DNA of 32,000 nucleotides from Acidothermus cellulolyticus 11B. Lineage in GTDB: Bacteria > Actinomycetota > Actinomycetes > Acidothermales > Acidothermaceae. Under the pieces are notes generated by a model. The model was not told where the DNA came from, did no database searches, and worked only from the letters and a program-made list of their open reading frames with translations. The translations under genes were made by a program, and so were the position numbers. Positions 1 through 32,000 of this stretch are shown here, piece by piece. Each line of letters opens with the position of its first letter. The stretch's first letter is position 1. The stretch spans positions 1,290,001 to 1,322,000 of the forward strand of contig NC_008578.1 in assembly GCF_000015025.1 (NCBI RefSeq), read 5' to 3'.

Positions 1-633
1 GCCGCGGGAGGGTACGACAAACGGTTTCGGCGGCGGCTCGGCGGCGTCCGGCAGGTTCACCGGCAATTTCGACGTTGCCCCCAGCGCGACGACAAGCAAT
101 GCGGCGTCGACGATGGCGAGATGAATCCGGGCGTCGAGCCCGGCGTGAGCGGCGGCGACTCCTACCGCCGAGCCGACGATGCCGCCGACGCTCCACATGC
201 CGTGCAGACCGGACATGATCGATTTGCCAAGGTCCCGCTCGACCGGAATTGCCTGGGCATTCATGGCCACATCGGCCATCCCGGAGGTCATGCCGTATAG
301 CAGGAGCAAGGGGATGAGTGCCGCGAGGTTCGGCGCGAGTACCGGGAGGGCACCGGCTATGCACCAGGCGGCCATGAGCACGCGGGTGGTACGGCGGCCG
401 CCGAAGCGGTGAAGCAGTCGGCTGGCGAACGGCATGCCGAGGAGCCCGCCGATCGCGCCGAAGAGCAGGGCGGCGCCGAGTGAGCCGGCGGAGAGGCCGA
501 GCCGGTCTTGCAGCCACGGAATGCGGGTTGCAAAGGTCGCGAACACCACGCCGTGAACCGCGAAGATGGTCGCGATGACGATCCGGGCGCGCTGAGCCGA
601 GAGGCGAGGTGGGGCTAGGAGTACCGGATCCAT
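1..633 (-). CDS. MFS-type transporter; the N-terminal 211 codons are in the window and the gene runs off the left edge
   Basis: Not in the ORF track because it is open at the window edge. My own minus-strand translation starts at the ATG at 633-631: MDPVLLAPPRLSAQRARIVIATIFAVHGVVFATFATRIPWLQDRLGLSAGSLGAALLFGAIGGLLGMPFASRLLHRFGGRRTTRVLMAAWCIAGALPVLAPNLAALIPLLLLYGMTSGMADVAMNAQ... This gives successive hydrophobic helices and an MFS loop 2-3-like RFGGRR motif. The frame stays open to position 1. Confidence 0.7.
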   Translation of the reverse strand, partial: MDPVLLAPPRLSAQRARIVIATIFAVHGVVFATFATRIPWLQDRLGLSAGSLGAALLFGAIGGLLGMPFASRLLHRFGGRRTTRVLMAAWCIAGALPVLAPNLAALIPLLLLYGMTSGMADVAMNAQAIPVERDLGKSIMSGLHGMWSVGGIVGSAVGVAAAHAGLDARIHLAIVDAALLVVALGATSKLPVNLPDAAEPPPKPFVVPSRG

Positions 634-684
634 AGGGTCACCAGTCTGCCCGGTGCATGCGTCGCTTCCGCGTGGGGTCGGCGA

Positions 685-813
685 GGCTGCGGCGGGAAGA
701 ACATGGCGGCACCCGCCCGGCCGCGGAAGCTAGGCGCCACCGGCGGCGGAGGCTGGCAAGGCAAACTCGGCGGGGCTGCGGCGGGAAGAACATGGCGGCA
801 CCCGCCCGGCCGC
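685..813. repeat. Perfect 40-nt direct repeat (685-724 and 774-813, period 89 nt) in the divergent intergenic region
   Basis: GGCTGCGGCGGGAAGAACATGGCGGCACCCGCCCGGCCGC was read identically at both positions. It lies between the MFS start (633, minus strand) and the 943 ORF (plus strand). Confidence 0.9.
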
Positions 814-942
814 AGATCGGATTGCGAGCATGGCTGACCGGGCGAAGTCGGTTGTAACGCCACGGGGAGTGCGGACGGTTTCACCGGCGAAGCCTGCCCG
901 ACAGCCGCCCCACCGGCGGTGCAGCTCCGAAGGAGGACCAGC

Positions 943-1596
943 GTGTTCAAGCTCTCCATCCTGGCCGGCAATGTGAAAGTTGCGGCGATTGCAGCCGCCG
1001 TCGTTGCCGTAGGGGGTGGCGGTACGGCGGTCACGTTGTACACCGCATCATCGAACTCGTCCGGTGTCGTGGCCGCCCAGGCGAGCGACTCAGGGTCGGC
1101 ATCGGCCTCCGTGTCGCCGTCCGCGACAGCAACGCCGTCGACGTCGGCTTCAGAAACACCGACGTCATCGCCCTCGACCACGCCGAGCGGGTCAGCGAGC
1201 CCGACCAGTTCACCGTCGCCGTCCGCGAGTGGGTTTGTGCTGCCAAGTTGTAGTCCCGGTGAGAACCACGGCTCGTACGTCTCCGACGTCGCTCACAGCG
1301 CGCCGCGCGGCGAACAGGCGCACGAGAGTGGTGAGCCGAACCATGGTTCGTGGGTGTCGCAAGCCGCTCATTCCGAGTGCGGCTTCGCTGAGGCATCGGA
1401 GCATGCGTCGGAGAGCGCCGAACCCAGCGAATCAGAGAGCCCCGAGCCGAGTGAGTCCGCAGAGGAAACCGAATCAGCCGAGCCCGAAGCATCGGCCGGA
1501 GCCGAGATTGGCGTCTGTGCATCACTGGGCGTCGGGTCTGATCACGGATCGCACCACGGTCATGGCGACGAGCAAGCCTGTGGCGGAGGCGACTGA
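943..1596 (+). CDS. Secreted or membrane-anchored Ser/Thr/Pro-rich low-complexity protein with a His-rich tail
   Basis: The ORF track gives 919..1596. I prefer the in-frame GTG at 943 because AGGAGG (931-936) lies 6 nt upstream. It has an N-terminal hydrophobic segment (FKLSILAGNVKVAAIAAAVVAV) and a long S/T/P/A tract. It also has two NHGS[YW]VSxxAHS motifs, acidic SAEPSESESPEPSE repeats and the tail GSDHGSHHGHGDE. Third codon positions are G/C-rich. Confidence 0.6.
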   Translation: MFKLSILAGNVKVAAIAAAVVAVGGGGTAVTLYTASSNSSGVVAAQASDSGSASASVSPSATATPSTSASETPTSSPSTTPSGSASPTSSPSPSASGFVLPSCSPGENHGSYVSDVAHSAPRGEQAHESGEPNHGSWVSQAAHSECGFAEASEHASESAEPSESESPEPSESAEETESAEPEASAGAEIGVCASLGVGSDHGSHHGHGDEQACGGGD

Positions 1597-1760
1597 GGTC
1601 GTCCGGCGCGGGCTGGGTGCGGCGCGTGGCTCGGGCGCCGCGTATCTCGGTTACGCCGTCCGTGACCACGTAGTTCACGCGACGTAGCCGACCGCGTCGC
1701 GGGGAGCCGGCGGGGCACGAGGATTCGTGCACGCCGCGGAGTCGTACCAACCGCCCTCCC

Positions 1761-1843
1761 TTTCCCGAGCCCGCGCCTTCCGAGCTCCCGCTCTTCCCAA
1801 GCCCGCTTTCTTCCGAGTCGCCGTTCTTCTCGATCTCCCGTCC
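1761..1843. repeat. Five degenerate tandem units of 16-17 nt (TTCC-GAG-C-CCGC-type) on a pyrimidine-rich strand
   Basis: The units read tttcccgagcccgcgcc / ttccgagctcccgctc / ttcccaagcccgctttc / ttccgagtcgccgttc / ttctcgatctcccgtcc. No credible ORF covers the array. Confidence 0.75.
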
Positions 1844-1858
1844 GCAAACACCCCTCCG

Positions 1859-1896
1859 CCTGCGGGGGCCGGTTCACCCGAACCGGCCCCCGCAGG
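1859..1896. repeat. Perfect 16-bp inverted repeat with a 6-nt loop (hairpin; possible terminator or boundary element)
   Basis: cctgcgggggccggtt (1859-1874), loop cacccg, aaccggcccccgcagg (1881-1896). There is no clear U-tract on either strand, so a terminator role is uncertain. Confidence 0.85.
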
Positions 1897-2420
1897 CATG
1901 TCAGGAACTCCTATGACAGGCCGGCACGGATGACGTGGGGGAGTCGAGGCACCTTGAGCTGTGAGTGAAAGCTGTGTCCTTGCACCGGCGTCACCGAATG
2001 TATGCAATGCGCGCCAATGGACCACCGTTCCGTGAACGGCGAATCGCCTCCACAGATACGACACCGCTTGCCTCGATCGGCTTACAGATTCTTCATAAAT
2101 CCAGCCCGCCACCGCGCGCCACGCGGTAGGCTGACGCCGGCCTGACCGACCAACGGCGCGAAATGGTGCTTCACAAAGGCGAGGGTAGCGATGACTCCTC
2201 GATACTGACCCCGTACGGGCACCGGACGAGGTGGGCGGACGAATGCAAACAAGCCCTGAGCATTCGCTCTTATCGTGAGCAACAAGGCAGAACTGACAAC
2301 TGGTCACCTGGACGGGACGATGCGAGACGCGCGTCGCGGTACGTCTTCGTGATCGGCACCTTTCGAGCGATTCACGGCAGGTCTGGGAAGTAAGAGAGGA
2401 AACTACGGAACGAGGGAACC

Positions 2421-4097
2421 GTGACTACATCTCCTTCAAATGAGATGTCGACACTTGTCAAGCGCCTCACATTGGGGCGAGTCAGACGGTTCTTCACACC
2501 ACCAGAAGAACAGGCATTAGTAGACGGCGCACGCGCTTACTTGACCGGCGACGAGGAGCTCGCCCTTGAGCACCTCGGCAAAGCAGTAAAGCTACCCGAT
2601 GCTGCGTATCTCGCCGGGCTTCTCGCACTCAACAACGCACAATTCGACAATGCCGCCACATGGCTCACCTCAGCCCTCGAACGACACAAGCAACTCGGCC
2701 GGTATTTAGCCAAATATCGCGTGAACGTTACTGTTCTAATCCCAATAGGTAAGCTGGTTGCCGTCCCGATCACACCAAATCAGCGCGGCGTCCTCTTGAG
2801 CCTGGCGGTCCTGTATCGGCAGCGGGAGCAATGGGACGAGGCTATATCACGCGCCGAGAAGCTCCTCGACCTCGACCCTGCAGATATGAGTGCCAGACTT
2901 TGTCTAGCGGATATTTTGTTGGAGGCGCGTCCTTCCACTGAACACAATTTTCGGCGTGTCGTTTCGCTGATCCCTGACCTCGATGAGGTAACTGCGCTAC
3001 ACGGTGCGCTCCTGCTGTGTCGCGCCAGAGCGCTACACAAACTAGGATTACTTGAGGCAGCGCATGACGCGCTAAACGCTATGATTCGACGCAAGGTTAA
3101 CCGACCAACGGAACTTCAACGTGCTCTTCGCTACGAAAGAGCCTGCCTCTATGACAAAATGGGTCAACATCGACGAGCCCGTGTCGAATGGGAGAAGCTC
3201 TATGCGGAGGACCCTGACTACGCTGACGTCGCAGATCGACTGCACGCGACGAATCATCCGGCATCTACGTCTCGCCACGCGAACGGGCGCAAAGCCGAAC
3301 CTCCACCGACGCCTTCATCCCAGGACTCACCGTCGGACATCAGTAATCTCGACACCAGCGGTCGTCGGCACCGAGACGAGGTAACGCACGGAACTACCAT
3401 CCGTAACAATGATCAGTCTTTCGACTTGCCCTCCCACGGTGGCCAGGTGGACGGCTCAACCACAGCTTCGAGGGTGCGACGCACCGATGATGACCACGAC
3501 GGATATCGGATTGAGGTTATGAGTCAAGATGTGACTCCTGACTTTCTCCGTTATATCTATTCTACAGGAAAGGCGGGATGGGATATCGAAACGACCGGTC
3601 TCAACTGGTACGCGGATCGCATTTGCACGGTACAACTCGCGTGCGGAAATCGAGTTGCCGTCGTTCAACTACCCGAAGGTCATACTCCGCAACGACTTTC
3701 ACAAATTCTGGGTGACCAGAACATCCTAAAGATCTTTCACAATGCCCGATTTGACCTACGATTCATGGTATACCACTGGTCAGTAATTCCGCAAAACGTC
3801 GCATGCACACTTGAGCTTGTTCGCTTGCTCAATCCGCGAGAACGGGCGGGTCACACCCTGCGTGAAGTTCTCGAGCGCTATCTCGCCGTCCAGATAATCA
3901 AAGATCAGACATGCTCCGACTGGACGACTGCACAGCTCACACAAGAGCAAATCCGGTACGCTACAAACGATGTTCGCTATCTACCGGTGCTCTTCGACCT
4001 GCTGATGAACATGGCTCGCGAGCGTCGGCTCGAGGAAGCGGCGATGCGCCGATTCCGCCAAATGCTCAAAGACGTCTTCACGTTCAGATATCCCTAA
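2421..4097 (+). CDS. TPR-like repeat protein fused to a DEDDy (RNase D / DNA_pol_A_exo1-type) 3'-5' exonuclease domain
   Basis: From the ORF track; the GTG at 2421 is preceded by GAGGGA (2412-2417). About 290 aa at the N-terminus form helical repeats (LAVLYRQREQWDEAISRAEKLLDLDPAD; ACLYDKMGQHRRARVEWEKLYAEDPDYADVADRL). An S/T/P/D/R-rich linker of about 90 aa follows. The C-terminal about 190 aa carry ExoI WDIETTGL, ExoII IFHNARFDLRF and ExoIII YATNDVRYL. Codon usage is atypical (A/T-ending codons) for this window. Confidence 0.85.
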   Translation: MTTSPSNEMSTLVKRLTLGRVRRFFTPPEEQALVDGARAYLTGDEELALEHLGKAVKLPDAAYLAGLLALNNAQFDNAATWLTSALERHKQLGRYLAKYRVNVTVLIPIGKLVAVPITPNQRGVLLSLAVLYRQREQWDEAISRAEKLLDLDPADMSARLCLADILLEARPSTEHNFRRVVSLIPDLDEVTALHGALLLCRARALHKLGLLEAAHDALNAMIRRKVNRPTELQRALRYERACLYDKMGQHRRARVEWEKLYAEDPDYADVADRLHATNHPASTSRHANGRKAEPPPTPSSQDSPSDISNLDTSGRRHRDEVTHGTTIRNNDQSFDLPSHGGQVDGSTTASRVRRTDDDHDGYRIEVMSQDVTPDFLRYIYSTGKAGWDIETTGLNWYADRICTVQLACGNRVAVVQLPEGHTPQRLSQILGDQNILKIFHNARFDLRFMVYHWSVIPQNVACTLELVRLLNPRERAGHTLREVLERYLAVQIIKDQTCSDWTTAQLTQEQIRYATNDVRYLPVLFDLLMNMARERRLEEAAMRRFRQMLKDVFTFRYP

Positions 4098-4228
4098 CGC
4101 CAAACCTTCGTCGTGGTCGGACCGCCAACCGGCTAACGCCAAGGACGAGTGCACTCGCCACCGCGCCACTAGCGGACCCGGCCGACCGCCAACGACGTAC
4201 GACGCCCCACCACGCGACTGCGCCCCTG

Positions 4229-4313
4229 TGTCCGAGGGGGGACTTGAACCCCCACGCCCTCAACGGGCACTAGCACCTCAAGCTAGCGCGTCTGCCTATT
4301 CCGCCACCCGGAC
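4229..4313 (-). tRNA. tRNA-Leu, anticodon GAG, class II (long variable arm), no encoded CCA
   Basis: I folded it by hand from the reverse complement GTCCGGGTGGCGGAATAGGCAGACGCGCTAGCTTGAGGTGCTAGTGCCCGTTGAGGGCGTGGGGGTTCAAGTCCCCCCTCGGACA. The 7-bp acceptor stem is GTCCGGG/CTCGGAC with one G-U pair. The anticodon stem is CTAGC/GCTAG with loop TTGAGGT. The variable arm is GCCC-GTTGA-GGGC, the T-arm is GGGGG-TTCAAGT-CCCCC, and the discriminator is A. Confidence 0.9.
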
Positions 4314-4639
4314 CTCTCCCCGGCCGGACGTCGGCGTCGCGAAGACCGGCCGACGTGCGGGGATCGGCGTACACGATACCGCATAGTCGAGCAACCCTTC
4401 GCGCGCATACCCGAGCCGCCAGGCAGGAGAGACCCAACGGTACGCCGACTGGAATCGCCGGGTCGCACGAACGGATCATCAGCCGGGCCGGAGCTGGCAG
4501 GAAGGTGGGCATGAATCACGCGGCGCGGACGACCCGGCGCAGCAACCACCCGCCACACCCGTGGCCTCACCAAACGCTCCCGCATGATCGGCTAGGGTAG
4601 GTGAGGCCAGCATAAGCGCGAGAAGACTCTCCGGCGTGG

Positions 4640-4950
4640 CAGCCGGACGGCGGGGGAGACCGGAACACCAGACGAGGCCCGCCGCAGCGCCGGGGAGGCC
4701 GGAACATGGCCGCGCCGGGGGAGCCCGGAGTAGGCGGGTCGGGACAGGACCAGCACAGTCCCGCCAGAGACGCCATGACGCCGGCCCGCCGGAGGACGCC
4801 GTGACGCCGCGGCGCCGCGGAAGCCAAAGCCGCGCCGCCGGCCCGCCGGGGAAGCCGGAGGTCGCCAGCGCAGTCCCGCCGGGGACGCCGCGGCGCCGCG
4901 GAAGCCAAAGCCGGCAAGCCGGCGCCGGTATACCAGAGTGACCGGAACAG
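4640..4950. repeat. Cluster of GC-rich degenerate direct repeats in a roughly 680-nt intergenic region
   Basis: A 29-nt perfect repeat, GACGCCGCGGCGCCGCGGAAGCCAAAGCC, occurs at 4803-4831 and 4884-4912 and contains the 14-nt palindrome CCGCGGCGCCGCGG. CAGTCCCGCC occurs at 4756 and 4871. A CCGGAACA...GGCCCGCC motif occurs near 4650, 4699 and 4944. Confidence 0.8.
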
Positions 4951-4990
4951 GCCCGCCAGAAACCGGGTCAGACCACCAGGGGAGCCGCCG

Positions 4991-6280
4991 ATGACCACCA
5001 CCGCCGAAGCTGAAGTCGTCGACCTCTGCGCCGAGCTCATCCGCATCGACACCTCCAACCCCATCAAGCCGGAGCGGCCGGCAGCCGAGTACGTCGCCGC
5101 CAAACTTGCCGAGGTCGGCCTGACCCCGACGATCCTCGAATCCGAGCCCGGACGGGCCAGTGTCGTCGCGCGCATGCCCGGCGCCGACCCCGGCCGGCCG
5201 GCGCTCCTCATCCACGGACACCTCGACGTCGTCCCCGCCGACCCGGCCGATTGGCAGGTGCACCCGTTCTCCGGGGAAATCAAGGACGGTTACCTGTGGG
5301 GTCGCGGCGCCATCGACATGAAGGACATGGACGCCATGGTCCTGGCCGTCGTCAGGGACCGCATGCGCACACGACGCCCGCCGGCACGGGACGTCGTCCT
5401 GGCCTTCGTCGCCGACGAAGAGGCCGGCGGCGGCAAGGGCGCCCGGTTTCTCGTGGACAATCACCGCGACCTCTTCGACGGGTGCACCGAATCCATCAGC
5501 GAAGTCGGCGGATTCTCCATTGACCTCAATGGAACCCGGCTCTACCCCGTCCAGACCGCCCAGCGCGGCATGACGTGGCTCAAATTGACAGCGACGGGCC
5601 GGGCAGGACACGGAAGTCTGGTCAACGACGCGAATCCGGTCACTGCCCTCGCCGAAACCGTCGCCAGAATCGGCACTTACGACTGGCCGGTCCGCGTCAC
5701 CCCCTGCACCCGCGAATTCCTCACCGCACTCGGCGCCGCACTCGGCGAACCGATAGACCCCGACAATCTCTCTGCCCTCGCCCCCCGTCTCGGTTCGGTC
5801 ACCGCCCTCGTCGCATCGACCCTCCGGAACACCGCCAACCCCACCATGCTCGAAGCCGGTTACAAGGTGAACGTCGTACCGCAAACGGCCAACGCCTACA
5901 TCGACGGCCGCTACCTTCCCGGATATCGCGAGGAATTCCTCACCACCATTGAGAAACTGCTCCATCCGCGGGTCCGATACGAAATCGTCCACGACGACGT
6001 TGCGCTGGAAAATCCCTGGTCCGGTCCGCTCGTCGACGCCATGGTCACCGCACTCACCGCCGAAGACCCGGACGGAAAACCGATTCCGTACTGCCTATTC
6101 GGCGGCACCGACGACAAGTCCTTCTCCCGGCTTGGCATTACCGGATACGGGTTCTCGCCACTTCGGCTTGCACCCGACCTCGATTTCGCCGGCATGTTCC
6201 ACGCCGTTGACGAACGGGTCAACATTGCGGCGCTGCAATTCGGCGTCCGCGTCCTCGACCGGTTCCTCGACCTGTGCTGA
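4991..6280 (+). CDS. M20/M25/M40-family metallopeptidase (ArgE/DapE/CPG2-like)
   Basis: From the ORF track. Motifs seen: LIHGHLDVVP, GRGAIDMKD, VADEEAGG. AGGGGAG lies about 7 nt upstream of the ATG. Third codon positions are strongly G/C-rich. Confidence 0.9.
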   Translation: MTTTAEAEVVDLCAELIRIDTSNPIKPERPAAEYVAAKLAEVGLTPTILESEPGRASVVARMPGADPGRPALLIHGHLDVVPADPADWQVHPFSGEIKDGYLWGRGAIDMKDMDAMVLAVVRDRMRTRRPPARDVVLAFVADEEAGGGKGARFLVDNHRDLFDGCTESISEVGGFSIDLNGTRLYPVQTAQRGMTWLKLTATGRAGHGSLVNDANPVTALAETVARIGTYDWPVRVTPCTREFLTALGAALGEPIDPDNLSALAPRLGSVTALVASTLRNTANPTMLEAGYKVNVVPQTANAYIDGRYLPGYREEFLTTIEKLLHPRVRYEIVHDDVALENPWSGPLVDAMVTALTAEDPDGKPIPYCLFGGTDDKSFSRLGITGYGFSPLRLAPDLDFAGMFHAVDERVNIAALQFGVRVLDRFLDLC

Positions 6281-6527
6281 CCGCGTGGCGCCGAGCCAGT
6301 CCGCCGCCGGATCTCACGGGTCCGACAGCGGACGTTGCGGATGCGGCGTTATGCCGCTGAACGAGACCCAAGCCTCCACCGGATCCCACGGCTGTGACAG
6401 GCCGCGCGCGAGCGCAAGGCGCCGCAGCCTCCCATGCCGGCAAACGCACGCTGCCGACCGTCCCCAAGCGGCAAACGACTCGCGCCGGACGCCGCCGGCC
6501 GATACCGTGTACTCCGTGACCGACGAC

Positions 6528-6824
6528 ATGCCGGTGAGCCCTGCGGACGTCCGGTCCGCCGCGGAAGCGCTGAAAGCCGCCATCGACACCCACCTCGCCG
6601 CCGTCGAGAACCGGTCCGGCGAGAACGACCCACGGGTCCAGCAGGCGTACGACGCATTAGCCGCGGCAGCCGAAACGTACGACGACCTGCTCTTCTCGGC
6701 GTACGAGGAAGTCACCCCGTTCGGGCCGTCCGACGTCGACGAGGACGATGACGAAGACGACGTTGACGAGGACGACGACGCCGGGTTCGGCGACGACCTC
6801 GAATGGGAACCGGACAGCCGCTGA
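6528..6824 (+). CDS. Small, highly acidic hypothetical protein (C-terminal D/E tract)
   Basis: This is the C-terminal part of track ORF 5949..6824. The upstream part of that ORF overlaps the M20 gene and is R/S/T-rich junk. From the ATG at 6528 the sequence reads MPVSPADVRSAAEALKAAIDTHLAAVENRSGENDPRVQQAYDALAAAAETYDDLLFSAYEEVTPFGPSDVDEDDDEDDVDEDDDAGFGDDLEWEPDSR. GC3 is high. In-frame GTGs at 6507 and 6516 are alternative starts. Confidence 0.5.
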   Translation: MPVSPADVRSAAEALKAAIDTHLAAVENRSGENDPRVQQAYDALAAAAETYDDLLFSAYEEVTPFGPSDVDEDDDEDDVDEDDDAGFGDDLEWEPDSR

Positions 6825-6922
6825 GCGACGCACCCATCCGCCTGGCAGAGCTTGTCGACGCAGCGGCCGACAGTTAATCCGGCCGGCAGGTCGCAGAAGC
6901 CAGCGCGGCTCGCCGATCACCC

Positions 6923-8074
6923 CTATCCGTCGGCTGTCAGCTGCGTCAACCGTTGGTCGGCTGTCAGCTGCGTCAACCGCTCCCGAAGCGTCGTCCGGCG
7001 CGGCCGGGTCGCAATACTGCGAACGGCCCCGGCAAGAGCCGTTCCGACTCCGTGCACGATCGACACGTGCCGCTCGGCGCGGCTGAGCGCCGTGTACACC
7101 AGTTGCCGGGTCAACACCCCTGCACACTCCGGCGAGAACACCACGACCACCGCCGGCCAGCGATAACCCACGGCCTCGTGGATGGTCCGTGGCGCCGGCG
7201 CGCCGACGGTGGCGACGGCATCCCGCAACGCGAGCACCCCGCCCGGCCCTCGGCGCAACGGGCAGAGCACCTGAATCTCCGCGGGTGGAATGCCGAACGC
7301 CCGGGGAATCGACGTCGCCAACAGCTGCGAGACCCGATGTACCGCCTCGGCGGCATTCGCCACCGGGACCACGACAACCTGACGGTCCGGATCCTCGATC
7401 CGCGGCAGCTCGCCGCGGCGAATTCCGGCCAGCAACTGCGCCAGTGCTCCGGCACCGTCGTCCGGCACGTCATATCGCGGAATCCCGTCAACAGCAAGCA
7501 AACTCGCGAACACGTCGCCAGGCCCGGGGGAGCCCAACTCGTCCGGATCACCGGCGAGGACGACCATCTCGTCCGTCCCGCAGCTCTCGAAGAATGCGGC
7601 AAAGGCTTCAACATCCAGGGACTGCGCGTCGTCCGCCACCGCGGCGCCATCCCCGCCGACCTGCGTCACCAGATCGTCACGCCGCTCACCGGCAGGTCCG
7701 GCGACGAGAGCGATCCGGCCGCCCGCCATCCGGGTAGCCACCGCCCGAGCAATGCGATCCTCGGCGTCCAGCAAGCGACGCAACCCAAGCCGCGTCCCGG
7801 CGAAAACCGCGACATCCGCCCTGGCACCCTCAAGCGCGTCGTCACACTCGACGCCCCGGCCGGCGAGGGCAGCCCGAACCACAGTGAGCGGAACGACCGT
7901 GTGACCGTCCCGGGCGGCGGTTTCGAGCAAACCCAGCAGGACGGCCGCTGCCGCATTCTCCTCGTCGCGGCTCACTCCACCGACCCGAGGAGAGCCCGGC
8001 CCCGGCAACCCGCCGCCGCCCACCGCGTCCATCGCCGGGCCGCCGGCCGGCACAGCAACACCATCCGAGAGCAT
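6923..8074 (-). CDS. RecD2-like helicase-fold protein with degenerate ATPase motifs
   Basis: From the ORF track. The helicase motif III-like sequence is VVLAGDPDELGSPGPGDVF (compare GDxDQLPSVGxGxV). The motif VI/UvrD_C-like sequence is LVYTALSRAERHVSIV. The position expected for Walker A reads LVAGPAGERRDDL, with no GK[ST]. The Walker B position reads DDAQSLD, with no DE. The start lies 8 nt downstream of the AKR stop. Confidence 0.65.
   Translation of the reverse strand: MLSDGVAVPAGGPAMDAVGGGGLPGPGSPRVGGVSRDEENAAAAVLLGLLETAARDGHTVVPLTVVRAALAGRGVECDDALEGARADVAVFAGTRLGLRRLLDAEDRIARAVATRMAGGRIALVAGPAGERRDDLVTQVGGDGAAVADDAQSLDVEAFAAFFESCGTDEMVVLAGDPDELGSPGPGDVFASLLAVDGIPRYDVPDDGAGALAQLLAGIRRGELPRIEDPDRQVVVVPVANAAEAVHRVSQLLATSIPRAFGIPPAEIQVLCPLRRGPGGVLALRDAVATVGAPAPRTIHEAVGYRWPAVVVVFSPECAGVLTRQLVYTALSRAERHVSIVHGVGTALAGAVRSIATRPRRTTLRERLTQLTADQRLTQLTADG
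6929..6979. repeat. In-frame tandem duplication with a 27-nt period at the 3' end of the RecD2-like gene
   Basis: GTCGGCTGTCAGCTGCGTCAACCG occurs at 6929-6952 and 6956-6979. It encodes RLTQLTADQ / RLTQLTADG at the C-terminus. Confidence 0.9.
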
Positions 8075-8082
8075 CGACGATG

Positions 8083-9099
8083 TCAGGAAAACGCCGGCGA
8101 CGGGCCGGCCGTCGCCCGCTCAGCGGCCGTCCGCTCCGGATATCCAGACGGCACCGCGGAAACCTCGTCGAGCGCTGCGCTGATTTCCGCCGGCAGCGTC
8201 AGGTCACATTCCGCGAGAATCCCGCGCAGCTGGGCCGCGGTCCGCGCGCCGACCAGCACGCCGCCGACACCCGGTCGATCCCGCACCCATGCCAGCGCCA
8301 CTGCCAGCGGGGAAACCCCCAGCCCCTGCGCAGCCGTACACACGGCGTTCACGATGCGCGTGGATTCCGGGCCAAGGTAGGGCTGGACGAATGCCGCAAG
8401 ATGGTCGCTGGCCGCCCGCGAATCCGCTGGAATCCCGGTGCGATACTTACCGGTCAGCACCCCCCGGCCCAGCGGGGACCACGCGAGAATCGACATTCCG
8501 GCGTCCCGCATCGCCGGTACCACCTCCCGCTCAACACCCCGCTGCAGCAACGAATACTCGACCTGGTTGGAAATCAAACGTGCGCGGCCCGGCCAGGCTG
8601 CCTGCCATGCCGCGGCTTTCGCCGTTCGCCACCCACAGAAATTTGCCAACCCCACGTACCGGACCCGCCCCGAGCTCACCGCGATATCCAGCGCCGACAG
8701 GGTTTCCTCGAGCGGCGTCACCGGGTCAACGCCGTCAATCTGCCACAGGTCAATGTGGTCGACACCGAGCCGGCGCAGCGACCCATCCAACGCGGCCAGC
8801 AGCCCACGCCGCGACAAATCCGCGTCGCCGGCCGCGGCGTCCGGAGCTCCGCCGCCGGTCTTGACCGCAAGGACGACGTCGGAGCGGGCAAACCGGCCGG
8901 CGAGCAACGCGCCGACCACCGCTTCAGCTGCACCGCCGCCGTACGCGTCACCGGTGTCGATCAGCTGTCCGCCGCTCTCCACGAAATCCCGCAGCTGCTC
9001 GGCGGCTTCATGCTCATCGGTGTCGCGGCCCCACAACGCCGTGCCGAGGCCCAGCCACCCGACCGCCAATCCGCTCGTGCCGAGGTACCGGATTTCCAC
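8083..9099 (-). CDS. Aldo/keto reductase family oxidoreductase
   Basis: From the ORF track. Motifs seen: LGLGTALWG, IDTGDAYGGG, VLAVKTG, NQVEYSLLQRGVERE. GTG start at 9099. Confidence 0.9.
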   Translation of the reverse strand: MEIRYLGTSGLAVGWLGLGTALWGRDTDEHEAAEQLRDFVESGGQLIDTGDAYGGGAAEAVVGALLAGRFARSDVVLAVKTGGGAPDAAAGDADLSRRGLLAALDGSLRRLGVDHIDLWQIDGVDPVTPLEETLSALDIAVSSGRVRYVGLANFCGWRTAKAAAWQAAWPGRARLISNQVEYSLLQRGVEREVVPAMRDAGMSILAWSPLGRGVLTGKYRTGIPADSRAASDHLAAFVQPYLGPESTRIVNAVCTAAQGLGVSPLAVALAWVRDRPGVGGVLVGARTAAQLRGILAECDLTLPAEISAALDEVSAVPSGYPERTAAERATAGPSPAFS

Positions 9100-9244
9100 G
9101 ACGGCACGCTACCGTGCGGCGCCGTCCCGTCGAACGGGTTCCGGTCCGACACGCCGGACGACGCCCGGTGCGGCGCTCATCCACCCGACATGGCAGGCCA
9201 AGCCCGGTGCGGGGCCGATCCACCCGACACATACACTGCGGAAC

Positions 9245-9460
9245 GTGGCTCGGTTCTCCTCCGCGCGTCCCTTGCAGCCGTGGCAATTCTGGGCAGGGAT
9301 CATCATCCTGGTCGTCTGCGGCGCGCTCGCTCTCCTCGCGTTGGCCGGCACGGTCGGTGCACACAGCTCGTGCCCGAACCCAGGGCAGGATTCCCGCCCG
9401 GCGAACGCCAACTGCTTCCCGCCGTACCAGCATCAAGAGCAGACCGGCGTCGTCGGCTGA
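9245..9460 (+). CDS. Possible 71-aa single-pass membrane micro-protein
   Basis: This is the in-frame tail of track ORF 8438..9460. The GTG at 9245 is the only classical start codon after the AKR gene. The sequence is VARFSSARPLQPWQFWAGIIILVVCGALALLALAGTVGAHSSCPNPGQDSRPANANCFPPYQHQEQTGVVG. Third positions are strongly G/C-rich, and the TGA lies 3 nt before the next gene's GTG (9464). The Shine-Dalgarno sequence is weak. Confidence 0.4.
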   Translation: MARFSSARPLQPWQFWAGIIILVVCGALALLALAGTVGAHSSCPNPGQDSRPANANCFPPYQHQEQTGVVG

Positions 9461-9463
9461 CCG

Positions 9464-10138
9464 GTGACCACGGTCATCTTCCTCCGCCACGGACTCACCG
9501 AGTCGACCGGACGGCTGCTCACCGGCCGGATGCCCGGCGTCCACCTCGACAGCCGCGGCCTCGCCCAGGCAGCTGACTTAGCCAAACGGCTCGCCGGGAT
9601 CCGGCTCTCCGCCATCGTGAGCAGCCCGCTTGAGCGGTGCCGGGAGACCGTTCAACCGATCGCAGACCAGACCGGCCTACCGATCGAGATCGAGCCCGGT
9701 GTCATCGAATGCGGATACGGCGACTGGACCGGCCGAGACCTCCGGCACCTCACCAAGGATCCGCTCTGGCGGATCCTCCAGACCCATCCCAGCTCGGTGG
9801 TTTTCCCCGGTGCAGAGGGCGAATCGCTGCGGGCCGTGCAGTACCGGGCGGTGGACGCCGTCCGCGCGTGGAACGCCCGGCTCGGCGCCAAGGCCGCCTG
9901 GCTCTGCTGCACCCACGCCGACGTGATCCGGCTCGTCCTCGCCGACGCCCTCGGGATGCACCTCGACGAATTCCAGCGGCTGATCATCGATCCGTGCTCG
10001 GTCAGCATTGTCCGGTACACCACCACCCGCCCCTTCGTCCTGCGCGTCAACGACACCGGCGGCGATCTCGCTTCCCTGATCGAGCCGGCCGCCCGCCGGC
10101 GTTCCCGAGGATCCACCCGTCCGCGCGCCACGCCATAA
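9464..10138 (+). CDS. Histidine phosphatase family protein (MSMEG_4193-type putative phosphomutase)
   Basis: From the ORF track. The RHG motif is present (VIFLRHGLTE), as is a second catalytic His region (CCTHADVIR). The family name is from memory. Confidence 0.85.
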   Translation: MTTVIFLRHGLTESTGRLLTGRMPGVHLDSRGLAQAADLAKRLAGIRLSAIVSSPLERCRETVQPIADQTGLPIEIEPGVIECGYGDWTGRDLRHLTKDPLWRILQTHPSSVVFPGAEGESLRAVQYRAVDAVRAWNARLGAKAAWLCCTHADVIRLVLADALGMHLDEFQRLIIDPCSVSIVRYTTTRPFVLRVNDTGGDLASLIEPAARRRSRGSTRPRATP

Positions 10139-10147
10139 GGTCGAACC

Positions 10148-10720
10148 ATGCCCCGCGAGGTGTACGTCTACGACACCCCCGACCGCGTCGTCATCGGCAC
10201 GGTCGGGCAGCCCGGACACCGTACGTTTTTCCTTCAGGTCCGCGAGAACGATCGGCTCACCAGCGTCGTCTTGGAGAAGGCCCAAGTCGCGGTGCTCGCC
10301 GAGCGGTTGGACGCCATGCTCGACGAAGTCGTCCGCGTCTCCGGCGGTGTCGCGTCCGTCCCCGCGGTCGCACCGGCCGACCTGGACGACGACGCGCCCC
10401 TGGACGAGCCAATTGTCGAGGCATTCCGTGTCGGTGCACTCGGGCTCGGCTGGGATCCGGAGACTGAGCAGGTCGTCATCGAAGCGCAAGCCATCGACCC
10501 CGACGCCGAGGAGGAAATCCTCGTCGAGGACGACGACGCCGACGGCCCGCCGCTGCTGCGGATCCGCATGTCCGGAGCGGTCGCCCGGGCATTCGCCAAA
10601 CGCGCACTGGCCGTCGTCGCCGCCGGCCGGCCGACCTGCCAATTCTGCGGACAACCCATCGACCCGACCGGTCACATCTGCGCACGGGCCAACGGTCACA
10701 AGCCGCACGGCTCTTCCTAA
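10148..10720 (+). CDS. DUF3090-family protein (actinobacterial, uncharacterised)
   Basis: From the ORF track. It has the N-terminus MPREVYVYDTPDRVVIGTVGQPGHRTFFLQ, an acidic middle region and a C-terminal CQFCGQPIDPTGHICARANGH Cys/His cluster. The family assignment is from memory and from its conserved position. Confidence 0.75.
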   Translation: MPREVYVYDTPDRVVIGTVGQPGHRTFFLQVRENDRLTSVVLEKAQVAVLAERLDAMLDEVVRVSGGVASVPAVAPADLDDDAPLDEPIVEAFRVGALGLGWDPETEQVVIEAQAIDPDAEEEILVEDDDADGPPLLRIRMSGAVARAFAKRALAVVAAGRPTCQFCGQPIDPTGHICARANGHKPHGSS

Positions 10721-11439
10721 TGACCAATTACGACGACGCCGAAGTGCGGCACGTGCTCGCCGAGGGCGAGCTCCGGGTGGAAGGGCGGCTCGTCGACGCG
10801 TCGAACACCACCCTGTACGCCTGTGCGCGGCTCGGTGGCTGTGAGATTCCGTGCGTGTACAAGCCGATCGCCGGGGAGCGGCCGCTGTGGGATTTTCCCG
10901 ACGGCACGCTCGCGTACCGGGAGGTGGCGGCGTACCTCGTCTCGCAAGCAACCGGCTGGGGCATCGTCCCGCCGACCGTGCTCCGCGACGGCCCGTTCGG
11001 CCCGGGTGCCTGCCAGGTCTGGGTGGAGGTGGACCCGGACGTCGATCTCCTCGAGTTGCTGCGCAGCGACCATCCGGGGCTGCAGCGGATCGCGGTCTTC
11101 GACGCTGTGGTCAACAACGCCGACCGCAAGGGCGGTCACCTGCTGCCGACCAAGGCTGGTCACATCTTCGGTGTCGACCACGGCGTCTGCTTCGCGGTCG
11201 AGGACAAGCTGCGGACCGTGCTCTGGCAATGGCGGTCCCAGCCGCTGCCCGCTGACGCCGTCGAGACGCTGCGCGCCCTTCGCGACAAGCTGGCCGGCGA
11301 CTTGGGCGCCGAGCTCGCCGCCCTGCTCTCCCGGCAGGAAATTGCGGCCACCCGTCGCCGCGTGAACCGGCTGCTGGCGACCCGGCGGTTCCCCGAACCG
11401 CCGGAGCACTGGCCGGCGATCCCATGGCCGCCGCTGTAA
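10720..11439 (+). CDS. SCO1664-family protein (PI3/PI4-kinase-like fold, uncharacterised)
   Basis: From the ORF track. Its start overlaps the previous stop (TAATG). It has a catalytic-loop-like NNADRKGGHLL and FGVDHGVCF. Confidence 0.75.
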   Translation: MTNYDDAEVRHVLAEGELRVEGRLVDASNTTLYACARLGGCEIPCVYKPIAGERPLWDFPDGTLAYREVAAYLVSQATGWGIVPPTVLRDGPFGPGACQVWVEVDPDVDLLELLRSDHPGLQRIAVFDAVVNNADRKGGHLLPTKAGHIFGVDHGVCFAVEDKLRTVLWQWRSQPLPADAVETLRALRDKLAGDLGAELAALLSRQEIAATRRRVNRLLATRRFPEPPEHWPAIPWPPL

Positions 11440-11454
11440 CCGGCAACGGATAAA

Positions 11455-12675
11455 GTGCGCACCATGCACGCCTGGCCAGCTCCGAAGATTCCGAGTCTGC
11501 CGGGTCGCAACCGCTTGCCGAGCCTGTTCGATACGGCGAGCCGCCGTCTGGTCACCGTTGGCTCGCAGCAGGGCGCGTCGATGTACGTCTGTGGCATCAC
11601 GCCGTACGACGCCACCCACCTCGGGCACGCCGCCACGTACGTCGCCTTCGACCTGCTCGTCCGGACCTGGCACGACGCCGGGGTGACGGTCCGTTACGCA
11701 CAGAACGTCACCGACGTTGACGATCCGCTGCTGGAACGGGCCCGGCAGGTTGACCAACCGTGGGAAGCCATCGCCGCCCGGGAAACCGCGAAATTCCGGG
11801 CGGACATGGCGGCGTTGCGCGTCGTCCCGCCGGACCGCTACGTCGGCGTCGTCGAATCCCTGCCCCAGATCATCGGCCTCATCGAGGTGCTCCGATCCCG
11901 CGGTTTGACCTACGAGCTGGACGGCGACCAGTACTTCGCGACGCACGCGATCCCCGACTTCGGGGCCGTCAGCCATCTCGGCCGCGACGACATGATTGCC
12001 CTGTTCGCCGCGCGTGGCGGCGACCCCGACCGTGCCGGGAAGAAAGACCCGCTGGACGCCTTGCTCTGGCGGGGCAAGCGGCCGGAGGAGCCAAGTTGGC
12101 CGGCGCCGTTCGGCCGTGGCCGGCCGGGCTGGCACGTCGAGTGCGCCGCGATTGCGCTGACCCATCTGCCGCTGCCGCTGGACGTGCAGGGCGGAGGAGC
12201 GGACCTGGTCTTCCCGCATCACGACATGACCGCCGCACAGGCCGAGGCGGCAACCGGACGCCGGTTCGCCCGCGCATACGTGCACACCGGCCTCGTCGCC
12301 TATCAAGGCGAGAAAATGTCGAAATCTCTGGGAAATCTGGTCTTCGTCTCGGACCTGTGTGCAGCCGGCGCCGACCCGATGGCGGTCCGGCTCGCCTTGC
12401 TCGATCACCACTACCGCACCGAATGGGAGTGGACGCCGCGGCTGCTCGACGAAGCGACCGATCGACTCGCCGAATGGCGGGCTGCGGTCCGGCGGCCGAG
12501 GGGAGCGCCGGGGGACGGCCTGCTCGCCGCCGTCCGGGACCGGCTCGCCGACGACCTCGACGCACCCGGGGCGATTGCCCTCATCGACGAGTGGACGACG
12601 CAGGACGGCGACGACCCGGATGCGCCCACCTTGGTCGCCGCGATGGCCGACGCGTTACTCGGCGTACACCTGTGA
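11455..12675 (+). CDS. mshC: Cysteine:1D-myo-inosityl 2-amino-2-deoxy-alpha-D-glucopyranoside ligase (mycothiol ligase)
   Basis: From the ORF track. It has the CysRS-like class I signatures YVCGITPYDATHLGHAATY (HIGH-type) and KMSKSLGN, and its length is about 406 aa. It has the conserved neighbourhood next to the DUF3090/SCO1664 genes. An alternative ATG start is at 11464. Confidence 0.9.
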   Translation: MRTMHAWPAPKIPSLPGRNRLPSLFDTASRRLVTVGSQQGASMYVCGITPYDATHLGHAATYVAFDLLVRTWHDAGVTVRYAQNVTDVDDPLLERARQVDQPWEAIAARETAKFRADMAALRVVPPDRYVGVVESLPQIIGLIEVLRSRGLTYELDGDQYFATHAIPDFGAVSHLGRDDMIALFAARGGDPDRAGKKDPLDALLWRGKRPEEPSWPAPFGRGRPGWHVECAAIALTHLPLPLDVQGGGADLVFPHHDMTAAQAEAATGRRFARAYVHTGLVAYQGEKMSKSLGNLVFVSDLCAAGADPMAVRLALLDHHYRTEWEWTPRLLDEATDRLAEWRAAVRRPRGAPGDGLLAAVRDRLADDLDAPGAIALIDEWTTQDGDDPDAPTLVAAMADALLGVHL

Positions 12676-12790
12676 ACCGGCGTCAGCTCTGAGCAGTCGT
12701 CAGCTGCACGCCGCGTCCGCTGTGAACCGACGTCAGCTGCAAACCATCGTGAGCTCTGCCCTTCCCGGTCGTCAGCTCTGCCCTTCCCGG
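12670..12790. repeat. Nested short direct repeats filling the mshC / PAC2 convergent spacer and overlapping both stop codons
   Basis: CTGTGAACCG[G/A]CGTCAGCT occurs at 12670-12688 (including the mshC TGA) and at 12720-12738. AGCTCTGCCCTTCCCGG occurs at 12752-12768 and at 12774-12790 (adjacent to the PAC2 stop). CGTCAGCT[C/G] occurs four times. Confidence 0.85.
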
Positions 12791-13653
12791 CGGTGCCGCA
12801 AATACCGTTCGAATTCGCGGGCAATCGCCTCGCCGGCTCCCTCGGGCACGTCGTCGTCGTCCTTCTGCTGCTCGAGAGAGCGGACATACTCCGCGATTTC
12901 GCTGTCCTCCTCGGCAAGCTGGTCCACGCCGCGCTCCCACGCGATCGCGAGCTCGGGGAGATCCCCGTACGGCATGGGAATGTCCAGAACCACCTCCAGG
13001 TGGCGCAGCAGCGCCAACGTCGCCTTCGGGCACGGTGGCGACGCGACGTAATGCGGGACCGCCGCCCAGAGCGACACCGAGGGCAGCCCGGCCTGAATGC
13101 ACGCGTCGTTGAAGACACCGACAATGCCGGTCGGACCTTCGTAATGCGATTGCTCGAGACCGAGGCGGCGGGCCGCCGCCGAATCGGTCGCGCTGCCGGT
13201 CACCGGCACCGGTCGGCTGTGCGGAGAGTCGGAGAGCAGCGCGCCGAGGTTGACGACCTCGGTCACCCCGAGCCGTCCGGCGGCGTCGAGCAGTTCGGCG
13301 CAGAAGGTCCGCCACCGCATGTTCGGCTCCAGACCGCGCAGCAGGACGACGTCACGACCGCTCTCCGGCGGGCTGGCGATCGACAATCGCGACGTCGGCC
13401 ACGCGATCCGCCGGCTCACTCCGTCGATCAGCGCCACGGTCGGCCGGTTCACCTGGAAGTCGTAGTACTCCTCCGGGTCGATCTCGGCGATCGGCTCGGC
13501 GTGCCAGGCAAGCTCCAACGTCTCGATCGCGTCAGTAGCGGCCTCTGCCGCGTCGTTCCACCCCTCAAACGCTGTAATCATGACCGGGTTCCGCAGCGGC
13601 CGGAGCTCGGAGAACTCGATCACACCCAGCTCCTCTCTCTCCGGCGCGCTCAC
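12772..13653 (-). CDS. PAC2 (proteasome assembly chaperone 2-like) family protein
   Basis: From the ORF track. It has the N-terminus LRNPVMITAFEGWNDAAEAATDAIETLE and the GPTGIVGV motif typical of the bacterial PAC2 family, recognised from memory (Rv2125-like). Confidence 0.8.
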   Translation of the reverse strand: MSAPEREELGVIEFSELRPLRNPVMITAFEGWNDAAEAATDAIETLELAWHAEPIAEIDPEEYYDFQVNRPTVALIDGVSRRIAWPTSRLSIASPPESGRDVVLLRGLEPNMRWRTFCAELLDAAGRLGVTEVVNLGALLSDSPHSRPVPVTGSATDSAAARRLGLEQSHYEGPTGIVGVFNDACIQAGLPSVSLWAAVPHYVASPPCPKATLALLRHLEVVLDIPMPYGDLPELAIAWERGVDQLAEEDSEIAEYVRSLEQQKDDDDVPEGAGEAIAREFERYLRHRREGQS

Positions 13654-13819
13654 CCGATCAACACGGCGCGCCTGCCATCCAGCCTACGGCCTCGCCGCGG
13701 CGTGGGGCGGCGGGCATTTCGGCGCTATCGCCGAGGTCACGCTCGCACGGCCTTGCCACGACTGCGGACGGCGGCCGCCGGCCGGCCTGTCGCGGTACGG
13801 CCGGTACCGTTGAGAGGAC

Positions 13820-16800
13820 ATGACCACCCGCGCCGCCCTGCTCCGCCGTGAACTGGCTCGACGCGTCCTCGTCGCGGACGGCGCAATGGGCACCATGCTG
13901 CAAGCCGCCCGGCTTGGGCCGGCCGATTTCACCCTGCCGGATATCGGCGTCCTCGAGGGATGCAACGAAGTCCTCAGCCTCACCCGTCCCGACGTCGTTG
14001 CCGCCGTCCATGACGCCTACCTGGCCGCCGGCTGTGACGCCATCGAAACCAACACCTTCGGGGCGAACCTGGGAAACCTCGGCGAGTACGGGATCGCCGA
14101 CCGGATCGAGGAGCTTGCCGCCGCCGGGGCGCGGATCGCCCGGGAGGTCGCCGACCGATGGTCCACGCCGTCCGAGCCGCGGTTCGTCCTCGGCTCGGTG
14201 GGTCCGGGAACGAAGCTGCCGAGCCTGGGGCACGTGACGTTCGCCGAGCTCCGCGACGCTTACCAGCGGCAGGTCACCGGGCTGATCAACGGTGGGGTCG
14301 ACGCGGTCCTCGTGGAAACAGCACAGGATCTCTTGCAGGCGAAGGCGGCCGTCATCGGCGCGAAGCGGGCCAGAGCTGCTGCGGGTGTCGACATTCCGAT
14401 CTTCGCCTCGGTGACGGTCGAGACCACCGGGACAATGCTGCTCGGCTCCGAGATCGGTGCTGCGCTGACCAGCCTCGAGGCGCTCGGCATCGAAATGATC
14501 GGATTGAATTGCGCGACCGGTCCGGCGGAGATGAGCGAACACGTGCGGTACCTCGCCGCGCACGCCGCCGTCGCCGTGTCGTGCCTGCCCAATGCCGGAT
14601 TGCCGATTCTCGGCCCGGACGGCGCACAGTATCCGCTGACCCCCGGCGAGCTTGCCGACGCCCTGGAGGAGTACGCGGCGCAGTTCGGGCTCGCTCTCGT
14701 CGGCGGATGTTGCGGAACCACCCCGGAGCACCTGCGGCTCGTTGCCGAGCGGCTCCGCCACCGGCCGATCGGTTCGCGGCGGGCCGAGACCGTGCCTGCC
14801 GTCTCCTCGCTGTATCAGACGGTGCCGCTCCGCCAGCAGACCGCTTTCCTTGCCGTGGGGGAGCGGACCAACGCCAACGGGTCAAAGGCGTTTCGGGAGG
14901 CCATGCTCGCCGGACGGTACGAGGATTGCGTCGAACTGGCCCGCGGGGCGGCCCGGGACGGGTCGCACCTCATCGACGTCTGCGTGGACTACGTGGGCCG
15001 GGACGGCGTCCGCGACATGCGGGAACTCGCCCGCCGGTTGGCCACCGCGACCACCCTGCCGGTCATGCTCGACTCGACGGAACCCGCGGTCATCGAAGCG
15101 GGATTGGAATGCCTGGGCGGGCGGTGCATCGTCAATTCGGTGAATTTCGAGGACGGTGACGGGCCGCAATCGCGAATATCCCGCCTCATGCCGATCGTCC
15201 GCGAACATGGGGCCGCCGTCGTCGCCCTCACGATCGATGAAACCGGGCAGGCCCGGACGGCCGAGCACAAAGTCTCCGTCGCCGAACGGCTCATTGACAC
15301 GCTGACCAACCGCTGGGGGATGAGGGAGACGGATATTCTCGTCGACACGTTGACGTTCACCCTGGGCACCGGTCAGGAGGAGAGCCGACGCGACGGGATC
15401 GCCACCATCGAGGCGATTCGCGAGGTGAAAACCCGTCATCCGGACGTGCACACGATTCTCGGGATCTCGAACATCTCTTTTGGCCTGAACCCGGCGGCTC
15501 GCGCCGTCTTGAATTCGGTTTTCCTCGCTGAGTGCCTCCGCGCGGGGCTGGACGCCGCTATTGTGCACCCGGCGAAAATCCTGCCGATGTCGCGGATTCC
15601 CGAGGACCAGCAGGCCGTCGCCCTGGATGTGATTTACGATCGACGCCGGCCGGATTACGATCCGCTCGTCCGGTTGATGGAACTGTTCGCCGGGGTGACG
15701 GCGGCAGCGTCGCAGAAGTCCCGAGCCGCGGAGCTTGCGGCAATGCCCCTTGCGGAGCGGTTACATCGACGGATTGTGGACGGCGAACGCAACGGGTTGG
15801 AGGCGGACCTCGACGAGGCGTTGACGACCCGGCGGGCCCTCGACATCATCAACGAGATTCTCCTGCCGGCGATGAAGGAGGTCGGTGACCTTTTTGGCCG
15901 GGGCGACATGCAATTGCCCTTCGTCCTGCAATCCGCGGAGGTCATGAAAGCCGCGGTCGCCTACCTCGAACCGCACATGGAGAAGAGCAATCGATCCGGG
16001 AAAGGGACGATCGTCCTCGCGACCGTCAAGGGCGACGTACACGACATCGGCAAGAATCTCGTCGACATCATCTTGTCCAACAACGGCTACCGCGTGGTGA
16101 ATCTCGGCATCAAACAGCCGATCACCGCGATCCTCGAGGCTGCGGAACGGCATGATGCCGACGCGATCGGCATGTCCGGGCTGCTCGTGAAATCCACCGT
16201 TGTCATGCGGGAGAACCTGCAGGAAATCTCTTCCCGGGGACTCGCGAAACGATGGCCCGTCCTGCTCGGCGGTGCCGCGCTCACCCGCGCGTACGTCGAA
16301 GACGACCTCGCATCGGAGTTCGACGGCACGGTCCGGTACGCCAAGGACGCCTTCGAAGGCTTGCGGCTGATGGACACCCTGATGGCCATCAAGCGGGGCG
16401 AGCCGGGCGCGAGCCTGCCGCCGTTGCGGCGCCGCCGCATTGCACAATCGGCAACCGCGGTGTCCGAGCCGGCGTCCCGTTCCGACGTCGCCACCGACAT
16501 CCCGATACCCACGCCGCCTTTCCTCGGTGACCGCGTCGTAAAGGGAATTCCGCTCGGCGATTATCTCGGCTACCTCGACGAAAAGGCACTCTTCGCCGGC
16601 CGGTGGGGGTTGCGCAGCCGTCCGAACGGGCCGAGTTATGCGGAAATCGTGGAAGCCGAGGGGCGCCCCCGCCTACGGCAGTGGCTTGACCGCCTGCAGG
16701 CCGAGAATCTGCTGGCCGCCGGCGTTGTCTACGGCTACTATCGCTGCGTCTCCGAGGGTGACGACCTCATCATTCTCGCCGACGACGGCCGGACCGAGCG

Positions 16801-17296
16801 GTGCCGTTTCCGGTTCCCGCGCCAGCAACGCGGGCGGCGGCTGTGCATCGCGGATTTCTTCCGGCCGGCCGGCAGCGGGGAGACCGACGTCGTCGCTTTT
16901 CAGCTCGTGACAATAGGCGCGAGGGTCAGTGCGTTCACCGCACGGTTGTTCGCGGACGGCGCTTTCCGTGACTATCTGGAGGTCCATGGACTGTCCGTCC
17001 AGCTGGCGGAAGCGCTGGCGGAATTCTGGCATCGGCGCATCCGGGAGGAGCTGGGCATTGCGGATGCGGACCACCCGGAGCTGCGGGAAATCCTCGACCA
17101 CCAGGGATACCGTGGATCGCGGTACTCCTTCGGCTATCCGGCGTGCCCCGATTTGGAAGACCGCGCGAAAATCGTTCAACTGCTCAAGCCGGAGCGTATC
17201 GGCGTACGGCTCTCGGAGGAGTATCAACTCGACCCGGAGCAGTCGACGGATGCACTGATCGTCCATCACCCGGAAGCAAAGTACTTCTCGGTGTGA
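13820..17296 (+). CDS. metH: Cobalamin-dependent methionine synthase
   Basis: From the ORF track, 1158 aa. It has an N-terminal homocysteine S-methyltransferase region (GGCCGTTPEH) and a pterin-binding region. The B12-binding motif is GDVHDIGKNLV, and a C-terminal AdoMet activation domain is present. Confidence 0.95.
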   Translation: MTTRAALLRRELARRVLVADGAMGTMLQAARLGPADFTLPDIGVLEGCNEVLSLTRPDVVAAVHDAYLAAGCDAIETNTFGANLGNLGEYGIADRIEELAAAGARIAREVADRWSTPSEPRFVLGSVGPGTKLPSLGHVTFAELRDAYQRQVTGLINGGVDAVLVETAQDLLQAKAAVIGAKRARAAAGVDIPIFASVTVETTGTMLLGSEIGAALTSLEALGIEMIGLNCATGPAEMSEHVRYLAAHAAVAVSCLPNAGLPILGPDGAQYPLTPGELADALEEYAAQFGLALVGGCCGTTPEHLRLVAERLRHRPIGSRRAETVPAVSSLYQTVPLRQQTAFLAVGERTNANGSKAFREAMLAGRYEDCVELARGAARDGSHLIDVCVDYVGRDGVRDMRELARRLATATTLPVMLDSTEPAVIEAGLECLGGRCIVNSVNFEDGDGPQSRISRLMPIVREHGAAVVALTIDETGQARTAEHKVSVAERLIDTLTNRWGMRETDILVDTLTFTLGTGQEESRRDGIATIEAIREVKTRHPDVHTILGISNISFGLNPAARAVLNSVFLAECLRAGLDAAIVHPAKILPMSRIPEDQQAVALDVIYDRRRPDYDPLVRLMELFAGVTAAASQKSRAAELAAMPLAERLHRRIVDGERNGLEADLDEALTTRRALDIINEILLPAMKEVGDLFGRGDMQLPFVLQSAEVMKAAVAYLEPHMEKSNRSGKGTIVLATVKGDVHDIGKNLVDIILSNNGYRVVNLGIKQPITAILEAAERHDADAIGMSGLLVKSTVVMRENLQEISSRGLAKRWPVLLGGAALTRAYVEDDLASEFDGTVRYAKDAFEGLRLMDTLMAIKRGEPGASLPPLRRRRIAQSATAVSEPASRSDVATDIPIPTPPFLGDRVVKGIPLGDYLGYLDEKALFAGRWGLRSRPNGPSYAEIVEAEGRPRLRQWLDRLQAENLLAAGVVYGYYRCVSEGDDLIILADDGRTERCRFRFPRQQRGRRLCIADFFRPAGSGETDVVAFQLVTIGARVSAFTARLFADGAFRDYLEVHGLSVQLAEALAEFWHRRIREELGIADADHPELREILDHQGYRGSRYSFGYPACPDLEDRAKIVQLLKPERIGVRLSEEYQLDPEQSTDALIVHHPEAKYFSV

Positions 17297-17325
17297 GCCG
17301 AAGAAGCCGGCTAGGGAGGGAATGC

Positions 17326-18117
17326 GTGGGTCGTTCGCACGCCGCACCACCGGAGGCGTCGCCGTCAGACCTGGCGGTTGCCGGCAGCCGCGGCGCGGCG
17401 CCGGGATCGGCGGATATTCCCTTGCCGCACGCGGTTTTCTTCGACATGGACGGTCTGCTCCTCGACACCGAACCGTTGTGGTTCGCCGTTGAGACCGAGC
17501 TGCTCGAAGAACTCGGCGGCTCGTGGACCGCTGACGACCACGCCCTTCTGGTCGGGTCGGCACTCGCCGTCTCGTCAGCGTTCATCGCCGAGCGGGCGAA
17601 AACTCCGGTCACCCCGGCGGAAGTCGCCCGGGAATTGGTGACCCGGATGACCCGCACGCTGCGGGAAAAGGCCACACTGCACTCCGGAGCCCGGGAACTT
17701 CTCGCCCAGCTCGACGACGCGTCCATTCCCCGTGCCCTGGTGTCGTCCTCCCACCAGGTCTTAGTCGACGCTGCGCTGGAGGCCCTCGGACTCCGGTTTG
17801 ACGCTGTCGTGAGCGGTGACGCGGTCCAGCGCAACAAGCCGGATCCGGAGCCGTATCTGCGGGCCGCTGAGCTGCTCGGGGTTCATCCCCGTGCCGGAGT
17901 CGCGCTCGAAGATTCCCCGGTGGGGGTAGCCGCGGCACTCGCCGCCGGTTGCCGCGTTGTGGCGATCCCCAGTGTTGCGCCGATTGAGCCGACGGATCGG
18001 TGCGTCGTCGTCCCCGCCCTCACCCGTGTCGACGTCGCGTTTCTCCGGTCCCTTTTCGCCGAGAAACCGCAGACCGGACCGGACGTTACCAAGGCCGAAA
18101 GCTCCGCCGACTTCTAG
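17326..18117 (+). CDS. HAD-IA family hydrolase (beta-phosphoglucomutase-like)
   Basis: This is the in-frame tail of track ORF 17143..18117, whose upstream part overlaps metH. The GTG at 17326 lies 5 nt after GGGAGGG (17314-17320). HAD motifs seen: FFDMDGLLLDTE, ALVSSS, KPDPEPYL, LEDSPVG. Confidence 0.85.
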   Translation: MGRSHAAPPEASPSDLAVAGSRGAAPGSADIPLPHAVFFDMDGLLLDTEPLWFAVETELLEELGGSWTADDHALLVGSALAVSSAFIAERAKTPVTPAEVARELVTRMTRTLREKATLHSGARELLAQLDDASIPRALVSSSHQVLVDAALEALGLRFDAVVSGDAVQRNKPDPEPYLRAAELLGVHPRAGVALEDSPVGVAAALAAGCRVVAIPSVAPIEPTDRCVVVPALTRVDVAFLRSLFAEKPQTGPDVTKAESSADF

Positions 18118-18130
18118 CCGGGCCGTGACG

Positions 18131-18778
18131 TCACCGGTCCCGGGCGAGAGTCGCGTTGTACCGGGTCAGCACGGCACGGACGAGCAGGTGCCCGACCGGC
18201 GTGTCAAGGTCGACACATGTTCCGGTGACCGACAGGAAAGGACATTCGCTGACCTCGGGCGGAGCGAAGAAGACATAGGCGAATTCGTCCTCATCGTGCC
18301 GGCATCGGTAGACGAAACCCACGGCCTGCGGTGCCCACCGGCGGATCGCCGCCGCCCAACGGCGGGTCAGCGGGTAATCCCGGGCCTCACATTTCGTCAG
18401 CCAGGTGTCCTGGCCGACAGCCGCGAGCCCTGGTCCGTGGAGGGCGACCAACCGAAGCGCTCGGTTCACCTGGAGCTCGCTCAATCGGCGATGGGCAAGC
18501 GCTGACCGGGGGAGCAGCCGCGGCGTGCCGTCGAGCGGCAGGTCCCGGGTGAGCGTCTCCGCAACAGCGGCTTGGACACTGCCTCCGGCGTACAGGTACG
18601 CGCAGCTTCCGTCGAGGCTGTCGAAGCGGCCGCCGCTCGAGGCGTGCGGACGTGGGGTGGAGTTCATGGTGGTCGCTGCCCGGTGCGCCGCATGCACCCG
18701 CCAAAGCCGCGTGCCGCGCCGAATCGTGATGAACCGTAGCGGGCCCGGACACTGATCCGGCGGCGCCCGGCGTGACAC
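18131..18778 (-). CDS. RES-domain toxin (NAD+-targeting family)
   Basis: From the ORF track. It has GGRFD (the Arg motif), AYLYAGGSVQAAVAETL (the Glu motif) and GFVYRCRHDEDEFAYVFF (the Ser-motif region, where a Cys appears to replace the Ser). The GTG lies 5 nt after the antitoxin stop, and GGAGGAG lies inside the antitoxin 3' end. Confidence 0.8.
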   Translation of the reverse strand: MSRRAPPDQCPGPLRFITIRRGTRLWRVHAAHRAATTMNSTPRPHASSGGRFDSLDGSCAYLYAGGSVQAAVAETLTRDLPLDGTPRLLPRSALAHRRLSELQVNRALRLVALHGPGLAAVGQDTWLTKCEARDYPLTRRWAAAIRRWAPQAVGFVYRCRHDEDEFAYVFFAPPEVSECPFLSVTGTCVDLDTPVGHLLVRAVLTRYNATLARDR

Positions 18779-18783
18779 GGAGA

Positions 18784-19410
18784 TTACTCCTCCGCCACGG
18801 TTCGGGCCAGGTCGCGCAACGTCTGCTCATCGCGAGGTCGCGATGAGACAGCGAGATCAGCCGGCCGTTTGCCGCGCGGCAACCGGGCATGCGGGGTCAG
18901 CCACCAACTGGCGACCCCCCACGGATCGACTGCGGCACCAAGCTGCTGGTTCAGCTCGGCGACGATCGGACGCACCTGTCCGCGCGTCGCATCGATCTGA
19001 AACGCCGGATAGTACACCCGGCCGCGATCCTCCAGTCCGAGCAATTTTCCGGCCTTCCGCAGCGCGCTTGCGGTCTGCCGCCGATTCCGGCCGGTGGAAC
19101 CGAGAAGGTCGGCGACGTCCCGGGCTTCGAGCAGGTCACCGCGCAACAGCCACGCCCGGGCTTCGGCTTCGCGGCGAAGTTGCGCGGTGAGCGTGCGGGG
19201 TGAGGGCTGGGCGGCTTCGAGAAGCAGCCGGACGGTTGCGTCCGTCACCGAATCAGCGCCGCCGCCGAGCCGCAAGTAGGTGACGACTTCGTCCCGCACC
19301 GCGCGCAGACTCGGGCGGCTCGCCAGGACATTATCGATCAGGCCGACCAGAGTGGCGTCGTCAAGCCGCGCCAGCCGGGTGCTGAGCTGCCGGACGGTCG
19401 TCGTCGGCAT
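18784..19410 (-). CDS. Xre/MbcA/ParS-type antitoxin with a C-terminal DUF2384 toxin-binding domain
   Basis: From the ORF track. The C-terminal sequence DPWGVASWWLTPHARLPRGKRPADLA matches the DUF2384 signature as I remember it. It is preceded by an HTH-like LLEARDVADLLGSTGRNRRQTASALRKAGKLLGL. About 95 aa of N-terminal extension are present. Confidence 0.75.
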   Translation of the reverse strand: MPTTTVRQLSTRLARLDDATLVGLIDNVLASRPSLRAVRDEVVTYLRLGGGADSVTDATVRLLLEAAQPSPRTLTAQLRREAEARAWLLRGDLLEARDVADLLGSTGRNRRQTASALRKAGKLLGLEDRGRVYYPAFQIDATRGQVRPIVAELNQQLGAAVDPWGVASWWLTPHARLPRGKRPADLAVSSRPRDEQTLRDLARTVAEE

Positions 19411-19434
19411 CGCGTTCCTGACCTTCCCGTCATC

Positions 19435-19474
19435 CTGACGCTGATGACACTTTGTCTCGTGTATGCATCGTCAG
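19435..19474. promoter_or_regulatory. Imperfect inverted repeat upstream of the antitoxin gene (candidate operator)
   Basis: The sequence is ctgacgctgatgacactttgtctcgtgtatgcatcgtcag, with outer arms CTGACG/CGTCAG plus inner ATG/CAT. It lies 25-64 nt upstream of the antitoxin ATG (19410, minus strand) in a locally AT-richer spacer. Confidence 0.3.
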
Positions 19475-19557
19475 TCTCTTGCCATGCTAACCCCGGCGGA
19501 GATTACCCGCCGGCCGGCGCAGTATTACATGGGTGCATCAACCAGCTCTCCGCGCTG

Positions 19558-22101
19558 CTATTCGGTGGCAATCGCGGCGAGGATCGATCGCCGTCCGGCC
19601 TGCCATGCCGGCCAGACCGCCGCCAGCAGGCCGAGTATCCCAGCGACGATGAGGTAGCTGATGAGCTGACCCACCGGAACGACTACGTGGTCAATCTGAT
19701 TTCCGCTGGTTGCGACCAGGGCGAGACCGAAGAGCGTTCCCAGCACGACGCCCAGCAGCGCGCCGAAGACACCGATAATGAGAGCTTCCTGCTCGACCAT
19801 CGTCCGAATGTGACGACGGGTCATGCCGACCGCGCGTAACAATCCGATTTCCCGGACCCGTTCATAGACCGAGAGCGCCAACGTATTGACGATGCCGAGA
19901 ATCGCCACCACGAGTGCCACGCCGAGCAGGCCGATGATGAGCCCGACGATCTGATTGACTTGCGTGAGAATCGATTTCTTGTACTCGGCTTGGCTCTGCA
20001 CGTGAATCTGCGGATAGAGTCGCAGCTGCTTGGTGAGCGCCGCCGCCACCGCGTCCTGCTGGCCGGGTTTCGCCTCCACGTACGCGATGACGTCGCGCTG
20101 AACGTCGTAGTGCTGCGCGAAGAGGCTCATGGTGATGAGATACCCGACGCCTCCGTTGGCGAGCAGATTGTTGTTCTCGTAAATACCGCCGACGCGGATC
20201 GATCCCTTGAAACCATCGCCGTACTCAATGGGCACCCGGTCGCCTACTGTGACGCCGATACGGCCGGCCTGGGTCTGGGACACCAGCAGCTCACCGGCCT
20301 GCAACGCGTCCAGCGATCCGCTCGTCATCTGAATGGCGATCATCGAGCCGATATTCGGCGAGACCCCCGCGATCGGTGCCGTCCTGCCCTTGATGATGGC
20401 CGCCCCGGCCCGGGTCTCCGCCACCGCGGCGACACCGGGTGTTGCCGCAGCGCGCGCGGCGACATCAGGGGAGAAACCGTAGCCGTCACTGACCAGCACA
20501 TAGTCGGCACCCAAATTGCGATCCACCAGCGACGCGATGGACGCCTTTGTCGATGCGGTGAGCACCGAGAGCGCCGAGACAAGAGCTAGCCCAATCATGA
20601 GCGCCCCGGCGGTGGCCGCCGTCCGGCGCGGATTGCGAATGGCGTTCAGTCGTGCAAGGCGCGCGGTGACACCAACGACCGCCACCAGCGGCGCGCTGAG
20701 GACATGGATGATCGGCCGCCCAGCCCACGCGCTGGCAAACCACGCACCGACGAGAACCAGCATCGCACCGACGCCGACCAGTGCAGCAGCTTGACCACCG
20801 CTGCGACCGGCCCCGGACGCGATGAGTGCCGTTCCGATGACGATACCGGCGGCCCCGATGATGCTGCGGGCCCGCAACGACCGCTCGGGTAGCGCGACCG
20901 TGTCCCGCATCGCAGCGACCGGCGAAATCCGGGATGCCCGCAGTGCCGGGGCGATCGCAGCGAGCACGGTGACCAAGATGCCGACCAGATATCCCGCGAC
21001 AACGGTCTTGCCTGTTATCACTAGGGAATTGGCCGGCAGTCCGACGCCGACCGCCGACAGCAGACCGTGAACACCAAGCGCGACGAGCACGCCGAAGCCG
21101 ATGCCGATCGTCGCGGCGACCGCGCCGACGACTGCCGCTTCGATGAGCACCGCGCCGACAACCTGCGCCCGGCTCGCGCCGACCGCCCGGAGCAGCGCCA
21201 GCTCCCGCGTGCGTTGCGCGACGAGCATGGTGAACGTGTTGACGATGATGAACAGTCCGACGAACAACGCAATGCCCGCGAAGACCAACAAGAATGTGTT
21301 GAAGAAACCGAGTCCCTTACTGATGGCGGCCGTTGTTTCCTGCGTCACCTTCTTCGCCGTCACGGCTTCGAGATTCGCCGGCAGCGCAGCCTGAATCCGC
21401 CTGGCCAATTCTTCCTGGCTGATTCCCGGTCGGGCCTGGACGTCGATCTCGTTGACGTACCCCGGCTTGCCGACGACCTGCTGGGCTGTGGCCAGATCGA
21501 ATACGCTGAGCACCGCACCGGCCAAGTTGCTGCTCGCTCCAACCGTAACGATACCGACGATCCGCATGCGCATCGGCTGATGCTGCGTCTGCACCACCAC
21601 CGGATCACCGACGTGCAGATGGAAACGGTCCGCCGCGGCCTTGTCGATCGCCACCTCGCCCGGTCCCGTCGGCCCGTGACCGGCGACGAATTCCAGACTG
21701 CCGAAATTCGACGGCGTCCACGAAACGGCCAACGTGGGCGGCCCAAAGGTCTTGGGCACGATCGGACGGCCGTCCACCGTGACCAGCGTGTCCAGCCCGG
21801 AGACGGAGCCGACCGCGGCGGCGACTCCAGGCACGGCGGCCACCTTCGCGACCATCGACTCGGGCACCAGCGGCCGGGTTCCGGCGCTCGCGAAATCGTT
21901 CGCCGAGAAGTCCGTCTTGGCCCGCACGACAACGCTAAGATTCTTGCTCGTCCGGCCCAGCAAGTCATTGAACGTCGCGCGAAGGGTGTCGCTGAAAATT
22001 TGCGTGCCGACCAGAAAAGCCACGCCAATGACAACCGCAAGCGCCGTCAACACCAACCGCACCTTGTGCGCGACGAGGGTCCGCAGACTCACCCGGAACA
22101 T
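19558..22101 (-). CDS. MacB-type ABC transporter permease with two FtsX modules
   Basis: From the ORF track, 847 aa. It contains two blocks of FtsX-like TM helices, each preceded by a large extracytoplasmic domain. Its start overlaps the ATPase stop (TGATG at 22099-22103). Confidence 0.85.
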   Translation of the reverse strand: MFRVSLRTLVAHKVRLVLTALAVVIGVAFLVGTQIFSDTLRATFNDLLGRTSKNLSVVVRAKTDFSANDFASAGTRPLVPESMVAKVAAVPGVAAAVGSVSGLDTLVTVDGRPIVPKTFGPPTLAVSWTPSNFGSLEFVAGHGPTGPGEVAIDKAAADRFHLHVGDPVVVQTQHQPMRMRIVGIVTVGASSNLAGAVLSVFDLATAQQVVGKPGYVNEIDVQARPGISQEELARRIQAALPANLEAVTAKKVTQETTAAISKGLGFFNTFLLVFAGIALFVGLFIIVNTFTMLVAQRTRELALLRAVGASRAQVVGAVLIEAAVVGAVAATIGIGFGVLVALGVHGLLSAVGVGLPANSLVITGKTVVAGYLVGILVTVLAAIAPALRASRISPVAAMRDTVALPERSLRARSIIGAAGIVIGTALIASGAGRSGGQAAALVGVGAMLVLVGAWFASAWAGRPIIHVLSAPLVAVVGVTARLARLNAIRNPRRTAATAGALMIGLALVSALSVLTASTKASIASLVDRNLGADYVLVSDGYGFSPDVAARAAATPGVAAVAETRAGAAIIKGRTAPIAGVSPNIGSMIAIQMTSGSLDALQAGELLVSQTQAGRIGVTVGDRVPIEYGDGFKGSIRVGGIYENNNLLANGGVGYLITMSLFAQHYDVQRDVIAYVEAKPGQQDAVAAALTKQLRLYPQIHVQSQAEYKKSILTQVNQIVGLIIGLLGVALVVAILGIVNTLALSVYERVREIGLLRAVGMTRRHIRTMVEQEALIIGVFGALLGVVLGTLFGLALVATSGNQIDHVVVPVGQLISYLIVAGILGLLAAVWPAWQAGRRSILAAIATE

Positions 22102-22862
22102 CAGCGGCTCACCACCGGCGTCTCGAGGACCGCCAGTTGGTCGAGAATGGCCTGCTGCGTGGGTGCGGGCAATTCGCCGACCACCTGACCGTCGCGCAGG
22201 AACACGACGCGGTCGGCATAGCTGGCCGCTGCCGGGTCGTGGGTGACCATGACGATGGTCTGGCCGAGTTCTTTGACGAACCAGCGGAGCAGCCCGAGCA
22301 CCTCGGTCGCGGACCGGGAATCGAGATTACCGGTCGGCTCGTCCGCGAAAACCACGGCTGGTTTGGCCGCCAACGCACGGGCGCAGGCGACGCGCTGCTG
22401 CTGGCCGCCGGAGAGTTCCGTCGGCTTGTGCCGCAACCGATCCCGCAACCCAATCGCGTCAATCAGGCTGTCGAGCCAGGCCTGGTCGGGTTTGCGCCGC
22501 GCGATGTCCAGCGGCAGCGTAATGTTCTCCAGGGCCGTCAGGGTCGGCACCAAATTGAACGACTGGAAAACAAATCCGATCGATTCACGGCGCAACCGGG
22601 TTAGGGCCCGGTCATCAAGGGTCGTGATGTCGAGATCTCCGATATAGACGTGACCGGACGTAACCGAATCTAAGCCGGCCAGGCAATGCATCAATGTCGA
22701 TTTTCCGGAACCCGACGGGCCCATGATCGCGCTGAACTGCCCGCGGAAGAATTCGAGCGTGACGTCGTTGAGCGCCCGGACCGCGGTGTCACCGGCGCCG
22801 TACACCTTTGTCAGATTTCGAGCGGCAACCGCACGAACAGCACCCTGTGCCGTGTCGTCCAC
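22101..22862 (-). CDS. ABC transporter ATP-binding protein (MacB/LolD-like)
   Basis: From the ORF track. Walker A is GPSGSGKST, the ABC signature is LSGGQQQR, Walker B is [12 protein letters not shown], and the H-loop is VTHD. Confidence 0.95.
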
Positions 22863-23010
22863 TATCCTGCCCCCTCTGCTGGTTGATGTGGCGAGCTCAC
22901 GCTAACAGCCCGACCTGAGGTGCCGCATCAGACCGGCGTCAGCAATCGCCAATGACAATCGTCATGGAGAACTCCACCGAGCCGACGACGTGCCGCCGCC
23001 TGCGCTGCGG

Positions 23011-23946
23011 TCAGACAACCACCGAGTCGGGCCACTCCGGCGGGGTGCCGCCGAATTCCGGGCACACCGCACGGAAGGCACACCATTCACAGCCACGGCT
23101 GCGGCGAGGCGGAAAATGCCGAGTGCGCAGCGCACGGTCAATTGCCGCCCAGAGGGCTCGAATCTTTCGTTCGACGGCCAGCAGATCCGCCTCTTCCGGG
23201 GCATACCGCAGCACCTGGCCGTCACCCAGGTAAATGAGCTGCAACAGAGCGGGAACGACACCGTTCACCCGCCACCACGCCAGCGCGTAGAACTTCAACT
23301 GAAACAGCGCCTTCTCTTCAAACGATTCCGGCGGCGCGACACCGGTCTTGTAATCGACGATCCGCACCTCCCCGGTCGGTGCGACATCGAGACGGTCGAC
23401 GAAACCACGGAGCCGAATACCATCCGCCAGCTGCGTCTCCACGAGGAGTTCCCGCTCGGTCGGCTGGATTCGCGTCGGATTTTCAATGGTGAAATACCGC
23501 CGGAGCAAATCCGCCGCGCTGGCCAGCCAGTCGTCACAGGACGACGGAGGCATCTCAGGGTCGGCGAAGAGGTCGGCAAGCTCCGGCCGCGCCGCGCACA
23601 GCTCCTGCCACGACCGCGACACCAGCGCCAACGCCTTCTCGAGCACCCGCTCGGCCGGCGGGAGATCGAAGAGTTGATCGAGAACCGCGTGGACCAGTGT
23701 GCCCCGCACACTGACCGGATCGGGCGGCTCGGGCAGCCGGTCGATGCAGCGCAGCCGGTACAGCAGCGGGCAGGTCATGAAATCAGCCGCCCGGGACGGC
23801 GAGAGAGCCACCGGTGCGCCGGGCACCGCAGAAGGCCGCGACCGCGAGGCACTTGCCGGCCGAGCCGCAGAAACCTCCATCAGATCGGGCAACTGGACCA
23901 TGGTCGGCAGCTTACGCGGCGCCACCGACGTTCTTGAGCAATCCAC
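23011..23946 (-). CDS. PD-(D/E)XK RecB/Cas4-like nuclease with an Fe-S Cys quartet
   Basis: From the ORF track. Motifs seen: LSPSRAADFMTCPLLYRLR, RGTLVHAVLD, GFVDRLD...IVDYKTG, QLKFYALAWW, and C-terminal CEWCAFRAVC. The start is uncertain, with in-frame ATGs also near 23901 and 23880. Confidence 0.8.
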   Translation of the reverse strand: MDCSRTSVAPRKLPTMVQLPDLMEVSAARPASASRSRPSAVPGAPVALSPSRAADFMTCPLLYRLRCIDRLPEPPDPVSVRGTLVHAVLDQLFDLPPAERVLEKALALVSRSWQELCAARPELADLFADPEMPPSSCDDWLASAADLLRRYFTIENPTRIQPTERELLVETQLADGIRLRGFVDRLDVAPTGEVRIVDYKTGVAPPESFEEKALFQLKFYALAWWRVNGVVPALLQLIYLGDGQVLRYAPEEADLLAVERKIRALWAAIDRALRTRHFPPRRSRGCEWCAFRAVCPEFGGTPPEWPDSVVV

Positions 23947-23975
23947 GCCGCGTTTCGGCCGCCTAGCATCGAGAT

Positions 23976-25115
23976 GTGAATCCAGCGTCCCCGCCGGAAG
24001 CGAGCCGCCCGTCGTCCGGAAGCGGGCTGCGGCTCGGCTACGTCTTCGGCGCGCCGGTCATCGTCGGTCCGAGCTGGCTGCTGTTCTTGGCGTGGATCAC
24101 CTGGCAATTCGCGCCCGTCGTCGCTGACGCAGTACCAGGAATCCGAGAGGGGCGCTACCTCGTCTCAGCCTGCTTCGGGGTGTTTCTCGGCCTCTCGGTG
24201 CTCGCGCACGAACTTGCCCACCTCGTCGCGGCCCGGTGGTTCGGGATCCCGAGCGACCGCATTGTCCTGACCGCACTGGCCGGCCACACTGCGCTGAGCC
24301 GCGAACCCGACCGGCCACGGCGGATGTTCGTCGTGGCCCTGAGCGGGCCGCTCGCCAACCTGCTCATCGCGGCAGCCGCGGCGGCCGCCCACCGGGTGCT
24401 GCCGGCGCACACGGTCTCCGCGGTGCTCACGGCAGGTCTTGCCTGGACCAACGGCATCGTCGGTGTCTACAACCTGCTGCCCGGGCTCCCGCTGGACGGC
24501 GGCCAGATGCTGCGCGCACTGGTCTGGGCGATAACCCGCCGGCCGCGGCTCGGCGTCCTTGTCGGCGCCTGGTCGGGCCGGCTGGTCGGACTGGCGACCG
24601 TACTCTTCGGCGCCTATCTCTTCACCCGTCGGGAACCGAACGCCCAGCTCGACGGCCTCTGGGCGTTGCTGATCGGCGGAATGCTGCTCATGTCATCCGG
24701 CGCGGTTCTGCGTCAGCAGGCGCTGCGGGACAAGTTGCCTCAGCTCTCCGCCCGGGCCCTCACCCGCCGGGCGCTTCCGGTCACCGCTGACGTGCCGCTG
24801 GCCGAAGCGGTACGCCGCGCGCAGGAGTCGAAGGCCGGGGGACTCGTCATTGTCGACGGGTATGGCCGGCCCACTGCCGTGGTGAGCGAAGCGGCTGTCG
24901 TCGCCACCCCGGAGTCCCGCCGGCCGTGGGTGAGCGTCGCCACCGTGAGCCGCACAATTTCGCACTCCGAGCTCCTTCCGGCGGATCTCGCCGGCGAAGC
25001 CCTGCTGGAGCGGCTGCGGTCCACGCCGGCCTCCGAGTACGTCGTCGTTGACACGGACGGCGCGATCTACGGCGTCCTCGCCGCGGCGGATGTCGCCGCC
25101 GCGCTGCGGGGCTGA
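23976..25115 (+). CDS. M50 site-2 protease family protein with a C-terminal CBS pair
   Basis: From the ORF track. It has HELAHLVAA (HExxH), NLLPGLPLDGG, multiple TM helices and a C-terminal CBS-like region (VTADVPLAEAVRRAQESKAGGLVIVD...YVVVDTDGAIYGVL). Confidence 0.85.
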   Translation: MNPASPPEASRPSSGSGLRLGYVFGAPVIVGPSWLLFLAWITWQFAPVVADAVPGIREGRYLVSACFGVFLGLSVLAHELAHLVAARWFGIPSDRIVLTALAGHTALSREPDRPRRMFVVALSGPLANLLIAAAAAAAHRVLPAHTVSAVLTAGLAWTNGIVGVYNLLPGLPLDGGQMLRALVWAITRRPRLGVLVGAWSGRLVGLATVLFGAYLFTRREPNAQLDGLWALLIGGMLLMSSGAVLRQQALRDKLPQLSARALTRRALPVTADVPLAEAVRRAQESKAGGLVIVDGYGRPTAVVSEAAVVATPESRRPWVSVATVSRTISHSELLPADLAGEALLERLRSTPASEYVVVDTDGAIYGVLAAADVAAALRG

Positions 25116-25138
25116 GACCACCCGATACCCTGCGGCAC

Positions 25139-26020
25139 GTGACCGCCGACGCGTTAGCGCCAGGAGACCGGGTCCAACTCATCGACCCCAAGGGACGGCG
25201 TCATCTGATCGTCCTCGAACCGGGCCGGCAATTCCACACCCACCAAGGAATCATCGAGCACGATCACCTGATCGGCCAGCCGGAAGGTTGCGTCGTCCAG
25301 TCCACCCGGGGGACGGCGTACCTTGCCTTCCGGCCGACGCTCGCTGACTTTGTCCTGGCCATGCCGCGCGGTGCAGCGGTCGTCTACCCCAAGGACGCCG
25401 CGATGATCATCGGGTACGCCGACGTCTTCCCGGGAGCGGTCGTGCTCGAGGCAGGCGCCGGTTCGGGCGCCCTCACCTGCTGGCTGCTCCGGGCGGCTGG
25501 CGATCGCGGCAAGGTGATCTCTGTGGAGCGGCGGCCGGATTTCGCGATGATCGCCCGGCGCAACGTGACGCGGTTCTTTGGCGCCCTCCCGCCGACGTGG
25601 CGGCTGGTCGTCGGTGATCTCACCGAGGTGACCGCCGCGGCACCTATCCGGCGGGTTGATCGAATCGTCCTCGATCTGCTGGAACCGTGGGCCTGCGTGC
25701 CGGCGGTCGCGCGCCTGCTGGTGCCGGGTGGACTGCTCTGCAGCTACGTCGCCACCACGACGCAGCTCAGCCGGATCGTCGAGACCCTACGGTCCCACGG
25801 GGAATTCGCTGAGCCGGTCGCGTTCGAGACGTTGCTGCGCACCTGGCACGTTGACGGACTCGCCGTTCGCCCGGACCACCGCATGATCGGCCACACCGGA
25901 TTCCTCGTGCTGGCCCGCCGGGTCGCGGACGGCGTCATCCCGCCGCCGCGGCGCCGCCGTCCGGCTCACGGCGCCCACCGGCTCCCCGAGAGCCAACCGC
26001 CGGGGGGCGAGGACGGGTAA
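25139..26020 (+). CDS. trmI: tRNA (adenine58-N1)-methyltransferase
   Basis: From the ORF track. It has the GCD14/TrmI pattern GDRVQLIDPKGRRHLIVL...MPRGAAVVYPKDAAMI...VLEAGAGSGALT. It has the conserved position upstream of arc (Rv2118c-like). Confidence 0.85.
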   Translation: MTADALAPGDRVQLIDPKGRRHLIVLEPGRQFHTHQGIIEHDHLIGQPEGCVVQSTRGTAYLAFRPTLADFVLAMPRGAAVVYPKDAAMIIGYADVFPGAVVLEAGAGSGALTCWLLRAAGDRGKVISVERRPDFAMIARRNVTRFFGALPPTWRLVVGDLTEVTAAAPIRRVDRIVLDLLEPWACVPAVARLLVPGGLLCSYVATTTQLSRIVETLRSHGEFAEPVAFETLLRTWHVDGLAVRPDHRMIGHTGFLVLARRVADGVIPPPRRRRPAHGAHRLPESQPPGGEDG

Positions 26021-26034
26021 CCGGGTTCCCGCGG

Positions 26035-26346
26035 TCAGTCCGCCGCGTCCGGACCAGCGATCTCGACCCCGTCAGCAACCCGGACGACGTGAATGCACGC
26101 CCCAGGACAACGCCGGGCCGAATCGACCACTTCGGCGAGGCAGCCGCCGGGCACCCGGACCCGCGCACCCGGTTCGGTGCGGAGCTCACCGTCCGGGCCC
26201 TTCACGTAGGCCAGACCATCCAGGTCGAGCTCGAACACGTCACGAGCTTCCTGGACGCACAGCCCGTCGCCGGTGCAGAGCGACTGGTCGATCCAGACCT
26301 CGACCGCGGGTTCGGTGGCCGTTTCGTCGCCGGACGTTGACCTCAC
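26035..26346 (-). CDS. Single-cluster ferredoxin
   Basis: This is the in-frame tail of track ORF 26035..26637, whose upstream part is Arg-rich junk. It has CTGDGLC...CPGAC (a CxxDxxC...CP ferredoxin pattern). A GTG at 26346 is proposed as the start but is uncertain, because the Shine-Dalgarno sequence is too close. Confidence 0.7.
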   Translation of the reverse strand: MRSTSGDETATEPAVEVWIDQSLCTGDGLCVQEARDVFELDLDGLAYVKGPDGELRTEPGARVRVPGGCLAEVVDSARRCPGACIHVVRVADGVEIAGPDAAD

Positions 26347-26591
26347 CTCCGATCGATGCCGTACCGACCATCGGCCTCCCGGCAGGCACGGACCGCCCGG
26401 AATCGCGTCAGGTCGGGGTTCGTTCCGACGATAACCATGGCAACGAACGACCCGAACAACGGCTCGATTCGCTGCGGTACACCGGTCCGCAGCGACGATA
26501 GGGTCGAAGAGAGGTCGGACCATAGGAGCAAACCGGACGGTCGCGGGACTCGTAGACAGTAACGAGACGGCGTCGACCTCGACGGTAGGAG

Positions 26592-28352
26592 GTGAGGCTG
26601 GTGGCGAGCCGTGAAGACCGCGACGCGGCCAATGCACGAGTGATCCAGCTTCAGCAGCAGGTGGAACGACTCGAAGAGGAAGTCGCGAGTTTGCGACGCC
26701 GGCTCGCCGAGTCGCCGCGGGGCAGCCGATCCCTGGAGGAGCGGCTCGCCGCCGCGCAAGCGACCATCGCCGGTCTGACCAGTCAGAACGAACGACTCGT
26801 CGCCACTCTGAAAGAGGCCCGGGATCAGATCGTTGCGCTCCGCGAAGAAGTCGACCGCCTCGCGCAACCGCCGTCCGGTTATGGCATCTTCCTCGGCCGC
26901 CACGAGGACGGCACGGTTGACGTGTTCACCGGCGGGCGCAAGCTCCGTGTCACCGTGAGCCCGTCGGTCGACGTCGACAGCCTGCGCAAAGGGCAAGAGG
27001 TGATGCTCAACGAGGCGCTGAACGTCGTCCGGGCCATGTCGTTTGAACGGCAAGGCGAAGTCGTCATGTTCAAGGAATTGTTGGACGGCGACCGCGCCCT
27101 GGTCATCGCCCACGCTGATGAAGAACGCGTCGTCATGCTGGCCGATTCGCTGGCCGACACCCCCCTGCGAGTGGGCGATTCGCTCCTCATCGAACCCCGT
27201 TCCGGCTTCGCGTACGAGCGAATTCCCAAGGCCGAAGTCGAGGAACTTGTCTTGGAAGAAGTGCCGGACGTCGACTACTCAAAGATCGGCGGCCTCAGCG
27301 CGCAGATCGAGCAGATCCGGGACGCCATCGAACTGCCGTACCTGTACCCCGAGCTGTTCAAGGAGCACAAGCTGCGGCCGCCGAAAGGCGTGCTGCTCTA
27401 CGGCCCGCCGGGGTGCGGCAAGACCCTCATCGCCAAGGCGGTGGCGAATTCCCTGGCGAAGAAGGTCGCCGAAGTGACCGGAAAACCGGAGGGGAAGAGT
27501 TTCTTCCTCAACATCAAGGGCCCGGAGTTGCTGAACAAATACGTGGGGGAGACCGAGCGACACATCCGGCTCGTCTTCCAACGGGCGCGGGAGAAGGCCA
27601 GCGGCGGCTGGCCGGTCATCGTCTTCTTCGACGAAATGGATTCCATTTTCCGCACCCGCGGTTCCGGCGTGAGCTCGGACGTGGAGAACACCATCGTTCC
27701 CCAGCTGCTCAGCGAAATCGACGGTGTCGAAGGGTTGGAGAACGTCATCGTCATCGGTGCGTCGAACCGGGAAGACATGATCGACCCCGCGATCCTGCGA
27801 CCGGGCCGGCTGGACGTGAAAATCAAGATTGAGCGACCGGACGCCGAGGCGGCGCGGGACATTTTCAGCAAGTACATCACGCCGGACCTTCCGCTCCACC
27901 CGGACGACCTTGCCGAACATGGCGGTTCCCGGGAAGCCACCGTGCAGGCGATGATTCAGCACGCCGTCGAACGGATGTACGCCGAAACCGAGGAGAACCG
28001 GTTCCTCGAGGTGACGTATGCCAACGGCGATAAAGAGGTGCTGTACTTCAAGGACTTCAACTCCGGAGCGATGATTCAGAACATCGTCGACCGGGCCAAG
28101 AAGATGGCCATCAAGGATTTCCTGGAGACCGGGCAGAAGGGCCTGCGCATCCAGCACCTGATGGCCGCCTGCTACGACGAGTTCAAGGAGAACGAGGATC
28201 TCCCGAACACCACCAACCCCGACGACTGGGCCCGGATCTCGGGCAAGAAGGGCGAACGGATCGTCTACATCCGCACGCTCATCTCCGGCAAGCAGGGCAC
28301 CGAGGCCGGCCGGTCGATCGACACCATCGCCAATACCGGTCAGTACCTGTAG
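26592..28352 (+). CDS. arc: Proteasome-associated AAA ATPase ARC/Mpa
   Basis: From the ORF track. It has an N-terminal coiled coil, QPPSGYG, Walker A GPPGCGKT, Walker B IVFFDEMD and the C-terminal docking motif GQYL. The in-frame GTG at 26601, 8 nt after AGGAGG (26587-26592), is the more likely start. Confidence 0.95.
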
Positions 28353-28437
28353 GTTGCGGACTGCGTGTCAACCGAGCGGCCTGTAGGCCGCGGACCGGGC
28401 GTCATCCGACTGGCCTGCACAAGCCACGCACCGGAAG

Positions 28438-29154
28438 TCAACCGAGCGGAGGCAACAGGCCGGTGACCTCGAGGAGGTACCGACCGTCCGGGACGAAGGG
28501 GAAGTCGGGCCTCGCGAGCTGCTCCGCGAGCATCGGAAGCGTCCACCAGTCGCCCCAGGCGACCTCTTCCGGCTGGTGAATGATCGGCCCATCCCAGGTC
28601 GTCTCGAACACGTGGTACACCGCCTGGGCCCGATCATCCGCCCAGCGGACAACGGTCAACGGCCGGAGCACTGCTCCTCGGATGCCGAGTTCTTCGGCGA
28701 GCTCGCGGACGGCGCCAATCTCCGGCCGCTCCCCGTGCGTCAGGACACCGCCGGCCCAGCAGTCGTACGCCCCGGGGTAGATGTCCTTGGTCGGGGTGCG
28801 CCGATGCACGTAGATCCGGCCGTCCCCCCGGCGAACGGCGACCGCGGTCGCGGCATGCAACAACCGCCGGCGGCGAACCTCCGCCCGCGGCGCCACCCCA
28901 ACGGGACGCCCATCCTCGGCTAGGACGGTGACGAGCTCGGACGCCGCGCCGACCGCGGCCGGGATATCACCGGTCCCAGGAGCAGGGGTATCGCCGGCCA
29001 CCGTCACATTCTCCCGCGTGCCGGGCCATTCCACGCAGGCCCGCGCAGGCTCACCGTCTACCCGCGCCGGGACCGCGTGCCGGGCCAGTCCGGGCAGCCC
29101 GGCGCCCACCCGCCGGCCGCGCCTACCCGCGCCGGGCTGCGTGCCGCCGTCCAC
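28438..29154 (-). CDS. Nudix hydrolase
   Basis: From the ORF track. The Nudix box GGVLTHGERPEIGAVRELAEELGI fits GX5EX7REUXEEXGU. The start is uncertain. An in-frame GTG at 29007 would give 189 aa and avoid crowding the dop start. Confidence 0.8.
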   Translation of the reverse strand: MDGGTQPGAGRRGRRVGAGLPGLARHAVPARVDGEPARACVEWPGTRENVTVAGDTPAPGTGDIPAAVGAASELVTVLAEDGRPVGVAPRAEVRRRRLLHAATAVAVRRGDGRIYVHRRTPTKDIYPGAYDCWAGGVLTHGERPEIGAVRELAEELGIRGAVLRPLTVVRWADDRAQAVYHVFETTWDGPIIHQPEEVAWGDWWTLPMLAEQLARPDFPFVPDGRYLLEVTGLLPPLG

Positions 29155-29180
29155 CCGGCCCGAGTCCGTAGGCTGGGAGT

Positions 29181-30698
29181 GTGACGGTGCACCGGGTCAT
29201 GGGGATCGAAACCGAGTACGGCATCTCGGTGCCGCACCAACCGAATGCGAACGCGATGGCCGCCTCTTCCCAGGTGGTCAACGCATACGCGCCGATCGGT
29301 GCGCCGGCGCAGCGGCAGGCCCGCTGGGATTTCGAGGAAGAGAACCCGTTGCGCGACGCCCGGGGATTTGAAGTGGCCCGGGAGGCCGCCGATCCCTCGC
29401 AGCTCACCGATGAAGATCTTGGGCTGGCGAATGTCATTCTCACCAACGGCGCCCGGTTGTACGTCGACCACGCCCATCCGGAGTACTCGACGCCAGAGGT
29501 GACGAATCCGCGTGACGCGGTGCTCTGGGACAAGGCCGGTGAGCGGATCATGGCCGAAGCGGCCCGCCGCGCCGCGGATTTGCCGATGGGATGGACCATC
29601 CAGCTCTACAAGAACAACACCGACAACAAGGGGGCCAGTTACGGCTGCCACGAGAACTACCTGATGAACCGGTCCACACCCTTCGCCGACATCGTGCGCC
29701 ATCTCATTCCCTTTTTCGTCACCCGACAGGTATTCTGCGGAGCCGGCCGGGTCGGGATCGGCGCCGACGGCCGGGGCGAAGGATTTCAGCTCAGCCAGCG
29801 GGCGGATTTCTTCGAAGTCGAAGTCGGCCTGGAGACGACGCTGAAACGGCCCATCATCAACACCCGTGACGAGCCGCACGCGGATCCGGAGAAATACCGC
29901 CGCCTCCATGTCATCATCGGCGACGCGAACATGAGCGAAATCGCGACCTACCTCAAGCTCGGCACGACCGCGCTGGTCCTTGCCATGATTGAAGACGGCT
30001 TTCTCTCGCAAGACTTCTCGGTTGAATCCCCGGTCGGGGCGTTGCGCGCCGTTTCCCATGACCCGACCTTGCGCTACCAGCTCCGGCTGCATGACGGACG
30101 ACGGCTCACCGCCGTCCAACTGCAGATGGAGTATCTCGAGCAGGCCCGCAAATATGTCGAGGACCGCTTTGGCACCGACGTCGACGACATGACCCGCGAT
30201 GTGCTGGACCGATGGGAGACGACCCTCGTCCGGCTGGCCGATGACCCCATGCAGCTGTCCCGCGACCTGGATTGGGTCGCGAAATTGAGCATCCTCGAAG
30301 GCTACCGCCAGCGGGAGAATCTGCCCTGGTCTGCGCACAAGTTGCAACTCGTCGACCTGCAATACCACGACGTCCGGCCGGATCGCGGCCTGTACAACCG
30401 GCTGGTCGCCCGGGGACGGATGAATCTCCTCGTCGATGAGGCTGCGGTGCGCACGGCGATGCACGAGCCGCCGAACGATACCCGGGCCTACTTCCGTGGG
30501 CGATGCCTGGCGAAATTCGGTGCCGAAATCGCCGCGGCGTCCTGGGATTCCGTCATTTTTGACCTGCCCGGCCGCGACTCGTTGCAACGCGTCCCCACCC
30601 TCGAACCACTCCGCGGCACACGGGCGCACGTCGGCGACCTGCTCGACCGATGCCGCAGCGCGACGGAGCTCGTCGCTGCACTGACCGGCGGCCGATGA
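29181..30698 (+). CDS. dop: Pup deamidase/depupylase Dop
   Basis: From the ORF track. It has the N-terminal [10 protein letters not shown] motif of the Dop/PafA family and is about 500 aa long. It has the canonical position between arc and pup. Confidence 0.9.
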
Positions 30699-30845
30699 GA
30701 GCTAATGAGCGTGTACTTCCTCAGCTGAGCCGGCGCATGAGCCGAAGGATGGGTGTCACCGGCCGACGATAGATTCGACCGCGTACCGGTAGTCTCGGCG
30801 GCAGTACCGCCGGGTTCCTACCCGAATGCAAGGACGGGAGGGGAG

Positions 30846-31061
30846 ATGCCCGAGAAGGACACGGGGGGTCAGCACCGCGCGACCCGCCGGACGGAGGAGC
30901 ACGACGAGACGATCGACGAGGCGACCGCGACGAGCGACGTCCAGGAGCGCCGGGAGAAGCTCGACGCCGATGTCGACGCGATCCTCGACGAAATAGACGA
31001 CGTGCTCGAGGAGAACGCCGAGGAGTTCGTCCGCTCCTACATCCAGAAGGGCGGCGAATGA
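30846..31061 (+). CDS. pup: Prokaryotic ubiquitin-like protein Pup (C-terminal GGE)
   Basis: This is the in-frame tail of track ORF 30753..31061. The ATG at 30846 follows GGGAGGGGAG. The sequence is MPEKDTGGQHRATRRTEEHDETIDEATATSDVQERREKLDADVDAILDEIDDVLEENAEEFVRSYIQKGGE. It closely resembles mycobacterial Pup (QERREKL...DEIDDVLEENAE.FV..Y.QKGG). Confidence 0.95.
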   Translation: MPEKDTGGQHRATRRTEEHDETIDEATATSDVQERREKLDADVDAILDEIDDVLEENAEEFVRSYIQKGGE

Positions 31062-31172
31062 CGCCGACAGCCGGCGCCCGCCGCCGCCACAAGGTGGTAC
31101 CGTCTCGCCGCGGGACGGTCTGACGGACATCGAGACGATCTCATATGCGCTGAGGACGGAACGAGGGTGTCG

Positions 31173-32000
31173 ATGACGACGAGCGGAGGTCTGACCGGCC
31201 CGGGCGCGTTCGGCCGCCTGCCGCAGCCGTTCCACCAACCGGGAATCACCTCCTTTGTGGAATTTCTCGCCCTGCAGGCTCCGGATCTCCTGCCAGGGCG
31301 CCTGCAGATGCCGGCCGGCGGACAACCGCCCGAGGTGCCGCACGGTACGACGATCGTGGCAGTGGCCTACCAGGGCGGTGTGGTCATGGCGGGCGATCGG
31401 CGGGCCACCATGGGAAATGTCATCGCCCAGCGGGACATCGAGAAGGTGTTCCAGACGGACGAGCACTCCTGCGTCGGCATTGCCGGAAGCGCCGGCATCG
31501 CCCTCGAGGTGGTCCGGCTTTTCCAGGTTGAGCTCGAGCATTACGAGAAGCTGCAAGGCACCACCCTCTCGCTGGAGGGCAAGGCGAACCGGCTGGCGAT
31601 GATGATCCGGGCAAATCTGCCGATGGCGCTGCAGGGTTTGGCCGTTGTGCCGCTCTTCGCCGGGTACGACCTGTTCGCTGACGATCCGCAACGGGCCGGC
31701 CGGATCTTCTCCTTTGATGTCACCGGCGGCCGGTATGAGGAGCATTCCTTCCACGCCGTCGGTTCGGGCTCGACATTCGCACGGGGCGCGTTGAAGAAGC
31801 TGTTCCGCGACGACTTCGACGAACCGCACGCCGTCCGCACCTGCATCGAGGCCCTCTACGACGCGGCCGATGACGATTCCGCTACCGGCGGCCCAGACCT
31901 CACCCGTCGCATCTATCCAGTGGTCGCCGTCGTCGACGCCAATGGTTTTCGCCGCCTCGCCGATGACACGGTCGGCGGAGTCGTCGAGCAGGTGATTGCG
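31173..32000 (+). CDS. prcB: Proteasome beta subunit PrcB (propeptide plus most of the mature chain; runs off the right edge)
   Basis: Not in the ORF track because it is open at the window edge. My own translation gives [93 protein letters not shown]...[16 protein letters not shown]. The cleavage-site HG/TTIV and the catalytic Thr are present. A GTG at 31167 is an alternative start. Confidence 0.9.

Follow-up and report, generated by a model that had tools for sequence, protein, structure and literature searches.

A foreign single-gene islet of Acidothermus cellulolyticus encodes a TPR module fused to a predicted exonuclease of the NrnC/diDNase clade

The window that we analyzed is a 32,000-nt stretch of Acidothermus cellulolyticus 11B DNA (contig NC_008578.1, positions 1,290,001 to 1,322,000). 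It contains, on the forward strand, an open reading frame (ORF) encoding a 558-aa fusion of a TPR module and an exonuclease (2421..4097; WP_148204555.1/A0LU26_ACIC1). The GTG start codon at 2421 follows a Shine-Dalgarno sequence (GAGGG, 2412-2416) after a 4-nt spacer (2412..2423, + strand), and GenBank ABK52936.1 uses an alternative start, the ATG at 2445 (Met9). No variant recovered, all the metagenomic copies included, has an interrupted ORF, and its two haplotypes, which are ~96% identical, display no indels and no stop codons. This shows that the fusion gene is real and excludes an assembly artefact.

We modeled the 558-aa protein with AlphaFold2, using alignment A3; alignment A2 (132 sequences) was discarded because it misplaced the TPR family onto the exonuclease domain. 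The model, with a mean pLDDT of 84 and values above 90 in both folded domains, consists of helical repeats (aa 5-278), a disordered segment (aa 283-349, pLDDT <50) and an α/β exonuclease fold (aa 352-555). Pfam places PF01612 at aa 377-531 (E 1.2e-26) and TPR models at aa 118-170 and 237-270. The motifs quoted in a previous sequence-only reading of this DNA (WDIETTGL, HNARFD and YATNDVRYL) are all found in the ORF. ORF, Pfam matches, motifs and model therefore agree with the main claim of that reading, which is that a TPR array and a complete DEDDy exonuclease are joined by a linker in one polypeptide. Its two statements on missing domains were also correct, since Pfam gives no HRDC match in the fusion protein and there is no NTPase match in Pfam, NCBIfam or PADLOC, the model being composed solely of TPR, disordered linker and exonuclease.

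The fusion gene lies in a patch of low GC content (about 1900-4150), where GC is 0.50-0.62 versus about 0.70 in the flanks. Its GC3 is 0.56 versus 0.79-0.88 in native genes, and the gene is therefore foreign, in keeping with the horizontal acquisition that had been proposed. Since GC3 is equal in the TPR and exonuclease halves (0.55), the gene is foreign as one unit. The left edge of the patch coincides with a perfect 18-bp inverted repeat with a 4-nt loop (1858..1897, 100% complementary), just past which GC falls from 0.72 to 0.60. This repeat marks the boundary of the islet on its left side and probably serves the native gene upstream as its terminator. It is followed, within the foreign patch, by a 520-nt leader of intermediate GC content (1900..2420, + strand; GC 0.60) with no convincing gene, in which we found no Rfam element, riboswitch, sigma-70 consensus promoter or terminator, the only RNA match being the tRNA gene beyond the fusion gene. 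On the other side, a tRNA-Leu(GAG) gene (4228..4313, − strand) has its 3′ end directed toward the islet, and its arrangement with the M20 peptidase gene that follows is ancestral in actinomycetes. The other neighbors encode a UvrD-C-like protein, an aldo-keto reductase, MshC, PAC2, MetH, MacB, Mpa and Pup ligase.

How the islet arrived was approached in several ways. We found no att-like direct repeats matching the 3′ end of the tRNA, nor a repeat family common to both flanks. In an empty-site comparison, the nearest reference genome was only 72% identical in the flanking M20 peptidase, with no synteny upstream of the tRNA, and a metagenome match on the boundary hairpin proved to be another occupied site, with 99.4% identity. 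A phage origin was likewise rejected: the gene is on no viral contig, the TPR module has no PHROG match and BFVD returned only generic Pol-A exonuclease and TPR folds.

As for the N-terminal half, it had been described as a TPR-like array; the fold was correctly recognized, but the array is not an anonymous one. In the AlphaFold2 model it forms a TPR superhelix (aa 5-278; 2433..3254, + strand) of about 6-7 repeats, with a β-hairpin insert at aa 105-117, and its structural matches are the TPR domains of EccA5 and EccA1 (TM 0.63-0.73). Residues 14-277 align end to end, to the natural C-terminus and with 38-50% identity, with the C-terminal module of the DUF4236+TPR family (HMMER E down to 2e-61). 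In the family alignment, in which identity is 38-48%, 36 invariant columns are common to the fusion, which keeps all the invariant residues (e.g., LRYER and YAED..DV..RL). The members of this uncharacterised family, found in Planctomycetota, Desulfobacterota and other MAGs, are ~345 aa long and consist of a PF14020 head and a ~265-aa TPR module. Unlike them, the fusion lacks the ~55-aa DUF4236 head and spacer (there is no Pfam match to PF14020, and the family alignment begins after the head), and the family stop codon is replaced by linker and nuclease. Judging by these alignments, the N-terminal half is a complete TPR module of the DUF4236+TPR family minus its head, and not a characterised non-TPR family with a known function.

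There is no trace of a decayed head upstream of the gene. A tblastn alignment of one family member (P0010) that ran in frame to 2256 was an alignment artefact, and the six-frame translation of the upstream DNA scores 2.1 bits with the family HMM versus 0.8 ± 1.7 for shuffled sequences, a value reached by 54 of 300 shuffles. An origin by fusion of an operon was rejected, because the genes of the DUF4236+TPR relatives stand alone, in contexts that vary and without a nuclease as neighbor. Other C-terminal effector fusions within the family were sought as well, and the two candidate extensions, in P0196 (755 aa) and P0200 (466 aa), contain no Pfam domain.

The C-terminal half is a DEDDy 3′-5′ exonuclease domain (aa 352-558; 3474..4094, + strand), which matches PF01612 with 94 bits (cutoff 23.6). 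On the same strand, the ExoI motif WDIETTGL (3579..3602) contains D388, E390, T391 and the Leu wedge L394, all conserved; the ExoII motif HNARFDLRF (3738..3764) keeps H440 (His80 in diDNase numbering), F444 (Phe84), D445 and F448 (Phe88); and the ExoIII motif YATNDV (3957..3974) contains the catalytic Y513 and D517. The five residues D388, E390, D445, Y513 and D517 align with columns that are invariant in 112 of 112 relatives. Also conserved are the residues coordinating the 3′ nucleotide, L394 and T391 (Thr31), and the substrate loop K494-S499 (K135-S140).

Which type of DEDDy exonuclease this is can be specified further. The earlier assignment to an RNase D/WRN/Pol-A type was right as to a complete DEDDy exonuclease, but too generic, because the domain falls into the NrnC/diDNase dinuclease clade (PMC11706625). 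Its best PDB match by sequence is 9f7g, a Nocardioides diDNase (E 1.1e-38), NrnC 7mpl matches with E 1.8e-24, and Foldseek gives a TM of 0.89 and an rmsd of 2.1 Å for 9f7g versus a TM of 0.84-0.86 for NrnC. Each of the best 120 homologues listed stands alone, with a length of 176-246 aa, and displays the diDNase signature FHHAxFDLRF as well as a Tyr at its end. Sequence and predicted structure alike thus assign the exonuclease to this clade, to which it is closest.

The diDNases, described in 2025, are DEDDy dinucleases with specificity for deoxydinucleotides that occur in Actinomycetes and Clostridia (Mortensen et al., NAR 2025, PMC11706625; PDB 9F7G, 9F7D). With them the fusion shares the DEDDy set, the Leu wedge, Thr31, His80, Phe84, the diDNase-defining Phe88 and the substrate loop, as well as a patchy, horizontally transferred distribution and a location in an actinomycete genomic islet. 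However, every member described or retrieved is a standalone protein of ~200 aa, whereas the fusion has 350 additional N-terminal residues of TPR and linker. The same fold and dinuclease active-site logic are found in NrnC (NanoRNase C; PDB 7MPL, 7MPR), and the Arg in the ExoII motif of the fusion (xARFD) corresponds to the NrnC consensus. In contrast to NrnC, which is octameric, ends with a His and lacks Phe88, the fusion has Phe88 and groups with the proteins displaying the diDNase signature. The gene directly upstream of the closest standalone exonucleases was considered as a possible fused partner and rejected, since its product, which is conserved and has two TM segments, is not related to the TPR module (E 0.36 and 2.4).

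The exonuclease is uniquely altered in the part of the active site that limits substrate length. diDNase is a homodimer that hydrolyses 5′-phosphorylated DNA dinucleotides, dimerization being needed to complete the active site, and a 5′-phosphate cap restricts it to dinucleotides (PMC11706625). Lys104 forms a salt bridge with the 5′-phosphate, His80 and Ser120 are also part of the cap, His81 contacts the 5′ deoxyribose, Phe88 acts as a buttress, and an aromatic residue at the chain end (Tyr in diDNase, His in NrnC) is provided in trans by the partner protomer (PMC11706625). In the fusion, Lys104, at a position where all of 112 relatives have either Lys or Arg, is replaced by Leu464 (3810..3812, + strand). 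His81, at a position that is His or Tyr in the same 112 relatives, is replaced by N441, so that the ExoII motif deviates from the diDNase consensus HHAxFD(L/I)xF at this position while keeping Phe88, and Ser120 is replaced by T479. The C-terminal tail is both shortened and remodelled: it has 41 residues versus at least 48 in all 112 relatives, a 10-residue deletion having removed the LPTRVxLD segment of the family, and it ends with DVFTFRYP and a stop codon (4071..4097, + strand). Phe555 occupies the position aligned with Tyr206 and is followed by three extra residues (RYP), of which Tyr557 lies two residues beyond that position. Because Lys104, His81 and the trans-acting Tyr tail are altered, gating by substrate length or by the 5′-phosphate has presumably changed relative to strict deoxydinucleotidases.

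Together, these findings lead us to a reading that we consider to have about an even chance of being right: a ~2.2-kb foreign single-gene islet beside tRNA-Leu encodes a TPR-tethered, catalytically intact diDNase derivative with changed substrate gating. The islet would produce one chimeric polypeptide composed of a headless DUF4236+TPR module, a flexible linker of ~70 aa and a DEDDy exonuclease. The enzyme would be a Mg2+-dependent 3′-5′ exonuclease acting on short substrates, probably DNA, and the TPR domain may tether or regulate the nuclease, either by binding a protein or peptide partner or by self-assembly. The most likely role of the enzyme would be that suspected for diDNases in general, namely to turn over deoxydinucleotides or short DNA fragments where mobile elements, phages and host defence are in conflict. 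Deoxydinucleotides have recently been reported to activate the ApeA anti-phage system (10.64898/2026.01.26.701840).

There is a precedent for a TPR scaffold that modulates a bacterial 3′-5′ exonuclease of the DnaQ superfamily within one polypeptide. MrfB (YprB) of B. subtilis combines a DEDDh exonuclease with a C-terminal TPR, the removal of which lowers activity about tenfold (PMC11194089). In contrast to the fusion, which is of the DEDDy type (Y513), has its modules in the reverse order and contains about 6-7 repeats, MrfB has an N-terminal exonuclease and three TPR repeats, acts together with the MrfA helicase in mitomycin C repair, and is no dinuclease (PMC11194089). There is no evidence for homology between the two beyond the superfamily level.

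A serious, if minority, possibility is that the fusion still hydrolyses deoxydinucleotides alone and thus functions as a canonical diDNase, to which the TPR adds only localisation, stability or regulation, the cap changes being compensated, for example by Arg468 and Tyr557. The closest structure is indeed a diDNase, and since the fusion keeps the catalytic residues along with His80, Phe84, Phe88, the Leu wedge, Thr31 and the K135-S140 loop, and Tyr557 is near, strict dinuclease activity might survive. Moreover, H81 and Y206 swaps in diDNaseNoc did not eliminate its DNA preference (PMC11706625). Leu at a position that is otherwise always basic, and a trans-Tyr tail that is shorter than that of any relative and devoid of LPTRVxLD, speak against it. 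In the opposite direction, and unlikely in our view, the fusion could be a newly evolved, partner-targeted nuclease, whose diDNase core has lost the cap and acts on longer 3′ ends and whose TPR either brings it to a specific target, a protein or a nucleoprotein, or keeps it gated as long as no ligand is bound. If true, this would be a natural experiment in which a dinucleotide scavenger became an anti-defence factor or a targeted effector, and the DUF4236+TPR family would be connected with nucleic-acid conflict systems.

The fusion gene occurs in a single species. When 1.84 billion representatives were searched exhaustively with HMMER, no second protein with both halves was identified; the only such cluster is that of the fusion itself, made exclusively of A. 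cellulolyticus sequences, and the next match, with 224 bits, covers the TPR part alone. The architecture is undescribed and essentially unique, as had been suspected when it could not be matched to a described system. None of the papers searched mentions the accession numbers of the fusion protein, and the available supplements of the diDNase paper do not list Acidothermus (PMC11706625). In addition, the disordered linker (aa 283-349; 3267..3467, + strand), rich in Ser, Thr, Arg, Asp and Pro, has no homologues and no codon-position GC signature, its dN/dS of 0.60 is not significant, and its divergence between the haplotypes (5.6%) is close to that of the upstream non-coding DNA (5.2%). One might argue that the fusion is an evolutionary accident, a recent, effectively neutral and functionless chimera heading for decay in a foreign islet. 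This would fit an orphan of a single species with no partner gene, mobility gene or recognisable promoter, an almost neutrally evolving linker that had a ~10% chance of being free of stop codons, and the loss of several otherwise invariant family residues. However, with dN/dS values, estimated from 60 substitutions between the two haplotypes, of 0.25 for the TPR (p=0.002) and 0.14 for the exonuclease (p=6e-7), both folded domains are under purifying selection. An accident is also at odds with an ORF that is intact in both haplotypes and all metagenomic copies, with the retention of all the catalytic and all the TPR-family invariant residues, and with the AlphaFold confidence of both domains, and we regard it as improbable.

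The sequence-only reading also raised the idea of a second product besides the full-length fusion, namely a standalone exonuclease initiated at an internal ATG (Met367; 3519..3521, + strand). The position of this ATG, 2 nt after GAGG (3513-3516), was confirmed. It is kept in both haplotypes, and a start there would leave 21 residues ahead of the ExoI Asp, which is the minimum in the family. However, the Shine-Dalgarno spacing is only 2 nt, Met367 lies in the middle of the first β-strand of the exonuclease (aa 363-368), the family median is 30 residues ahead of the ExoI Asp and the alignment with 9f7g begins at query residue 364. A second product therefore appears distinctly doubtful.

TPR arrays act as sensors in some defence systems, and the fusion had accordingly been compared with Avs/STAND NTPases, in which a TPR array and a nuclease are also found in one protein. 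The effectors of the latter are Mrr/PD-(D/E)xK or HNH-type endonucleases, whereas the nuclease of the fusion is a DEDDy exonuclease. A single-gene anti-phage system with the TPR as sensor of a phage protein and the nuclease as effector could invoke the PADLOC match of the exonuclease to the C-terminal exonuclease region of BrxHI, and the enrichment of diDNase genes near defence systems and mobile elements (PMC11706625). The analogy is not supported, however, and we judge such a system to be very improbable. The PADLOC matches concern exonuclease domains only, the fusion has no STAND NTPase (P-loop) or other switch domain, a dinuclease-type exonuclease would be a poor effector of abortive infection, and the genomic contexts of the TPR family are variable and not defence-linked. 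Nor is the locus a defence island, as the surroundings are a core housekeeping region (pupylation/MshC/MetH); no defence or mobile-element genes were found in the neighborhood, there being no defence genes within about 14 kb, and the sole toxin-like gene encodes a RES-domain protein ~14 kb away. In 97% of described loci, diDNase genes adjoin a conserved HTH gene or HipA and HIRAN genes (PMC11706625). No such partner is adjacent to the fusion gene, which is preceded by 520 nt without a credible ORF and followed by tRNA-Leu and then the M20 peptidase gene. Since there are neither defence or mobile-element genes nor an HTH or HipA/HIRAN neighbor, the fusion protein would be linked to immunity only by analogy with its family.

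Finally, there is next to no chance that the fusion is a housekeeping RNase D-like enzyme trimming RNA or tRNA 3′ ends: it has the generic PF01612 DEDDy domain in common with RNase D (E. coli Rnd), adjoins a tRNA gene and weakly matches RNase D models, but these matches are far below cutoff (TIGR01388, 62 bits versus 299; PRK10829, 45 bits versus 516), the match to RNase D 1YT3 (E 2.5e-7) is much weaker than those to diDNase or NrnC, there is no HRDC, and the architecture, restricted to one species and of foreign composition, is neither widespread nor native.

As an orphan of a single species with no informative neighbors, the fusion is of limited general significance. It is nevertheless the only member of the diDNase clade among 1.84 billion representatives to be joined to another domain, and the changes in its substrate-length cap are unique to it. 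It makes it possible to test which residues enforce dinucleotide specificity and whether diDNases work through protein partners. For the DUF4236 family, the association with a nuclease would provide the first functional lead for its TPR module.

The gene at 2421..4097 (+) encodes, in a single ORF, a 558-aa protein and starts with a GTG codon, 4 nt downstream of a GAGGG Shine-Dalgarno sequence (2412-2416, +). In Pfam searches, the 3'-5' exonuclease family PF01612 matches aa 377-531 (E 1.2e-26), while several TPR models match aa 118-170 and 237-270. The AlphaFold2 model, produced on the checked alignment A3 with a mean pLDDT of 84, consists of an all-helical repeat domain with a small β-hairpin insert (aa 5-278), a disordered segment (aa 283-349, pLDDT <50), and an α/β exonuclease domain (aa 352-555). 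The single-polypeptide fusion of a TPR domain to a DEDDy exonuclease that the sequence-only reading had described is thus real, as shown by the ORF, Pfam, and the model, and the exonuclease motifs it quoted are present precisely as claimed; its observation stands, its interpretation in part. The identical catalogue entries (WP_148204555.1, ABK52936.1, and UniProt A0LU26, all from Acidothermus cellulolyticus 11B) are labeled just "hypothetical protein" or "3'-5' exonuclease."

As for the TPR half, aa 14-277 align with 38-50% identity to the entire C-terminal TPR module of ~345-aa proteins headed by DUF4236 (PF14020). The alignment reaches the natural C terminus of these proteins ("...DVAxRLGL*"), and all 36 of the 36 family-invariant TPR residues are kept, but the DUF4236 head is missing. 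The nearest folds are found among type VII secretion ATPases (TPR domains of EccA5, EccA1, and EccA3) and consensus TPR proteins. Past the usual end of the TPR family comes an unstructured linker of ~70-85 aa, and then the nuclease. The two separate family matches and the absent head show the protein to be a chimera of two unrelated families that has lost its DUF4236 head. Two DUF4236+TPR members, P0196 (755 aa) and P0200 (466 aa), carry C-terminal extensions of ~410 and ~105 aa past the TPR module, in which no Pfam domain was found; this module may be joined to other C-terminal parts elsewhere.

The exonuclease half had been read as a generic RNase D/WRN/Pol-A type, and this assignment gives way to a far closer one, the diDNase/NrnC clade, by both sequence and structure. 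Its best solved relative by sequence is 9f7g (E 1.1e-38), with a reconstructed "ancestor of diDNase" at E 2.5e-37, NrnC at E 1.8e-24, and Escherichia coli RNase D at E 2.5e-7. The top structural match is again 9f7g, a Nocardioides diDNase with deoxy-pGG (TM 0.89, rmsd 2.1 Å), followed by a Rhodococcus diDNase and then by NrnC structures. diDNases are dimeric DEDDy enzymes whose only substrates are 5'-phosphorylated DNA dinucleotides.

The architecture is unique to one species. Each of the best 120 exonuclease-domain homologues listed stands alone as a protein of 176-246 aa, and among 5.8 billion proteins searched with a word index there was one other full-length relative (P0001, 96% identity). 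When 1.84 billion cluster representatives were scanned exhaustively with HMMER, both halves were matched solely by the protein's own cluster (1191 bits); the second-ranked match (224 bits) covers the TPR part alone, and all the remaining ones span either aa ~14-275 or aa ~364-547. The eight members of that cluster, which form two haplotypes, all come from A. cellulolyticus or from Logan/metagenome assemblies of it. No paper citing the accession numbers was found in the literature searched, the two diDNase papers and the ApeA preprint do not mention TPR or a natural fusion, and Acidothermus is not in the available supplementary lists of the NAR diDNase paper (PMC11706625). A DEDD exonuclease with a TPR has a precedent in Bacillus subtilis MrfB, a DEDDh enzyme with a C-terminal three-repeat TPR, without which activity drops about tenfold (PMC11194089). 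MrfB is nevertheless of another catalytic subtype, has its domains in a different order, and works with a different partner. The fusion protein is therefore a new domain-architecture variant, found in one species only, of the known diDNase/NrnC family.

The catalytic centre is intact. The catalytic Asp, Glu, Asp, Tyr, and Asp residues are invariant in 112/112 standalone relatives and are the same in the fusion protein, which also keeps Thr31, His80, Phe84, Phe88, and Lys135 (diDNase numbering; invariant in all 112), the Leu wedge (Leu in 111), and Ser140 (Ser in 110). The cap is remodeled: at these elements, which close the pocket round the substrate 5' phosphate and restrict substrates to dinucleotides (PMC11706625), the fusion protein is unlike all 112 relatives. 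Lys104 (Lys/Arg in 112/112) is replaced by Leu464, His81 (His/Tyr in 112/112) by Asn441, and Ser120 by Thr, while the position of the chain-terminal Tyr206 (Tyr/His in 112/112), a residue that the second protomer of diDNase provides in trans (PMC11706625), is occupied by Phe555, beyond which the chain runs on for another three residues, RYP. After the ExoIII Asp, the tail has 41 residues, versus at least 48 in each relative, because a 10-residue deletion takes out the conserved LPTRVxLD segment. The residue mapping was verified against the chain numbering of 9f7g (consistent +1 offset), and cap and catalytic residues are identical in both haplotypes. A canonical diDNase to which a TPR was simply added would account for the conserved centre and has some modest chance of being correct, against the changes in the cap. 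We infer instead that substrate gating is altered, in either the length limit or the 5'-phosphate requirement.

Next, the second haplotype, on Logan contig L001 (96% identical), shows 95 differences across 1916-4210 and no indel in the ORF. Compared with the window sequence, the TPR domain has a dN/dS of 0.25 (Fisher p=0.002), the exonuclease one of 0.14 (p=6e-7), and the linker one of 0.60 (p=0.33). Purifying selection thus preserves both folded domains, while the linker evolves nearly neutrally, its divergence (5.6%) comparing with 5.2% for upstream non-coding DNA. A recently formed, nearly neutral chimera, which would fit the linker but not the two domains, is unlikely. The linker reading frame is open in all copies, and its absence of stops is mildly improbable (~10% of shuffles are stop-free). 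Two products from an internal start are quite unlikely: the ATG at 3519 (Met367) does lie 2 nt past a GAGG, as claimed, but that spacing is too short to favor it, and Met367 falls within the first β-strand (aa 363-368), 21 residues ahead of the ExoI Asp (family median 30, minimum 21).

The gene is of foreign origin, as had been proposed. Its GC3 is 0.56, versus 0.79-0.88 in every native gene of the window, and equal values in the TPR (0.550) and exonuclease (0.549) parts suggest that both arrived together from a single donor of moderate GC content. The low-GC patch (about 1900 to 4150) starts just past a perfect 18-bp hairpin (1858-1897) and ends at the stop codon, with the 3' end of tRNA-Leu(GAG) (4228-4313, -) 130 nt further on. 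The tRNA-Leu/M20-peptidase order is conserved across actinomycetes, and this side of the islet is therefore ancestral. In the closest reference genome the M20 peptidase is 72% identical and the upstream region is not syntenic; the single metagenome match to the boundary is another occupied site, and neither gives an empty site for comparison. No integrase, att-like repeat, or flanking repeat family was found at the islet. Many independent Logan assemblies (contigs L091, L002, L093, L094, and L001) break at ~1916-2157, in the upstream leader, and L001 ends on the right at 4210, just short of the tRNA; these breaks may mean that strains differ at the islet edges. The leader also holds a 76-codon ORF (2163-2393, +) in the frame of the fusion gene, with its TAA 27 nt before the GTG; no homology was detected, and an HMM test ruled out a DUF4236 remnant.

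The remainder of the window is a conserved MshC/PAC2/MetH/Mpa/Pup-ligase region that holds no defence systems; its PADLOC matches are of the general kind shared by AAA proteins or permeases. The fusion gene is a one-gene islet among core genes and does not belong to a defence island. The proposed analogy with Avs/STAND sensor-nucleases, which the pairing of TPR and nuclease had prompted, is accordingly very unlikely, since the protein lacks the NTPase that defines those systems and its gene has no defence surroundings. A housekeeping RNase D is extremely improbable, given the scores, the missing HRDC domain, the foreign composition, and the single-species distribution.

Other features of the window were recorded. 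A RES-domain protein (PF08808, E 2.9e-21; 18131-18778, -) lies ~14 kb from the fusion gene, where GC is slightly lower; RES domains are the toxins of RES-Xre toxin-antitoxin pairs. The very GC-rich 677-nt intergenic stretch that separates tRNA-Leu from the M20 peptidase gene (4314-4990, GC 0.73) is made up of degenerate direct repeats, including a perfect 30-nt pair (4803-4832/4884-4913) and 25-nt units whose starts are irregularly spaced, 31-125 nt apart; the stretch does not match the left flank of the islet. Two 50-nt direct repeats (678-727 and 767-816, 96% identical, 89 nt apart) precede a gene (919-1596) whose low-complexity product is rich in Ser, Pro, Thr, and Glu, has a hydrophobic segment at its N terminus, and gives no Pfam match. 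At 6923-8074 (-), a 383-aa protein whose sole domain is a UvrD-like helicase C terminus (PF13538, E 3.9e-7), with weak RecD-like/PDC-S68 similarity in PADLOC, seems to represent a helicase-like gene of the core region that is truncated or degenerate.

The closest standalone exonucleases lie in mobile-element surroundings, with a TrwC relaxase (on contig L097), IS21, resolvase, and ParA nearby. In two of them, P0020 and P0034, an upstream gene is tightly coupled, 10-14 bp away (L096:321-1172 with 1182-1808; L097/L098:5211-5987 with 6001-6624). Its 258-283-aa product, 60% identical between loci (E 3e-109), has by eye two hydrophobic N-terminal segments resembling transmembrane helices and no Pfam domain, its sole match being a weak one to PLDc_2 (E 0.059). 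Described diDNase partners are of HTH and HipA/HIRAN types (PMC11706625), and this gene may be a third partner architecture.

The fusion protein would be an active 3'-5' exonuclease for short substrates, probably DNA, with a TPR domain that may tether or regulate it via a protein ligand or self-association. Since diDNase genes are associated with mobile elements and defence systems (PMC11706625), and since the defence nuclease Ec2ApeA is, according to the ApeA preprint, switched on by deoxydinucleotides, an activation relieved by a diDNase, the most plausible role, by analogy with the family, would be to clear away short DNA fragments when phages or mobile elements and their host are in conflict. 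While its significance is limited by its being an orphan with uninformative neighbours, the fusion protein is a useful natural variant for the young diDNase field.
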